Assembly (NCBI GenBank): GCA_965222955.1
Contig: OZ244974.1
Location: forward strand, 2,178,977-2,242,976
Reading direction: 5' to 3'
Source of the DNA: Hyphomicrobiales bacterium
GTDB taxonomy: Bacteria; Pseudomonadota; Alphaproteobacteria; Rhizobiales; CBDCVD01
Length of the DNA stretch: 64,000 bases
This document shows, piece after piece, positions 1 to 64,000 of this stretch. The notes beneath the pieces were generated by a model, which had not been told where the DNA came from, ran no database searches, and saw only the letters and a program-made list of their open reading frames with translations. Within the stretch, counting starts at the first letter, position 1; each line of letters begins with the position of its first letter. The translations under genes and the position numbers were made by a program.

Positions 1-229
1 GTCGCTCGACCATTGCCAATGTCAAAGGCACGGAACGGGGCGCGCTTACAAAGATATTCACCAGCGGCCTGCCGTCGTCGCCACCCACCTCGATCGTTGC
101 GAGATCGTGATACCGCACACACGCACCGTCGTTGATCGCAATGCCATGAGCGCCGGCCGTCTCTATAACCTGGCCGTATGGGGCAAAAGCGGCTCGTGTG
201 AGAGGCTCGATAATAATCGGATCGCGCAC
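1..229 (-). CDS. allA: ureidoglycolate lyase (AllA family), N-terminal part; gene runs past window start
   Basis: Not in the ORF track because it runs off the edge. My own minus-strand translation from GTG at 229 gives [76 protein letters not shown]. This follows the AllA N-terminal pattern (EPLT..AF.PYG.VIET ... IN.G...RYHDLA ... PLT...ER). Confidence 0.6.
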
Positions 230-388
230 CGCCCGTGTCCCGTCAACTATCGCGAAGCGACTCGATTTTGTTGAGCTTCGCGGCTATTTTGCTCACGACT
301 ATTGGGGCCTTACGGCCCGATCCCTGCGAGGGCGGCGCGAAGCACCGGTCGCACTTTGCTCCTGAAGACATAATCAACATGTAGTCGA

Positions 389-559
389 CTTGAGCGTGGT
401 TCGCCTCGCCAATCGAGAAACAGAATTGCTTCTATTAATACCAGCGGTATTGGCGTTTTGTACACGCTGACTTGTGTGTCGTGCTGATAAGACAACGGTT
501 TTAGACCAAGCCAGGAGTCAAACGCAAAGCCCCCTGGTATAAGACCTGACACGCTATAG
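389..559. repeat. family A hairpin repeat (long form) split by family B MITE copy B1
   Basis: 389..438 (..GTTCGCCTCGCCAATCGAGAAACAGAATTGCTTCTATTAA) matches the 52290..52327 part of copy A7. 540..559 (TAAGACCTGACACGCTATAG) is the matching right arm. The 101-bp B1 lies between them, flanked by TAA on both sides. Confidence 0.8.
439..539 (+). mobile_element. family B MITE-like element, copy B1 (101 bp)
   Basis: TACCAGCGGTATTGGCG...CAAAGCCCCCTGGTA. Terminal inverted repeats are TACCAG(C/G)GG. It is flanked by TAA (436..438) and TAA (540..542), and removing element plus one TAA restores the family A stem CTATTAAGACCTGAC. About 85-90 percent identical by eye to the copies at 33782, 46430 and 56874. 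Confidence 0.8.
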
Positions 560-562
560 CTG

Positions 563-654
563 TGTAACTTCAACAGGTTGTTCCAAATACAGGCAAGCCC
601 GAAGGTACATCTCTTGCGTCCTTGCTGCCAGGGAGGCCATACCGGACCATCCAC
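563..654 (+). repeat. family E repeat, half element (copy E1)
   Basis: GTGTAACTTCAACAGGTTGTTCC...CTCTTGCGTCCTTGCTGCCAGGGAGGCCATACCGGACCAT aligns with 28397..28490 and 18520..18605. It overlaps the 3' end of the dehydratase CDS. Confidence 0.75.
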
Positions 655-1610
655 GGCAGCCTGTCAAGATCAACATTGCCGCCGCTGATGATAACTCCGA
701 CGCGCTTGCCCGCAAAGCGCTCACGATGTTTCAGTATCACCGCAATCGCCACCGCACTTGACGGCTCAATGATAATCTTCATACGCTGCCATATCACATA
801 CATCGCCGCGATAATCTCCTCTTCGCCGGCCAGGAGAATATCGTCCACATATCGTGAGACAAAATGCCAGGTTAAGTCCTTTAGCGGCGCTCGCAGGCCA
901 TCCGCGATCGTATCCGCAGCCTCGATAACAATACGCTGACCGGCCTTTAAAGAGCGATAGGCATCGTCGGCGTTCTCCGGCTCAGCGGCAATGATGCGGG
1001 TGCGCGGGGAGAGTTCGCCACGCGCCAGGCACGAACCCGATACCAGACCGCCCCCGCCAACGGGAAGCACCAGCGCATCAAGCGCCGTCACATCCTCGAA
1101 CAACTCCTTGGCGCAGGTGCCCTGGCCGGCGATCACGCGTGCATCGTCGAAGGGATGCACGAACGTTGCCTTGTGCGCCGCAACAATCTGCGCAACCGCC
1201 GCCTCGCGCCCGGCCATGGTCGGCGCGCATTCTATAATGCCTCCGCCATAGGCGCGCACGGCATCCTTTTTGGCACTTAACGCGTTGTGGGGCATAACGA
1301 CCGTCACCGCAATACCGCGCCGGGCGCCGGCGTAACTCAAGCAAAGGCCATGATTGCCGGAAGAATGGGTTACCAGACCGGCCCGTGTCCGATCCTCGCC
1401 AAGGCCGAAGACGGCGTTGCAGGCCCCGCGCGCCTTGAACGCACCACCCTTTTGAAAATTCTCGCATTTGAAAAACAGCGCGGCGTCTGTGCGTACATCC
1501 AGGGACTGCGCCGTGAGTACCGGCGTGCGGTGAATGTAGGGGGCAATGCGCTCATGCGCCATGCTAACATCGGCATAAGTGGGAATAGCGTTTGTTGTCG
1601 TATCGCCCAC
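570..1610 (-). CDS. PLP-dependent serine/threonine dehydratase family enzyme (serine racemase / threo-3-hydroxyaspartate ammonia-lyase-like) with repeat-derived C-terminal tail
   Basis: Track ORF 570..1649. Fold-type II PLP motifs are present: GAFKARGA (PLP lysine), HSSGNHG, LPVGGGGL glycine loop, ISGGNVDL. I set the start at GTG 1610 (..GDTTTNAIPTYADV) because ATG 1649 adds an Arg-rich leader; the start is uncertain. The last ~27 codons and the TGA stop lie inside repeat E1. Confidence 0.8.
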   Translation of the reverse strand: MGDTTTNAIPTYADVSMAHERIAPYIHRTPVLTAQSLDVRTDAALFFKCENFQKGGAFKARGACNAVFGLGEDRTRAGLVTHSSGNHGLCLSYAGARRGIAVTVVMPHNALSAKKDAVRAYGGGIIECAPTMAGREAAVAQIVAAHKATFVHPFDDARVIAGQGTCAKELFEDVTALDALVLPVGGGGLVSGSCLARGELSPRTRIIAAEPENADDAYRSLKAGQRIVIEAADTIADGLRAPLKDLTWHFVSRYVDDILLAGEEEIIAAMYVIWQRMKIIIEPSSAVAIAVILKHRERFAGKRVGVIISGGNVDLDRLPWMVRYGLPGSKDARDVPSGLPVFGTTC

Positions 1611-1669
1611 GATGATCCACCGGTATTTTGCTCTGCGCCGGCGATCCACCTGCGATGGCCGAACGGTCC

Positions 1670-1725
1670 CTGGAGCATGTCAGGTCTTAATAGAACTGGT
1701 TCTATTAAGACCTGACATGCTCTGG
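1670..1725. repeat. family A hairpin repeat, copy A1 (short-loop variant)
   Basis: CTGGAGCATGTCAGGTCTTAATAGAACTGGTTCTATTAAGACCTGACATGCTCTGG, with ~23-bp complementary arms. It is followed by ACACGCTAG, a partial extra arm ending in CTAG at 1731..1734. Confidence 0.85.
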
Positions 1726-1730
1726 ACACG

Positions 1731-2183
1731 CTAGACAGCCGAGATGTAAGAACGCATGGCTTCTGATTCTTCCTGCGCCGCGGCGATCTTGGCCTTTACC
1801 ACATCGCCGATTGAAACGATACCCGCAAGCTCGCCGTCCTCCGCTATGGGCATATGGCGAAAGCGCGCCTGGGACATACGCCCCATGACGGTATCAATGG
1901 TATCGTTGCGCGATGCGGTGACAACGTCCTTAGTCATGAAGTCGGCCACCGGGCGGTTCAGAATTTCACTGCCCTGCTGGCCGATAGCCCGTACAATATC
2001 GCGCTCGGAAATAATCCCGACGATCTTCCTGGCGCTATCGAGAATAACCACCGCGCCGATGCGGTGTTTGGTAAGCAGCGCGCATAAGCCGGCGGCCGTC
2101 TGATCCGGTGTGGCGGTCACGACGTCCTCGCCCTTCACACTCAGAATCGAACCAACTGTCATAACGCCCTCCACGTTCGCCAT
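1731..2183 (-). CDS. CBS domain-containing protein (tandem CBS pair)
   Basis: 150-aa ORF with two CBS-type segments (HRIGAVVILD..GIISERDIV and ARFRHMPIAEDGELAGIVSIGDVV). The TAG stop is part of the CTAG at 1731..1734 beside hairpin A1. Confidence 0.85.
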   Translation of the reverse strand: MANVEGVMTVGSILSVKGEDVVTATPDQTAAGLCALLTKHRIGAVVILDSARKIVGIISERDIVRAIGQQGSEILNRPVADFMTKDVVTASRNDTIDTVMGRMSQARFRHMPIAEDGELAGIVSIGDVVKAKIAAAQEESEAMRSYISAV

Positions 2184-2286
2184 CGTTTAACCGAATTGCC
2201 GGCACGATGCGCCCTGAGGGTTCGCGCGCATGCGCGCTGCGGCAAATGTTGCTTGCCCGTCAGCTTAATCGGGCAATGACGGCAGG

Positions 2287-2955
2287 TCAAGGCGATCGCT
2301 TAAGCGGATCGAACGCTGCAAACGCAAACAATCCGGCAAAGAAGCCGCCTAAATGCGCCTGCCAGCCGATAATCCCGCCAAACGCCGATCCATCAAGCAA
2401 GGCGATAAAAGCGTTCAGGGCAAGCCAGAAAACAATCAGACTCAATGATGGTTTAAAGGCAAACGTCTGCGCGATCGTCAACCGCTTGCCGCCATAGTGC
2501 AACGCGGGATCGGCCGGATCCCGGCGCGGGACGCCTCGCCCCAGGGCGAAGCGGCACGCACCGCCCATCAAGCCGGCAATGGCACCGGAGGCGCCGATCA
2601 ACCCGGGCATGGTGGCAAAGCCGAACCAGGCGGCGTGGGCAAGAGCAGCCGCCACGGCGCAGAAAAGAAACAGGGCAATACATCTGGTCGCTCCCAGCCG
2701 CCATGCCACCGGACTGCCAAAGGCGATCAACCAGATGGCGTTCATGCCCACATGGGCCCAGCCCCCATGCAGTGCCGCATATGAGACCCCTGACCATGGT
2801 CGTTGTGATGTAAAGCCGTCGAAAGCGAAGGTCGCCGTCCACCAGTAATATTGGGCGAAATCCATGAACCAGTCGCTTATGGCGTGCACACCGAGCAATA
2901 TCGCGCCGATGACCGCCACCGGCGTCGGAATGTTAAAAGCCCGCGATTGAGACAT
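2287..2955 (-). CDS. rhomboid family intramembrane serine protease
   Basis: Multi-TM ORF with HGGWAHVGMN (rhomboid His region) and the GASGAIAGLMG catalytic Ser motif. I moved the start to ATG 2955 (MSQSRAFNIP..); the upstream part of the track ORF is Arg/His-rich and non-membrane. Confidence 0.8.
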   Translation of the reverse strand: MSQSRAFNIPTPVAVIGAILLGVHAISDWFMDFAQYYWWTATFAFDGFTSQRPWSGVSYAALHGGWAHVGMNAIWLIAFGSPVAWRLGATRCIALFLFCAVAAALAHAAWFGFATMPGLIGASGAIAGLMGGACRFALGRGVPRRDPADPALHYGGKRLTIAQTFAFKPSLSLIVFWLALNAFIALLDGSAFGGIIGWQAHLGGFFAGLFAFAAFDPLKRSP

Positions 2956-3168
2956 GGAGATTTTCCGGCGATGGGTTGATCGATTGGCCCGGCCGTGGCT
3001 GTGACCTTTCAGCAGGTTGCGGCCATGGTCGCGGCAGAGCCGGTTCGGGCGATCCACCTGCACCCGATGGCATTTTTGAGAGCACCCTATTGCAGGATCA
3101 TATTTGGCACGTGGAACGTGATTCGATTATGGGCAGAAAATCGTAAAGGCTTGTTACCAAGGATGTTT

Positions 3169-3810
3169 TCACTTCCGTTCAAGCGCGCGCCCAGGCAGTG
3201 GACGTAACGCCTGAAGCGGTGCGCCGGCGATCCCCGATACAATCTCTTCATCCCCTTGAGGCCCTTCGTCGAACCCCACATGAATGAGATAGGCCAGGCG
3301 GTTGTTGTCGCGCGGGACCAGCATGATACCGGTGCGCTCATGAACAAGCCGGTCCTGCCCGGCGGCCAAATCCAGCTTTACCTGCGCTAGGTGCGAATAC
3401 CGCACCCTGCCCTGCGCCGTTGTCACAGCGATGCGAAGGGGAAGCCGATGAATACCCGTATCCGCACCATCGCCGCGCTTTAGTTGCATTTCCACACGCA
3501 CTTTAACGCTCAGGGTATCGTCCGTTATCGTACATTGCGGCGCGGCGTGCACAATTGTCACAAGATAAGATTGCTCGCCAGTATCCTTGCCGATGGTACC
3601 CGTGTCATCGCGAACCTTAAGACGAGGGCAATTGATACGGCGAACACCGGTGCTGCCAGTCACCAATGCCCTGGTATCGCTGACACTTTTAGTGCTGGTG
3701 CGTTGGGACGGAGCCAGGCTGGCGCAACCGGCAATCATGAAAAGTGCTGGCACGATAGCCATCCATGCGCACGTTCCGACAAAACGCGGCATGGGGCGGT
3801 TCCGGTACAT
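3169..3810 (-). CDS. hypothetical lipoprotein
   Basis: Signal peptide plus lipobox (..AIVPALFMIAGC ASLAP). I recognise no family. Start is either ATG 3810 or 3792. Confidence 0.55.
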   Translation of the reverse strand: MYRNRPMPRFVGTCAWMAIVPALFMIAGCASLAPSQRTSTKSVSDTRALVTGSTGVRRINCPRLKVRDDTGTIGKDTGEQSYLVTIVHAAPQCTITDDTLSVKVRVEMQLKRGDGADTGIHRLPLRIAVTTAQGRVRYSHLAQVKLDLAAGQDRLVHERTGIMLVPRDNNRLAYLIHVGFDEGPQGDEEIVSGIAGAPLQALRPLPGRALERK

Positions 3811-3924
3811 GTTCCTATTCACCATGTCGGTACCCATTTGCAGTACAGTACGGCACGGCGTTATCGGCCGCAGATGATAGCCGGCCCCTTGCCCATGCCA
3901 CCGTCCAGGGGGTATTCCATGTTC

Positions 3925-4428
3925 TCATGTCATTGCCCTAAGAAGTTGCGCGGCACTGGATACATCCACCTGGGCGGCCTGGTCCTCCACATGACATATC
4001 CTGACAACGCCATCATCAACAAGCATGGCATAGCGTTTTGAGCGAATGCCCATGCCGTGGTCATTCAGATCGACATCCATGCCGATGGCGCGCGCGAACG
4101 CAGCACTGCCGTCGGCCAGAAAGGTGATCCTGCCAGCGGCCTCGCTTGTATGCGCCCAGGCGTTGATGACATGAACATCGTTCACGGCGGTGCATACAAT
4201 TTCATCCACACCTTTTGCGCGAAACGCATCGGCTGTCTCCAGAAATCCGGGAAGATGCGCACGATGGCACGTGGGCGTAAACGCTCCCGGCACGGCAAAC
4301 AGGACAATTTTCCTGGCTGAAAAAATCTCGGACGTGGTCTTTGCTACCGGCCCGTGCGCTGTCATGGTGATAAAGGTGGCACTCGGCAAACGATCACCGA
4401 CGCCAATCGCCTGTTTTGCCTGTGTCAC
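3925..4428 (-). CDS. peroxiredoxin (Prx5-like / AhpC-TSA family)
   Basis: 167 aa. Has FAVPGAFTPTCH (peroxidatic Cys motif), the typical Prx5 length, and VNDVHVINAW. Confidence 0.9.
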   Translation of the reverse strand: MTQAKQAIGVGDRLPSATFITMTAHGPVAKTTSEIFSARKIVLFAVPGAFTPTCHRAHLPGFLETADAFRAKGVDEIVCTAVNDVHVINAWAHTSEAAGRITFLADGSAAFARAIGMDVDLNDHGMGIRSKRYAMLVDDGVVRICHVEDQAAQVDVSSAAQLLRAMT

Positions 4429-4509
4429 GTCTTTAACTTCCTCTACGCAAAACCGTTTGCTACGTCATCGCCGCCGCGACAAAAAGTACCCACAATATCG
4501 CAGCACTAG

Positions 4510-4660
4510 ATGTGTCATTTCAACAGGTTGTTCCCGGGACGGACAAATCTGGCGTGATACCTATTGCGGCCGTCGCCGCGATAGAGCCAGTTCGGGCCAT
4601 TTGTCTGATGATGGCCACCTGCACCCGACAGGTTTGCAAGAACAAACTGCTGAATTGACG
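4510..4660 (+). repeat. family E repeat, full-length copy E2
   Basis: Starts right after CTAG (4506..4509). Left end ATGTGTCATTTCAACAGGTTGTTCCCGG; right end CAAGAACAAACTGCTGAATTGAC (degenerate inverted terminus). The interior holds both internal modules (..GGCCATTTGTCTGATGATGGCC..GCACCCGACAGGTTT). Confidence 0.7.
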
Positions 4661-4706
4661 CAACGGACTAATACCACGCAATTGCGTCCGAGAAAACCCT
4701 CAGAAC

Positions 4707-5681
4707 TCACCGATCAAACGCCGCCAGTTCGACAAGAAACGCGCCTAACGTGGCCGCAACTTCCAATCCACCGCCATCGGTTGCCAGGGTCAGCCGGATG
4801 GATTGCGTGGGATCGAATTGCCCGGGGTTTTCCCTCCAACTGCGATACAATCTGTCCAGAGGAACCGCAAAAACGGCGCGCTTGCCATGGCGCTCGTGCA
4901 ATACGGGAAGCGGCAGATAATGGGGGCTGGGCCATTCAATGAACAAATCCGGCACCACATTCGATACGGGTGTTGTCGCCTCAACGCGCAATACCGGAGC
5001 CGGTGTTTTGACAATCGACCAGCTTAAAGCCAATCGGTCCGATGTTTGCACCGGCACACGCGCACGGAACATTTCCAGACGATGGGCATTGACCGGATCA
5101 AAAGGCAGCACAACCGGAACATCCAGGGAAATCCTGCCATCTACGGGTACACAAATGTCGGCGCAGATTCCAAGTTGCGCCGTCATGCGTAACCGCGTTG
5201 GCGCGTTCCGGTCAATGCGCTCAATATCAACGGGAAAAACCACCGCATCCGTATAGCCAATGGCATGGCCACCGCCACTGCCAAAGCGCCGGGGAACCGG
5301 CCAGTGAACGTGCGCCGCGCTTATGTTTTTGGAGGCGGAAAAATCGAACACCGGCGCAATGCCGCTGTCACCGGGCATACGCCAGTACGTTTTCCACCCT
5401 TTTTTCAAGAGCACGTCAACGCCCACCCGAAGCGTATCGTTGCCAGTCGCCTCGTTTCGCTCCGGCGCTTCTTCAACGGCGATCATTTTGATCACCGCCC
5501 CTTCCACAAGCAATGGCAGACTCTCGATCGCCTGTACAGCGTCGACAGGCAGCACCAGCGCACCGACAAGCCCCCAAACCGCGCGCCGCAATCCGCATCG
5601 GCGCCAATAGCGCTGCCCCTTTTCGTCCCTGTCGCGCCCGCCATTAGCGCACTGCCGCAATATTCCCTGACAGTTTTTCAT
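4707..5681 (-). CDS. DsbD N-terminal-domain-like (DsbC/ScsB-type) thiol-disulfide protein
   Basis: 324-aa ORF with the pattern GWKTYWRMPGDSGIAP.FDF and a later ICADICVP segment, typical of periplasmic DsbD-alpha-like domains. It lies next to a peroxiredoxin. Start uncertain. Confidence 0.55.
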   Translation of the reverse strand: MKNCQGILRQCANGGRDRDEKGQRYWRRCGLRRAVWGLVGALVLPVDAVQAIESLPLLVEGAVIKMIAVEEAPERNEATGNDTLRVGVDVLLKKGWKTYWRMPGDSGIAPVFDFSASKNISAAHVHWPVPRRFGSGGGHAIGYTDAVVFPVDIERIDRNAPTRLRMTAQLGICADICVPVDGRISLDVPVVLPFDPVNAHRLEMFRARVPVQTSDRLALSWSIVKTPAPVLRVEATTPVSNVVPDLFIEWPSPHYLPLPVLHERHGKRAVFAVPLDRLYRSWRENPGQFDPTQSIRLTLATDGGGLEVAATLGAFLVELAAFDR

Positions 5682-5735
5682 AAATGGTTAACCCTCGATT
5701 GAACCCGGTTGTCCCGACTCCGCGACCCGATCCGC

Positions 5736-5830
5736 TGAATGGTGCTGCTGGCCATCCCTGAAGGCAAGGGCGCAAGAGATGTCACTTCCGGTTTGCCTGT
5801 CTCGGGGAACAACCTGCTGAAAGATCACAT
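5736..5830 (-). repeat. family E repeat, half element (copy E3)
   Basis: ..GGTGCTGCTGGCCATCCCTGAAGGCAAGGGCGCAAGAGAT..CCGGTTTGCCTGTCTCGGGGAACAACCTGCTGAAAGATCACAT is the reverse complement of the module seen in E1, E5 and E9. Confidence 0.75.
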
Positions 5831-5917
5831 CCAGTATTTCCATATTAAGGCCTTTTCCCTATTATAGTCTCAAGCACAAGGCAACCGTATACGAACACCA
5901 TAACACGGCAAATCATC

Positions 5918-6517
5918 ATGAGCGATCGCAGCGGTAAATATCTGAATGGCCAGATGCTCGTAGCCATGCCGGGCATGGCGGATATGCGCTTTGCCCGCAG
6001 CGTCATCTTTATATGCGCCCATTCACCCGATGGCGCCATGGGCCTGATTATAAACCAGCCGGCAAAGGATATTGCTATTGAAGATGTCCTGGCGCAAATG
6101 GACCTGGGAGATAAAGACGAGGAGATCCGCCTGCCCCCGGAACGGGCGCGGGATCCTATTACGATTCTGCGGGGCGGTCCTGTTGAGACGAGTCGCGGCT
6201 TTGTGCTACACACACCCGATTTCGGTCTTGCCGACAGTACCCTGGAAATAAACCGCGATTTCAGTCTAAGCGCCACAACGGAAGTATTACGTGCCGTACT
6301 GGGCGGCGCCGGTCCGAAGCAGGCGGTCCTGGCGTTCGGTCATGCGGGCTGGTCTCCTGGCCAACTTGAGCGAGAGATTGTGGATAACGGCTGGCTTTAC
6401 TGTCCGGCGGACAGCGAACTTGTTTTTGGCGCCGATTCCCATACCAAATACGAACGCGCCTTCGAAAAAATCGGCGTCGATCCGGCCGCCCTGTCGCAAA
6501 CCGGCGGCCATGCGTGA
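5918..6517 (+). CDS. YqgE/AlgH family protein (UPF0301)
   Basis: 199 aa. GQMLVAMPGMADMRFARSVIFICAHSPDGAMGLIINQP is the hallmark N-terminus of this family. Confidence 0.85.
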   Translation: MSDRSGKYLNGQMLVAMPGMADMRFARSVIFICAHSPDGAMGLIINQPAKDIAIEDVLAQMDLGDKDEEIRLPPERARDPITILRGGPVETSRGFVLHTPDFGLADSTLEINRDFSLSATTEVLRAVLGGAGPKQAVLAFGHAGWSPGQLEREIVDNGWLYCPADSELVFGADSHTKYERAFEKIGVDPAALSQTGGHA

Positions 6518-6535
6518 TAACCGGAAGCCTGGCGA

Positions 6536-6588
6536 GTTGAGTGTGAAAAGTCCCTCGGCTTCGCCTCGGTCTACTTTTTCCATTCGAC
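6536..6588. repeat. family C hairpin repeat, copy C1
   Basis: GTTGAGTGTGAAAAGTCCCTCGGCTTCGCCTCGGTCTACTTTTTCCATTCGAC. The arms GTTGA.TGTGAAAAG / CTTTTTC.ATTC.AC enclose CCCTCGGCTTCGCCTCGG. It fills the gap between convergent yqgE-like and EAL genes. Confidence 0.8.
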
Positions 6589-9500
6589 TATTCAGCCGCC
6601 TCAATTGCGCTGGCATAGTTGATCAGATACCGCTCCGCCTCATCACACGACATGGGCCGTGCATAGAGAAATCCCTGTGCGTATTCCGCCCCCAGCTTCG
6701 CGATTTCCTGGGCATCCGCCTGAGTCTCGATACCGCCGGCGACCACCTCCATACCAAGATCGTGCGCCAGAGCAACGATTGAGCGCAAAATATGCGAGCG
6801 TACACCGCTGGCGGAATGAATGAAGGTGCGATCGATCTTCAACATATCAAAGGGAAACTGCTGCAAATAACTCAGCGATGAATAGCCTGTGCCGAAGTTA
6901 TCGAGACTTAGGCGAATATCGAGATCGCGCAACCGCGCGATAATATGCATCGCCAGTTCCGGATTTTCGATCATCAGGGATTCGGTGATTTCCAGATTAA
7001 ACGTGTTCGGCCTGATGCCATCGCGCGAGAGGACCGCCTTGATTTCGCGAACAAGGTCCTGGCGCAACAACTGCTTGTTGGAAATATTGACATGCATGGT
7101 CATGGGCTTGTTGAGCGTGTACTTGCGTTGCCAGGCGCCCAACTGCCGGCTGGCGTGACTGAGAACGTAAAACCCCAGATCGACAATCATCTCGGAGCGT
7201 TCCGCAACGGGGATAAACTCCCCTGGCAGGATCATGCCACGGCGCGGATGAGCCCAGCGCGCCAGCGCCTCAAAACCACGTAACGTATTGTCTTTCAAGG
7301 AAATAATCGGTTGAAAATACAACTCGATTTCCTTGCGTTTGAGCGCCTCGCCAAGATCACTCTCGCGCAGCATGGGATTGCCCTGGCGCAACGCCGGACG
7401 AAACGCCTCGATCCGCCCACCGCCAAGGCCGCGCGCATGGTACATCGCCAACTCCGCATCGCCCAGCAACGTCGCCGCTTCCAGGTGCTCGCTCTGCGCA
7501 CCGGGCTGAACAACCCCGATGGAGCACGACAGTTTCAGTTCGTGAACCGAAAACGCGATCGGTTCGGCGACGATATTGCGCACCCGTCTGGTAAACTGCG
7601 CGATGGCCTTGGCATCCGTGTACGATAAAAGCAAAATGCCGAAACAGTCCCCGCTGATACGAGCCAACGTATCCTGCGGCTGCAAAAGCCGCGCCATGCG
7701 CCGCGACAGGGTAAGCAGAATCGCATCCCCCATCGACAGGCCGAACTCCTCGTTTATGGCACGAAAGCGATCCACATTGACAACGAGCAGCGTCGGTCTG
7801 GAACCCTTTCCAGGTTCGAGCCGGGTGAGAATCCGCGAAAGACGGTCCAGAAAGAGTTGCCTGTTCGGCAGTCCGGTCAGATTGTCGTTTACGGCATCAT
7901 GCAGCAGCCTCTCCTGGCTCAGGCGGGCTTCCGTCACATCGGCCAAGGTGCCCACACAGCGCACGACGGCATTCGCGGCACTGATAACCGGCCTGGCGCG
8001 CAGTAAAAATATGAAATAGTGCCCATCACAGGCCCGCAGGCGAAACTCCTGCGCAATATGATCGCGCTGACGGGTGACAATGGCATCGAGCGCCTCACGA
8101 TAGATGTCCCGATCACTGGGATGGAGTTGATCCAGCCACTTGTACGCCGGACCGCACAGGGCCCCATAGGCAAGACCCAGCAAATGCTCCACTTTCGTAC
8201 TGGTAAACAACTGGTCGCGATCGACGTCCCAGTCCCAGATCAGATCGCCGGACCCCATCAGCGCCAGGGCGCGACGCTCACGATCCTTGCTTTCGTCGTG
8301 AAGCATTGAGCTTCCTGTGACCGCGTGCTGAAGCACGGTAAAGCCGATCAGCAGGGCGATCAGCACCAGCCCGCCGACCAGCGCCGGCGACGCTATATCG
8401 TTATTCAACCGCCCCGTCGCAACAAGTGCGGCGCCGCTCAGCCACGCCAACAGCAATATCCAGGTCGGCACCAGCATAATCGCGCGATCAAAGCGGCGCA
8501 CGGCAAAGAACCCGATAACGCCCGTACCCGCAACGGCGATCGCTGCCAGCGCCAAACGTGCCAGACCGGACGCAACCGGCGCATTATAAATCGACAGGGC
8601 AATCAGGCCGCCAAGTGCCACAATACAAAACAGCGCTACATGAAAAAAACCCGCATGCCAGCGATTGAGATGCAGGTAACTGTAAAGAAACAGCCACAGT
8701 GTTGCCGCCAGGAGCGCCTCGGCGCCGGCCCGGTAGATTTGATGCTGCCCGATCGTTGCGCCGAATACTTGTCCCCAGAAACCGAAATCGACGACCAGAT
8801 ACCCCAGTACCGCCCAAGCCAGCGCACTAACGGCAACAAATACCAGCCCGCCGCGAATAATCGTCAGCACGCTTAAAAAAAGCACCAGCAGACCGGCTAT
8901 ACCCAGCACAATGCCCTCATAAAAGGTCAGGCGGTTGACACTGTCCTTATAGGCGTCTGGCTCCCACAGATAGAGTTGCGGCAATCGCGTGCCATTCAGT
9001 TCGGCGACAAACGTGACCACCGCGCCAGGATCAAGGGTCAGGCGGAAGATATCCGCATCGACGCGCGCCAGACGCTCCGGCGCAAACCCCTGGCTGGGGG
9101 TAATCGCCCGAATGCGCGAGGCGCCCAGATCGGTCCACAGCACCCCGGAACCGCTAAGGCGGTAATGGGGCGCCACAAGAAGGCGATCCAGTTGCTCATC
9201 CGAGCTGTTGGACAGCGCGAATACGACCCAATCGCCGCTGCCACCGGCGTCGCGCGGCTGCACTTCGATACGGCGCACAATACCATCCGCGTCCGCGGCT
9301 GCGGTAAGCTGAACGCCGCCCGAGCGGTTGCGATGCCACTCCAGCCCTGGCGCCAGGTCCAGCGCCGGCGCCGCGATGTCCACTTCCATGGGCGTTACCC
9401 CTATGGCGGCACCTGGAGCCTGAAGCATCGCCCAGACGAATGCAACCAGATATACCCATAACGGGCATTGCCCGCCCCTGGCTTGCAAGGGGCGGGACGG

Positions 9501-9623
9501 CCGGGCCGCAGCCTGTTGCACATCATGGAAGCAGCGCGCCTGTACGGGCAGCACTGATCCTGAAAAACGCTTTGTTTGCTGATATTTCGCGCAACGTATC
9601 ACGCGCATTCGTCCTTTACTCAT
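6588..9623 (-). CDS. membrane sensor with 7TM region, PAS-like segment, degenerate GGDEF domain and intact EAL domain (c-di-GMP phosphodiesterase-type)
   Basis: 1011-aa ORF with a periplasmic N-region plus about 7 TM helices (7TMR-DISM-like). The GGDEF signature position reads SGDCF (RISGDCFGILL). EAL motifs are intact: FEALARW, DNFGTGYSSLSYL, KIDRTF, GIETQ, QGFLYARP. Start uncertain; the signal-like PLWVYLVAFVWAMLQAPGAA suggests an internal start, e.g. TTG near 9488. Confidence 0.85.
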   Translation of the reverse strand: MSKGRMRVIRCAKYQQTKRFSGSVLPVQARCFHDVQQAAARPSRPLQARGGQCPLWVYLVAFVWAMLQAPGAAIGVTPMEVDIAAPALDLAPGLEWHRNRSGGVQLTAAADADGIVRRIEVQPRDAGGSGDWVVFALSNSSDEQLDRLLVAPHYRLSGSGVLWTDLGASRIRAITPSQGFAPERLARVDADIFRLTLDPGAVVTFVAELNGTRLPQLYLWEPDAYKDSVNRLTFYEGIVLGIAGLLVLFLSVLTIIRGGLVFVAVSALAWAVLGYLVVDFGFWGQVFGATIGQHQIYRAGAEALLAATLWLFLYSYLHLNRWHAGFFHVALFCIVALGGLIALSIYNAPVASGLARLALAAIAVAGTGVIGFFAVRRFDRAIMLVPTWILLLAWLSGAALVATGRLNNDIASPALVGGLVLIALLIGFTVLQHAVTGSSMLHDESKDRERRALALMGSGDLIWDWDVDRDQLFTSTKVEHLLGLAYGALCGPAYKWLDQLHPSDRDIYREALDAIVTRQRDHIAQEFRLRACDGHYFIFLLRARPVISAANAVVRCVGTLADVTEARLSQERLLHDAVNDNLTGLPNRQLFLDRLSRILTRLEPGKGSRPTLLVVNVDRFRAINEEFGLSMGDAILLTLSRRMARLLQPQDTLARISGDCFGILLLSYTDAKAIAQFTRRVRNIVAEPIAFSVHELKLSCSIGVVQPGAQSEHLEAATLLGDAELAMYHARGLGGGRIEAFRPALRQGNPMLRESDLGEALKRKEIELYFQPIISLKDNTLRGFEALARWAHPRRGMILPGEFIPVAERSEMIVDLGFYVLSHASRQLGAWQRKYTLNKPMTMHVNISNKQLLRQDLVREIKAVLSRDGIRPNTFNLEITESLMIENPELAMHIIARLRDLDIRLSLDNFGTGYSSLSYLQQFPFDMLKIDRTFIHSASGVRSHILRSIVALAHDLGMEVVAGGIETQADAQEIAKLGAEYAQGFLYARPMSCDEAERYLINYASAIEAAE

Positions 9624-9710
9624 GTCGATCCGACCAAGACAGATAATATAGATGGAAAGTGCGGCGCGCCACCGAATAAATTAATTAAACGTTAACGCTG
9701 GACATCTTCG

Positions 9711-11114
9711 CTACACCAGACGGCTGTGGGCGAGAATATGCGCCTCAATGGCCTTTTGCTCATTGGCAACTACCGTATATTGCTCGGCAACACCCATCAA
9801 ATCAGCCAGTACCGGGGGCATCGGCGGAGGAAATCCCGTTGCTTTCTCAACCGCAGCAGCAAACTTGGCCGGATGCGCCGTCGCCAGAACGATATTGGGA
9901 ACCCCTTCGACGCCGTTGGCGTCCGCCCGCGCTGCAACCCCGACCGCTGTGTGCGGATCGAGCAGATAGCCGCTTGTCTCAAGGGTTTGCCCGATGGTCC
10001 GCGCGACATCATGTTCGCTGACGCGCACAGCCGAAAAATCACGTTGAATGGCGTGCAGCACCTCATCGTCAAGCTGATACGTCCCCGATTGCACCTGGCT
10101 TGCCATCAACCCCTCTACATAGGTTGCATCGCGCTTGCACGCCTCGAACAAAAGGCGCTCAAAGTTGGACGATATCTGAATGTCCATACTTGGACTGCTT
10201 GTGGCGATAACGGCCCGCCGTTCGTGAACTCCGTCCCGGATGGTGCGCACGAGAATATCGTTCTCGTTTGTTGCAGCGATCAGGCGCGATACGGGCAGTC
10301 CCATGCGCCTGGCGCAATAGCCGGCGAAAATATCACCGAAATTGCCGCTCGGCACAACAAATCTCATCGGCCGGTGTGGCGCCCCAAGCGCCGTCGCGGC
10401 GACGAAGTAATAGACGATCTGCGCGGCAATACGCGCCCAGTTGATGGAATTGACCCCGGCCAGGTTCAACTGTGCCCGCAGGCCCGGATTATTGAACATC
10501 GCCTTTAACGCCGCCTGGCAGTCGTCGAATGTTCCCTGCACGGCGATATTGTGCACGTTCTGCGCCGCAATCGCCGTCATTTGCCGGCGTTGCACCGGAC
10601 TGACCCGTTCATGGGGGTGAAGCACAAAGAGATCCACCGCATCCTTGCCGGCAAAGGCGTTTACCGCAGCACCGCCGGTGTCGCCAGAGGTCGCGGTAAC
10701 GATGGTGATCCGCTGCGCGCGCTGGCCAAGAACATGATCCATCAGCGGCGCCAAAAGCTGCATCGCCATATCCTTGAACGCCAGCGTCGGGCCGTGAAAC
10801 AATTCCAGGATAAACGTATCGGGCGAAATCTGTACAAGGGGGGTGCGCGCCGGATGAGAGAAATTCTCATAAGCCGCAGCGATCATGGCGCGTAAACGGG
10901 TATCGTCAATGCCGTCTTGCGCGTCAATAAAGGCGCGCAGCACCGTAAAGGCGACATCTTCATAGGGTTTACCGGCCATTTGCCCGATTGTCCCGGCGCT
11001 GAAGGCGGGCCACGTCTCAGGCATGTACAGACCACCGTCGCGGGCCAGCCCGGCAAGGAGGACATCCCCGAACCGAAGCTCGGGCGCGGTTCCGCGCGTA
11101 CTCACATAGCGCAC
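9711..11114 (-). CDS. thrC: threonine synthase
   Basis: RYVSTRG N-terminus, FHGPTLAFKDMAMQ (PLP lysine region), PSGNFGD. I moved the start to GTG 11114, which is preceded by GGAGAG. The upstream part of the track ORF reads through repeats C2/E4. Confidence 0.9.
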   Translation of the reverse strand: MRYVSTRGTAPELRFGDVLLAGLARDGGLYMPETWPAFSAGTIGQMAGKPYEDVAFTVLRAFIDAQDGIDDTRLRAMIAAAYENFSHPARTPLVQISPDTFILELFHGPTLAFKDMAMQLLAPLMDHVLGQRAQRITIVTATSGDTGGAAVNAFAGKDAVDLFVLHPHERVSPVQRRQMTAIAAQNVHNIAVQGTFDDCQAALKAMFNNPGLRAQLNLAGVNSINWARIAAQIVYYFVAATALGAPHRPMRFVVPSGNFGDIFAGYCARRMGLPVSRLIAATNENDILVRTIRDGVHERRAVIATSSPSMDIQISSNFERLLFEACKRDATYVEGLMASQVQSGTYQLDDEVLHAIQRDFSAVRVSEHDVARTIGQTLETSGYLLDPHTAVGVAARADANGVEGVPNIVLATAHPAKFAAAVEKATGFPPPMPPVLADLMGVAEQYTVVANEQKAIEAHILAHSRLV

Positions 11115-11131
11115 CGGCTCTCTCCTTTTTA

Positions 11132-11184
11132 GTTGAATGTGAAAAAGCCCCCTCGGCTTCGCCTCGGTCTGCTTTTTCCGAATA
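11132..11184. repeat. family C hairpin repeat, copy C2 (right arm degenerate)
   Basis: GTTGAATGTGAAAAAGCCCCCTCGGCTTCGCCTCGGTCTGCTTTTTCCGAATAA. Confidence 0.7.
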
Positions 11185-11188
11185 AAAT

Positions 11189-11214
11189 AAGGACAACCTG
11201 TTGAAAGATCACAT
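11189..11214 (-). repeat. family E terminus fragment (E4)
   Basis: AAGGACAACCTGTTGAAAGATCACAT followed directly by CTAG (11215..11218). Confidence 0.65.
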
Positions 11215-12063
11215 CTAGCGCACAGCGCCGCGCGCCTGGCGTATGGCTCCGTACAGCCAAACGCCATAAACCAGGACCAACGCCGCGGCAAGGCCAAACC
11301 AGGTTAATGCATAAGCCAGATGATTGTTCGCGAAAACAAGTCGCGTCTCGCCGCCCTGGGGCAAGGCACCGGAAGGACCTGCCATTGCATCAACGTAAAA
11401 CGGCGCCACTCGAATGCCAACGCGGTTCAGACCGTGAGCGCGCGCAAAGGCTGCCGGATCGCGTGTATACCAGACATTGCCGGCGATATCCGCCTCCGGG
11501 CTCGCCCAGTCCGCCCGATGCGCGGAACGAACGATCCCCTCAATCGTCTGCGCGGACACGGTAATGCTCTCGGCGCGCGTATGGGACGCCTTGCGCTCAA
11601 GCGGCACAAAGCCGCGATTCACATAAACAATCGCCTCCCGGGCACCTTCATGGCGCGGCGCCCTCATGCCATCGGCACAGTCAGACGCGTTCAGGCGCAG
11701 AGGCGTCAGAACCCAGTATCCCTGCCCCCCAAACCGGCCCCTCGGCTCGCTGAGAGCGGTATAAACATGGGCTTCGAGATCATGCAGAAAACACCCGCGT
11801 AGCTGCACGCGCGTATAAGCCGACAACGCTTCCTCCACGCCACCCAATGAACGTGGCACCGTTGCCATCCGCGTCTCGATTGCAGCCAGCAACCCGGTTT
11901 TCCATTTCAGCCGGTGTAACTGCCAACGCCCCAGCGCGAGCAGCACCAGCAAGGCGGCAAGCGCAAAAACCGTGAAAATAACAACGCGGGGGTGGCGTAG
12001 CATTTCAGGAACGGACAAATTCGCCGGATTCCAGCGTGCGCTGTCATGCCTGGTGTTCATCAT
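11215..12063 (-). CDS. SURF1 family cytochrome oxidase biogenesis protein
   Basis: N-terminal TM followed by LGRWQLHRLKWK (the SURF1 hallmark), and a C-terminal TM with YALTWFGLA. It lies in the cta cluster. Start may be a downstream ATG (12003). The TAG stop lies in a CTAG abutting E4. Confidence 0.85.
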   Translation of the reverse strand: MMNTRHDSARWNPANLSVPEMLRHPRVVIFTVFALAALLVLLALGRWQLHRLKWKTGLLAAIETRMATVPRSLGGVEEALSAYTRVQLRGCFLHDLEAHVYTALSEPRGRFGGQGYWVLTPLRLNASDCADGMRAPRHEGAREAIVYVNRGFVPLERKASHTRAESITVSAQTIEGIVRSAHRADWASPEADIAGNVWYTRDPAAFARAHGLNRVGIRVAPFYVDAMAGPSGALPQGGETRLVFANNHLAYALTWFGLAAALVLVYGVWLYGAIRQARGAVR

Positions 12064-12421
12064 ACAGATCGGCGTGAAACTGGTGCGCCACCAAAATCCC
12101 CTTCAGCGGGCGCAGAACAAAAAACGTCAGCACGATGATCAACGGCACCCATAACACCACATGAACCCATAACGCCGGTCCGGCACTCAGCTCCAACAGC
12201 AGCGCAGCCCCGACGACGATAAAACCGATGATGAAAATGGCGAATACCATGGGGCCATCGCCGGAATCGGCAAAGGAAAAGTCAAGATCGCAAATCGTGC
12301 ACCGGTTACGCAGCCGCAGGAGATTTTCGAACATCGGGCCCGCACCGCAGCGCGGGCAACGGCCCTTCAGACCTGCCGCCGTCGGCGTAATCTGCGGAAT
12401 ATCACCTGGCGTATAAGCCAT
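12044..12421 (-). CDS. DUF983 domain-containing membrane protein
   Basis: 125 aa. Zinc-ribbon-like CPRCG..CTICD followed by two TM helices. The position between ctaE and SURF1 is typical for alphaproteobacteria. Confidence 0.75.
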   Translation of the reverse strand: MAYTPGDIPQITPTAAGLKGRCPRCGAGPMFENLLRLRNRCTICDLDFSFADSGDGPMVFAIFIIGFIVVGAALLLELSAGPALWVHVVLWVPLIIVLTFFVLRPLKGILVAHQFHADLYDEHQA

Positions 12422-12520
12422 ATGGCCAAACCTCTATGCTGCGCGCCAAAGCCCCCTGCCTTCACAGCTAGAGCGTGTTATGTCTTGACAAAACCAATCT
12501 AACGGAGTGCAAATTCACCG

Positions 12521-13372
12521 TCAGTGCCCACCGATCGGTCCTGCCCCCCAAATGTAAATGGCGGCGAACAGAAACAACCAGACGACATCCACAAAATGCC
12601 AATACCAGGCCGCCGCCTCGAAACCGAAATGCTGCTCGGGACGAAAGTGGCCGCGCATGGCGCGCATCAGGCAGACAAACAGGAATATGGTGCCGATAAT
12701 AACATGGGCGCCGTGAAAGCCGGTTGCCATGAAAAACGTCGAACCGTAGATGTTGCCGTTATAATCGCCATCGCGATTAAATCCGAACAGCGCATGGGAA
12801 TACTCATAGGCCTGTAGGGTGGTAAACAACAGCCCCAGGACAACCGTCAGGGCCAGCCCCCAGATCAGTCCCTTGCGATTGTCTTCAAGCAGGCAATGGT
12901 GCGCCCAGGTCACGGTCGTGCCCGAAAGCAACAGAATTACCGTATTGAGAAGCGGCAAGTCCCACGGATCAAAGGTGCTGGTGCCGGCCGGCGGCCACAC
13001 CCCGCCTGTCGCGGCGGTACGCGATGTCTGGATGGCTTCGTTGGCAAACAGCGCCGCATCGAAATACGCCCAGAACCAGGCGACGAAAAACATCACCTCG
13101 GAGAAAATAAACAGGATCATGCCATAGCGCAGATGCAACTGTACGACCCGCGTGTGGTCTCCCCCATTGGCCTCGCGAATCACGTCACGCCACCAGCCGA
13201 ACATCGTATACGCCACAATCACCAAACCTGGAAGCAGATACCAAAAGGACGCGCCGTGCATAAAGCCGATCGCGCCCACAGCGAGAACAAACGCGCCCGT
13301 TGCGCCGATAATCGGCCAGGGACTCGGATCGACAAGATGATAATCGTGGTTTTTCGCGTGGGTATCAGCCAT
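12521..13372 (-). CDS. ctaE: cytochrome c oxidase subunit III
   Basis: 283 aa. [13 protein letters not shown]-terminus, 7 TM helices, [25 protein letters not shown]. Confidence 0.95.
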
Positions 13373-13545
13373 GTTTGCTTCTCTTATCCTGCTCTTTTAA
13401 CCGTAATTTTATCCCGTTCCTGCCGCCTCACAGCTTACCGGTTACGCTCATTCCGCCACCCGGCACCACTCCTACGCCGGTTTCATGCCCAGTCTACCAT
13501 ACGTCTCTATGGCGCACAAAAGAGCGCTTGTAAACGCCAAACATT

Positions 13546-14103
13546 CTAAACAGGCGCCCCGGAACCGGTATAGAACGTATATGTCAGCATAACCGTATCG
13601 TTGCCATGAAAGTCCTTGTCCCTTTGCAGATCGGGGCTGACAAAGAACGTAACCCCCATGTCCCTGCTCTCCCCTGGCGCCAGGGTTTGCTCGGTAAAAC
13701 AAAAACAGTCTATTTTGTTGAAATAGGCCCCCATCTCATCGGAGGCCACACTGTACAAGGACGTTCCCGAGACCGGCCGGTTGCTTAGATTGGTGGCCCG
13801 GTAGAAGACGGTTTTTGTCTCGCCAAGACGCACCTGCACTTTCTTGCGCAAAGGTGCCACATGCCACGCCAGATCGGGGGCCACCATTGCATCGAAGCGA
13901 ACCGTGATGGTGCGATCCAGAATGGTCCCCGGCGCCGCGGCCGCCCGCTGCGTCGTTCCCGCAAAACCGGTCAGTTGACAAAACAGCTTATACAGCGGCA
14001 CCGCCCCATAGGCCGCTCCCAGCATGGCCAGCACACCGCACACGCAAAGCGCCGCACTTAAGCGCCGACGGTTGATATTTGACGGCATTACCGTATCAGA
14101 CAT
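13546..14103 (-). CDS. ctaG: cytochrome c oxidase assembly protein CtaG/Cox11
   Basis: 185 aa. N-terminal TM, YKLFCQLTGFAGT, IDCFCFTEQTL (copper-binding CFCF motif). Confidence 0.9.
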   Translation of the reverse strand: MSDTVMPSNINRRRLSAALCVCGVLAMLGAAYGAVPLYKLFCQLTGFAGTTQRAAAAPGTILDRTITVRFDAMVAPDLAWHVAPLRKKVQVRLGETKTVFYRATNLSNRPVSGTSLYSVASDEMGAYFNKIDCFCFTEQTLAPGESRDMGVTFFVSPDLQRDKDFHGNDTVMLTYTFYTGSGAPV

Positions 14104-14127
14104 GATAACAGGCGCTCCCTGTCATTC

Positions 14128-14307
14128 CTAAAGCGGTCGGTTCAGAACATTACTTCCGAGGCGAACCAGCGTTACCCCGTAAATCATAGCCATAACAAGA
14201 GCAATCGTACAAGCGATGGCAAGGGACCGCATACGGCGCCGACGCTGCTGCTGCGCGCTGCTTTCCGTCTGGTGTCCGGTATCGTTATCGGGTGGCGAAA
14301 CTTCCAT
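14128..14307 (-). CDS. small single-TM protein in cta cluster (hypothetical)
   Basis: 59-aa reading MEVSPPDNDTGHQTESSAQQQRRRRMRSLAIACTIALVMAMIYGVTLVRLGSNVLNRPL, with a polar N-terminus, an Arg cluster and one TM. It fills the ctaB-ctaG gap. The longer track ORF 14128..14655 overlaps ctaB and I reject it. Confidence 0.45.
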   Translation of the reverse strand: MEVSPPDNDTGHQTESSAQQQRRRRMRSLAIACTIALVMAMIYGVTLVRLGSNVLNRPL

Positions 14308-14366
14308 CACGATCGCGCTCTCACACACATATTCCGGCCGTTTTCCCCGGGTATTCCCGATTGCAT

Positions 14367-15337
14367 TCAGCCGGATATTCCGGGGACGGCAATATACGCA
14401 CCCGGCATCCAGCTCTCGATTATAATCGCGGCAAAGAGCATAAACAAATACACAATCGAGAATGAAAAGCACGCGCGCGCCCGCTGGCGCATCTGATCGC
14501 GTCCCTCGGCGTAAAGCAGAGCAAACGCGCGAACCACAAATATCGCTCCCAAACCAATCGCCGTCAGGCCGTACAGCGCACCGGATGTCGCCAAAAATAC
14601 CGGCGCCAGCGCCACCAACGCCATAAGAAGTGTATAGGCGACGATATGACGACACGTTGTTTTAACCCCTGCGACATTGGGCAGCATCGGCACGCCGGCG
14701 CGGGCGTAATCGTCGGTACGGACCAGCGCCAGAGCCCAGAAATGCGGCGGCGTCCAGAGAAAAATAATGGCAAACAGCGCCAGCGGTTCAAGTGTGACCG
14801 TCCCCGCAGCGGCGGCCCAGCCGATCACCGGCGGCAAGGCCCCGGCGGCACCGCCAATAACGATATTCTGCACCGTAGAGCGCTTCAGACCCATGGTATA
14901 GATGACCGCATAGAAGAAAATCGTAAACGCAAGCAGGCCTGCCGCCAGCCAGCCGATAAGCATTCCCAGTAACAGCACCGACATCAGCGCCAGCACGATA
15001 CCAAACATCAGCGCCTCTTCAGCCTCAATGCGCCCCCGGGGCAACGGCCGGCCTGCGGTGCGCGCCATTTTCCCATCGATATCGGCGTCATACCACATGT
15101 TCAGAACGCCGGCGGCGCCCGCCCCCGCCGCGACCAGAACAATCGCCACGACAGCCAGCACAGGATGCATTGCGCCAGGCGCAGCGACCATGCCGGCGCC
15201 GGCGGTAAACACCACCAGGGACATCACACGCGGCTTTAAAAGGGTGAAATAATCGCCAAGAGCTGGCTGGTTTGCGGACACGATCGCCGCATCGGCAGCC
15301 GGCCACGGGCCCACTGCATTGGATACCTCACCCGCCA

Positions 15338-15338
<1 letters not shown>
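14367..15338 (-). CDS. ctaB: heme o synthase (protoheme IX farnesyltransferase)
   Basis: 323 aa polytopic protein of the UbiA family: [34 protein letters not shown]. The GTG start shares one base with the ctaD stop (TAGTG). Confidence 0.9.
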
Positions 15339-17068
<1,730 letters not shown>

Positions 17069-17143
17069 CTACACGGATCAGCTTGTCGATACAACGCCTG
17101 CCGCCGGTATTCCATCTGCCAGACAAAATGCGCCAGGCGCAAA

Positions 17144-18187
17144 TTACCGCTCGGCGACGACAGTCCTCTGCCCGAGGGGCGCCTGGGCGCTGAATTGGGT
17201 TTTCGCCGTATTGAGCCAGTCGGCAAACTGGGCCTCGGTCACCACCTTGACGGCGATGGGCATATAGGCGTGATCCTTGCCGCACAGCTCCGAACACTGG
17301 CCATAAAACATGCCGGTGCGCGTGGCCATGAACCAGGTCACATTCTTGCGCCCCGGAACAGCATCGATTTTCAACCCGAACGCCGGCACGGCAAAACCGT
17401 GGATCATGCCAATGGGATCTGCGGTGACATAGAGCCGGACCACTTTGTTGACGGGCACGACGAGGGGATTGTCGACCGCCAGCAGGCGCGGGTCCCCTGC
17501 CTTGCGTTCGTTGTCCTGCAGCATGAGGGAATCGAATGCAATGTCATGATCCGCATACTGATACGTCCAGCTCCAACTGGGATTACCGACCGCGGTGATG
17601 GTAAGAGCGGGCGCCGGCAGGACTTCACCGCTTGAGCGGCTGGCAAATATATTCGCCGCCAGATAGCGCCGCTCGCCGTTGGGGGTGAGCAACTGCTCCG
17701 GCAGCAGGCGAAACGAGGGAACCGCTATTACAAACAGGATAATAATCGGCACCACCGTCCAGATCACCTCAATGAGGGTATTGTGCGATGTCTTCGCCGG
17801 CTCCGGATTGGCGCGCGCGTTATAGCGAACAATGCACCAAAGGACCAACAGGCAGACAAAGGCAAAAATCGCCCCGATGATGTACAGTGTAAAGGTGTTA
17901 AAGACGCTGATCCCTTCCATGATCGGCGAGGCAGCTGCCTGCAAACCAATCCCCCCCGGTGTGGGTTGGCCGTAGACGACCTCGGCCGTCTCTTGTGCGT
18001 TCGCCGGCATCTGCCAAAGGCCGAAAAGCGTCGCCGTGGCGGCAAAAGTCCGGAGCCGGTGCGCGCCCCTGTCGGCAAAGGCCCGACAGCTTACGCCCAC
18101 CGCATGTGTTGCTTGATCAAAATCCACCGATTTCACTGGCAGTTTCCCTAAATTTCCGAGTTCGAGATGACAGCGCAACAAATACAA
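17144..18187 (-). CDS. ctaC: cytochrome c oxidase subunit II
   Basis: Two TM helices, then a cupredoxin domain with the CuA site HGFAVP...CSELCGKDHAYM. Start uncertain, as the track ORF has a long non-conserved N-terminus. Confidence 0.9.
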   Translation of the reverse strand: MYLLRCHLELGNLGKLPVKSVDFDQATHAVGVSCRAFADRGAHRLRTFAATATLFGLWQMPANAQETAEVVYGQPTPGGIGLQAAASPIMEGISVFNTFTLYIIGAIFAFVCLLVLWCIVRYNARANPEPAKTSHNTLIEVIWTVVPIIILFVIAVPSFRLLPEQLLTPNGERRYLAANIFASRSSGEVLPAPALTITAVGNPSWSWTYQYADHDIAFDSLMLQDNERKAGDPRLLAVDNPLVVPVNKVVRLYVTADPIGMIHGFAVPAFGLKIDAVPGRKNVTWFMATRTGMFYGQCSELCGKDHAYMPIAVKVVTEAQFADWLNTAKTQFSAQAPLGQRTVVAER

Positions 18188-18511
18188 TCACATTATCGCA
18201 CGTATTGCCGCACATATAATCGCATATTCTCGCCCGCTGACGTGCATTGGCTGGCCGCGGGGATGCGAATACAACCCCTGACACACCCTGGCCTGCCCTG
18301 ACCTGCCCTGACGCGTTTCCCACAACGAGGCGGTTCGCAAGCACACCCGAGCCCACCAGGGGAATCATCCGGTTTCGACTCGATACCCCGTCCCGCGGTT
18401 CTAACAAAGCATATCATGGCGGCGGCATCAATTCCCTTTTCGGTCCATGGATGCGGCATTTTTTCCGAACCGGCGTCCATTGATGCCAAACACCAGCGCC
18501 CATGCATTCAG

Positions 18512-18650
18512 GTGTGATCTTTCAGCACGTTGTTTCCAGGACAGGCAAACCGGATGGGATCCCTCTTGTGCCCTTGCCGCCAGGGAGGCCATATCGGGCC
18601 ATCCATCTGCACCCGACGGGTTTACCAGGAACAACCTGTTGAAATTACAT
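18512..18650 (+). repeat. family E repeat, full-length copy E5
   Basis: GTGTGATCTTTCAGCACGTTGTTTCCAGGACAGGCAAACCGGATGGGAT..CCCTTGCCGCCAGGGAGGCCATATCGGGCCATCCATCTGCACCCGACGGGTTTACCAGGAACAACCTGTTGAAATTACAT. Both termini and both internal modules are present. A family A one-arm fragment follows at 18653..18668 (TTAGAGCGTGTCCAGG). Confidence 0.85.
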
Positions 18651-18837
18651 ATTTAGAGCGTGTCCAGGCCGGACAACAAGTGCGGTTCGCGGCCATCACG
18701 GAAACGAATTCGCCCCGGTACCATGATTCGCGTGATATTCCATGATATTCATTGTACCGTTGTTGTGCTGCTGTGATTTGACCCTGTGGGATGACGGGAT
18801 GGCTTGAGGTAAACGTTGCTCATTTTATAGACTCCAG

Positions 18838-18904
18838 ATGTGATCAGATCGACGGCCAGCAGCACCCGACGGGATTTTCGCGAACAACCTGTTGAAAGAT
18901 CACA
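18838..18904 (-). repeat. family E repeat, short copy E6
   Basis: ATGTGATCAGATCGACGGCCAGCAGCACCCGACGGGATTTTCGCGAACAACCTGTTGAAAGATCACA. The left terminus is truncated; the right terminus is complete. Confidence 0.75.
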
Positions 18905-18969
18905 ACCAGCCATTATAACATTCCACTGGAAGGTTGAATTTGACATTCGAGAACGCACCCGGTGGCAAA

Positions 18970-18998
18970 CGGGACTCAAATGTCAGGTGCGTTCCATT
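18970..18998 (+). repeat. 29-bp repeat G1 (second copy at 35386)
   Basis: CGGGACTCAAATGTCAGGTGCGTTCCATT versus CGGGACTCAAATGTCAAATTCGTTCCATC: 25 of 29 identical, same strand. Confidence 0.5.
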
Positions 18999-19019
18999 AA
19001 CCGCGAAAGGCCCTGCCTG

Positions 19020-19601
19020 ATGATAAACTCCCCCGCACACTGGCGCGATGGCGCGCGGTTTGTTTTGCGATTGTGGCTTGCAATGTATTTTTCAGGGGCA
19101 CGGCGCCCGGGTCTGTACCGGGCAATCGTTACCGTGTTTGCCTTTGCATTTGCGCTCCCGGCGGCGCAGGCGCAGAGCGCAACGCAAAAGACCTTCGGCG
19201 CCTGGGAAATGCGTTGCGAGCAACCGAGCGGCGCGCGTAATACCGAATGCGCCCTTGTTAACAGCGTTACATCCAGCGACGACAATGGTGTCGCGCTGAC
19301 CGTTCTGGCGCTGAAGACGGCCGACAACAAGGTACATCTTTTGCGCGTATTGGCGCCCCTTGGTGTTCTTCTGCCGCCCGGGCTGGGCCTGAAAATCGAT
19401 GACACGGACGTGGGTAGCGCCGAATTCGCCAAGTGTTTGCCGAACGGTTGTCTGGCCGAGGTGATTTTGAGCGAGACCCAGATCGCGCGCTTTAAAACCG
19501 GAAAGTCAGCGCTGTTCATTATTTTTAAATCTCCTAATGAAGGGATCGGAATTCCCATTGATTTGAATGGCTTTGCTCAGGGTCTTGAAGAATTGCCTTA
19601 G
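19020..19601 (+). CDS. invasion associated locus B (IalB) family protein
   Basis: Signal peptide (..FAFAFALPAAQAQ), then TFGAWEMRCEQP..ECALV..LRVLAPLGVLLPPGL.LKIDD..CLPNGCLAEV, typical of the IalB family. Start is ATG 19020 (GAAAGG 12 nt upstream) or ATG 19083. The TAG stop lies in TTAG at the edge of E15. Confidence 0.8.
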   Translation: MINSPAHWRDGARFVLRLWLAMYFSGARRPGLYRAIVTVFAFAFALPAAQAQSATQKTFGAWEMRCEQPSGARNTECALVNSVTSSDDNGVALTVLALKTADNKVHLLRVLAPLGVLLPPGLGLKIDDTDVGSAEFAKCLPNGCLAEVILSETQIARFKTGKSALFIIFKSPNEGIGIPIDLNGFAQGLEELP

Positions 19602-19650
19602 AGCCAGGTGTGTAAATGCAACAGATTGTTCCCGGTGAATCCAGCGGATG
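19602..19650 (+). repeat. family E terminus fragment (E15)
   Basis: AGCCAGGTGTGTAAATGCAACAGATTGTTCCCGG.. (compare E14 CCAGGTGTGTAATTTCAGCAGGTTGTCCCTG). It is followed by a family A one-arm fragment, CTGGAGCGTGTCAG, at 19651..19664. Confidence 0.6.
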
Positions 19651-19685
19651 CTGGAGCGTGTCAGTTTTTAGCTGAAAGGCTCTAG

Positions 19686-21130
19686 CAGTGTGTCGGGTTT
19701 AAGGAGTTGTTTGTCAGTGTATCGGTCATGGATATGTGTTGGCGAGGGCTTTGCTGAACCTGCCTTAGCCGCTCAGCATGTTGCTCAGACGTTTGCAGTT
19801 GTACGCCAGCGCTACAAGACACCATTCCCGTGAAACCTTCTCAAGACCGCGAAGATGAAAATGCCTGAAACCAAGTACCGATTTGATTATGCCAAAAACA
19901 GGCTCAACGCTGCTCTTTCGTCTTTTGTATTTGTCTTTTGCCGACCGGGATCGAAATCTCTCCAGCATCTGTAAGCGCCACGGCTCTCTAACACGAGGCG
20001 GCGGCTTGCTGCGCGCCTTCGGCGGCCGGAAATCATAAGGGCGCCGTGCCTGTTCACGCTCTAACGCTATCAAAGGTTCAATGTCACGCTCATCAAGCGC
20101 CTCAACAACAGTCTTACCAGCATAACCCGTATCCGCTATAAGCGTCTCGGGCTTGCCAACACGCGCGCACAAGTCATCAACAAAGATATCCAAATCCTGA
20201 CGATCATTCGTCGTGGTAAGAACTTGCGTACCCAAAACCAATTGGCTGCCATCCGCATCCACAAAAGCTTGCGCATTATAAGCCTGACGGTATTCGTGGC
20301 GTGACGACCGGCGCATGATAGAACTGTCCGGATCGCTCAGATTAATCTGGTTCTCAGGACAAGGCCGTGGCGGATTGCCCCCATCATCCTGATCTTGCCC
20401 ATCACAACGCGCCGCCGCCTCAAGTTGTGCGGCTGCCACGTCCAACTTCGCCTTTAACGTTTGCCGCCGCGCTATCTCGTCGGGGAGAGACAAACCATCA
20501 TCCGTATCCTGTTCATCTGCCGCCTCGGCCCTGTCCATCAACGCCGCAATGTCCTCTGCAAGCTTCGCCCGTAACGCCTGGATACGATCATAACGTATCG
20601 ACTTGATCTTTGAAGCATTCGCATCAATCTGCGTGCCGTCGAGGGCGACCGTGCCCACCCTTAAAAGACCCATCTGTTTGGCCAGCAACAGGATATGCGT
20701 AAACGCCGCCTCAAAGGCAGGACCGTTGTCACGCCGGAACTTGGCGATCGTGTCATGGTCCGGATGGCTGTTGGCGGCGATAAAGCGGACAGAAACATTG
20801 CGATACGTTGCCTGCTCTATCTTGCGCGAGGAAAAAACACCAATGGCGTAACTATAAATCAACAGGGCCACCATCATGCGCGGATGATATTGTGCTTTTC
20901 CTGAGCCGGTGCGGCTGACGTGAAAGGCGTTCATATCTATGCGTTCGACGGCTTCCACGATAAAATGGGCCAAGTCGTCATCTGCCACCCAGTCTTTGAG
21001 ATCAGGAGGCAAAAGCAGCCGCTGAGAGCGGTCATAATTGCGAAAATTGTTCATACAAATCCGTAGCACAAATCCAAAAACCCCTGTATGCAAACTTAAC
21101 GAATAACCACAGCATAAATCCGACACACTG
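19686..21130 (-). mobile_element. IS1182-family insertion sequence, apparently intact (1445 bp)
   Basis: Terminal inverted repeats are CAGTGTGTCGGGTTTAAGG (19686->) and CAGTGTGTCGGATTTATG (reverse complement of ..21130). The first 11 nt are identical and about 15 of the first 17 match. Direct CTAG at 19682..19685 and 21131..21134 is consistent with a 4-bp target duplication. It carries a single transposase ORF. Confidence 0.85.
19765..21054 (-). CDS. IS1182-family (IS5-like DDE) transposase
   Basis: N-terminus MNNFRNYDRSQRLLLPPDLKDWVADDDLAHFIVEAVERIDM and C-terminal VEPVFGIIKSVLGFRHFHLRGLEKVSREWCLVALAYNCKRL are characteristic of IS1182-group transposases. An acidic coiled middle is present. 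Start set at ATG 21054. Confidence 0.85.
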   Translation of the reverse strand: MNNFRNYDRSQRLLLPPDLKDWVADDDLAHFIVEAVERIDMNAFHVSRTGSGKAQYHPRMMVALLIYSYAIGVFSSRKIEQATYRNVSVRFIAANSHPDHDTIAKFRRDNGPAFEAAFTHILLLAKQMGLLRVGTVALDGTQIDANASKIKSIRYDRIQALRAKLAEDIAALMDRAEAADEQDTDDGLSLPDEIARRQTLKAKLDVAAAQLEAAARCDGQDQDDGGNPPRPCPENQINLSDPDSSIMRRSSRHEYRQAYNAQAFVDADGSQLVLGTQVLTTTNDRQDLDIFVDDLCARVGKPETLIADTGYAGKTVVEALDERDIEPLIALEREQARRPYDFRPPKARSKPPPRVREPWRLQMLERFRSRSAKDKYKRRKSSVEPVFGIIKSVLGFRHFHLRGLEKVSREWCLVALAYNCKRLSNMLSG

Positions 21131-21162
21131 CTAGAAGTTTCACCTCAGATTTATCCGTCTTG

Positions 21163-21188
21163 TACACAACCTGCTGAAAAATCACACT
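21163..21188 (-). repeat. family E terminus fragment (E7)
   Basis: TACACAACCTGCTGAAAAATCACACT, a degenerate match to GAACAACCTG(C/T)TGAAAGATCACAT. Confidence 0.5.
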
Positions 21189-21352
21189 TGGCGATCTTGC
21201 GATCTGTACGGCAATTTGCGTCGAATCACTTCAGTGCTTATTTATACAGCCACTTAAGCAGCCACGGTTGTTGCAGGAAGGCCAATCGATGCGATCCTGC
21301 GCCGGCCCGAACCCGATGTCCAACAAACAGGACAAGAAAGCGAATACGACTT

Positions 21353-21976
21353 ATGATTTCCATGATACGCGATCTTTTCGACCGCCCGCGTGGTCGGCGA
21401 AGGCGTGCCATACCGACGCTGAATGATCGCATAATCATCATTCTACTCGCTCTTGTGCCGCTGGGCGCATGCGTCGCCCCGAGGCCCGGCGCCGGTGGCG
21501 CTTTTTCCTACGATACCAACGCCTGGCGGCAAGAGCGCATGGCGAACGGCGATCCTGCGTTTGTTTGCGATCCCGGTGTTTGCGGAGAGCCGGTGCGGGT
21601 CGAGACCTATGTGGAAGACCTCTCCCAGGCCGCCGCCCTGCAAAGCTCCCAACAGGGGCTGGAATTCGTCCAGGCCTATCTGCCGCAATTCAGCCGGCAG
21701 TTCGTAGCCGATTATACCCGCAATGGATTTCGCGTCGATCGCGTGATCGGCCCCCGCCAGACCCGTTTTCGCCAATCGCCGGCCTTCTATTGGCGTTTCG
21801 AACTCACCCACACCGATACCGGCAAGCACTTTAAGGACACGACAGCCGTTGTCGTCCTGCCCGGCAAAATGCTGGGCGTTACCGCGCATGCGTCGCGCTT
21901 TTCCGTCTCCGATAAATACATGCGGCAATTCATCAACGGCTATCACGGCATACTGATGCCCGCTGGAGACACATGA
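21353..21976 (+). CDS. hypothetical lipoprotein, translationally coupled to purQ
   Basis: Start at ATG 21353 (MISMIRDLFDRPRGRRRRA..IIIILLALVPLGAC, with lipobox LGAC). I recognise no family. Its stop overlaps the purQ start (ATGA at 21973..21976). Confidence 0.55.
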   Translation: MISMIRDLFDRPRGRRRRAIPTLNDRIIIILLALVPLGACVAPRPGAGGAFSYDTNAWRQERMANGDPAFVCDPGVCGEPVRVETYVEDLSQAAALQSSQQGLEFVQAYLPQFSRQFVADYTRNGFRVDRVIGPRQTRFRQSPAFYWRFELTHTDTGKHFKDTTAVVVLPGKMLGVTAHASRFSVSDKYMRQFINGYHGILMPAGDT

Positions 21977-22656
21977 AGAGCTGCGTTATTGTCTTTCCCG
22001 GCTCCAATCGCGAGGACGATGCGATACGCGCCATCGCAGGTACCGGCGCCCGCGCCCCCCTGCCCGTCTGGCATGCGGATACGCACCTGCCCCGGTGCGA
22101 TCTGGTTGTCCTGCCCGGCGGGTTTTCCTATGGCGACTATTTGCGCCCCGGCGCCATCGCCGCGCGCGCGCCCATTATGCGCGCTATCGCCGATCATGCC
22201 GCTCAGGGCCGCCTGCTTTTGGGGATCTGTAACGGTTTTCAGATTTTGACCGAGTGCGGGCTGCTTCCCGGCGTATTGCAGCGCAATCGCGCCCTGCGTT
22301 TTATCTGCAAACAGGCACATGTACGCGTGTGCCGCACCGATACGCCCTTTACCCATCGCTATCGCAATGACCAGGTGATGCGGGTGCCCATCGCCCATCA
22401 CGATGGCAATTACTTCGCCGATGCCGATACCCTGGCGCGCCTTGAGGACGAGGCCGGTGTTGTCCTTCGCTATTGCAACACCGATGGCCAGGTGACCGCC
22501 GCTGCCAACCCGAACGGCTCGCGCAACAATATCGCCGGAATTATCAACAAGAACGCCAACATACTCGGGCTGATGCCCCACGCCGAGAACGCCGTCGACC
22601 ATCGCCACGGCGGCACCGACGGCCAGGCCCTGTTCGCCGCGTTGTACCAGCGCTAG
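21973..22656 (+). CDS. purQ: phosphoribosylformylglycinamidine synthase subunit PurQ (glutaminase)
   Basis: 227 aa. VIVFPGSNRE, LPGGFSYGDYLR, GICNGFQIL (catalytic Cys), MPHAENA. The TAG stop is part of the CTAG that opens hairpin A2. Confidence 0.95.
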   Translation: MKSCVIVFPGSNREDDAIRAIAGTGARAPLPVWHADTHLPRCDLVVLPGGFSYGDYLRPGAIAARAPIMRAIADHAAQGRLLLGICNGFQILTECGLLPGVLQRNRALRFICKQAHVRVCRTDTPFTHRYRNDQVMRVPIAHHDGNYFADADTLARLEDEAGVVLRYCNTDGQVTAAANPNGSRNNIAGIINKNANILGLMPHAENAVDHRHGGTDGQALFAALYQR

Positions 22657-22714
22657 AGCGTGTCAGGTCTTAATAGAAACAGAATTGCTTCTATTAAGAC
22701 CTGACACGCTCTAT
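22653..22714. repeat. family A hairpin repeat, copy A2
   Basis: CTAGAGCGTGTCAGGTCTTAATAGAAACAGAATTGCTTCTATTAAGACCTGACACGCTCTAT, with ~25-bp arms. Confidence 0.9.
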
Positions 22715-22772
22715 ATGTGTAGTTTCAACAGGTTGTTCCCGAAAAACCCATCGGGTGCTGCTGGCCATCCCC
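22715..22772 (+). repeat. family E repeat, half element (E8)
   Basis: ATGTGTAGTTTCAACAGGTTGTTCCCGAAAAACCCATCGGGTGCTGCTGGCCATCC. It directly abuts A2. Confidence 0.75.
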
Positions 22773-23003
22773 CACGAAACAGTTTCTTTACCATAGCGAT
22801 TTACACTGCCTTCACCGTAAACCGGTTTTGGCCGGTTTTGGCGTTTGTAATACCAACGGCTCTTATGGTTGACTCATAAAGCCGTTGGCAAGGCCGACTG
22901 GCCGCCGCGCCTTATGGCGCGTAAGCCTTAGTGGCGTTTGAACGATAACGGTCATTCTTTATGACCGTTAGTATAAGTCAGTTGTGTTTTGTTGGAGTAG
23001 TTT

Positions 23004-23753
23004 ATGCGTGCGCTTGCTGTTATCGTACCTCTTGTGGGAGCCTTGGCGGTTTCCGGGTGTATGAAGACCGGACTTGGCGGATTTCCCTGGATTGGCGGGC
23101 AGGTCTCGCAAGACTACAAACGCGCATCGCACACAACAACGCACAATTCGCGCAAGGTCGCCAACCAGGTCACCCATGACTTCGTTCGCATGAAGCGCCG
23201 CCTCTCCCACGAGTACGATAAACTCACCGATCGCGTCAACGACACCTGGGATGCCCATTCCATTGATGCCGCGCGCGAGGCGATGGAGGACGATCGTATT
23301 CCCTACAACGAATACGTCGTCGCCCGCCTGAACATGCGCAACCAGCCCCCAAGCATCGCCATGCCCGGCATAACCAACTCCGCCTTTAGCCCACAAGCGC
23401 TATCGGAGGCGCCGGGGCCACGCGAGGTGATTGCGGTTAATAACCTCACCCTGATGCGTCACGATATCATGGCCCAGCATGTCGCCCGCTACGCGCAGCA
23501 ATGCTGGAGCCAGGACGCCGATTTCGCCAGCCGCTACCGCTTTAGCGGCCTTGAAGATTCACCGAGCGGCACGCAAAAGCTGTATTTTGTCGATCAGTCC
23601 GATGCCCCCGCCCTGACCCTGTATGTCAATCATGGAACGGTGATGATGGGCTATGTGATCAGCGCCAGCGGCCGCTACGACTTCGAAGCACTGGCCGCCA
23701 AGGTGCACGCCGCCGAATACGCCCTGAAAAACCGCATCTATGACTGCGCCTGA
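23004..23753 (+). CDS. hypothetical lipoprotein
   Basis: MRALAVIVPLVGALAVSGC (signal peptide plus lipobox). 249 aa, no family recognised. GC-rich third-position codon pattern. Confidence 0.6.
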   Translation: MRALAVIVPLVGALAVSGCMKTGLGGFPWIGGQVSQDYKRASHTTTHNSRKVANQVTHDFVRMKRRLSHEYDKLTDRVNDTWDAHSIDAAREAMEDDRIPYNEYVVARLNMRNQPPSIAMPGITNSAFSPQALSEAPGPREVIAVNNLTLMRHDIMAQHVARYAQQCWSQDADFASRYRFSGLEDSPSGTQKLYFVDQSDAPALTLYVNHGTVMMGYVISASGRYDFEALAAKVHAAEYALKNRIYDCA

Positions 23754-23756
23754 GTT

Positions 23757-23817
23757 CTGGAGCGTGTCAGGTCTTCACAGAACCAATTCTGTTTATATTA
23801 AGACCTGACACGCTCTC
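23757..23817. repeat. family A hairpin repeat, copy A3 (divergent loop)
   Basis: CTGGAGCGTGTCAGGTCTTCACAGAACCAATTCTGTTTATATTAAGACCTGACACGCTCTCG. Confidence 0.85.
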
Positions 23818-23842
23818 GTTACAATTGGGAACGCGACAGGCC

Positions 23843-24118
23843 ATGAAATATCATATGATCCTGCGATCCTGGCGGATACCCCGTGCACACCGGTGCTGTC
23901 GCCGGCCGTTCAGCAAGCACTGCTGGCGCGCTGGCGCCCTGCTTGGTGTGTATATCGCCGCTCTGGCTGTACCCGGCGGCTGCGCGAGCATTTATCCGGG
24001 AAAGGACCCCCTCGCCGAGACCGACGCCGACTATATCACCGTCCGGGAGTACGAGGCACAAAGGCATATATACCGCAAGAACCGTATGGAACCCGCGAAC
24101 AAAAGGGATGCCGAATAG
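23843..24118 (+). CDS. small hypothetical (possible lipo)protein
   Basis: 91-aa reading with a hydrophobic segment ending ..ALAVPGGC ASIYPGKDP. Third-position GC bias favours this frame over the overlapping ORFs 23883..24245 and 23819..24142(-). Start uncertain. Confidence 0.4.
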   Translation: MKYHMILRSWRIPRAHRCCRRPFSKHCWRAGALLGVYIAALAVPGGCASIYPGKDPLAETDADYITVREYEAQRHIYRKNRMEPANKRDAE

Positions 24119-24205
24119 ACGACGGCGCATCGACCGGCGCACAAGATTTCAACAGTTGCGGCAAAATGCGTTCACAAGCGCCCAAATGGGCGCTACAAGC
24201 CCTGC

Positions 24206-26455
24206 ATGTCCTACAATGAGCCAACGATCACCCCTGAGCTTGTAGCCGAACACGGTTTGAGCGATGACGATTATGCCAAAATCCTGAGCCTTCTGGGGCG
24301 CCCGCCGCGCTTTACCGAATTGGGCATCTTCTCCGCCATGTGGAACGAGCATTGTTCCTATAAGTCGTCGAAAAAATGGCTGCGCACCCTGCCTACGCAA
24401 GGTAGACGGGTGATCACGGGTCCGGGAGAGAACGCCGGCGTTATCGACATCGGCGACGGGCTGGCGGCGGTGTTCAAGATCGAGAGCCACAATCACCCCT
24501 CGTTTATTGAGCCCTATCAGGGCGCGGCGACTGGAGTCGGCGGCATCCTGCGCGATGTCTTTACCATGGGCGCGCGCCCCATCTGCGCCATGAATGCGTT
24601 GCGCTTTGGCGATCCCGATCACGAGAAAACACGTCACCTGCTGAACGGCGTCGTTGCCGGCATCGGCGGCTACGGGAATTCGTTTGGCGTACCGACCATC
24701 GCCGGCGAAATCGGCTTTGACAAGCGTTACAACGGGAATATCCTGGTCAATGCATTTGCCTGTGGGATCGCGCCCGCCAACAGGATATTCTATGCCAGGG
24801 CAAGCGGCGTTGGATTGCCGGTGGTCTATCTCGGCGCCAGGACGGGGCGCGACGGCATCCATGGCGCGACCATGGCGTCGGCTGAATTCACCGATGACGT
24901 GCACGCTATTGATGCGAAACGGCCAACGGTGCAGGTGGGCGATCCGTTTACCGAAAAGCGCCTGATGCAGGCCTGTCTGGAACTGATGCAGGCGGGCGCA
25001 GTAGTCGCCATTCAGGACATGGGAGCAGCCGGACTGACGTGCTCGGCGGTTGAGATGGGGGCCAAGGGCGATCTCGGAATCGCGCTTGATCTTGATCGCG
25101 TGCCGTGCCGCGAAGAGGCCATGAGCGCCTATGAAATGATGCTCTCGGAGAGCCAGGAGCGCATGTTGATGGTCCTTGATCCGGCCAGGCAACAGACCGC
25201 CGCCGGTATCATGGAAAAATGGGGGCTTGATTTTGCTGTCATTGGCGAGACCACCGATGATTTGCGCTTTCGTATCCAGCACGGGGGCGAGTGTGTCGCC
25301 GATCTGCCCATCAAGGCCCTTGGCGATCAGGCGCCGGAATATGACCGGCCCCATGTACCCACGCCGTCGCGCCCCGATGTAAAATCGCCCCAGGTACCCG
25401 AGCCGGACGATTTTGCCGGGGTGCTGGTCGCGATGATGGGTTCGCCGCATTTGTGTTCGCGCCGCTTTGTGTGGGAGCAGTACGATCACTATATTCTGTC
25501 CAACACTGTTCTGCCGCCGGGCGCCGATGCCGCCGTTGTGCGCATCGGCGACAGCAATCGCGGCCTGGCCTTTTGCGTCGACACAACACCGCGCTATTGC
25601 GCCGCTGATCCGTATCAGGGCGGCAGGCAGGCAGTGGCGGAGGTCTGGCGCAATCTCAACTGCGTGGGCGCGCAGCCCCTGGCGATCACCAATTGTCTTA
25701 ATTTCGGCAATCCGGAACGGCCCGAAATCATGGGCCAGTTGGTCGATTGTATCCGCGGCATCAGCGCCGCCTGTACAACCCTTGAGATGCCTGTCGTCTC
25801 GGGCAATGTATCCCTCTACAACGAGACCGAGGGCGTCGCCATTCCGCCGACGCCAACAATCGCCGGTGTGGGTCTGATCGCGGATCTGGACGTGATGGTC
25901 ACACCCGCCTTCAAACGGGCGGGCGATTCTCTCTATCTCGTGGGACGCGATACGGGCCTGCTCAATCAATCGCTCTACCTGCGCGATATCGCCGGTATCG
26001 AGGATAGCGCCGCGCCCGGCGTCGATCTTGAGCAGGAGAGGCGCAATGGCGACTTCGTGCGGTCCCTCATTGAGGCCCGCGCCATCAACGCCTGTCACGA
26101 TATTGCCGATGGCGGCCTTCTTGTCGCTGTAGCGGAGATGGCCCTTGCCGCCGGTATGGGGGCCACCCTTCGCCTCGATCCGGCCCCTGGGTATCGTCTT
26201 GCGGCATATTTTGGCGAAGCCCAGGGGCGCTATGTGATCGCCAGCGCCACTCCTCTTGAGGCACTTGCGGCTCAATATAACGCCCGATCGGAAGCCGATG
26301 GCGCCCCGTCAATCGATCTGATGCATATCGGTCGCGTGGGCGGCGAGATGCTTCTGGTGGATACGGTACTGGCGGTGGCCCTGGAGGTGCTTCGCCGCCC
26401 CCATGAGACCTGGCTTGCCGATTACGCCGATGGCGCCGGCGCCTCAAGGGACTAG
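24206..26455 (+). CDS. purL: phosphoribosylformylglycinamidine synthase subunit PurL
   Basis: 749 aa. [35 protein letters not shown] and duplicated AIR-synthase-like domains. The TAG stop is part of the CTAG that opens hairpin A4. Confidence 0.95.
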
Positions 26456-26513
26456 AGCGTGTCAGGTCTTAATAGAAACAGAATTGCTTCTATTTAGACC
26501 TGACACACTCTGG
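26452..26513. repeat. family A hairpin repeat, copy A4
   Basis: CTAGAGCGTGTCAGGTCTTAATAGAAACAGAATTGCTTCTATTTAGACCTGACACACTCTGG. Confidence 0.9.
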
Positions 26514-26526
26514 AAAAGCCGCGGCA

Positions 26527-27141
26527 TCAAAACGGATTCCACGTCGGCGCCGACGTAAACTTCAAATATCCCAGATTAAATCCGGCGCGCATGCCAATCC
26601 CCGTTCTGATGGGAACAACGTATACAGGGCCGCGGCGCAGCGCCGTCATTCCAAAGCCGCCGACAAAGTACAACGAACCCTCAACCCCCCCATAGCGGCT
26701 GTATATGGCGTCCACCGAGGGCAGGTTATACACCAGCATCATGGTACGCGCGCCATCGGCTCCCATATCCAGACCCAGGGTGGGGCCCTGCCAGAACACC
26801 TTGTGATTGCCGGCGTTCTTGGTGTAAAGCACACCCTCACCGTAGCGCAACCCGCCGAAGAAGGCACCGCTTCCCTCCTCTCCAAGAAGATAGCCGTTTG
26901 GCAATCCATGGTTTGAGGCGGCGCGCTCCACCATGCTCGCCAGGGCGCTCGAGGTGGAGCCGAAAAACCTGTGCGCCGCATTCGTCAGTTCGTTTGTTGA
27001 ATAGGTCTGGTCTTGCGCCCTGGCGCCAGCCGCAAGCCCGCCGCTCAAAACAGTAGCCAGACCCAGTATGGCAATCAGATAGCACAAGCCGGATACTCGC
27101 GCCCCCCGCCTGATACTCCTGAACAACAAATCGAGGCGCAT
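26527..27141 (-). CDS. DUF1134 domain-containing secreted protein
   Basis: Signal peptide, then EGSGAFFGGLRYGEGVLYTKNAGNHKVFWQGPTLGLDMGADGARTMMLVYNL ... YLKFTSAPTWNPF, the pattern I associate with DUF1134. Start set at ATG 27141, preceded by GGAGAGAGAG. Confidence 0.65.
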   Translation of the reverse strand: MRLDLLFRSIRRGARVSGLCYLIAILGLATVLSGGLAAGARAQDQTYSTNELTNAAHRFFGSTSSALASMVERAASNHGLPNGYLLGEEGSGAFFGGLRYGEGVLYTKNAGNHKVFWQGPTLGLDMGADGARTMMLVYNLPSVDAIYSRYGGVEGSLYFVGGFGMTALRRGPVYVVPIRTGIGMRAGFNLGYLKFTSAPTWNPF

Positions 27142-27409
27142 CTCTCTCTCCATCCTTGCGCCAATCAGCAGAACGATCGGCGTTACACAACTATTGCGAT
27201 TATATTTCCGTTTACCAAAATTATCCGCACTTTCTTTACAGACTGTTAGGGATGTGAACACCAGCGCTTATTTGGAAAAGCAACGTTGTGTTATGGTTAA
27301 CCACCGGTGAAGAGCGAATGGCGAGGGTAATTGTGGCGCGAATCAGGTATGCAATCACGATAGGCAACGTCATCGGCTGGACCGCAGCAGATAAACGGGG
27401 AGAGAAACT

Positions 27410-28042
27410 ATGAGCGGAGAGCTTGGAACCCTGGAATTAAGCGCACTACTATGCTCACGTGTTTGCCACGACATCATCAGCCCCGTCGGCGCCGTCATCA
27501 ACGGCCTTGAGGTTCTGGAGGAGGACAACAGCGAGGAAATGCGCGCTTTTGCCGACGATCTTATCCGCAAAAGCGCCAACCAGGCCTCGGCCAAACTGCA
27601 GTTCGCCCGCCTCGCCTTTGGGGCGGCCGGCTCGGCAGGCGCCGAAATCGATACCCGTGATGCGCAAGCCGTCGCCGCCGCCTATGTGGGTAACGAGAAA
27701 ACCCGTCTGGAATGGAACATCGCGCCGCTCCTGATGGCCAAGAACAAGGTCAAACTCCTGCTCAATCTGATTATTATCGGCGGTCATACGATCCCGCGCG
27801 GTGGCACCATTGCGGTTTCCATGCAAGGGGATGCGCAAGGCCCCGCCTTTGTGCTGGCGTGCACGGGAACGGGGGCACGTATTCCCGATGACACCAAGGC
27901 GCTTCTTGCGGCAAAAGCGGATCCGGATACGATCGATGCCCATCGTGTACAGGCTTATTACACCGGCTTGCTGGCGCGTGCGAGCCACATGGAGATCGAT
28001 CTGACCCTGCACGATGAGTGCGTCACCATCAGCGCCCACTAG
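27410..28042 (+). CDS. chpT: histidine phosphotransferase ChpT (CtrA phosphorelay)
   Basis: 210 aa. LLCSRVCHDIISPVGAVINGLEVLEE (HisKA-like His box without a kinase ATP lid), typical of alphaproteobacterial ChpT. The TAG stop is part of the CTAG that opens A5. Confidence 0.85.
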   Translation: MSGELGTLELSALLCSRVCHDIISPVGAVINGLEVLEEDNSEEMRAFADDLIRKSANQASAKLQFARLAFGAAGSAGAEIDTRDAQAVAAAYVGNEKTRLEWNIAPLLMAKNKVKLLLNLIIIGGHTIPRGGTIAVSMQGDAQGPAFVLACTGTGARIPDDTKALLAAKADPDTIDAHRVQAYYTGLLARASHMEIDLTLHDECVTISAH

Positions 28043-28393
28043 AGCGTGTCAGGTCTTAATGGAAGCAATTCTGTTTCTCGATTGGCGAGGCGATACCCAC
28101 GCTCAAGGCGATCGAAGAGCGATGGCGACCCATCTCTCGAGAGCGGCTTGGGCGTGGGCGTCCGCCAATCGGAAACCCGAAGGGACGGGCGATTTTGCTA
28201 TAGATTTCAGGGCGATCAGCTTTATGCGTTTCGCATTACCCTTGGCAAAATGGGTACAGCGAAACGCATGCTGATCTAATATGAACCTTAAGTCTCTTGA
28301 AAATAGCCCCACTATATCCTGCGAGACTTAAGGCCCATCTTGTCGCAAAAGTGCTCCGTCAGAATGGTTCTATTAAGACCTGACACGCTCTAG
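28039..28393. repeat. family A hairpin (copy A5, long form) split by a ~285-bp nested insert of further palindromes
   Basis: The left arm at 28039..28078 (CTAGAGCGTGTCAGGTCTTAATGGAAGCAATTCTGTTTCTCG) and the right arm at 28362..28393 (GAATGGTTCTATTAAGACCTGACACGCTCTAG) are separated by three units. These are palindrome CGATTGGCGAGGCGATACCCACGC/GCGTGGGCGTCCGCCAATCG (28079..28171), family D copy D1 (28214..28276) and hairpin CCTTAAGTCTC/GAGACTTAAGG (28286..28333). Confidence 0.75.
28214..28276 (+). repeat. family D hairpin repeat, copy D1
   Basis: GATCAGCTTTATGCGTTTCGCATTACCCTTGGCAAAATGGGTACAGCGAAACGCATGCTGATC. The reverse complement of the 37303..37365 copy matches at most positions. Confidence 0.8.
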
Positions 28394-28490
28394 AGCCTTT
28401 CAGCAGGTTGCTCCCGGGACACGCAACCCTGAATGTATATCTCTTGCGCCCTTGCCGCCAGGGACGGCCGGCAGAAAGGCCATACCGGGG
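28394..28490 (+). repeat. family E repeat, half element (E9)
   Basis: AGCCTTTCAGCAGGTTGCTCCCGGGACACGCAACCC..CTCTTGCGCCCTTGCCGCCAGGGACGGCC..GGCCATACCGGGG. It directly abuts A5. Confidence 0.75.
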
Positions 28491-28633
28491 AGGCGCTGTC
28501 CGTCGCCCAGGGCGCCATGAGCGCCGCACCGAAGTGGCATCCTGATCGTATTGCGACAGATTTTTGCGCTTTTACAACCCACAGAAAACGCGGTAAAGAT
28601 GCCACATACATGTCCGCTGGGAGCATCAGAACC

Positions 28634-30001
28634 ATGACCGGAAACCTCACATTCGATCAGTTGAAAGCGCAGGTGGCCGACGGCGCTATCGATACCGTCC
28701 TCGTCTGTCTGGTTGACATGCAGGGCCGCCTGATGGGCAAGCGCTTTCACGCCAGGACGTTTGTCGACAGCGCCTATAAGGAAACCCACTGCTGCACCTA
28801 CCTTCTGGCGACCGATCTGGAAATGGCGACCCCCCACGGCTACGCCGCCAGCAGTTGGGAAAAGGGCTATGGTGATTACGTGATGCGCCCTGATCTCGAT
28901 ACGTTGCGATCGGTCCCGTGGCTGGAGGGCACCGCCATGGTATTGTGCGATGTCCTTGATCACCACAATCATGAGGACGTCCCCCATTCTCCCCGAGCGG
29001 TCCTGAAGCGCCAACTGGCGCGGCTTGAGGATTTGGGATATACGCTAAAGGCGGCAACGGAACTGGAATTTTTCCTCTTCGCCAAAAGCTATGAGGAACT
29101 GCGCCGCAACGGCTATCGCGATCTGGAGCCCGTCAGCGGCTATAACGAAGACTATCATATACTGCAGACCAGCCGCGAGGAAGGGGTGATGCGGCGCGTA
29201 CGCAATCATCTGTTCGACGCCGGTATTCCTGTCGAGAACTCCAAGGGTGAAGCGGAGAGCGGACAGGAGGAACTCAATATTCGCTATAGCGACGCAATGC
29301 TGTGTGCCGATTATCACGCCATTGCCAAACACGCCATCAAGGAGATCGCCTGGCAGCAGGGGCACGGAGCGACGTTTCTGTCCAAATGGGACCACCGCCG
29401 GGTGGGCAGTTCGGCCCATATTCATCAATCCCTTTGGACCCGCAATGGCGATCCCGCCTTTTACGACGCCAACGGCGCGCACGCCATGGCGGACACGATG
29501 GGCCACTATATCGCCGGTCTGATGGCCTATGCGCCCGATACGACATTCTTTCTCGCGCCCTATATCAATTCCTACAAGCGCTTTGCCGCTGGCACCTTTG
29601 CGCCGACCAAGATCGTCTGGTCGATCGATAACCGTACCGCTGCCTTTCGTTTGTGCGGCGCCGATACGCGTGCCGTTCGCATCGAATGCCGCATTGGCGG
29701 CGCCGACCTGAACCCCTATCTTGCTCTTGCGGCGCAACTGGCGGCAGGCATCAAAGGATTGCAAGAAAAACGTCCCCTGCCCCCGGCGGCCACGGGAGAT
29801 ATATACACCGCACAGGACGCGCACAATATTCCGGCCAACCTGAGCGATGCGGCGCGCGCGTTGCGGCGATCGACCATGCTGCGCGAAGCGTTTGGCGATG
29901 CGGTCGTGGATCACTATGTGCGCGCCGCCACCTGGGAGATCGAGGAATTCGAGCGTATCGTGACCGATTACGAAGTAGCGCGCGGTTTTGAAAGGGCGTA
30001 A
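28634..30001 (+). CDS. glutamine synthetase family protein (gamma-glutamyl-amine synthetase type, PuuA/GlnA-like)
   Basis: 455 aa from ATG 28634 (MTGNLTFDQLKAQVADGAIDTVLVCLVDMQGRLMGKR). GS catalytic-domain motifs: ELEFFLF, NSKGEAESGQEELNI, SSAHIHQSLW, NSYKRF, IECRIGGADLNPYLA. The track ORF start at 28433 reads through repeat E9. Confidence 0.85.
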   Translation: MTGNLTFDQLKAQVADGAIDTVLVCLVDMQGRLMGKRFHARTFVDSAYKETHCCTYLLATDLEMATPHGYAASSWEKGYGDYVMRPDLDTLRSVPWLEGTAMVLCDVLDHHNHEDVPHSPRAVLKRQLARLEDLGYTLKAATELEFFLFAKSYEELRRNGYRDLEPVSGYNEDYHILQTSREEGVMRRVRNHLFDAGIPVENSKGEAESGQEELNIRYSDAMLCADYHAIAKHAIKEIAWQQGHGATFLSKWDHRRVGSSAHIHQSLWTRNGDPAFYDANGAHAMADTMGHYIAGLMAYAPDTTFFLAPYINSYKRFAAGTFAPTKIVWSIDNRTAAFRLCGADTRAVRIECRIGGADLNPYLALAAQLAAGIKGLQEKRPLPPAATGDIYTAQDAHNIPANLSDAARALRRSTMLREAFGDAVVDHYVRAATWEIEEFERIVTDYEVARGFERA

Positions 30002-30002
30002 C

Positions 30003-31382
30003 ATGACAGGGACACTGCAATGCATCTCACCCGTTGACGGATCGGTGTATGCCAGCCGGGCCGTGCTTTCAGCCGCCGCGGCAAAGGCCGCCGCCGCACG
30101 TGCCAGACACGCGCAAAGGGAATGGGCAGCCCGCCCCATAAAGGAGCGTATCGCTCTGATAAATGCAGGCATTGCGGCGCTCGGCGCCATGAACGACGCC
30201 ATCGTGCCCGAACTCGCCTGGCAGATGGGACGACCGATCCGCTACGGGGGCGAGTTCGGCGGCGTTAAGGAGCGCGCCGATTACATGGCCGGCATAGCCC
30301 ATGAGGCGCTGGCGGACCTGTCGATCGCCGATGATGCGCAGTTTCGCCGCGTTATAAAACGCCTTCCTCACGGGGTGGTTCTTGTGATCGCGCCCTGGAA
30401 CTATCCCTATCTGACGGCCGTTAACACGATTGTGCCGGCGCTGATTGCAGGCAATACGGTGCTGCTCAAACATGCAACCCAGACATTGCTTGCGGGCGAG
30501 CGTTTGGCGGAAGCATTTCACAATGCCGGTGTACCGCCAGATGTGTTTCAGAACGTGTTTCTCGATCACCAGACGACGGCCGATCTTATTGCCGCGCGCT
30601 GTTTCGATTTTATCAATTTTACCGGCTCCGTTGCCGGCGGCGCCGCCATGGAGCGGGCCGCGGCCGGCACCTTCACCGGTCTTGGCCTTGAACTCGGTGG
30701 CAAGGATGCGGGGTATGTCATGGACGATGCGCCCCTGGAAGCGGCGGCCGAGACCCTGATCGACGGCGCCATGTATAATTCCGGCCAGTGTTGTTGCGGC
30801 ATCGAGCGCATTTATGTGGCGAAATCGCTTTTCGATGATTTTGTCGAAAAGGCGGTATCCATCGTGCACGCCTATCGTCTTGGCGATCCTCTTGACGAGG
30901 AAACGACCCTTGGGCCCATGGCGCAGGTGCGCTTTGCCAATGCGGTGCGCGGCCAGATCGAGGACGCCTTGCAAAAGGGAGCGCGGGCCCATATCGCGCC
31001 CTTTGCGGCGGATGATGGCGGCGCGTATCTGGGCCCGCAAATCCTGACAAATGTCACCCATGACATGAGGGTGATGCGCGAGGAGAGTTTTGGCCCGGTG
31101 GTCGGCATTATGGCGGTTGAGGATGACGACGAGGCGCTGCGGCTTGTCAATGACAGTCATTTCGGTTTGACAGCATCCCTTTGGGGCACTGACGTGACGC
31201 GGGTTGAAGCTCTGGCCGATGGTATTGAGACAGGCACGGTGTTTATGAACCGCTGCGATTATCTTGATCCGGCGCTGTGTTGGACCGGTTGCAAGGATAC
31301 CGGGCGCGGCGGCGGGTTATCGGTAATCGGCTATCACAATCTGACAAGACCGAAGTCTTATCACCTGAAAAAGGTAAGCTGA
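30003..31382 (+). CDS. NAD(P)-dependent aldehyde dehydrogenase family protein
   Basis: VIAPWNYP, FTGSVAGG, ELGGKD, GQCCCGIERIYV (catalytic Cys), EESFGPV. Start at ATG 30003, one nt after the upstream stop. Confidence 0.9.
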   Translation: MTGTLQCISPVDGSVYASRAVLSAAAAKAAAARARHAQREWAARPIKERIALINAGIAALGAMNDAIVPELAWQMGRPIRYGGEFGGVKERADYMAGIAHEALADLSIADDAQFRRVIKRLPHGVVLVIAPWNYPYLTAVNTIVPALIAGNTVLLKHATQTLLAGERLAEAFHNAGVPPDVFQNVFLDHQTTADLIAARCFDFINFTGSVAGGAAMERAAAGTFTGLGLELGGKDAGYVMDDAPLEAAAETLIDGAMYNSGQCCCGIERIYVAKSLFDDFVEKAVSIVHAYRLGDPLDEETTLGPMAQVRFANAVRGQIEDALQKGARAHIAPFAADDGGAYLGPQILTNVTHDMRVMREESFGPVVGIMAVEDDDEALRLVNDSHFGLTASLWGTDVTRVEALADGIETGTVFMNRCDYLDPALCWTGCKDTGRGGGLSVIGYHNLTRPKSYHLKKVS

Positions 31383-31383
31383 G

Positions 31384-32529
31384 ATGGAACTTACAGGTAA
31401 CTGGTCATATCCCACATCCATTCGCTTTGGCGCCGGGCGCATTGCCGAACTGGCGGCGGCCTGCGCTGAGGCGGGAACCGCAACCCCCCTGCTGGTGACC
31501 GATCGTATCCTTGCCAAGCTGGATATGACGAAAGGCGCATTGGCTTTGCTGGAGGAGGCGGGGCTGGGTGGCGCGCTCTTTTGCGACGTGGACGCCAATC
31601 CCACCGGGGCCAATCTTGCCGCCGGGCTTGACGTTTATCGCGCCGGCGGCCACGACGGGGTGGTGGCATTCGGCGGCGGCTCGGCCCTGGATCTGGGCAA
31701 GGTCCTGGCGTTTATGAGCGGCCAGACTCGCCCCGTATGGGACTTTGAAGACATCGGAGATTACTGGAAGCGCGCCGATAGCGCCGCCATTGATCCCATC
31801 GTTGCCGTGCCAACCACGGCGGGAACCGGCTCCGAGGTGGGCCGCGCTGCGGTGATCACCGATACCGACATAAATGTAAAGAAGATAATCTTTCACCCGC
31901 TGATGCTGCCCAAAACGGTGATTTGCGATCCGCAACTAAGTGTGGGAATGCCGCCCCCCATTACTGCCGGCACGGGCATGGACGCCCTCGCCCACTGTCT
32001 GGAGGCGTATTGTTCCGCGCATTATCACCCCCTCTCCCAGGGCATTGCGCTGGAAGGGATGCGTCTGGTGAAGGAAAATCTGTTACAGGCCTATCGCCAT
32101 GGGGATGATTTGCGCGCCCGCGCCCATATGATGGCGGCGGCGGCCATGGGGGCGATTGCGTTCCAAAAGGGCCTCGGCGCCATCCACGCCTTATCGCATC
32201 CCATCGGCGCGCTCTACCATACCCATCACGGCACGACCAATGCGGTGGTGATGCCGGCGGTGTTGCGTTTTAATCGCCCTGCTATTGAGGGGCTGATCGA
32301 ACGCGCCGCCGCCTATCTGGAAATTGCGGGGGGATTTGAGGGATTTCTCGGCTTCGTCGGTGAACTCAACGATGCCCTGTCGATCCCGAGGACCTTAAGC
32401 GCCCTGGGAGTTAGGGATGCGCCCATGGATCGTCTTGTTACGGCGGCGCTTTCCGATCCGACCGCGTCCGGCAATCCGATCGAAATGACCCGGCAGAACA
32501 CCGCCGATCTATACGCCGCCTGTATGTGA
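31384..32529 (+). CDS. iron-containing (group III) alcohol dehydrogenase
   Basis: 381 aa. FGGGSALDLGK, PTTAGTGSE, DALAHCLEAY, HALSHPIGALYHTHHG (metal-binding His cluster). Confidence 0.9.
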   Translation: MELTGNWSYPTSIRFGAGRIAELAAACAEAGTATPLLVTDRILAKLDMTKGALALLEEAGLGGALFCDVDANPTGANLAAGLDVYRAGGHDGVVAFGGGSALDLGKVLAFMSGQTRPVWDFEDIGDYWKRADSAAIDPIVAVPTTAGTGSEVGRAAVITDTDINVKKIIFHPLMLPKTVICDPQLSVGMPPPITAGTGMDALAHCLEAYCSAHYHPLSQGIALEGMRLVKENLLQAYRHGDDLRARAHMMAAAAMGAIAFQKGLGAIHALSHPIGALYHTHHGTTNAVVMPAVLRFNRPAIEGLIERAAAYLEIAGGFEGFLGFVGELNDALSIPRTLSALGVRDAPMDRLVTAALSDPTASGNPIEMTRQNTADLYAACM

Positions 32530-32563
32530 CGCCAGGTGCCACCTGGAGCGTGTCAGATAAAAG

Positions 32564-32598
32564 AAATCCCCGCTCTTTTCATGCAAAGTGCGGGGATT
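32564..32598 (-). terminator. rho-independent terminator downstream of the OMP gene
   Basis: Stem AATCCCCGC (32565..32573) pairs with GCGGGGATT (32590..32598). On the minus strand it is followed by CTTTTATCT. It lies 30 nt after the OMP stop at 32628. Confidence 0.6.
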
Positions 32599-32627
32599 CT
32601 GATTATCGCGGACGGATCGACAAAACC

Positions 32628-33392
32628 TTAGAAGTGATAGTTCACACCGGCGCGAACGATGTGCATGCTGTAGTCAGCCTCAAGTTCATCACCGCTACCA
32701 AAATCAAGTACATCGCTGCCTAAATCAACGTACAGATACTCGCCTCTTAACGAGAAATTATCGGTGACCATATATTCAGCTCCAGCCCCGATGGTCCAGC
32801 CGAAGTCTGTTCCAGTTTCCGAAGTCGATCCGGACGCCACCGGGGTAGTCAGGTTGTATGAACCGGTTATCTTGGTGCCGGCGCCCGCGAGCCCACCAGT
32901 TGCATAAAGCAGCAGGCTGTCCATAGCGAAACCTGCTCGCAAACGTGCAGTCGCCAGCCATGTTTGCTTGAATTCCAAAGAAGCCGTGCCAGTAAACTGC
33001 GGCGGGCCAGCAACAGCTATAGTAGCTCTATTGGTTTGCTTGGCGTTAAAATAATCAGCGTCCAACTCGGCACCGATAACAAAGCCGTTGCTCAACTGCC
33101 AGTTCACACCGATCTGCCCGCCAATCAGGAATCCGTCAACGTCATCGAAGTCAAGCCAGTTGGCAAATCCGGAATTAGCCAAGTTTGGTCCGCGTCCTAC
33201 AGTATCCATGCTCGACATACCGTAGCCGCCGTTGATACCCACATAAAAGCCGTTCCATTTGGGCTGCAAATACGTATCCGGCGTCATATCAGCGACAGCC
33301 GGCGTATCGTACTGGGGCATATCGGCAGCTTGTGCTGCCGCTGGAACCAGCGCCGCACCAAGCACCAGGGCTGTCAGTTTAAAATTCTTCAT
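32628..33392 (-). CDS. outer-membrane beta-barrel protein (Omp25/OmpA-like porin family)
   Basis: Signal peptide MKNFKLTALVLGAALVPAAAQA, alternating beta-strand pattern, and C-terminal ..RAGVNYHF ending in an aromatic residue. Confidence 0.85.
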   Translation of the reverse strand: MKNFKLTALVLGAALVPAAAQAADMPQYDTPAVADMTPDTYLQPKWNGFYVGINGGYGMSSMDTVGRGPNLANSGFANWLDFDDVDGFLIGGQIGVNWQLSNGFVIGAELDADYFNAKQTNRATIAVAGPPQFTGTASLEFKQTWLATARLRAGFAMDSLLLYATGGLAGAGTKITGSYNLTTPVASGSTSETGTDFGWTIGAGAEYMVTDNFSLRGEYLYVDLGSDVLDFGSGDELEADYSMHIVRAGVNYHF

Positions 33393-33781
33393 TACTGCAT
33401 CACTCCATTCCGCATAAAATTGATAACACGACTACGGCAACCGTCTACCGGAAATCGTTCACTTCGCACTGACGATAGACCACAACGCCTATTTATCCGT
33501 CCTTTTGGTTAATGAAACGTTTTTGTGGCAAAAGCAAGATAAAACCGCACGATTAAAAAAATATTCAGTATTTCCCGACTTCGCGACGAAATGACCAAAC
33601 ATACGCCTATGCCATTGAAAATAACGCGCAAATTTCAGAAAAACCTCAAATTCGGACAAGATTCCCATATACAGAAGGCTCCATGAAGGCCATGAATATT
33701 TCACAATGATGAACAGATATTTATATATGAACAGTTATTCACAAACTCATCCGCCGAATCACTCGCGATTCATACAACCAA

Positions 33782-33881
33782 TACCAGCGGTATTGGCTTT
33801 TTTACACGCTGACTTGTGTATTCTGCTGAGAAGACAACGGTTTTAAACCGGGCCAGGAGTCAAACGCAAAGCCCCCTGGTA
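33782..33881 (+). mobile_element. family B MITE-like element, copy B2
   Basis: TACCAGCGGTATTGGCTTTTTTACACGCTGACTTGTGTATTCTGCTGAGAAGACAACGGTTTTAAACCGGGCCAGGAGTCAAACGCAAAGCCCCCTGGTA. The flanks are CAA and TAA. Confidence 0.8.
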
Positions 33882-33939
33882 TAATTCTTTTACAAACACG
33901 CGGGAATCTCCCATTGAGGGATAGCAGCACGCGGCATTC

Positions 33940-34116
33940 CTAGCCGCCGGCACCATCACGGCGCCCGGTCTCAGGATCGTCATCGTCATAAAGAATACGC
34001 TGCGCGGCACCATCGAGGTCTTCGAACTGGCCATTGCGCACGCACCACAAAAACACCAGCAACCCCCCACCGCCCAGAATCAGTGCCGCTGGAATCAGTA
34101 CCATAAGAGACGTCAT
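33940..34116 (-). CDS. ccoS: cbb3-type cytochrome oxidase assembly protein CcoS (FixS)
   Basis: Absent from the ORF track because it is under 60 aa. My own translation gives MTSLMVLIPAALILGGGGLLVFLWCVRNGQFEDLDGAAQRILYDDDDPETGRRDGAGG. One TM followed by W..R(N/S)GQFEDLDG...RIL.DDDD is the CcoS signature. Confidence 0.8.
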   Translation of the reverse strand: MTSLMVLIPAALILGGGGLLVFLWCVRNGQFEDLDGAAQRILYDDDDPETGRRDGAGG

Positions 34117-34406
34117 ATCATATCGCCTGTCCGTATCCCCGTGCTACCTGACGCCGGCCCTTCTCCCAATTTCCTTTGCCGGCAACGACAATCCCGCCGA
34201 CAAGCCCATTGACCAAAAAGCGCTGGCACTGATATACTATATGACAATAACACCCGATACAAACGCCTTCTTGAAGTGAATAGCCGGGCTTAAAGCCCGT
34301 TTGCAGCATCTTGTCAGCGTCCGGCGAACAGGCAACGCGACAGCCGCCTGTACCCACACCCAGGCCGCGCCAGGTCCTTAACAACAGCGATATTCAGAGC
34401 ACCCCC

Positions 34407-34574
34407 ATGGCAAAATCCGCAACTATCAAGATCAAACTCGTCAGCACGGCCGATACGGGCTACTACTACGTCACGAAGAAAAACGCCCGCACCATGACCG
34501 AAAAAATGACGATCAAGAAATACGATCCCGTCGTGCGCAAACACGTGGAATTTCGCGAGGCGAAAATCAAATAA
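34407..34574 (+). CDS. rpmG: 50S ribosomal protein L33
   Basis: [55 protein letters not shown] (55 aa). The track ORF 34311..34574 carries a spurious N-terminal extension. Confidence 0.95.
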
Positions 34575-34618
34575 CGACGCCAGCATATTCGCGTCAGTGG
34601 GTTTTATTGAGACACGCT

Positions 34619-35236
34619 CTAGCGCGAGTAGAACTCAATCACCAGATTCGGCTCCATCTGCACCGGATACGGCACGTCGGCCAGGGCCGGAATGCGCGTA
34701 AGTGAAGCCGTCATTTTCGTGTGATCGGCGTCGATATAGTCCGGCACATCGCGCTCAGGACTCTGCAGCGCCTCAAGAACGATGATCAGGTCTTTGGAGC
34801 GCTTGCGCACCTCAACCACATCGCCCACCTTGCAGCGATAGCTCGGGATATTAACCCGGCGTCCATTAACGCGCACATGGCCGTGATTGACGAACTGCCG
34901 TGCGGCAAACACCGTAGGGACGAATTTGGCACGATAAACGATGGCATCAAGGCGCCGCTCAAGCAGGCCGATAAGATTCTCTGACGTATCCCCCTTTTGC
35001 CGTGACGCCTCACTATAGATGCGCTTGAACTGCTTTTCCGTGATATTGCCGTAATAACCCTTGAGCTTTTGCTTGGCGCGCAATTGCAGTCCGAAGTCGG
35101 AATGCTTGCCGCGCCGGCGCTGGCCGTGTTGGCCGGGACCGTAGTCGCGCGTATTGACGGGGCTCTTCGGCCGCCCCCAGATGTTCTCACCCAGACGGCG
35201 GTCGATCTTATACTTCTGTGTATGGCGTTTTGACAT
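34619..35236 (-). CDS. rpsD: 30S ribosomal protein S4
   Basis: [26 protein letters not shown]..., 205 aa, with an S4 RNA-binding domain. Start at ATG 35236. The TAG stop is part of CTAG 34619..34622 at a family A one-arm fragment (GAGACACGCTCTAG). Confidence 0.95.
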
Positions 35237-35385
35237 CGTGTCTTTCACCTCTTGGACAGCTTGCTGTGAAAACACGCCCTCCTTGCCCGCATTGCGGGCC
35301 GACAGGCAAGACAGCAAACACCATCGATGCGGCTTCACCAGTGGAGCTCTGAATTTGACGCTGCGAGAACGTGCCCGACAGCTAC

Positions 35386-35414
35386 CGGGACTCAAATGTC
35401 AAATTCGTTCCATC
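35386..35414 (+). repeat. 29-bp repeat G2 (copy of 18970..18998)
   Basis: See G1. It lies in the murI-rpsD intergenic region. Confidence 0.5.
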
Positions 35415-35506
35415 AGGGAAAACCACAGCCAAAAGCCTGAACCGCTTGCCACGGGTCGCGTGCCGGTCGTCCGGCGGCAGCTTTTTAGCGCGACTGGCGA
35501 CATTTG

Positions 35507-36376
35507 TCAAAGCGCAAATGGTAACGGCGCGCAGGCCAGCCAGTAGCGATCCAGAGCGGCGCGCAATGGCGGCGCCACGGGAGCATTCGAGGTAAAGTGA
35601 ATAACACCGGGGCGGGCATGAAGATGGTTCGTCATGAGGGGATCATCGTATTGGGTGGCCGTATCGCGGGCGCGTGCCTCATGCAACAGGGATGCGGCGC
35701 GGCGCGCGACCGCATGGGCGGGGCCCAGCCAGCGCACCGGCCACGATTGCAGGCGCACCAGTTCGCGCAGCAAAAACGGATAATGGGTACACCCCAGGAC
35801 GATGGTATCGCAGCGCCGCCCACCGTGACGGAAAAAGCACGGCGCGATATCGCTGGCGATCCTGCTCCCATTGATGGGCAGGCCTTGCAGATACGCCTCC
35901 GCCTGCGCCGCCAGATGCGCCGCCCCCACCAGACGGACCTCCCGTGCCGGCGCAAATTGATCAATGAGATTGCGCAAATAGGGCCGCTTTACCGTGGCTG
36001 GCGTCGCCAGAACGGCGATTGCGCCAGTCATCGATAACGCCGCCGCCGGTTTGATCGCCGGCACAATGCCAACAAAGGGAATGGAATACCGTGCCCGCAA
36101 CGCCGGCATGACGATCGTTGAGGCGGTGTTACAGGCAATCACGACCAGCGCCGGATCAATCGTGGCAATCGCGCGCTCCATGATCCGCTCCACCCGCGCG
36201 AGCAGTTCCCCATCCGCCATGCCGCCATACGGAAAGCGCGCATCATCAGCTATATAAATAATATCCGCATCGGGGATTTGTGCCTGGATATGGGAGAGCA
36301 CCGACAGCCCGCCGATGCCGGAGTCGAACAGCAAGACCGTATCCTGCGCGTCGTTTTTATCCCTCGCATCCGTCAT
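35507..36376 (-). CDS. murI: glutamate racemase
   Basis: LLFDSGIGGLSVL, IACNTAST and LGCTHYPFL (the two catalytic Cys motifs). Confidence 0.9.
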   Translation of the reverse strand: MTDARDKNDAQDTVLLFDSGIGGLSVLSHIQAQIPDADIIYIADDARFPYGGMADGELLARVERIMERAIATIDPALVVIACNTASTIVMPALRARYSIPFVGIVPAIKPAAALSMTGAIAVLATPATVKRPYLRNLIDQFAPAREVRLVGAAHLAAQAEAYLQGLPINGSRIASDIAPCFFRHGGRRCDTIVLGCTHYPFLLRELVRLQSWPVRWLGPAHAVARRAASLLHEARARDTATQYDDPLMTNHLHARPGVIHFTSNAPVAPPLRAALDRYWLACAPLPFAL

Positions 36377-37188
36377 GGAGACGGCTCCTGCGGTTCCATC
36401 GCACGCTCAAACGCGGCGATCACGCCGCGCAGGGCACGTACCTCGTTTTCGTTAAAGTCGGCACGCATAAACATGGTACGCAGGTTGCGCCGCATGGCGG
36501 TGCGCTTTTCGGGCGGATGGAAATAGCGCGCCGCGTCCAGGGCCCGTTCCAGATGGGCAAGCAGGGCAAGCAACTCCTCACGCGAGGCCGCCAGGGGCTC
36601 GCCCCGCACCGTGGAAGGCGCTGTGTTGTGCCGACTGGCGCTGTACCACTCATAGGCGATCAGCAATACTGACTGCGCCAGATTTACCGACGTAAATCGC
36701 GCATCGACGGGAAAATGCACCAGGCAATCGGCGGTCAGTATTTCCTCGTTGGTCAATCCCCATTTCTCCCGCCCGAAGAGGATACCGCAATGCCCCCCCT
36801 GGGCCAATTTTTGCCATAGAACCGGCATCAGCTGGCGCAGACCATACCGGGGCTTGGCCATATCGCGCCGGCGCGCGGTCGTCGCCACCACATAGTGCAG
36901 CCCCGTGACCGCCTGGGGCAGATCGTCAAATACCCGCACCCGGGAAAGGACATGATCGGCGCCGCTCGCCATGGCTGCCGCCCGCGGGTTCGGCCAGCCA
37001 TCGCGCGGCGCCACCAGACGCAGATCGCTTAGGCCGAAATTCGCCATGGCGCGCACCGCCGCACCGATATTCTCTCCCAATTGCGGCTCGACCAGGATTA
37101 TCGCCGGTTGCCGGCTTGGGGCACTGGACAGGGTACTGGACTGCTCCGTCATAGGCAGGCGAAACGGCTCCATCTCAAAATCGGCCAC
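36373..37188 (-). CDS. trmJ: SpoU/TrmH-family RNA 2'-O-methyltransferase (TrmJ-like)
   Basis: ILVEPQLGENIGAAVRAMANFGL N-terminal motif, C-terminal knot region LNLAQSVLLIAYEW, plus a TrmJ-type C-terminal extension. A 4-nt overlap (ATGA) with murI. Start may be a downstream ATG. Confidence 0.75.
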   Translation of the reverse strand: MADFEMEPFRLPMTEQSSTLSSAPSRQPAIILVEPQLGENIGAAVRAMANFGLSDLRLVAPRDGWPNPRAAAMASGADHVLSRVRVFDDLPQAVTGLHYVVATTARRRDMAKPRYGLRQLMPVLWQKLAQGGHCGILFGREKWGLTNEEILTADCLVHFPVDARFTSVNLAQSVLLIAYEWYSASRHNTAPSTVRGEPLAASREELLALLAHLERALDAARYFHPPEKRTAMRRNLRTMFMRADFNENEVRALRGVIAAFERAMEPQEPSP

Positions 37189-37302
37189 GGCAGGATCGGT
37201 GCGAATTCACGTTTATCGCTTTTCGCCCATACGCTTGTTTTATGATGATGCTGATTGATCTGTTATAATGAATTGTCAGGCGGGGCAAGCCTGTCCCGCC
37301 CA

Positions 37303-37365
37303 GATCAGCATGCGTTTAGCTTTACCGGTTTTGCCAGGGGTAAAGCGAAACGCATAAAGCTGATC
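37303..37365 (-). repeat. family D hairpin repeat, copy D2
   Basis: GATCAGCATGCGTTTAGCTTTACCGGTTTTGCCAGGGGTAAAGCGAAACGCATAAAGCTGATC. Confidence 0.8.
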
Positions 37366-37377
37366 ACCATGAAATTA

Positions 37378-37432
37378 GTTGAATGGGAAAAAGTGGACCG
37401 AGGCGAAGCCGAGGGAGTTTTTCACATTCAAC
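37378..37432. repeat. family C hairpin repeat, copy C3 (inverted core)
   Basis: GTTGAATGGGAAAAAGTGGACCGAGGCGAAGCCGAGGGAGTTTTTCACATTCAAC. Confidence 0.85.
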
Positions 37433-37437
37433 TTTGT

Positions 37438-37467
37438 AAGAACAACCTGTTGAGGTTACACAGATAG
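37438..37467 (-). repeat. family E terminus fragment (E10)
   Basis: AAGAACAACCTGTTGAGGTTACACAGATAG. Confidence 0.55.
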
Positions 37468-37499
37468 CTCCCCAATACGCACATCCCGATATATGGCGC

Positions 37500-38132
37500 T
37501 TACGAATCGGCATGATCATAAATCCAGGGGCGGTGTTGGCGGTCCGCCCTGGTAAAGTCCTCTATCCTTGCCCGGTGGCGAAGGGTAATGTCAATCGCCG
37601 AATAGCCTTTCATGAGCATGTCGCGCTCCGATTCCGACAGGCTAAATGAAATCGTGTTGCCAGCAAAGCGCACGTGGCGATCTTCCAGATTTACAACAAC
37701 GAGATTGTCCTCCGGTTGGCGCGCACACCAGTCGGCGATTTCTCTTAAGGCCCGTTGTGCAAGAGTGGCCGGAACGATCCCGTTGGCGACGCAGTTATTG
37801 CGAAAAATGGTCGCAAACCCTTGCGCCAGAATGGCGCGAAAGCCGTAGTCCCTCAGCGCCCAGACCGCATGCTCGCGCGACGAGCCGCAGCCGGTATTTT
37901 GCCCTGCAAGCAGGATTGTCGCCCGCTTGTAAGGAGGCTGGTTCAATATAAAATCGGGATTTTCCCGGCGCGGACCGTCTCGATAGCGGCGGTTTGCAAA
38001 CAGGGCGGCCGCCAGGCCTCTCTTTGAGATACGCTTCATTTCGTGAGACGGGATAATCGTATCCGTATTGATGTTGTGCTCCAGCATCGGTGCGGCGATG
38101 CCTTTGTGGGATCTGATGCCCTTTGCGCTCAT
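37500..38132 (-). CDS. leuD: 3-isopropylmalate dehydratase small subunit-like protein (LeuD family; possibly a catabolic paralogue)
   Basis: 210 aa from ATG 38132. NTDTIIP, NPDFILN, GCGSSREHAVWALRDYGF. ATGA overlap with the large-subunit stop. The upstream part of the track ORF is not conserved. Confidence 0.8.
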   Translation of the reverse strand: MSAKGIRSHKGIAAPMLEHNINTDTIIPSHEMKRISKRGLAAALFANRRYRDGPRRENPDFILNQPPYKRATILLAGQNTGCGSSREHAVWALRDYGFRAILAQGFATIFRNNCVANGIVPATLAQRALREIADWCARQPEDNLVVVNLEDRHVRFAGNTISFSLSESERDMLMKGYSAIDITLRHRARIEDFTRADRQHRPWIYDHADS

Positions 38133-39517
38133 AGGGTCACCTTGCGCACATCGCTGATTGCGCCGTTTACTGCGCTCCAGGCGACCGTTGCGGGGCTGGC
38201 GATATGGGTGCGAACCCCGGGGCCCTGACGATGTTCGAAATTGCGGTTCGTCGAGGAGAGCACCCGCGACTGCGGCGCAAACGTTTCGCCGCCGGCATGA
38301 AAACACATGGCGCAACCGGCTTCGTGCCACTCGAACCCGGCATCTGTAAACACCCGATCAAGGCCCTCGGTACGCGCTTGTGCGCCGACGGCCGTTGAGC
38401 CGGGCACGCAAATGGCACGGACACGATCGGGGACTTTCCGGCCGCGGACAATCTGTGCCGCAAGGCGCAAGTCGCTGATCCTGCTGTTTGTGCACGAGCC
38501 GATAAACGCACCGTTAATCGGCTGCCCTTGCAGAACCGTACGCGGACGAAGGCCCATATATTCATACGCACGTGCGGTATCGGCGCTGTGAACCGGCAAA
38601 GCCTCGTCAATGGCGACCGCCTGTTCCGGGCTCGTCCCCCAGCTTACGATCGGCGCGAGACCGGATACGTCGAGAGCCCGTTCGCCATCGAACCTGGCGT
38701 CCGCATCGCTGTAAAGCGACTGCCATGCTTTTCGCGCCGCGGGCCAGTCGCGCGCCGAAGGGGCAAACGCCCTGCCACAGATATAGTCGAACACCTTTTC
38801 ATCAGGGGCAACAAGCGTTGTGAATGCGGCAAATTCGACACCCATGTTGCAAAGCGTCAGACGCTCTTCCACCTCCATTTCATCGACAACAGGACCGCTG
38901 AATTCCACAACCTGATCGCGGCCAAATCCGGCCCCCCATAAACGGATCAGATGGATGACAATATCCTTGGCGGTAATCCAGGCGGATTTTGCGCCGCTAA
39001 GGCGCACCCGGGTTTGGCGATGCCGGGGCAGGCGCAACGTGCGAGTCACCATGGCGTGTTCGCAATCGCTTGAGCCGATCCCCCAGGCCAGCGCGCCCAG
39101 CCCGCCAAGGGTGCAGGTATGGCTGTCCGGACAGACCATGGTGATGCCGGGCAAGGCGATGCCCTGCTCCGGCGCGATAACATGCACAATACCCTGCCGC
39201 GGATCATCGACATCGAACAGCCTGACACCCATTTTCCGGGAAAGCCGCCGCATTTCGGTGACGAATATTTCGCCGCCCGGCATACGCACCAGATTCGGGC
39301 GCCGCGCTTGCGTATCGATGATATGATCAATCGTGGCAAAAACCATCTCCGGCGCCATGGGGGTGCGATTATCGTCGTGCATGCTGGACAGGGCGATTGA
39401 ACCGGTTCGCTCGTGCAGCATGATCCGGTCGATGTAGATCAGCGATGTGCCGTCCTCAAAGCGGTGCACCTCGTGGGGGGCGCGGATCTTGTCGTAAAGT
39501 GTGCGCGGCGAACTCAT
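38129..39517 (-). CDS. leuC: 3-isopropylmalate dehydratase large subunit-like protein (aconitase family; possibly a catabolic paralogue)
   Basis: 462 aa, collinear with LeuC: TLYDKI, YIDRIMLHE, QGIVHVIAPEQG, DSHTCTLG, GSCTNSRISDL, GCAMC, STNRNFEHRQG. Deviates from E. coli LeuC as I remember it (HERTGS versus HEVTSP; CPDSHT versus CGDSHT). Confidence 0.85.
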   Translation of the reverse strand: MSSPRTLYDKIRAPHEVHRFEDGTSLIYIDRIMLHERTGSIALSSMHDDNRTPMAPEMVFATIDHIIDTQARRPNLVRMPGGEIFVTEMRRLSRKMGVRLFDVDDPRQGIVHVIAPEQGIALPGITMVCPDSHTCTLGGLGALAWGIGSSDCEHAMVTRTLRLPRHRQTRVRLSGAKSAWITAKDIVIHLIRLWGAGFGRDQVVEFSGPVVDEMEVEERLTLCNMGVEFAAFTTLVAPDEKVFDYICGRAFAPSARDWPAARKAWQSLYSDADARFDGERALDVSGLAPIVSWGTSPEQAVAIDEALPVHSADTARAYEYMGLRPRTVLQGQPINGAFIGSCTNSRISDLRLAAQIVRGRKVPDRVRAICVPGSTAVGAQARTEGLDRVFTDAGFEWHEAGCAMCFHAGGETFAPQSRVLSSTNRNFEHRQGPGVRTHIASPATVAWSAVNGAISDVRKVTL

Positions 39518-40710
39518 CCCACCAGACGCCTGTCAAAAAGATCGCGAATCGCGTCTTGCGAATAGCCCAGTTGCGCCAGAATGGACCGGGTATCGGCGCC
39601 GGGTTCGGGCGGATTGCGGCGCAAACCTGCGCGTGCACCATCCACCTCCAGGGGAAGGGCCGGAAGCCTGACCACCTTCGCGGTGTCCGGCAATGTCACA
39701 TCATGGAGCCCACCGTTCGCCAGATGCGGATCATCCAGCAGGTCGTCAGGGGTTTGTATCGGCGCAAAGGGCAGGCCGGCCTCTTCCAGCAGGCGCGCAA
39801 GCGCCTGCGATGAGAACGTCTTAAAGAGCGCGCGAAGGCGCGGGACTATCGCGTCACGGCGGGCGACCCGGGCGGCGTTCGTCGCATAGGCAGGATCGTC
39901 GCGCCAATCGTCCAGTTCAAAGCGCTCGCAGAACGCTTTCCACTGGCCATCGCTGACCACGGCGACAAAAACCCTTCGATCGGTGGTATCAAAGACATCA
40001 TAGACCGCCCATGCGGAAACGCGTTCGGGCATGGGCGCTGCGGGCGTACCGGTTACCGCGTGCTGGGCGATGTGCTGGCCGACCAGAAATGCCGTCGTCT
40101 CGAACAGCGATGAGGTGATATGATGTCCGGCTGCCTCGCCTGCGCCGTTCGCTTTTTTGAACAGCGCAGCCAGAACGCCGATGGCGCCGGCCATCGCGCC
40201 GGTGATGTCGATCACCGAGGCGCCGGCGCGCAAGGGTCTGCCGCTGGGGCCTGTCATATAGGCGAGCCCGCCCATCATCTGCGCCACTTCATCGAGCGCG
40301 GTGCGTTCCTGGTAAGGCCCGGAAAGGAAACCCTTGCAGGATTGATAGATCAGATCAGGGTTAATCTTGTGAAGATCATCGACCCCAAGTCCGAGTTTAT
40401 CGAGTGCCCCGGCGCGAAAATTCTCGCACACGACGTCCGCCGACTTGACCAGGGCATAGGCGATTTCCCGACCCGCATCGCTTTTCAGATCGACGCAAAT
40501 GCTTTTTTTGTTGCGATTGAACATGGGGAAATATCCCGCGCCCGAGCCGCTTAAACGTCGGGTCTTGTCGCCGCCCAACGGCTCGATCTTGATGACTTCA
40601 GCGCCAAGATCGGCCAGCATCATGCCCAGGGCCGGTCCCATGACCATGTGAGAAAACTCGATCACCCGTATGCCGTTCAGAAAATCCATCGTCAATAGTC
40701 CACTCGCCAT
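39514..40710 (-). CDS. CaiB/BaiF family (class III) CoA-transferase
   Basis: 398 aa. GIRVIEFSHMVMGPALGMMLADLGAEVIKIEP N-terminus, ENFRAGALDKLG, interlocked-dimer-type length. ATGA overlap with the leuC-like start. Confidence 0.85.
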   Translation of the reverse strand: MASGLLTMDFLNGIRVIEFSHMVMGPALGMMLADLGAEVIKIEPLGGDKTRRLSGSGAGYFPMFNRNKKSICVDLKSDAGREIAYALVKSADVVCENFRAGALDKLGLGVDDLHKINPDLIYQSCKGFLSGPYQERTALDEVAQMMGGLAYMTGPSGRPLRAGASVIDITGAMAGAIGVLAALFKKANGAGEAAGHHITSSLFETTAFLVGQHIAQHAVTGTPAAPMPERVSAWAVYDVFDTTDRRVFVAVVSDGQWKAFCERFELDDWRDDPAYATNAARVARRDAIVPRLRALFKTFSSQALARLLEEAGLPFAPIQTPDDLLDDPHLANGGLHDVTLPDTAKVVRLPALPLEVDGARAGLRRNPPEPGADTRSILAQLGYSQDAIRDLFDRRLVG

Positions 40711-40814
40711 GGCTCGCTTTATGGTACGTTAACTTTATGATACGCCAATCTTATGATTTGCCAGTTTTATGATATATAAGCATATCAATATGTCAAATAT
40801 GAAGTGAATAATCC

Positions 40815-41777
40815 ATGATAACTGTCAGCGAAGTCGGCCCCAGAGACGGGCTGCAAAATCTTGATGTCGTTCTGGATCTGGAAGTCAAAAAGAACTGGAT
40901 CGCGGCGGAGGCGGCAGCCGGTGTACGGGAAATCGAAGTTGGCTCGTTCGTCGATTACCGGGCGTTGCCGCAAATGGCGGACACGTTTGAACTCGTCAGA
41001 TTTGCACGAACCCTCCCCAACCTGTGCGTGGCGGTCATGGTTCCGAACCTGCGCGGCGCGCAGGCAGCAATCGAGGCGGGGGCGCATAAACTGTCGATCC
41101 CCGTATCGGCCAGTGAGACCCATTCGCTGCGCAACGTGAACCGTACCCATAGCCAGATGCTTGATGAAGTGCGCGCCATCCGCTCCCTTATATCGCAGAT
41201 GGATGTTGGGGAGCGGCCTTATTTCGAGGCCGGGATTGCCACTGCGTTCGGATGCACCATTGAGGGACATGTGCCGCAACATACGATCGTCCGCCTTGCC
41301 GGGGAACTCCTGGCCGCCGGCGCCGAGGAGGTGGGTCTGTCGGATACGACCGGTTACGCGGATCCGAAAATGATCCGCGATCGTATCAACGCCGTCTACC
41401 GCACTGTTGGCGAGCGCTTTTTGAACGGGGTCCATCTGCACAATACCCGCGGCCTTGGTCTTGCCAATGTTGTGGCGGCCCTTGATTGCGGCATTACCAC
41501 GATTGATGCTTCACTGGCGGGGCTTGGCGGCTGTCCCCAGGCACCTGGCGCGAGCGGCAATATCGTCACCGAAGATCTGGTTTTCATGCTGAATGCGATG
41601 GGCTACGATACCGGTATCGACGTGGACCGCCTGCTTGATGTTCGCGAAATGCTGCACAGCGCGTTGAGCGATGCGCCGGTTTTCGGCTTTGTTGCCAAGG
41701 CGGGATTACCGATAGATTATGCGCTACGTTGCCTGGGCGGCGGATGGCGCAGACCGCGAGTCTCCTATGGCCGATGA
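40815..41777 (+). CDS. hydroxymethylglutaryl-CoA lyase family (DRE-TIM metallolyase) protein
   Basis: VSEVGPRDGLQN, VREIEVGSFV, HLHNTRGLGLANVVAAL, ASLAGLGGCPQAPGASGN. Confidence 0.85.
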   Translation: MITVSEVGPRDGLQNLDVVLDLEVKKNWIAAEAAAGVREIEVGSFVDYRALPQMADTFELVRFARTLPNLCVAVMVPNLRGAQAAIEAGAHKLSIPVSASETHSLRNVNRTHSQMLDEVRAIRSLISQMDVGERPYFEAGIATAFGCTIEGHVPQHTIVRLAGELLAAGAEEVGLSDTTGYADPKMIRDRINAVYRTVGERFLNGVHLHNTRGLGLANVVAALDCGITTIDASLAGLGGCPQAPGASGNIVTEDLVFMLNAMGYDTGIDVDRLLDVREMLHSALSDAPVFGFVAKAGLPIDYALRCLGGGWRRPRVSYGR

Positions 41778-42591
41778 TCCATGGACAGAATCTTCCTGTA
41801 TTGATCCCGACAGCCCGACGCCCCTGTATCATCAGTTGTATTTGCTGTATCGGCACAGGATTCTCTCGGGGGTTCTTGACTATGGCGCGCTTCTTCCCGG
41901 CGAGGAGAGGCTGGCGGCGCAGTTCGGCGTCTCGCGCATTACCGCACAACGCAGCCTGAACGAATTGGCCGAAGACGGCCTGGTCGAGCGAAATCGCGGC
42001 CGCGGAACGCGCGTCTCCTACAGGCGCGCCAGTAGAATACGGGACAACGGTTTTTCCGGCCTGGTCGAAAATCTGGTGGCGATCATCGGATCCACGACCG
42101 TCGATGTGCTGTCGTTTGACTATATGCCGGCCAGCCCCGCGGTTGCGGCGCTTTTACAACTTACGCCCGGGGCCATGGTTCAGCGCGCCGAGCGCAGAAG
42201 GTGCAGGGACGATGTCCCCTTTAGTTTCATGATCACCCATTTGCCCGAAGACATCGGCAGGAGCTTTGATCAGGGCGATCTGTCGCAAAAGCCCATCCTG
42301 CAGTTGATCGAGGAATCGGGGTGCGAAATATGCGCGGCAACGCAAACCATCTCGGCGACCGCCGCCTCGCCGGCCGTGGCCAAAGTGCTGAATATCGCCA
42401 TTGGCGCAGCGTTGTTGAAGATCGACAGAACCGTATTCGATGATACCGAACGCCCGGTACAGCATATTGAGGTGTTGTATCGGCCGGAAATGTACCAGTT
42501 TGAGATGAGTCTGCGGCGGGTGGCCGAAGATGGACGAAAAACGTGGTTCTCAGTGGAGCCGGACAAGCAGAACCTATCTGAAACCGATTGA
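41767..42591 (+). CDS. GntR family transcriptional regulator (HutC/UTRA-type)
   Basis: Start at ATG 41767 (MADDPW..). wHTH segment PLYHQLY..LPGEERLAAQFGVSRITAQRSLNELAEDGLVERNRGRGTRV, then a C-terminal UTRA-like effector domain. Confidence 0.85.
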   Translation: MADDPWTESSCIDPDSPTPLYHQLYLLYRHRILSGVLDYGALLPGEERLAAQFGVSRITAQRSLNELAEDGLVERNRGRGTRVSYRRASRIRDNGFSGLVENLVAIIGSTTVDVLSFDYMPASPAVAALLQLTPGAMVQRAERRRCRDDVPFSFMITHLPEDIGRSFDQGDLSQKPILQLIEESGCEICAATQTISATAASPAVAKVLNIAIGAALLKIDRTVFDDTERPVQHIEVLYRPEMYQFEMSLRRVAEDGRKTWFSVEPDKQNLSETD

Positions 42592-43467
42592 CTCCAGATA
42601 GGCACGGTTTTTGCGGGCATCGCCTATGGGGTCCGGGTTCAGGGCCGGATCGCAGTCCTGCTCAACGGTACACCAGCCCTTATACCCCGTCTTGAGCAGG
42701 ATCTGGCGCACCGCCGGGAAATCCACCTCGCCCTCTCCCAGTCTACAGAATATTCCCTCGCCGCACGCCTGGTAAAAACCGGTGCGGTTGGCAATCACAT
42801 GCCGTTTGACTGCGGCGCAGATATCCTTGAAATGCACATAGGCGATACGTCCCATATGCCGTTGCATGAATGCCACGGGATCGTACCCGGCATAGGCGTG
42901 GTGGCCCGTATCGAAACAGATCTTCAGCAAGTCCTCATCCACTTCATCCAGCAGGCGCTCCAGTTCAGGTTCGAAATCCATAAAACCCGCCGCATGGGCG
43001 TGAATACACGCCCTCAGGCCGTATTCCGTGGTGGCGATTCTGGCGCTTTGCGCAATTCTGTCGCGGTACGCCGCCCATTCCGCCGGGTCCATTTGCACAG
43101 CCTCGTGGGGCCGTCCCGCGGTGGGGGCGCGGCGCGCGGAGATCGAATCGATCAGCACAAGATATTGCGCCCCATGGGCGCGAAGCGCCGCCGCGGTCCG
43201 GTGCGTGGCATCAAGCACGTCCTCGTGGGCGCGCGGGTCGTGAAAGGCGCGAAAGACCACGCCCGCGATCAATGTCAGATCGTACTCGGCCAATGCCTCC
43301 GCCAGGCGGACGGGGTCTTCGGGCATAAAGCCGACGGGTCCCAGTTCGATCCCTGAATAGCCGGCAGCGGCGCATTCCCGCAGCACCGATTGCCACTGGG
43401 GATTGCGCGGATCGTCGGCGAATTCAACGCCCCATGAACAGGGCGCATTACCAATTCTGATCGTCAT
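42574..43467 (-). CDS. sugar phosphate isomerase/epimerase family TIM-barrel protein (IolE-like)
   Basis: 297 aa. N-terminal IGNAPCSWGVEFADD resembles the IolE-type G.AP..W..DD start. Xylose-isomerase-like TIM pattern. It lies in an operon with the aldolase, iolB and iolC. Confidence 0.65.
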   Translation of the reverse strand: MTIRIGNAPCSWGVEFADDPRNPQWQSVLRECAAAGYSGIELGPVGFMPEDPVRLAEALAEYDLTLIAGVVFRAFHDPRAHEDVLDATHRTAAALRAHGAQYLVLIDSISARRAPTAGRPHEAVQMDPAEWAAYRDRIAQSARIATTEYGLRACIHAHAAGFMDFEPELERLLDEVDEDLLKICFDTGHHAYAGYDPVAFMQRHMGRIAYVHFKDICAAVKRHVIANRTGFYQACGEGIFCRLGEGEVDFPAVRQILLKTGYKGWCTVEQDCDPALNPDPIGDARKNRAYLESIGFR

Positions 43468-44338
43468 GGGATGTTGTTTCCTGTTCTGCGTGGCCGGGCG
43501 CCGTATCCTCCTTCGCCTTTAGGGCGCGAAGTACCCGACGGGTGGCATCAACCAGCGGGCCATGGGTAGATTTAAGGATTTCAAGCCGGTCAAAGCGTTT
43601 CGGATCGTCGTTTAGCGTCGCGCGCAACGCCTTTCCAAAGACCATGCGCAGCTCGGTTCCGATGTTGAATTTGCAGATGTTCGAAGCGCGCGCCAGCAGG
43701 GTGCGCTGCGCCACGGGCACGCCGGAGCCGCCGTGAATGACCAGCGGCACACTGGTCAACGCCTCGATTGCGCGGATGCGGGGCACGTCCAGCCCTGTGC
43801 GCTTGCGCTGTTGCAAATGGATGTTGCCAACGGATATTGCCATGGCGTCCACGCCCGTATCACGCGCGAATTTCGCCGCCTCTTGCGGGTCGGTACCCGT
43901 TGAGTCATCGCCGTCTGAATAGCCGACGAAACCGATCTCGCCTTCGCAGGAAACCCCCGCCTTGTGGGCCATCTGTACGATCGCGCCGGTATGATCGATG
44001 TTTTGCTGCAAGGGCGCGCGCGCGCCATCGAACATCACCGATGTGAAGCCGCAATCGATGGCGATGCGGCATTCCTCGGCGGTGTATCCATGATCCAGAT
44101 GGGCGACGACGGCGACGCTTGCGTTTTCTGCCAGATGGCGAAACATGGCGGCCAGAACCGGCAGGGGCGTGTGTTCCCGGCAAGCGGGGCCGGCCTGCAG
44201 GATGAGCGGTGCCTGTTCCATTTCGGCCGCCGTCACAAAGGCGCGCATATCCTCCCAGCCCTGGGCGACGAGCCCGGCGACCGCGTAGCCCTGAAGGCGT
44301 GCCGGCTGCAAAACCTGCGAGAGCGTTGCCAGGCTCAT
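43448..44338 (-). CDS. class II (metal-dependent) fructose/tagatose-bisphosphate aldolase family protein (IolJ-like)
   Basis: VAHLDHG, CEGEIG, NIHLQ, VIHGGSG. It is adjacent to iolB and iolC. Confidence 0.8.
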   Translation of the reverse strand: MSLATLSQVLQPARLQGYAVAGLVAQGWEDMRAFVTAAEMEQAPLILQAGPACREHTPLPVLAAMFRHLAENASVAVVAHLDHGYTAEECRIAIDCGFTSVMFDGARAPLQQNIDHTGAIVQMAHKAGVSCEGEIGFVGYSDGDDSTGTDPQEAAKFARDTGVDAMAISVGNIHLQQRKRTGLDVPRIRAIEALTSVPLVIHGGSGVPVAQRTLLARASNICKFNIGTELRMVFGKALRATLNDDPKRFDRLEILKSTHGPLVDATRRVLRALKAKEDTAPGHAEQETTSHDDQNW

Positions 44339-45177
44339 TTGAACTTCGCCACCATATCCATAATGCCTGGAATGGTCTTTAGCTGGCTGGCGTGGGTTGG
44401 CTGGAAATACTGTATCAGGCCGCGCTGGCTTTGGCCGCCGAGGATGGTGAAATAATACATCTCATAGCCTGGCAGAACGGCGCAGGGATGATACCCCTTG
44501 TCGATGAGAACCGTCGAGCCGTCCATGACATGATAGGCCTCGCCCGGCTCGTTATCGTTACGCTGCAACATTTGCAGCCCCGAGCCGTAAGGGGGCCGGA
44601 AGCGAAAGTTATAGGTTTCATCGTGGCGGGTTTCATCGGGCGGGCGATCGGTATCGTGCTTGTGCGAGGGAAATCCCGACCAGCCGCCGCTGCCGACCGT
44701 ATACAATTCACTGACCAGCAGCCGGCCGACCTTTTCGTGCTGGTTCGCGCCCAGGATATGCTTGATTTTACGGTGAGTTTTCGTGTCATCGGATCCGTAT
44801 TGAACAACATCGATGGCATCGCCCCGCACATCGAACGGCTCCAGCACCCGATCGTATCTGGCGCCGGCGATAAACGTCTCGGTGGTATCGCTGGCGCATG
44901 TAATGCGTACCCTGGCACCAACGGGAACGTAGACGCCCTCGGGCTCGCCGTCCCAGACATCGAGGCCACGTGTACCCAATGCCGGGTATCGGGCGCCCTC
45001 CACATCCACATCGACGGTGCCGGTGGCGGGCACGACGCAACTCTCGTATCGCCCCACCTGGTACGTAAACACCTCGCCCCTCCTTAGCTTGACGATGTTA
45101 AAGTAGTTCAACGGAACCCGCTCGTGATCGACATCGACGATGGGCTTGTTCAGATTGTCGTGCGGGGCAATATGCAT
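44335..45177 (-). CDS. iolB: 5-deoxy-glucuronate isomerase
   Basis: 280 aa from ATG 45177. GGWSGFPSHKHDTD..ETRHDETYNFRF.P..G.G.Q cupin core typical of IolB. ATGA-type overlap with the aldolase start. Confidence 0.8.
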   Translation of the reverse strand: MHIAPHDNLNKPIVDVDHERVPLNYFNIVKLRRGEVFTYQVGRYESCVVPATGTVDVDVEGARYPALGTRGLDVWDGEPEGVYVPVGARVRITCASDTTETFIAGARYDRVLEPFDVRGDAIDVVQYGSDDTKTHRKIKHILGANQHEKVGRLLVSELYTVGSGGWSGFPSHKHDTDRPPDETRHDETYNFRFRPPYGSGLQMLQRNDNEPGEAYHVMDGSTVLIDKGYHPCAVLPGYEMYYFTILGGQSQRGLIQYFQPTHASQLKTIPGIMDMVAKFK

Positions 45178-45187
45178 AAGGAGCTCT

Positions 45188-46168
45188 CTATACTTCTGTC
45201 GGGCCCGGATGGGAGCGCAAAAAGGCATCCAGGCCGGCGGTATCGGGCATGGCGGGGGCGCAGCCCGGTTGCGATACGACAATCGATGCACATGCCGAGC
45301 CGCGCAGAACCGCTTCCCTGAGATCGCGCCCCTGCGCCAGGGACGTCAGGAAACCGGCCATGAAGCTGTCCCCCGCGCCGGTCGGCTTGAGCGCCTTGAC
45401 CGGGAAAATTCCGGTGCGCAGTTCCTTGCGGTCAGCCAGGGTGATGGCGCCCTCGGGTCCCATTTTATAGACAACAATCGCCACACCCTTGCGAGCCAGT
45501 TCGCGCGCCTTGTCCAGTCCCCTGGCGATGTCGCCGGCCATAAAGCCGAATTCCTCGTCGTTGCCAACGATCACATCGGACATGGCGCCGGCGCGTGAGA
45601 GCACCGCTTCGGCCACCTGCGGCGATGGCCAACTGTACGGACGATAGTCGACGTCGAATATGACGGGAACGCCGGCGGCCCGCGCCCTCTCAAAGGCGCG
45701 AAACGAGGCGGAGCGCGATGGCTCGGCTGCGAAAACCGTACCCGCGGCGATCACGGCGCCGTAGCGGCCGAAGTCCACCGCCTCGATATCCCCGGCGGTA
45801 ATCTGAAAATCCGCAGCATTGTTGCGATAGATAACGCTTTGGTGGTCCTGTATACGGGTCTCGTACACGGCGAGCGACGTCCGCTCCTCGCCAGCGATGC
45901 GCCGTACATGGGTCCGGTCGACGCCGTAATGATCCAGTTGCGCCTCGCAGTACCAGCCGATGGCATCATCTGAAACCGCCGTTAGCAGAGCCGCTGTGCA
46001 GTCCAGTTTCGACAGCCCGACGGCGATATTGGCGCCGCTTCCTCCCATCGATACCCTCATGGATGCGGCCTCGCAGGTGCGCGTTCCCGGCGGCTCCGGT
46101 GAGAGGTCCATGCCGACCCGGCCGATGATAAGAAAACGGCGCCGTGCGATCCCCTTCAGAACCATCAC
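45188..46168 (-). CDS. iolC: PfkB-family sugar kinase, 5-dehydro-2-deoxygluconokinase-like
   Basis: 326 aa. GGSGANIAVGL, C-terminal DPTGAGDSFMAGF. iol context. It lacks the C-terminal extension found in fused IolC forms. Confidence 0.75.
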   Translation of the reverse strand: MMVLKGIARRRFLIIGRVGMDLSPEPPGTRTCEAASMRVSMGGSGANIAVGLSKLDCTAALLTAVSDDAIGWYCEAQLDHYGVDRTHVRRIAGEERTSLAVYETRIQDHQSVIYRNNAADFQITAGDIEAVDFGRYGAVIAAGTVFAAEPSRSASFRAFERARAAGVPVIFDVDYRPYSWPSPQVAEAVLSRAGAMSDVIVGNDEEFGFMAGDIARGLDKARELARKGVAIVVYKMGPEGAITLADRKELRTGIFPVKALKPTGAGDSFMAGFLTSLAQGRDLREAVLRGSACASIVVSQPGCAPAMPDTAGLDAFLRSHPGPTEV

Positions 46169-46429
46169 ACACTGCCAATCGTCGCAGCCGTGGCGCCGAT
46201 ATCGCAGGGATCAGCGGTGGTGAGCCGGAGCGGCCGTTTTCTTCGCGGAACGCCGGATGCCGACGGGTTTATTGCGTGGCTGCGTTTGCGGAAAAGCGCG
46301 GGAAAGCGTCTGAACAACGCCTGCGCCGCAATCACTGACGTCCGGCCGGTTTTCATCATGTGCTTCGTGTACCTTGTATACTTTGTGTGCATCGCTCTCC
46401 CCGGGCATATGCGCAGATCAGGTATGTAA

Positions 46430-46528
46430 TACCAGCGGTATTGGTTTTCTACACGCTGACGTGTGCATCGTACTGACAAGACAACAGTTTTAAACCAAAC
46501 CAGGAGTCAAGCGCAAAGCCCCTTGTTA
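46430..46528 (+). mobile_element. family B MITE-like element, copy B3 (right end degenerate)
   Basis: TACCAGCGGTATTGGTTTTCTACACGCTGACGTGTGCATCGTACTGACAAGACAACAGTTTTAAACCAAACCAGGAGTCAAGCGCAAAGCCCCTTGTTA. The left flank is TAA. Confidence 0.75.
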
Positions 46529-46562
46529 TCAGATATATAATACCCGCGGCGCTAGAGCGTGT

Positions 46563-46823
46563 CATGTCAGCAGGCTGTTCTCAAGAAAACCATCGGGTGC
46601 AGGGGGCCATTCATCCGATCATTAGAGATGTTCTATTTATCCTGCGCTGTCAAGGGCGCTTCGCACCGCCCGTGGCGGTTCTTAAACCTTTGACAGTGCA
46701 GGATAAATAGAAAAAAAGCGATGATCAGATCAATGGCCCGGTATGGCCTTGCTGGCGGCAAGGGCGTATAAGGTATCCCTTCCGGTTTGCCTGTCCTGGG
46801 AACAACCTGCCGAAGGGTCGCCT
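46563..46823 (+). repeat. family E repeat, full-length copy E11 carrying a nested 82-bp hairpin
   Basis: CATGTCAGCAGGCTGTTCTCAAGAAAACCATCGGGTGCAGGGGGCCATTCATCCGATCATT ... GGCCCGGTATGGCCTTGCTGGCGGCAAGGGCG..CCGGTTTGCCTGTCCTGGGAACAACCTGCCGAAGG. It is preceded by a family A one-arm fragment (CTAGAGCGTGTCA, 46552..46564). Confidence 0.75.
46631..46712. repeat. singleton 82-bp hairpin nested in E11
   Basis: Arms TTCTATTTATCCTGCGCTGTCAA (46631..46653) and TTGACAGTGCAGGATAAATAGAA (46690..46712), with one mismatch. I saw no other copy in the window. Confidence 0.7.
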
Positions 46824-46885
46824 CTAGAGCGTGTCAGGTCTCAATAGAAGCAATTCTGTTTCTATTAAGACCTGACACGCTCCAG
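46824..46885. repeat. family A hairpin repeat, copy A6 (loop inverted relative to A2/A4)
   Basis: CTAGAGCGTGTCAGGTCTCAATAGAAGCAATTCTGTTTCTATTAAGACCTGACACGCTCCAG. It is followed by CGCCAATACCGCTGTAA, a solo family B terminus-like fragment (46886..46902). Confidence 0.9.
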
Positions 46886-46905
46886 CGCCAATACCGCTGT
46901 AACGA

Positions 46906-48111
46906 TTATACATCGAGGCCCTTTTCCGTCCAGTATACAATGATCAGCGATGCAGCGCCCAATACCGCAAAACCGCCGACGAGGGGAACGATCGTACCAT
47001 CGAACCAGGCGCCGATCGCCCAGCCAAGGGGCAGAGCGATAAAGTTGGCGCCCGAACCAACAACCGCCGCCCCCAGTCCGGCCATGTGGCCCACCGGCTC
47101 CATGGCCAGGGCGTTGAAGTTACTGAACAGGATACCAAGGCAGAAAAAGGCGCCGAACAGCCATCCCATGAACACCCACAGGGGTGGCGCTTCAATACTC
47201 TGGATCACGACAGCCAGGAAGGCGCCGGATAAAACCGTCAGGCCAATGAGCGCGCGCCATGTCAGGTATCGCATGCCGAGCCGCATCACCATGTTGGCAT
47301 TGAAGATACTTGCTGCGCCAACGGCCAGGGCGGCAGCGCCGAAATATACGGAAAACCACAAGCCGGTATCGAAAACCAATTGAAATATTTGCGCAGCGGA
47401 ACTCAGATAGCCAAGAAATGCGCCAAAAATAACGCCGGTGGCCAGGGTATAGCCGGTCATCGCCCGATAGCTTAACGCCTCGGCAATGCCGCCGGCGATT
47501 TTCGTGAGCGAGAAAGGCCGGCGTGCGTTCGACGGCAGGGTCTCCGGCTGTCGCGCGGCAAACCACAGGAACGCAACAACCGCCATCAAGAGGAGCAGGG
47601 CGAAAATCGCCCGCCAGTTTGCCACCAGCATTACCCCCTGGCCTATCGCCGGCGCAACGGCCGGTACCAGTATGAAGATGGCCATGACAACAGACATAAT
47701 GCGGGCCATGGCGCGCCCGTCATAGCCATCGCGCACAATTGCCATGCTGACAATTCGCGGCGCTGCCGCGCCAAGCCCCTGCAGCACGCGGCCGGCAAGC
47801 ATGACGGCGAGGCTCTCCGCGATCATCGACGTTACGCAACCGATGATGAATATGACGTAACCGACGTAGATTACGGGCTTGCGCCCAAAGCTGTCTGCAA
47901 GCGGACCTGCCGCAATCTGTCCGACGGCAAAGCCAAGGAACATTGCTGTAACGATATGCTGGGCGGAATTGGCATCGCCTAGGCGCAGATCGCGTGCGAT
48001 ATTTTGCAACGCCGGCAACATCGCGTCGATGGACAGGGCGAGTATCGATACCATCATCGCAATCAGGGTAACAAATTCGCCAGGGGCCAAAGGCTTCGAG
48101 GGAGCTTTCAT
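46906..48111 (-). CDS. MFS transporter, Bcr/CflA drug-resistance subfamily
   Basis: 12 TM helices. LSIDAMLPAL, GPLADSFGRKP. Start at ATG 48111 (MKAPSKPL..). Confidence 0.8.
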   Translation of the reverse strand: MKAPSKPLAPGEFVTLIAMMVSILALSIDAMLPALQNIARDLRLGDANSAQHIVTAMFLGFAVGQIAAGPLADSFGRKPVIYVGYVIFIIGCVTSMIAESLAVMLAGRVLQGLGAAAPRIVSMAIVRDGYDGRAMARIMSVVMAIFILVPAVAPAIGQGVMLVANWRAIFALLLLMAVVAFLWFAARQPETLPSNARRPFSLTKIAGGIAEALSYRAMTGYTLATGVIFGAFLGYLSSAAQIFQLVFDTGLWFSVYFGAAALAVGAASIFNANMVMRLGMRYLTWRALIGLTVLSGAFLAVVIQSIEAPPLWVFMGWLFGAFFCLGILFSNFNALAMEPVGHMAGLGAAVVGSGANFIALPLGWAIGAWFDGTIVPLVGGFAVLGAASLIIVYWTEKGLDV

Positions 48112-48379
48112 CGTCACAGAGGTAAACGATCGCAGATGGCCTCGCAAGCAGGTTCGAAGTTCCACTGGGCGGCATATGGGATCGGTCCCCCGATCCCGAT
48201 TTCAGCTTGCGTTTTTTCGAGGTCTGTGAAAAAGTCCTTACCTGTCGCGTTGGAGCGCGTCATGGTCCGTGGAACACCATATTCCCTCATCGTTGCGCGG
48301 TTGTTTTCATACATGATGCGCGGATTTTTGTGTACGATATTGATATTTCATTGATACTTCAATGCGTCTTTGGTGGCAT

Positions 48380-48456
48380 CGGAGTGTGGCGCAGCCTGGT
48401 AGCGCACCTCGTTCGGGACGAGGGGGTCGCAGGTTCAAATCCTGCCACTCCGACCA
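48380..48456 (+). tRNA. tRNA-Pro (anticodon CGG)
   Basis: Hand-folded cloverleaf: acceptor CGGAGTG/CACTCCG, D stem GCGC/GCGC, anticodon stem CCTCG/CGAGG with loop TTCGGGA, T stem GCAGG/CCTGC with loop TTCAAAT, discriminator A and encoded CCA. 77 nt. Confidence 0.95.
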
Positions 48457-48460
48457 TTCC

Positions 48461-48515
48461 GTTGAACGTGAAAAAGTCCCCCGGCTTTGCCTCGGTCTAC
48501 TTTTTCACATTCAAC
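48461..48515. repeat. family C hairpin repeat, copy C4
   Basis: GTTGAACGTGAAAAAGTCCCCCGGCTTTGCCTCGGTCTACTTTTTCACATTCAAC. It starts 4 nt after the tRNA 3' end. Confidence 0.85.
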
Positions 48516-48518
48516 GGA

Positions 48519-49256
48519 CTACCCACGACGCAGGCGCGCAAATTCCGCATTGATAATCGGCACCTGCTTCGGATCAACAGCGATCATGCCACTAAAGCCG
48601 TTGCGAGCCGCCGCCCGGGCCGCCTGGCGCAATTCATTCGTATCATCAGCAAATGGATGAGGCGCCTCCATCGCATCCACCTGTGCAGCGCGCGCCGATT
48701 CCAGACAAATAAAACGCGCCAAATCGCGAAAGCCAAAGAGCTGGCCCGCAAAAAGAGAAACCATTGGGCGCGATATCTCGGCACCGTCCGGATGAAGATG
48801 CCGCGCCCACGTTAATGCACAAAGGCGCGGCGAGGCCGCAGCATAGACATGTTGACGACCCAATGATGCGCCAACATAAATCGAGGCAATGATCGCCGTG
48901 TTGCCTTCCTCAATGCCGTTTAGGGCTTCGTGAACGTTAAGCTTCGCATCAAGCCGGGTGATCTGCGCGCCGGTGGTGACGCCGGGCATCCAGACGAGTT
49001 CCGGACCATGAGCCATCACGGCCGCAAGATCGTCATCGGTATCGGGCGTTGCCGCATTGCCGATCCGCACACCCAGTAGCGGGCATTTCCCGGCTTTCCT
49101 CACGCCGCACAACCACGCCGCCGCCTCGCGCCGGGCAGTGTTCCTTTCATCGCCGTTTATACCGGCAAGATCACAAATAACCGCATCGGCGCCGCCTTGC
49201 ACAGCCGCATTCAATAAATTCGTGCGGTTTGCGGCAATAATCAGCAAGGAGCGCAT
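48519..49256 (-). CDS. HpcH/HpaI aldolase / citrate lyase beta (CitE)-like protein, apparently degenerate
   Basis: 245 aa from ATG 49256 (MRSLLIIAANR..GGADAVICDLAG..). The overall layout resembles CitE-like TIM barrels, but the positions I expect to read DLED and IE(S/T) read DLAG and IAS. Confidence 0.5.
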   Translation of the reverse strand: MRSLLIIAANRTNLLNAAVQGGADAVICDLAGINGDERNTARREAAAWLCGVRKAGKCPLLGVRIGNAATPDTDDDLAAVMAHGPELVWMPGVTTGAQITRLDAKLNVHEALNGIEEGNTAIIASIYVGASLGRQHVYAAASPRLCALTWARHLHPDGAEISRPMVSLFAGQLFGFRDLARFICLESARAAQVDAMEAPHPFADDTNELRQAARAAARNGFSGMIAVDPKQVPIINAEFARLRRG

Positions 49257-49400
49257 GGATCTTCTGAAAGCCACGACAGCAACGCCCACGATACCCGACG
49301 ATGATGGTTATGGTGAACGAATCATTAATAAATTTTGTGCGATGGTCAAGCATCAAAACCTCCAAGCGTGATTCGAAAACAAGAATGACAGGCTTTCCAA

Positions 49401-50822
49401 ATGATCATACAGCAATTTCTTCACTGGGTACGCACCGCTCAGACTACCGATCGTGAAGAGGCGACCTATGCGCTGGTACGCGCCTATTTGCGCGGGGATC
49501 TGGCGCAGGAAACCCCGGCGCTGGTGGACGCCGCCATGACGGTTCTGCTCGATGATGAATCGGCCCTCGTGCGTCGCGCCCTGGCCCTGGCCCTGGCGGA
49601 CTCGGAAAAAGCGCCGCGCCATATCATTCTCGGCCTGGCGGCCGATCAGCCCGATGTGGCCGGACCGGTCTTGCGGCAATCGCCCAAATTCATGGATGGC
49701 GAGCTTATCGATATTGTCATTGGCCGCGAGGAAAAAATCCAGCAGGCAGTTGCCGAACGAAAAAGCCTGAGCCCCATGCTGGCACGCGCCATCGCCGAAC
49801 ATGCCGGCAGCAAGGCCTGTTTGTCATTGCTTCACAACGCCAATGTGCAAATGCCGTCTGAATGCGTCATGCTGATTGCCGAGCGCCACGGCGCCAATGC
49901 CGAAATACACAAGGCATTGCGTGTTCATTCGCGCGCCAGCATCCGCATCAGACATACGCTGGTTGCCAAACTCGCCGAGTCGTTGAAGGATATGGCGAGC
50001 AGCCGGAACTGGATGCCCCGGGAACGCTCCGAACGCGTCACGCAGGACTCGCTGGAGCAGGCAACGGTGGAGATGTTGTTCGATTGTGACGATGCGGACC
50101 TGCCCCGCTTTGTCGCGTTTCTTGGCGAGCGCCGCCATCTGACCTCGGCACTGCTTTTGCGCGCCATTACGTCGGGGCGCATATCGTTTTTTATTGTCGC
50201 GCTGTCGCTGCTGGCCGATGTACCGGAGGAGCGGGTGTATGGCTTGCTTGAGGACGGTCGGGAATCGAATTTCCACGCCATTTACGAGCGCGCCGGTCTG
50301 CCGCAGGCGGCTTATCGCGCCTTCTTTATTGCCCTTGATGTTTACAAGCAGATCGCCGAGCCCGGTTATGCCAGGGACCCGGTGGCGTTTCGCCAGCGGA
50401 TGCTGGATACGGTCATCGAGCACTACTCGCGGCAAGCGACGTTGATTGGCGACAAGATCATCGTGTTCCTGCACCGGCTGGCGGCCGAAGCGAGCCGCGA
50501 TGCCGCCCGTGTCAACGCCCAAAGCGCCCTGCAGCAACTTGCCGATGAGGAAGGCTGGCAAATCGATATGCCCTCGGTGGACACCCACGGGGATCCCGTG
50601 GCGGGCGATAGCGACATCGATGCGGACACGTATCCGGATACGTTTTACGATCAGTATGATGATCAACACTGGCCGGCGGTTGAGGATATGGATGGCTACA
50701 GCGGTTACGCCTCCGACGGTGCGACAGGCTTTGTTCCGGCCGTGCCGGCAACGGCTGCCAACCCTGCGGGTTCGGGATTTGGCAAACGCCGCCAGCGCCC
50801 GGCCATCGAAAGCGCCGCCTGA
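49401..50822 (+). CDS. DUF2336 domain-containing protein
   Basis: 473 aa. Helical-repeat pattern (..LAADQPDVAGPVLRQSPKFMDGELIDIV.. / ..LLLRAITSGRISFF..) as in alphaproteobacterial DUF2336 proteins. Acidic C-terminal tail. Confidence 0.6.
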   Translation: MIIQQFLHWVRTAQTTDREEATYALVRAYLRGDLAQETPALVDAAMTVLLDDESALVRRALALALADSEKAPRHIILGLAADQPDVAGPVLRQSPKFMDGELIDIVIGREEKIQQAVAERKSLSPMLARAIAEHAGSKACLSLLHNANVQMPSECVMLIAERHGANAEIHKALRVHSRASIRIRHTLVAKLAESLKDMASSRNWMPRERSERVTQDSLEQATVEMLFDCDDADLPRFVAFLGERRHLTSALLLRAITSGRISFFIVALSLLADVPEERVYGLLEDGRESNFHAIYERAGLPQAAYRAFFIALDVYKQIAEPGYARDPVAFRQRMLDTVIEHYSRQATLIGDKIIVFLHRLAAEASRDAARVNAQSALQQLADEEGWQIDMPSVDTHGDPVAGDSDIDADTYPDTFYDQYDDQHWPAVEDMDGYSGYASDGATGFVPAVPATAANPAGSGFGKRRQRPAIESAA

Positions 50823-50941
50823 GGGACCATTCGCCCTGAACGGCGCGGCAGAACAAGCGGCCGCACGGTACTTGCCGGCAATGCAGCCGATAGCGCACCC
50901 GGCACTGGCGGCAACCACATGTGTTCCCTGTGAGATAATCC

Positions 50942-52279
50942 ATGGCTGTCGATGAACTCGCCAAACCTCTTGTTTTTTCGCGCTACGCCAGAGTCGAGCA
51001 CAATCACCTGGACACTGTGCTGACGGGCGGCGGGCTCGTTTGCGTGGCGGCGTTTTTGCTGGTACTGGCGTGGGGCGCGCTGGTCAATGACCGTCTGGGT
51101 GGCGAACCCCATGCGATCGTTGCCCTTAGCACCATGACGCCGGCTCCTGCCCCGCCGGCAAGCTCTTCTCCACCGGGGCTGGCATCGCGGCAGATCGCGG
51201 CGCTTGGCGACGACAACGGCGCCTTGCTTGAAAATGAGACGCTGGCACCGGACCGACACACCGATGAGGCGCTTCGCGATGCCGCCGATCCTCTTGCGAC
51301 ATTATCTGATTCTGAAGATAGCGCCGACGTCGATTTATTGATTGCGCAGGCGGAGGATGAGCTCAGCGATGCGCAACTCGCCGCCCTGGATCAATTTGGC
51401 GCGCGCGTCGATGGCGGCGATCCGGACGTCAAATCGACCGGCTCCGTTAGCAAGGCGCCGGCCTTTCGCAAGACCGCACGGCCGCTTGCCGAATTGGTGG
51501 AGGCGACGGAATACGGTCCGCTGCCGCGCATTGGACGCTCCGGCCGGCGCCCCCTCGAGGCCTATTCGCGCGCCACTTCCGCCCCGCACGGCTTTGGCGC
51601 ATTGCCGCGTATCGCCATTATGGTCGGCGGCCTGGGCATCTCGCAAACCGCGACCATGCGGGCCATCGACAATTTGCCGCCGCAGGTGACATTTGCCTTC
51701 GCGCCCTATGGCAATTCGCTTGGCCGCTGGACGGAACGGGCCCGCCAGCGCGGTCATGAATATCTGTTGCAGGTGCCGATGGAACCGATCAATTATCCGG
51801 CCAATAATCCGGGTCCCCATACCTTGCTGGCAAAGGCGCCACCGGCGCAAAACGCAAGGAAGCTGCGTTGGCTGATGGGGCGTATTCCCTCCTATACGGG
51901 GCTGGTAAACTATATGGGGGCGCGCTTCACCCAGGAGCCGGAGGCCATGGCGTCGGTTTTGAAACAAACAAGGGAACGCGGCCTGATGTATTTTGACGAT
52001 GGCAGCACCGCGGGCAGGACAACACGCAGCCTGGCGCGCAAGCTGGGGGCGCCCTATGCGCGCGGCGATCTTGTGATTGACGCCATTCCCACCAAGCGGG
52101 CCATTCGCCAGCGTCTGACGGACCTGGAGAATCTGGCGCGGCAGCGTGGCTTTGCCATTGGCATTGCGACCGGCTTGCCGGTCAGTATCGCCGAGATATC
52201 GGGATGGGCCAAGAACTTGCAGGGGCGCGGATTCTTGCTGGTGCCGATCAGTTCCATGGCGCGCGCGAGCGGCGCCTAG
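50942..52279 (+). CDS. divergent polysaccharide deacetylase family protein (YibQ-like)
   Basis: N-terminal TM and a low-complexity linker, then PRIAIMVGGLGISQTATMRAIDNLPPQVTFAFAPYG...LLQVPMEPINYP..NPGPHTLL. The TAG stop is part of the CTAG that opens A7. Confidence 0.7.
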   Translation: MAVDELAKPLVFSRYARVEHNHLDTVLTGGGLVCVAAFLLVLAWGALVNDRLGGEPHAIVALSTMTPAPAPPASSSPPGLASRQIAALGDDNGALLENETLAPDRHTDEALRDAADPLATLSDSEDSADVDLLIAQAEDELSDAQLAALDQFGARVDGGDPDVKSTGSVSKAPAFRKTARPLAELVEATEYGPLPRIGRSGRRPLEAYSRATSAPHGFGALPRIAIMVGGLGISQTATMRAIDNLPPQVTFAFAPYGNSLGRWTERARQRGHEYLLQVPMEPINYPANNPGPHTLLAKAPPAQNARKLRWLMGRIPSYTGLVNYMGARFTQEPEAMASVLKQTRERGLMYFDDGSTAGRTTRSLARKLGAPYARGDLVIDAIPTKRAIRQRLTDLENLARQRGFAIGIATGLPVSIAEISGWAKNLQGRGFLLVPISSMARASGA

Positions 52280-52344
52280 AGCCTGGGTATCGCCTCGCCA
52301 ATCGAGAAACAGAATTGCTTCTATTAAGACCTGACACGCTCTAG
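52276..52344. repeat. family A repeat, copy A7 (long form, one extended arm)
   Basis: CTAGAGCCTGGGTATCGCCTCGCCAATCGAGAAACAGAATTGCTTCTATTAAGACCTGACACGCTCTAG. Confidence 0.85.
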
Positions 52345-52428
52345 TGAAATCGAAAACCTCGAATGATCAGATGGATGGCCCGCAGAACCCGATGGGTTTT
52401 TCGAGAACAACGTGCTGAAAGATCACAT
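52345..52428 (-). repeat. family E repeat, half element (E12)
   Basis: ..GAATGATCAGATGGATGGCCCGCAGAACCCGATGGGTTTTTCGAGAACAACGTGCTGAAAGATCACAT. It is followed by CTGCAGCGTGTCCGG, a family A arm-like fragment (52429..52443). Confidence 0.75.
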
Positions 52429-52479
52429 CTGCAGCGTGTCCGGTTCTGAAAACCGGCGGCTGTCACGAAAGCGCACCAT

Positions 52480-52989
52480 ATGGCCCCGGACTCAATCGAA
52501 AACCTGCCGTATCGCAAGTGTGTCGGTATCATGTTGCTCAACCGCGACAATCGCGTATGGGTTGGCCGGCGCAAAAAGGGCAAGGGCGTTGTCGAGACAA
52601 CCGCCTGGCAGATGCCCCAGGGGGGCATCGATGGCGATGAAGCGCCGCTCGCCGCCGCCCGGCGCGAACTTTACGAAGAAACCAACGTGCGCTCCATCAC
52701 GGAACTCGATCGATCGCAGACGTGGTTTCGTTACGATCTGCCACCATCGCTGGTCGGCCTGCTATGGGGCGGGCGCTATCGTGGCCAGCAACAGCAATGG
52801 TTTGCCTTTCGCTTTGAGGGCGAGGACAGCGAGATCGATATTCATCGTCCCGGAGACGGCGTGTTCAAGGCGGAATTCGATGCCTGGCGCTGGCAGGATA
52901 TGGATACGCTGGTGGATAATATCGTCCCCTTCAAGCGCGACGTTTACCGGCGCGTGGTGGCGACCTTTTCCCATCTTCGGCATATGTAA
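52480..52989 (+). CDS. rppH: RNA pyrophosphohydrolase (Nudix)
   Basis: 169 aa. YRKCVGIMLLNRDNRVWVGRR, WQMPQGGIDGDEAPLAAARRELYEETNV (Nudix box), QQQWFAFRF. Confidence 0.9.
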   Translation: MAPDSIENLPYRKCVGIMLLNRDNRVWVGRRKKGKGVVETTAWQMPQGGIDGDEAPLAAARRELYEETNVRSITELDRSQTWFRYDLPPSLVGLLWGGRYRGQQQQWFAFRFEGEDSEIDIHRPGDGVFKAEFDAWRWQDMDTLVDNIVPFKRDVYRRVVATFSHLRHM

Positions 52990-53009
52990 GACATGACACG
53001 CTCGAAGGA

Positions 53010-53603
53010 TCAGTATCTCTCGCGGGGGTAAACGCCCCAGAGTAAATCCTGCTCGATCCAGCCGGACTGATCGGCCACATCGATCTGGCACCAGTTGTTA
53101 CGGCAACGGCGCAATGACGCCAATACGCCTGGTTCCAGACGGGCACGCACCATCGCTTGCCTGTCCGCTGCGGTGCGCAGGTCCATATACGATCCCTTCT
53201 GCCAGTCCCCCACCTGTACCGTACGCCGGCCGGAGAGCAGATTGCCGTGAACCCAGCCCTGGTTGCCGCGAATATCGCGTATTCGCCGCCAGTTGTCATG
53301 TTCCTGGATAACCTCGACGGGAAAGCCGGCGCGTACATACATCCATTTTACCCGATGCGCCAGGCTCGGCCCTTGCCGCACGTTCACCCTGGAGGATTTC
53401 AGGCTGACGAAACGCGGCAGTGCAAGGCCGCTGGGGCCCTTGCGCAAGGCGATGCTGGCCGTCTCGATTTGTCGATCAGATGCGACAAGCTGGCTCACCT
53501 GCGACATGGTCAGGACGCCGATCGCTGTTATCGCCACCGATGCAATTAGAAAACCCTTCGCCCGATGCAGAAAATCGATCCGCCCCATACCCGGATACCT
53601 CAC
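53010..53603 (-). CDS. SH3-like domain-containing protein (bacterial SH3_4 / DUF1058-type)
   Basis: N-terminal TM, then two SH3-like segments (LPRFVSLKSSRVNVRQGPSLAHRVKWMYVRAGFPVEVIQEHDNWRRIRD..GWVH and ..ARLEPGVLASLRRCRNNWCQIDV..SGWIEQDLLWGVY). Start uncertain. Confidence 0.7.
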   Translation of the reverse strand: MRYPGMGRIDFLHRAKGFLIASVAITAIGVLTMSQVSQLVASDRQIETASIALRKGPSGLALPRFVSLKSSRVNVRQGPSLAHRVKWMYVRAGFPVEVIQEHDNWRRIRDIRGNQGWVHGNLLSGRRTVQVGDWQKGSYMDLRTAADRQAMVRARLEPGVLASLRRCRNNWCQIDVADQSGWIEQDLLWGVYPRERY

Positions 53604-53627
53604 TATACTTTACACTGAACGCAACAC

Positions 53628-53687
53628 CAGATACATCTCGCCCAGATACATCTCGCCCAGATACATCTCGCCCAGATACATCTCGCA
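53628..53687. repeat. 15-bp tandem repeat, 4 units
   Basis: CAGATACATCTCGCC x3 perfect (53628..53672), plus CAGATACATCTCGCA (53673..53687). It starts 25 nt upstream of the SH3-gene ORF start, in a divergent intergenic region. Confidence 0.95.
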
Positions 53688-54084
53688 ATGAGCACCTGCT
53701 CCGCAATTTCTCTCCTTATACGTAGCATTGCCCTGCACAACCACTACGATTAGCGGCCACTGGCAGGCCCGCGATGCGACGACAAACAGCGGCCGGTTAA
53801 CCATGGGATCGCACGCCGTCGCGATGATTTCGCCTGTTTTGCCGCAAAATCGACCAGCGCCTGGTTAACAATTATGCGCCAGGAAGGTTAATGAAATCTA
53901 GCCAGGCCATGGCACTCATCAACAGAGGCTGCGCCCTTTCGCACGCCTATTGACAAATCCCCGACGGTCAGACCAAATAAACCCACGCCAAAGAAGGGGC
54001 GGTTACGTTCGCGCATCCGGTGCGCAACAGGCCGATCCCAGGTCATTACACCATCCCATAGGCGATCCTGCAGGGTTTATCGAA

Positions 54085-55107
54085 ATGACGCAAACCAGGA
54101 CCCGGGCGAGAACAAGTCTTAAAGTGCGACCCAAAGCGCGCGTCGTCGTCACCCGCCGGCTGCCGGAGCCGGTAGAGTCGCGATTGCGCGAGTTGTTTGA
54201 CGTCACCCTCAACGGCGCCGATGAGCCGATGTCACGTGATGCGTTGCTGGCGGCGGTTCGCGAGGTGGACATTCTGGTGCCGACAATAACCGATATAATT
54301 GACAAGGGAATACTCTTTCAGGCGGGCGAGCGGCTAAAGCTGATCGCGAATTTCGGCAATGGCGTCGACAATATCGATGTCGCGGCCGCCGACAGTCATG
54401 GCATCATGGTTACCAACACCCCCGATGTGCTGAGCGAGGACACAGCGGATATGACCATGGCGCTTATTCTGGCCGTACCGCGGCGCCTGAGCGAGGGGAT
54501 CCGTATCATGCGCTCCAACACATGGCAGGGCTGGTCGCCCACCTGGATGCTGGGGCGGCGCATCTGGGGCAAGCGTCTGGGCATTATTGGACTGGGGCGT
54601 ATCGGCCAGGCGGTGGCGCGCCGCGCGCGCGCCTTTGGCATGCGGGTTCACTATCACAATCGCCGCCGCGTTTCTGCCGCCCTGGAGGAAGAGCTCCAGG
54701 TGCGCTACTGGGAATCCCTCGATCAGATGCTGGCGCGGATGGATGTCGTTTCCATTCACTGCCCCCATACGCCGGCGACCTATCATTTGCTCTCGGCGCG
54801 GCGGCTGAAACTGTTGCCCCCCCATGCCTATATCGTCAACACCGCGCGCGGCGAGATCGTCGATGAGAATGCCCTGGTACGCATGTTGAACGGTGGCGAT
54901 CTGGCCGGTGCCGCGCTTGATGTGTTCGAACATGAGCCGGCGGTGAATTCCACCCTGGCGGCGTGTGAGCGCGTCCTGCTTTTGCCGCATATGAGTTCGG
55001 CCACGATGGAGGGGCGTATGGACATGGGCGAACGGGTTATTCTGAACATCAAGGCGTTTCTGGACGGCCAACGGCCGCCGGACCGGGTGGTGGCCTCGAT
55101 GCTGTAA
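54085..55107 (+). CDS. D-isomer-specific 2-hydroxyacid dehydrogenase (glyoxylate/hydroxypyruvate reductase-like)
   Basis: 340 aa from ATG 54085. GIIGLGRIGQAVARRA (NAD fold), NTARGEIVDE, HMSSAT. The TAA stop directly abuts E13. Confidence 0.85.
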   Translation: MTQTRTRARTSLKVRPKARVVVTRRLPEPVESRLRELFDVTLNGADEPMSRDALLAAVREVDILVPTITDIIDKGILFQAGERLKLIANFGNGVDNIDVAAADSHGIMVTNTPDVLSEDTADMTMALILAVPRRLSEGIRIMRSNTWQGWSPTWMLGRRIWGKRLGIIGLGRIGQAVARRARAFGMRVHYHNRRRVSAALEEELQVRYWESLDQMLARMDVVSIHCPHTPATYHLLSARRLKLLPPHAYIVNTARGEIVDENALVRMLNGGDLAGAALDVFEHEPAVNSTLAACERVLLLPHMSSATMEGRMDMGERVILNIKAFLDGQRPPDRVVASML

Positions 55108-55210
55108 ATGTGATCCTGCAGCAGCTTGTCCCTGGTAAACCCATCGGGTGCTGTTGGCCATTCATCTGCTCATTGCCTTTTTTCGAGAACACCCTGTTGA
55201 AGTTACCCAT
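55108..55210 (+). repeat. family E repeat, short full copy E13
   Basis: ATGTGATCCTGCAGCAGCTTGTCCCTGGTAAACCCATCGGGTGCTGTTGGCCATTCATCTGCTCATTGCC..CGAGAACACCCTGTTGAAGTTACCCAT. Confidence 0.8.
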
Positions 55211-55446
55211 GCAAACGCCGTCAGCCGGGCAGGTGGAGGGCGATCGCCGTCCGTGACATTTCGTCTTAACGCCAAGTTCGTTTTTTGGTTGCATGATACA
55301 TTACCCTGAAGGCATACTATGAGGCGCAAGCTGCGCAGGCGCTAACATGGCGCTCGGATTTTCCAGGCCGGTTGCACAAGGCGGGGCGCACCACAGATAA
55401 CGATAGTCAGCCACGAGGTATTATCGAACGACAGATCGGGAGGTCT

Positions 55447-56469
55447 ATGATGCCGCAATCACTTGCAAGTCAGCCGCGCGATAAAAAGAGCAAAAAGCGC
55501 AAGGCGCAAAACAAGACGCAGGCCAACGGCCATGCCAAACATGGCAGCGCGATTATCGACTATGCCGAAATGCTTGATGTGGGTCCACAGGATTCGTACA
55601 GCGCCTATGACCCGGAGGCCGTGCGCCGCGCCTTTGAGAGCGGCAAATATCCGTACAGTCATCGCATAAAGCGCAGCGAATACGAAAAACGCAAGAACGC
55701 CCTGCAGGTGGAACTGCTCAAGGCGCAGCGCTGGATTGAGGAGACCGGCCAGAAGATCGTCGTTTTGTTCGAGGGGCGCGACGCCGCCGGCAAGGGCGGG
55801 ACCATCAAGCGCTTTAACGAACATCTTAACCCGCGCAATGCACGTATTATCGCGCTCGCCAAGCCGACCGAGCGGGAAAAGTCCCAGTGGTTTTTTCAGC
55901 GCTATGTTCATCACTTGCCGGCGGCGGGCGAGATCGTCATGTTTGATCGATCCTGGTACAACCGTGCCGGTGTGGAGCGGGTCATGGGGTTTTGCACGCC
56001 CAACCAGTACCTTGAATTCATGCGCGAATGTCCCGATGTGGAGCGTATGATGGTTCGCTCGGGTATTCGCCTGTTCAAATACTGGTTTTCCGTCACCCGC
56101 AAGGAGCAATTGCGCCGCTTTCGTTCCCGCGAGGTCGATCCCCTAAAGCAATGGAAGCTCTCGCCGGTGGATATGGCCTCGCTCGACAAGTGGGATGATT
56201 ATACCGAAGCCAAGGAGGCGATGTTCTTTTACACCGATACCGCCGACGCCCCCTGGACAGTGGTCAAGTCAAACGATAAAAAACGCGCGCGACTCAATTG
56301 TATGCAACATTTTCTTTCATCATTGCATTATCCAAACAAGGACACCTCGGTTGTCATCGGTCCGGATCCGTTGATCGTCGCCTCAAGTTCCCATGTCATC
56401 GCCGATACACGCGATATTCTCGACAAAACCACGCATCCCAAAAAAAAGAAGAAAAGCAAATCCGATTGA
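55447..56469 (+). CDS. ppk2: polyphosphate kinase 2
   Basis: 340 aa from ATG 55447 (GGGAGG upstream). VVLFEGRDAAGKGGTI (Walker A-like), QRYVHHLPAAGEIVMFDRSWYNRAGVE, and a basic N- and C-terminus. Confidence 0.9.
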   Translation: MMPQSLASQPRDKKSKKRKAQNKTQANGHAKHGSAIIDYAEMLDVGPQDSYSAYDPEAVRRAFESGKYPYSHRIKRSEYEKRKNALQVELLKAQRWIEETGQKIVVLFEGRDAAGKGGTIKRFNEHLNPRNARIIALAKPTEREKSQWFFQRYVHHLPAAGEIVMFDRSWYNRAGVERVMGFCTPNQYLEFMRECPDVERMMVRSGIRLFKYWFSVTRKEQLRRFRSREVDPLKQWKLSPVDMASLDKWDDYTEAKEAMFFYTDTADAPWTVVKSNDKKRARLNCMQHFLSSLHYPNKDTSVVIGPDPLIVASSSHVIADTRDILDKTTHPKKKKKSKSD

Positions 56470-56873
56470 CGCCGCCCCTGCCCTGCGGGGCGCCTTGTCA
56501 TGGGTTTTCCATAAACATGGGTCCGCGTATTTGCATTTGACAATCAGTCTTAACTGTGATTAGTGTGTCTGCGCTACTAATCAATAAATAATTAATAGCC
56601 AACAACAACAATGTTGGGGGGCGTGCGGTGCGGTTTGCGTTTGGAGAGATTGGACAGACGAGGTCCTTTGCATTTGTTATTTGGCGCGACTCTCCGCAAA
56701 CAATAGTGCTGCCGTCCACCCGGCACTTGTAGCGAATTGATCGTGAAGAAAAGTCCTTCGCTCCGCTCAGTACACTTTTCCTTATTTGAAACAATGAGAA
56801 AACAACGCTCAAGGGGGCGTGGCGCTGTGTTTTCGCCTGGGCTTCTCGCAAGGTTTGGCGCATTTGCGCATAA

Positions 56874-56974
56874 TACCAGGGGGCTTTGCGTTTGACTCCT
56901 GACCCGGTTTAAAACCGTTGTATTATCATCACGACACACAAGCCGGCGCGTACAAAACGCCAATACCGCTGGTA
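56874..56974 (-). mobile_element. family B MITE-like element, copy B4 (inverted)
   Basis: TACCAGGGGGCTTTGCGTTTGACTCCTGACCCGGTTTAAAACCGTTGTATTATCATCACGACACACAAGCCGGCGCGTACAAAACGCCAATACCGCTGGTA. It is flanked by TAA on both sides. Confidence 0.85.
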
Positions 56975-57054
56975 TAACCTTGCGATTTCCGATCATGACG
57001 AACGGTCATGATCGACCAATATAAATGCCAAATCAGCCCGCCGGGCCGTCCCAG

Positions 57055-57181
57055 GTGTGTAATTTCAGCAGGTTGTCCCTGATAAACCCATCGGGTACAG
57101 GGGGCCATCTGCGGCAAAGGCCGCAAGAGGGGTAACGTCATCCTGGCCCGTCCCGAACACAACCTGCCATAAGATCACACC
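57055..57181 (+). repeat. family E repeat, full copy E14
   Basis: GGTGTGTAATTTCAGCAGGTTGTCCCTGATAAACCCATCGGGTACAGGGGGCCATCTGCGG...CCCGAACACAACCTGCCATAAGATCACACC. Its right terminus contains the icd stop codon. Confidence 0.8.
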
Positions 57182-58392
57182 CGGGCCATTGCGGCGCGCA
57201 GGTTCTCATCGATTTTATCAAGAAAACCGGTCGTTGAGAGCCACTTCTGCTCCGGCCCCACCAGCAGCGCCAGGTCTTTCGTCATATGACCTGAAACAAT
57301 GGTATCGACAACAACCCTCTCCAGCGTGGCCGAGAAATCCGCCAGCGGCTGGTTGGCATCAAGTTTGGCCCGATGCGCCAGGCCGCGCGTCCAGGCAAAA
57401 ATCGAGGCGGTGGAGTTGGTTGAGGTCTCCTTGCCCTGCTGGTGCAGTCGATAGTGGCGGGTGACCGTGCCATGGGCGGCCTCCGCCTCGACGGTCTGCC
57501 CGTCCGGGGTAAGAAGAACCGAGGTCATCAGACCCAGCGAGCCAAACCCCTGCGCCACCGTATCGGACTGCACATCGCCATCGTAATTCTTGCACGCCCA
57601 GATGAACCCGCCGGACCACTTTAACGCCGCCGCGACCATATCGTCGATAAGGCGATGTTCGTACGTGATATTGGCGGCGGCGAACCGATCCTTGAACTCG
57701 CTCTCATAGACTTCCTCGAACACATCCTTAAAGCGCCCGTCGTAGGCTTTCAGGATGGTATTCTTGGTGGAGAGATAAACGGGCCACTGGCGCGCCAGAC
57801 CATAATTCAGACTGGCGCGGGCGAAGTCGCGAATGGACTCGTCAAGATTATACATTCCCATAGCCACGCCGGGGCCGGGAAAATCGAAAATGTCGTGCTC
57901 AAGAACGGTGCCGTCATCGCCGACGAATTTCATACTCAGTTTTCCCTTGCCCGGCACACGGAAATCGGTCGCCCGGTACTGGTCTCCGAACGCATGACGG
58001 CCGACCACCATGGGCTGCGTCCAGCCGGGAACCAGTCTGGGAACGTTGTCGCAGATTATCGGCTCGCGAAACACCACCCCACCCAGAATATTGCGAATCG
58101 TACCATTGGGGCTGCGCCACATCTTTTTCAGGCCGAACTCCTCCACCCGCGCCTCGTCCGGCGTAATCGTCGCGCACTTTATGCCAACGCCATGGGCCTT
58201 GATCGCTTCCGCCGCCTCAATGGTGATACGGTCGTCGCTGGCGTCCCGGCTCATGATGCCCAGATCGTAATATTTCAAATCAATATCAAGATAGGGATGG
58301 ATCAGTTTTTCCTTGATAAACGCCCAGATTATGCGCGTCATTTCATCGCCATCGAGTTCGACAACGGGATTTTCCACGGGGATCTTTGCCAT
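57175..58392 (-). CDS. icd: NADP-dependent isocitrate dehydrogenase (homodimeric, eukaryote-like type)
   Basis: 405 aa. [65 protein letters not shown]. Confidence 0.95.
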
Positions 58393-58461
58393 ACGCCTGA
58401 TTCTCTCATTGGGGTTTTGCGAAGTCTGTAACCGGTCGCCTCCCGGCTGCCGCCGGGGGGA

Positions 58462-58893
58462 CTATTTCGCCTGTTTTGGCGGCATTTTTTCAAACGCCGG
58501 CAGGGTATCGTCCATCTTGTCCCAGGCGGGACGGCGGCTGGAATAGACGATCCCCTGGGGGCTGAACCAGCTGCTGTCGCCAAGGGCGCCGACAGCTACG
58601 GAGATTATCCCCTCGCGTGCCGAATTGGTGCTGAACAGACGCGATCCGCACACCGGGCAAAAGTGCCGCACCATCGTCGTTCCACTGTCCGTTTGATTCG
58701 AATAGCGCGCCGTCTCTCCCGTGATCGTCACGTCGCCATCGCGAAAAAACGCCAGGGACATGTGCCCGGTACCGCTTGCCTGCTGGCAGTCGCGGCAGTG
58801 GCACTGGGCCTGGCGAACCGGCTCGCCGCTGATATGAAAGCTGATATCCCCGCAAAGACACGTGCCCCTCGTTTCAACCATCGCACACTCCAT
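58462..58893 (-). CDS. GFA family protein (glutathione-dependent formaldehyde-activating enzyme / CENP-V fold)
   Basis: CLCGDISF, CHCRDCQQASG, FCPVCGSRLF zinc-binding Cys pattern. Start may be the internal ATG (MVETRG). Confidence 0.8.
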   Translation of the reverse strand: MECAMVETRGTCLCGDISFHISGEPVRQAQCHCRDCQQASGTGHMSLAFFRDGDVTITGETARYSNQTDSGTTMVRHFCPVCGSRLFSTNSAREGIISVAVGALGDSSWFSPQGIVYSSRRPAWDKMDDTLPAFEKMPPKQAK

Positions 58894-58944
58894 TTGTCAT
58901 AGTATCATGGTCCCATGGCGCCCCCGGCCGCGCCCCTCGCCCCG

Positions 58945-60079
58945 TCAATCGACTTCGGCACCATCACCCAACGCGCTTTCAGAGCCAATGCGATGGGCCA
59001 AAGCCGCCTCCATGAACCCATCAAGATCCCCGTCAAGAACCGCATCCGGATTGGTGTTTTCCAGATTGGTGCGCAAATCCTTGACAATCCGATACGGCTG
59101 CAAAACATACGAACGGATCTGATGCCCCCAGCCGATATCGGTCTTTGCCGCCGCCGCCCCGCTGGCCTGCTCCTCGCGCCGCTGCAACTCCGCCTCATAC
59201 AACCTGGCGCGTAACATCGTCCAGGCCGTGGCGCGGTTCTTGTGCTGGGAGCGTTCGTTCTGACACTGCACCACAATACCGCTGGGAAGATGCGTTATAC
59301 GCACCGCACTATCGGTCGTATTCACGTGCTGGCCGCCGGCACCTGAAGCACGATACGTATCGATGCGCACATCCGCTTCATTGACCTCAACAGCAATCCT
59401 GTCATCAACGACCGGATAGACCCAGACACTGGCAAAACTCGTATGCCGCCGCGCATTGGAGTCGAAAGGCGAAATGCGAACCAGCCGATGCACACCCGAT
59501 TCGGTCTTCGCCCAGCCATAGGCCTTCGATCCCTCCAGCCTGATGGTCGCCGACTTGATGCCCGCCTCCTCACCGGCGCTGATCTCCACCAAACTCACCC
59601 GGTAACCGCGGCGTTCGCCCCAGCGCATGTACATGCGCAGCAACATCTCCGCCCAGTCCTGGCTCTCGGTTCCCCCGGCGCCGGCGTGTATTTCCACAAA
59701 CGCATCATTGCCATCCGCCTCACCCGACAAAAGCGTCTGTATCTGCTCACGCGCCGCCTTGCGACCAAGCTGCCGAATGAGCGCCTCCGCTTCGTCAATC
59801 GCCGCCGTATCCTCCTCGGCAACACCAAGTTCATACAGTGTCAGTGCATCGTCCAGTTCGTCACGCAAACCCTCGATCACGGCGAATTGCGCCTGCAATT
59901 GCTGGCGTTCGCGCATCAGTTCCTGCGCCTTCGTGCTGTCGTTCCAAAGGGCCGGGTCCTCGGCCCTTTCGTTCAACACCTGCAACCGGGCCAGGGAGCG
60001 GTCCCAGTCAAAGATGCCTCCGCAGAAGGGCAAGGGAGCGTTGAATATCATCTACCAGAGTTTCGGTCTCTGCCCGCAT
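58945..60079 (-). CDS. prfB: peptide chain release factor 2, expressed via programmed +1 frameshift
   Basis: Frame 0 runs 60079..60011 (MRAETETLVDDIQRSLALLRRHL) and ends at in-frame TGA 60010..60008. Frame +1 continues from GAC 60009 (DWDRSLARL...) to 58945. RF2 motifs are SPF (RISPFDS) and GGQ (GAGGQHVN). Joined product is about 377 aa. Confidence 0.95.
60007..60022 (-). promoter_or_regulatory. prfB: prfB +1 ribosomal frameshift site
   Basis: The minus strand reads CGG AGG CAT CTT TGA C. This gives an SD-like GGAGG 3 nt upstream of the CTT-TGA-C slippery/stop motif, identical in form to the classical RF2 autoregulatory site. Confidence 0.9.
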
Positions 60080-60240
60080 CACACGCTCCTTGACAGGCTC
60101 CGCCTGTGGCTTGAAACAGTCACACTCACCCGATCCACAACGGATCATATCACAGACCAATGTATGGGGGATTATTTCGCGAAAATCAACAATGCAGATG
60201 AAAGGACGGCGGCTCAGACGCACGAGCGGCCATGGAATGA

Positions 60241-62826
60241 TCAGTACAGCCCGCCCGATCTGGCGACATCTTCCTCCCCGAGAGAAACGCCGCCGCCCGC
60301 CGGGGTGTTGCCGGTATCGGCAGGCAAGGGAAGGAAGTCGTTCGCGCCGCCGCGATTGCCGCTGTCAAGTTGCACCGGCGCGTTCTGATTGTCCTGATAC
60401 TGAAAGGCGCCCTCGCGCGGTCCCGTTCCCGGCTTGAATATTTCCCTGATAGCGCCCGCCTGGTCGGGCACGGCGTGACGGCCGGTCTTGGCATCAACCC
60501 AATAGCTGAGCATACCGTCGGGGATCGGAAACTGCACGGCCGGTTTTTCAGCCAGCGCCGCCTGCATGAATTCCTTAAACACCGGTGCCGCCAGCCTGCC
60601 GCCGGTGGCCCCCTCCCCCATGGAATGGGGCTGATCGTAGCCGATAAACACGCCGACCGCCAAATCGGGCGAATAGCCGACAAACCACGCATCCTTGTTA
60701 TCGTTCGTCGTACCCGTCTTGCCGGCGATCGGCTTGCCGATTTCGCCCACGATCCTGCCGGTGCCGCGCTGTACGACACCTTCCATCATGGAGGTGATCT
60801 GGGCGGCGGTCATGGGATCGAAAACCTGCTCGCGATTGTCGATGAGTTGCGGCTCGTCCTGGTTGTGCCATCCATCGGCAAGGCACAGGGCGCAGCCGCG
60901 CTGGTCATGCTTGTAAATGGTGCGGCCGTAGCGGTCCTGCACGCGATCGATCATGGTCGCGCGGATTTTCTTGCCACCGTTGGCGAGAATCGAATACGCC
61001 GTCGTCAGTCGCAAAACGGTGGTCTCGCCGGCGCCCAGGGACATGGGCAGATAGGGCCGCAATTCATCGTAGATACCCAAAAGCTTGGCATATTCGGCGA
61101 TCAGCGGCATACCCAGGTTCTTGGCCAGGCGCACCGTCATGGCGTTACGCGAGCGCTCGACCCCCAAGCGCAGCGTCGAGGGACCGTAATAGGACTTCGA
61201 GTAATTGCGCGGCGACCACCACTCGCCACCCGATTTCACCCAGATTTCCGCATCCAGCATAATGGATGTTGGCGTATAGCCGTTATCGAGCGCCGCCGCA
61301 TAGACAAAGGGCTTGAACGCCGATCCCGGTTGACGTGTCGCCTGGGTGGCGCGGTTAAACTGGCTGCTATGATAGCTGAAACCGCCGACAAGCGCCAGAA
61401 CGCGCCCGGTGTGCGGGTCCATGGCAACAAGGGCGCCCGAGATTTCAGGGATTTGTTCCAGACTGTAGCGTCGCCCTGCATCCGCGTTGGGCTGCACGCC
61501 AACATAAATCACATCGCCGCGCCGGATCAGATCAGCCGGCTCATCGATAGAGGCGCGGTAACGTTTGCTGTTTCGCCGTTTCATACGCGCATCCCATTTG
61601 TCCCAGGCCATATCGGCAAAGGTCATGGTGATGTTGTCAAACGCGCTGCTGCGGCGCCCGTTCGAGGTTTTTTTGGGAAACAGTGTTATCGTTGCGGTAC
61701 TGTCGCCAACCGCCGTGACCACAGCGATGGCGAAACCGGGAACGTCAATCAGTTCGTGGATTTTACCGGCCTGAATCAGTTCCTCGATTTGCCCGATCCA
61801 GTCGCCATTCAGATCGATATGCGCCGGTGCGCCGCGCCAGCCCTGGGTGCGATCGAAGGCCCGCAGGTGCTTCATCAGCACGCCGCGCGCCAGGGTCTGC
61901 ATGTCGCGGTCCAACGTCGTGCGCACCGACAAGCCGCTGCGATAAAGGCCCTTGTCGCCATAAAGTTCCAAAAGCTGGCGGCGAACCTCCTCGGCAAAAT
62001 ACTCCGCCGAGGCGCCATGGGCACCGCGTTTTCGGCGTAACTTTACCGTAAGCGGCGCCGCCTTCGCCTCCAGTGCTTCCTCGGCGCTGATACGCTTGTC
62101 TTCAAACATGCGATCAATCACCCAGTTGCGCCGCTCAATCGCCGCCGCCTTGTTGTGGATCGGGTGATAGTTGTTCGGCGCCTTCGGCAGGGCCGCCAGA
62201 TACGCCGCCTCAGGCAGCGTCAGTTCGTGTACCGCTTTATCGAAATACGCCAGGGATGCCGCCGCGATTCCGTAGGTGCGCATTCCAAAAAATATCTCGT
62301 TCAGGTACAATTCGAGGATCTGGTCCTTGCTGAACGTGCGCTCCAGGCGTCCGGCGATCAGTGCCTCGCGAATTTTACGATCAATCGAGACAGCCTTGCG
62401 GCGTTCCTCTTCGGTAAAGAAGTTCTTGGCCACCTGCATGGTGATTGTCGAGGCTCCCAGGGGCCGCTTGCCGCTGCCCCAGTTGCGCACGTTGTGAACA
62501 ACCGCCCGCGCCAGACTAAGGTAGTTGATGCCGCTGTGGCTGAAAAAGCTCTTGTCCTCGGCCGATGTGATGGCATCGACCATTACCTGCGGCACGGTCT
62601 GGATGGGTTGATACATGCGCCATTGTTCGGCGTATTCGGCCAGCAGCGCGCCATCGGAGGCGTGAAAGCGCGTCATCACCGGGGGAGCGTAGTTGCGCAG
62701 CACCGAATGATCGGGCAAATCCTTGCTGTAGTAATGCAGCACGTAAACGCCCGCGCCCGCGGCGCCGATCATCAAAATCGCGCCTACGGCGAAAATCCGT
62801 CCTGCCCTGCGCCAGAGTTTCAACAC
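60241..62826 (-). CDS. mrcA: penicillin-binding protein 1A (bifunctional transglycosylase/transpeptidase)
   Basis: 861 aa. Has an N-terminal TM. GT51 motifs: EDKSFFSHSG, RKIRE. Transpeptidase motifs: SAFKPF (SxxK), KTGTTND. Low-complexity Gly/Asn/Pro C-terminus. GTG start. Confidence 0.95.
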   Translation of the reverse strand: MLKLWRRAGRIFAVGAILMIGAAGAGVYVLHYYSKDLPDHSVLRNYAPPVMTRFHASDGALLAEYAEQWRMYQPIQTVPQVMVDAITSAEDKSFFSHSGINYLSLARAVVHNVRNWGSGKRPLGASTITMQVAKNFFTEEERRKAVSIDRKIREALIAGRLERTFSKDQILELYLNEIFFGMRTYGIAAASLAYFDKAVHELTLPEAAYLAALPKAPNNYHPIHNKAAAIERRNWVIDRMFEDKRISAEEALEAKAAPLTVKLRRKRGAHGASAEYFAEEVRRQLLELYGDKGLYRSGLSVRTTLDRDMQTLARGVLMKHLRAFDRTQGWRGAPAHIDLNGDWIGQIEELIQAGKIHELIDVPGFAIAVVTAVGDSTATITLFPKKTSNGRRSSAFDNITMTFADMAWDKWDARMKRRNSKRYRASIDEPADLIRRGDVIYVGVQPNADAGRRYSLEQIPEISGALVAMDPHTGRVLALVGGFSYHSSQFNRATQATRQPGSAFKPFVYAAALDNGYTPTSIMLDAEIWVKSGGEWWSPRNYSKSYYGPSTLRLGVERSRNAMTVRLAKNLGMPLIAEYAKLLGIYDELRPYLPMSLGAGETTVLRLTTAYSILANGGKKIRATMIDRVQDRYGRTIYKHDQRGCALCLADGWHNQDEPQLIDNREQVFDPMTAAQITSMMEGVVQRGTGRIVGEIGKPIAGKTGTTNDNKDAWFVGYSPDLAVGVFIGYDQPHSMGEGATGGRLAAPVFKEFMQAALAEKPAVQFPIPDGMLSYWVDAKTGRHAVPDQAGAIREIFKPGTGPREGAFQYQDNQNAPVQLDSGNRGGANDFLPLPADTGNTPAGGGVSLGEEDVARSGGLY

Positions 62827-62849
62827 GAACCATCCAACGGGTTATCTTG

Positions 62850-62883
62850 CCTGCGACATTGTTTTCCCTGCGACATTGTTTTC
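62850..62883. repeat. 17-bp perfect tandem duplication upstream of mrcA
   Basis: CCTGCGACATTGTTTTC CCTGCGACATTGTTTTC, lying 24-57 nt upstream of the mrcA GTG start. Confidence 0.9.
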
Positions 62884-63041
62884 TGTGCTCTTTTCGAACC
62901 GGGCACCGGCATGTTGGCACGGGACCAAACAGTGGTGCTGTACGCTTCTGACTTTACCCATTCTCAACCGTAAATGAGACGATTACGTGACACGTGCCGC
63001 AGGGTTGGGGCCGTTTTGTCAAGGGCCTTGCCTTGCGCCGG

Positions 63042-64000
63042 TTATGGCGCGCGAATATCGGCGGTGTGTTTGTTGAAATAGCCGTGTATGGCGGCGCTCA
63101 TGCCGGCGGCGACCTTGTCGCGCCAGGCGATTGACTGCAGGCGTTCTTCATCGCGGCGGTTTGACATATACCCCAACTCGATGAGTACCGAGGGGATACC
63201 GGGCGCTGAAAGGACGAAAAAATTGGCCCGTTTGTGAGGGTATTTACGAACTTTTGTAATTTTCCTGATGTTTTTAATCAATTTACGCGCTAAAAGCGTT
63301 GAAAACGCTTTAGTTTCTCGCATCATTAGGTCGTCAAGAATACTCACCACCGTCTTCGGCATATCCGATACCGACAACCCCGCAACAAGATCGGCGCGGT
63401 TCTCTTTTTCCGCATAAGCCGCCGCCTGCCGATCGGTAGCCCGACGGGAACCCGTATAGATGGTGGTTCCCCGAACGGAATTCTCGTTGAACGCATCGGC
63501 GTGAAAGGAAATGAACAGCGCCGCCTCGGCGGCGCGGGCAAATTGCAGTCTTTGCGGCAACGACACAAAGCGATCATCGGTACGCGTCATGCGTATATCG
63601 AAGCGCCCGCCGTCGCTCAAGTGCCGCTTTAACGCGTGGGCAAAAGCGAGGACGACATCTTTTTCGCGCGTCCCCAGCCGTCCGGTGGTTCCCCCATCGA
63701 TGCCACCATGACCGGGATCCAGCACGATGACCGGGCGATGGGGGGGGTGTGCGGCGTCCTGCAGGTTCCGCCCTGGCGTCCCCCTGCCTGCCTCGCCCCC
63801 GTGATCGTCGCGCCAGGGGGTACGCGATGCGCTCTGGCGCAATGCCGCCTGGCCCGCCGCCGCCTTGAACGATGCTGCATCGGACGGCGACAAAAGCAGG
63901 CTGTAGCTGAAACCGCCATTCCTGTGGACCCGGACGTGGCTGTTCTCGATCCTGACAGGCGCCGCGATGGCAAAGACGATGCGGGCGCGTCCGGGCGAAA
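63042..64000 (-). CDS. N-acetylmuramoyl-L-alanine amidase (Amidase_3, AmiC-like), C-terminal part; 5' end beyond window
   Basis: VIVLDPGHGGIDGG, DVVLAFAHAL, FISFHADA, VLIELGYMSN. The frame stays open upstream of the track start (TTG 63893) to the window end (..RARIVFAIAAPVRIENSHVRVHRNGGFSYSLL, AMIN-domain-like). The gene is therefore 5'-truncated by the window. Confidence 0.85.
   Translation of the reverse strand, partial: SPGRARIVFAIAAPVRIENSHVRVHRNGGFSYSLLLSPSDAASFKAAAGQAALRQSASRTPWRDDHGGEAGRGTPGRNLQDAAHPPHRPVIVLDPGHGGIDGGTTGRLGTREKDVVLAFAHALKRHLSDGGRFDIRMTRTDDRFVSLPQRLQFARAAEAALFISFHADAFNENSVRGTTIYTGSRRATDRQAAAYAEKENRADLVAGLSVSDMPKTVVSILDDLMMRETKAFSTLLARKLIKNIRKITKVRKYPHKRANFFVLSAPGIPSVLIELGYMSNRRDEERLQSIAWRDKVAAGMSAAIHGYFNKHTADIRAP

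Follow-up and report, generated by a model that had tools for sequence, protein, structure and literature searches.

The question raised by this locus is whether its leuCD-like genes belong to leucine biosynthesis or, as the preliminary description had proposed, to a catabolic pathway of the citraconate/(R)-citramalate type. The window analysed, a 64,000-nucleotide stretch of a Hyphomicrobiales genome, carries these genes within a five-gene unit whose proteins gave full-length Pfam matches in profile searches. The open reading frame coordinates agreed with the minus-strand order reported earlier: a class III (CaiB/BaiF) CoA-transferase as the first gene of the operon (39514-40710; 398 aa), a LeuC-like large subunit of a predicted [4Fe-4S] hydro-lyase (38129-39517; 462 aa) and a LeuD-like small subunit, assigned by domain and motifs to an aconitase-family heterodimeric hydro-lyase (37500-38132; 210 aa). 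Direct reading verified both ATGA overlaps (gggATGAgtt at 39514-39517 and cctATGAgcg at 38129-38132), the latter being the LeuD-like start ATG overlapping the LeuC-like stop. On the plus strand, an HMG-CoA-lyase-family (DRE-TIM) acyl-CoA lyase (40815-41777; 320 aa) is followed by a GntR/HutC-type regulator with a winged helix and a UTRA effector domain (41767-42591). The 11-nt overlap claimed for these two genes was also found, with the lyase stop TGA (41775-41777) lying past the regulator's in-frame ATG at 41767; an alternative regulator start at 41719 gives a longer overlap, and the regulator gene is predicted to be translationally coupled to the lyase gene. On the trmJ side the unit is bounded by an array of small repeat elements (37255-37470), a non-functional part read from the sequence, of which 37302-37368 matched dispersed repeats of the sister genome in DNA comparison.

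Comparisons within and beyond the genome indicate that the LeuC-like protein is a paralogue and not the leucine-pathway enzyme. The aconitase domains were recognized in both subunits (PF00330, Aconitase, 447 bits in the LeuC-like protein; PF00694, Aconitase_C, 99.6 bits in the LeuD-like protein), the cluster-ligand cysteines C342, C402 and C405 are retained and the LeuD-like protein carries a GCGSSREHA motif. On the NCBIfam leuC model TIGR00170 the LeuC-like protein scored 478.9 bits, below the cut-off of 560.25. A second, canonical leuC (792 bits on TIGR00170) was found with leuD at about 1.686 Mb in the same genome, and the LeuC proteins of the two pairs are 46% identical. Phylogenetic analysis placed the window protein in a distinct clade (support 100/99) apart from canonical LeuC, and this clade takes in every one of the 14 homologues found at loci with CoA-transferase and HMGL-like genes. 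The substrate-region difference noted earlier (HERTGS, CPDSHT) proved real: HERTGS and CPDSHTCT are conserved across the clade, whereas the canonical LeuC of this genome has HEVTSPQ and CGDSHTST. A clade-specific LeuD loop, IIPS(R/H)EMK, likewise stands against IIPKQYLK in the canonical LeuD. The LeuC arginine (HE-R-TGS) and the LeuD SREMK loop could mean that the pocket is smaller or that the substrate bears an additional anionic group.

The remaining enzymes were also intact at their catalytic residues. The CoA-transferase matched PF02515 (CoA_transf_3, 365 bits) over its full length and its catalytic Asp (GASVIDITG) aligned with that of YfdE and SUGCT, but it scored far below the cut-off of every named NCBIfam equivalog, the best being succinate-glutarate CoA-transferase (221 versus 750). 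The lyase matched PF00682 (HMGL-like, 157.6 bits), and its catalytic and metal residues aligned with human HMGCL (R-D of EVGPRDGLQN, Glu, HxH, Cys of GGCP and Asn). No other lyase-type HMGL protein occurs in this genome, and none was found in the sister species.

Examination of gene neighbourhoods showed that the hydratase, CoA-transferase and lyase form a conserved unit. Sixteen of the 18 loci of clade LeuC-like genes carried orthologous CoA-transferase and lyase genes (at least 54% identity), with the CoA-transferase orthologues that adjoin clade LeuC genes being 56-72% identical. The hosts are of marine, soil and sludge origin; loci of this kind were found in, among others, Thalassococcus, Halovulum, Hoeflea, Pseudaestuariivita, Porticoccaceae, Woeseiaceae and Hyphomonadaceae, and also on plasmids of Sphingomonas sp. 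JE1 and Acidiphilium multivorum JZ-6. Three non-homologous types of ring- or ester-opening hydrolase adjoin the core in these relatives: HyuB/HyuA (L005, L011, L071), two PuuE-allantoinase-like proteins (L073, L074, L075, L081; 104 bits to PuuE) and a PcaD-like lactonase (L007). An isochorismatase-family amidase was present at 9 of the 18 loci and a maleate-isomerase-like gene at 4, and other genomes carry the ring-opening amidohydrolase and amidase genes fused into the core operon. Plasmid pJE1 carries a second LeuCD pair adjoining an isocitrate-lyase-family lyase. A literature search found no published description of this gene set.

The regulator (PF00392, GntR, 65 bits; PF07702, UTRA, 113 bits) most likely acts as a repressor. 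Its orthologues (47-67% identity) adjoin the lyase gene or close the operon in alphaproteobacterial loci, and DNA comparison found no counterpart of its gene next to the sister species' iol genes. Within the divergent control region (40711-40814) we found a minus-strand promoter (TTGACA, 16 nt, TATCAT, 40796 to 40769) matching 11 of 12 consensus positions, with a predicted palindromic operator, TGATATGCTTATATATCA (40770-40787), overlapping its spacer and -10 element; the region also holds four direct TTATG(A/G)T half-site repeats. The predicted operator is conserved across genera, recurring in the corresponding intergenic regions of L005, L009, L010, L011, L012 and L070, which lends support to the GntR control proposed earlier.

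Allowing up to 3 mismatches, the operator 18-mer occurs at just two sites in the whole 3.4 Mb genome. The second operator-like site overlaps a TTGACA-17-TAAACT promoter upstream of an ABC/hyuBA operon 117 kb away, about 690 bp from the first gene and with a repeat element between. This second locus (G000:C1:2333113-2342732), outside the window, comprises a five-gene Liv-type ABC importer and, behind it, HyuB, HyuA and an isochorismatase-family amidase, which are 62%, 55% and 67% identical, respectively, to their counterparts in the Thalassococcus operon. The two loci are apparently linked in one regulon under a common operator, a link drawn from comparison with one sister genome and from a single operator-like site. 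HyuA and HyuB matched caprolactamase subunits best in NCBIfam, though far under the cut-offs (480 and 278 versus 1000), and the amidase scored 84-44 bits against triuret, biuret and ureidoacrylate hydrolases but 29 bits against the maleamate amidohydrolase NicF. It is not obvious how a cyclic ureide would give rise to a maleate-type acid, which counts against the reading that we favour below. Both the unit and the second locus are absent from the genome of a sister species of the same genus (G439), where the five genes had no DNA match, and this absence points to horizontal acquisition. Nor did the unit occur in a sample of 400 genomes from this order.

We interpret the five genes, with a probability of roughly 60%, as a horizontally acquired, GntR/HutC-controlled catabolic module that would form the lower part of an uncharacterised pathway for a cyclic amide or imide and split a cis-unsaturated dicarboxylate. 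In the upper half, encoded by the second locus, a cyclic amide, imide or ureide would be imported by the ABC system, its ring opened by the ATP-dependent HyuB/HyuA and its nitrogen removed by the isochorismatase-family amidase, releasing the unsaturated diacid. The LeuCD-like [4Fe-4S] hydro-lyase would add water to this cis-2-butenedioate-type acid (maleate, citraconate or another substituted maleate) to give an (R)-2-hydroxy acid. LeuCD-type enzymes hydrate maleate and citraconate. The class III CoA-transferase would then convert the hydroxy acid to its CoA thioester, with succinyl-CoA or acetyl-CoA as the probable donor, and the HMG-CoA-lyase-family enzyme would cleave the thioester by a retro-aldol/Claisen reaction to an acyl-CoA and a 2-oxoacid. 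With an unsubstituted C3 the acyl-CoA would be acetyl-CoA, and the simplest substrates would give glyoxylate or pyruvate as the 2-oxoacid. Expression would be governed by the regulator binding the palindrome that overlaps the operon promoter. Counting against this scheme, aconitase-family enzymes can be isomerases instead of net hydratases, the lyase does pass the NCBI HMG-CoA-lyase subfamily cut-off, if narrowly, and the five genes include no dicarboxylate transporter.

Several known systems resemble parts of this scheme. By enzyme family and reaction, the (R)-citramalate branch of Chloroflexus aurantiacus likewise uses a class III transferase (succinyl-CoA:(R)-citramalate, EC 2.8.3.20) and an HMGL-family lyase (EC 4.1.3.46) on an (R)-2-hydroxy dicarboxylate, and the products predicted for the unit are likewise an acyl-CoA and a 2-oxoacid; however, that branch is not known to involve a LeuCD-type hydratase, amidohydrolases or a GntR regulator and serves carbon-fixation-related metabolism, not nitrogen-ring catabolism. 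Maleate hydratase/citraconase (EC 4.2.1.31, 4.2.1.35; HbzIJ of Pseudomonas alcaligenes) is, by description, a two-subunit LeuCD-like hydratase of cis-unsaturated diacids, and in the alkyl-gentisate pathway the hydrated acid is then activated with CoA and split in an aldol-type step that yields glyoxylate or pyruvate; there the diacid comes from gentisate ring cleavage, whereas here amidohydrolases and an importer are linked. CoA-dependent cleavage of D-malate and D-citramalate in this pathway in Pseudomonas was reportedly described by Hopper, Chapman and Dagley in 1971, and we found no gene assignment for these steps in the literature. Cyclic-imide catabolism (maleimide hydrolase EC 3.5.2.16, half-amidase and maleate hydratase; Blastobacter sp. 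A17p-4) also proceeds through a ring-opening hydrolase and then an amidase to a maleate-type acid, and isochorismatase-family amidases and maleate-isomerase-like genes, as in the nicotinate/nicotine maleamate pathway (NicF amidase, NicE maleate isomerase), recur beside the core. The ring-openers of the module are, however, HyuAB or PuuE-like and not dihydropyrimidinase-like imidases, its amidase is distant from NicF, and the diacid is predicted to be hydrated, CoA-activated and cleaved, not isomerised to fumarate or passed to D-malic enzyme. ATP-dependent HyuA/HyuB-family ring opening followed by an isochorismatase-family amidase is shared with the creatinine/N-methylhydantoin pathway (N-methylhydantoinase HyuAB and N-carbamoylsarcosine amidase) and caprolactamase CapAB, but these routes end in an amino acid and have no known LeuCD, CoA-transferase or lyase steps. 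In nicotinate fermentation by Eubacterium barkeri (DmdAB dimethylmaleate hydratase and 2,3-dimethylmalate lyase) a LeuCD-like hydratase also acts on a substituted maleate from a nitrogen heterocycle before C-C cleavage to a 2-oxoacid; that cleavage is CoA-independent and made by an isocitrate-lyase-family enzyme, a variant seen on pJE1 but not in the window.

The same enzyme logic would serve the self-contained pathway of the preliminary description, in which citraconate or citramalate is taken up, acts as the GntR effector and is converted through (R)-citramalate and (R)-citramalyl-CoA to acetyl-CoA and pyruvate. According to a review, the Chloroflexus (R)-citramalyl-CoA lyase (EC 4.1.3.46), which partners the class III transferase EC 2.8.3.20, belongs to the HMGL family. 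A 3-methyl group is common to the substrates of HMG-CoA lyase and to citramalyl-CoA, and the unit stands alone, with no amidase adjoining it within the window. We nevertheless regard this version as doubtful, as ORF and Pfam reading found no dicarboxylate transporter in the five-gene unit, relatives have the core fused with genes for ring-opening hydrolases and amidases, the core here appears to share an operator with such genes, and the data fit maleate or other substituted maleates equally. Somewhat less probable still is the same chemistry on a cis-acid that is tricarboxylic or bears more substituents, such as dialkyl- or carboxyalkyl-maleates released from maleimides of tetrapyrrole origin, or an acid resembling aconitate or homoaconitate, which would yield a longer acyl-CoA (propionyl- or glutaryl-CoA type) with pyruvate or 2-oxoglutarate. 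The two arginines absent from canonical LeuC/LeuD (in HERTGS and the SREMK loop) would suit such a substrate, as would the range of hosts, the imidase- or hydantoinase-like nature of the linked hydrolases and the pJE1 arrangement, which recalls the dimethylmaleate route. This proposal is based on residue changes, no tetrapyrrole-related genes were seen nearby and, to our knowledge, the HMGL-family lyases characterised so far release acetyl-CoA.

An anabolic direction appears improbable, although the lyase and transferase reactions are reversible and could join acetyl-CoA to a 2-oxoacid and free a 2-alkylmalate for isomerisation by the LeuCD-like enzyme, as a synthase-free 2-oxoacid elongation (e.g. 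a citramalate route to isoleucine). No LeuB-like dehydrogenase was found by ORF and Pfam reading of the unit, linkage to an importer, an amidase and a HutC-type regulator is what one would expect of catabolic genes, and the absence from the sister species and the 400 same-order genomes argues against a core biosynthetic function. Least credible of all is the current annotation as a second leucine 3-isopropylmalate dehydratase, a true HMG-CoA lyase of leucine/ketone-body catabolism and an unrelated CoA-transferase. The LeuD-like protein does pass the NCBIfam LeuD cut-offs, the LeuC-like protein passes the subfamily model NF009116 (610 versus 531) and the lyase narrowly passes NF004283 (HMG-CoA lyase subfamily; 259 versus 246). 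Against this stand the canonical leuCD pair elsewhere, the LeuC-like score under the leuC equivalog cut-off, a clade distinct by tree and motifs, and the tight linkage of the three functions in phylogenetically distant hosts. In addition, aconitase-family chemistry needs an alpha-carboxylate on the hydroxyl-bearing carbon, and HMG has none.

The preliminary interpretation was partly supported, its chemistry being plausible and its substrate one candidate. New here are the conserved operator with its second site, the amidohydrolase genes fused to the core elsewhere and the lack of both loci in the sister species. Since relatives have the trio fused with amidohydrolase and amidase genes, and the second locus here apparently shares the operator, the unsaturated acid probably arises inside the cell, as an intermediate in the breakdown of a nitrogen heterocycle or amide, rather than serving as a free growth substrate.

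The five genes lie in two divergent groups, separated by a region of 104 bp. On the minus strand we found genes for a class III CoA-transferase (39514-40710, 398 aa), a LeuC-like protein (38129-39517, 462 aa) and a LeuD-like protein (37500-38132, 210 aa, with its ATG at 38132), matching the Pfam families CoA_transf_3, Aconitase and Aconitase_C, respectively, each over the full model length. The two ATGA stop/start overlaps that the preliminary description had placed within this trio were confirmed in the sequence, including the one joining the LeuC and LeuD subunits. On the plus strand an HMGL-like lyase gene (40815-41777, 320 aa) is followed by a GntR plus UTRA regulator ORF (in-frame ATG at 41767, end at 42591), both with Pfam matches of full model length. 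Inspection of the sequence placed the lyase stop at 41775-41777, downstream of the regulator ATG, so that the ORF list, the stop and ATG positions and the Pfam matches agree with the earlier account of an HMG-CoA-lyase-family gene overlapping a GntR/HutC-type gene. Four genes resembling iolE, iolJ, iolB and iolC (42574-46168) are convergent with the regulator gene and overlap it by 18 nt (42574-42591). The sequencing runs listed as containing the stretch were genome runs of a single study, with no RNA run among them.

A role of the LeuCD-like pair in leucine biosynthesis was considered and rejected, in agreement with the preliminary description. The window LeuC scored 478.9 bits against the leuC equivalog model TIGR00170, below the cut-off of 560.25, while the other LeuC of this genome scored 792. 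The latter is 46% identical to the window protein. With the LeuD encoded after it (262 bits), it forms the canonical leuC/leuD pair at about 1.686-1.688 Mb of the same contig (G000:C1), which answers the earlier suggestion to look for a second pair. The HERTGS and CPDSHT motifs reported earlier were present, and HERTG[SA] and CPDSHTCT were shared by the window LeuC and all 119 of its closest database relatives, in contrast to HEVTSPQ and CGDSHTST in the canonical LeuC. The LeuD-like loop likewise reads IIPS(R/H)EMK across the clade versus IIPKQYLK in canonical LeuD. The additional arginines of the clade may serve either to close the pocket for the isopropyl group or to bind another carboxylate. 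The 14 homologues with CoA-transferase and HMGL-like genes at their locus all joined the window LeuC in a maximum-likelihood tree (100/99 support), in a clade distinct from canonical LeuC and other groups of paralogues; its one extra member without this linkage was from locus L014. An automatic screen of LeuC alignment columns returned no clade-separating column, its "canonical" set having mixed several paralogue groups, and the distinction from canonical LeuC is drawn from motif inspection and the tree. With the cluster-ligand cysteines of the LeuC-like protein (C342 in GSCTNSR, C402 and C405 in GCAMC) and the catalytic GSSRE motif of the LeuD-like protein (as GCGSSREHA) intact, the pair is predicted to be a working heterodimeric [4Fe-4S] hydro-lyase of the aconitase superfamily with an altered substrate pocket.

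The two remaining enzymes were also weighed against named functions. PF02515 matched the CoA-transferase over positions 1-366 of 366 (365 bits), and the aspartate of its GASVIDITG motif aligned with the catalytic aspartate region of YfdE and SUGCT, so that a full-length fold and catalytic aspartate place it in class III (CaiB/BaiF). NCBIfam holds no model for succinyl-CoA:(R)-citramalate CoA-transferase (EC 2.8.3.20), and the window transferase scored far below the cut-off of every named equivalog. The lyase scored 259 bits against NF004283 (cut-off 246), and its catalytic Arg-Asp pair, Glu, HxH metal ligands, GGCP cysteine and Asn all aligned with human HMGCL and bacterial HMG-CoA lyases, placing it in the HMG-CoA lyase family (the acyl-CoA lyase branch of the DRE-TIM metallolyases). 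These matches would suit a true HMG-CoA lyase of leucine catabolism, a candidate that we rejected on its constant neighbours, the LeuCD-like and CoA-transferase genes, and on its distribution, which is not that of a conserved housekeeping gene. A weak likeness of the transferase to succinate-glutarate and succinate-HMG transferases raised 3-methylglutaconate or HMG as a substrate of the unit; this candidate fails on chemistry, because aconitase-type enzymes require a carboxylate on the hydroxyl-bearing carbon.

Conservation of the gene neighbourhood was examined at 18 loci, each carrying a LeuC-like gene of the clade. The trio recurred at 16 of these, with orthologues of the window CoA-transferase (56-72% identity) and lyase (54-81%), while both partners were absent at loci whose LeuC was at most 53% identical to that of the window. 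The hosts included Thalassococcus, Halovulum, Hoeflea and Pseudaestuariivita, as well as members of the Porticoccaceae, Woeseiaceae and Hyphomonadaceae and a Chromatiales symbiont, and the module was plasmid-borne in Sphingomonas sp. JE1 and Acidiphilium multivorum JZ-6. A GntR/UTRA regulator accompanies the unit in the alphaproteobacterial loci.

Several loci departed from this pattern or carried additional genes. A Halieaceae MAG (L072, 1-10383) was an outlier, with a clade LeuC-like gene, no LeuD gene detected adjoining it, and a divergent operon of Amidohydro_2, distant CoA-transferase (34% identity), cupin, distant HMGL-like lyase (41%) and HyuA/HyuB genes. Genome G228 carried two copies of the core on two replicons (L080 and L081), with PuuE-like and isochorismatase genes beside one copy only. 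Plasmid pJE1 of Sphingomonas sp. JE1 (L074, 1359-6684) carried a second LeuCD pair that grouped with canonical LeuC in the tree and was flanked by two PuuE-like genes and a gene of the isocitrate-lyase/PEP-mutase family. This set looks like a CoA-independent variant of hydratase plus lyase, resembling the dimethylmaleate route, right next to the CoA-dependent one.

The genes accompanying the core in relatives took three forms. In extension A, HyuB and HyuA, of the ATP-dependent hydantoinase/oxoprolinase/caprolactamase family, and an isochorismatase-family amidase are encoded in the core's own operon with 4-nt overlaps. In extension B this amidase orthogroup recurs with a TRAP transporter, a pair of dehydrogenases, flavin monooxygenases and a protein distantly related to maleate isomerases (47 bits against solved ones). 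Extension C, the form found on both plasmids, contains two PuuE-allantoinase-like proteins (104 bits) and an isochorismatase-family protein. A Porticoccaceae version has, in place of these, an enol-lactonase-like hydrolase gene that overlaps the LeuC start. The accessory proteins scored far under every curated cut-off, and the theme common to the extensions is predicted to be hydrolytic opening of a small ring with removal of amide nitrogen. Ring opening and deamidation would naturally give a cis (Z) unsaturated diacid, the type of substrate expected for a LeuCD-like hydratase. We take this theme as the strongest indirect support for the proposed chemistry. One caveat is that NicF, the maleamate amidohydrolase, matches the linked amidase at 29 bits, less closely than do hydrolases of triuret, biuret and ureidoacrylate (84-44 bits).

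When the whole genome was searched by tblastn with the accessory proteins as queries, HyuB, HyuA and isochorismatase-family genes were located at G000:C1:2338413-2342704, about 117 kb from the unit and outside the window. Their products were 62%, 55% and 67% identical, respectively, to the Thalassococcus operon proteins. Upstream lie the genes of a five-gene Liv-type ABC importer, and the complete operon (G000:C1:2333113-2342732, corresponding to L077:2114-11732) encodes, in addition to HyuB, HyuA and the isochorismatase-family amidase, a Peripla_BP_6 binding protein with two permeases and two ATPases. A promoter with an operator-like site was found about 690 bp upstream of the operon, and the leader between this promoter and the first gene is interrupted by a repeat element of about 370 bp whose inverted ends are flanked by CTAG. 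Elsewhere on the contig we observed a more distant HyuA/HyuB pair (G000:C1:60816-63940, 32-35% identical to the Thalassococcus proteins), with a weak Amdase-family match close by at approximately 58.7-59.1 kb.

The regulator matched PF00392 (65 bits) and PF07702 (113 bits), and its winged helix, UTRA domain and associated palindrome place it in the HutC subfamily of the GntR family. Facing the minus-strand operon, the divergent region holds a near-consensus promoter (TTGACA-16-TATCAT), whose spacer and -10 element are spanned by the palindrome TGATATGCTTATATATCA. Between the palindrome and the CoA-transferase start, four direct TTATG(A/G)T repeats about 16 bp apart (40718-40775) cover a weaker promoter-like site facing the lyase gene on the plus strand, and these repeats may act as additional regulator half-sites. 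The palindrome occurs at the equivalent position in seven loci of different genera, and a related one precedes the accessory operons of class B loci. At L080 the pattern was perfect twice upstream, at 5845 and 7010. In genome-wide searches the choice of pattern mattered: a stricter operator pattern missed the second-locus site, and a relaxed palindrome, with 26 genome sites against 6 for its control, was too loose to be used alone. With 3 mismatches at most, the 18-mer had exactly two sites in the 3.4-Mb genome, while the backwards control pattern gave 1 match. The two sites were the window operator and TGACATGTGTATATATCA at C1:2333113-2333130, which overlaps a TTGACA-17-TAAACT promoter facing the ABC/hyuBA operon, with further half-sites just upstream. 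From these predicted operators we infer a two-locus regulon under the HutC-type regulator of the window. A possible link of the diacid-processing genes to ring opening and deamidation in a cyclic imide or amide pathway is suggested in the relatives by fusion into a single operon, and in this genome by the common operator-like site and the joint absence of both loci from the sister species.

Assignment of the regulator to the adjoining iol genes was rejected, because the iol genes of the sister species (genome G439, of the same genus) sit elsewhere without a DNA match to the regulator gene, and because the orthologues of this regulator accompany the lyase gene. This shows that the regulator belongs to the five-gene unit. 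The sister iol genes are also arranged differently, with an iolE-like gene at approximately 1148.6 kb on the plus strand versus the other three at 1153-1155 kb on the minus strand.

The clade is sparsely distributed: of 400 genomes sampled across the class, 3 carried it, and a sample of 400 from the same order gave none. All five genes were absent from the sister genome, the only other one in this genus, which held neither the LeuCD-like pair nor an HMGL protein of the lyase's type, and likewise lacked the ABC/hyuBA/amidase locus. In that genome the flanks of the unit are split, the trmJ side mapping to about 770 kb and the iol side to about 1150 kb. The nearest relatives are Paracoccaceae-like sequences (71-77% identity), and small repeat elements of the genome border both loci. 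Together these observations indicate that the five-gene unit and the second locus were acquired horizontally.

The most likely route, with each enzymatic step assigned from family membership and gene context, would begin with the uptake of a cyclic compound (an amide, imide or ureide), followed by ATP-dependent opening of the ring and deamidation to a maleate-type acid. The LeuCD-like enzyme would then hydrate this acid to an (R)-2-hydroxy acid, to which CoA would be transferred before cleavage to an acyl-CoA and a 2-oxoacid. As candidate substrates, maleate (with glyoxylate as a product), citraconate (with pyruvate) and maleates bearing more substituents fit the evidence alike. Precedents exist for ring opening (maleimide hydrolase, EC 3.5.2.16), hydration (LeuCD-like maleate and citraconate hydratases, EC 4.2.1.31 and 4.2.1.35, of the HbzIJ type) and CoA transfer with cleavage (the Chloroflexus transferase, EC 2.8.3.20, and its partner (R)-citramalyl-CoA lyase, EC 4.1.3.46), and CoA-dependent cleavage of D-malate and D-citramalate was reportedly described in Pseudomonas in 1971. 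The published work on itaconate and methylsuccinate in Pseudomonas concerns different enzymes, with no growth on (R)-citramalate or citraconate. Our full-text literature search found no paper on this gene set or on a bacterial citraconate-catabolic cluster.

We tentatively propose, at a probability of roughly one in three (0.35), that the unit and the distal ABC/hyuBA/amidase operon together form an undescribed, widespread but sparsely distributed route for a natural nitrogen heterocycle, in which ATP-driven ring opening and deamidation would be followed by Fe-S hydration, CoA transfer and aldol cleavage. Candidates for the heterocycle are a cyclic imide of the maleimide or citraconimide type, e.g. 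from tetrapyrrole photo-oxidation, or a cyclic ureide. What the window newly adds is a split two-locus arrangement with a common predicted operator, together with plasmid-borne versions and a natural comparison between a species that has both loci and a sister that has neither.

Current annotation (leucine biosynthesis, HMG-CoA lyase, generic CoA-transferase) misdescribes a conserved catabolic module that spans marine Alpha- and Gammaproteobacteria and is plasmid-borne in Sphingomonas sp. JE1 and in an Acidiphilium isolate from activated sludge. If the proposal is true, genes would be assigned to the orphan CoA-dependent cleavage activities of 1971, a lower pathway would be added to the degradation of cyclic imides, lactams or ureides, and a new HutC-type regulon would be defined. 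The strain with both loci, its sister with neither, one local regulator and two predicted operators would then provide a clean test system.
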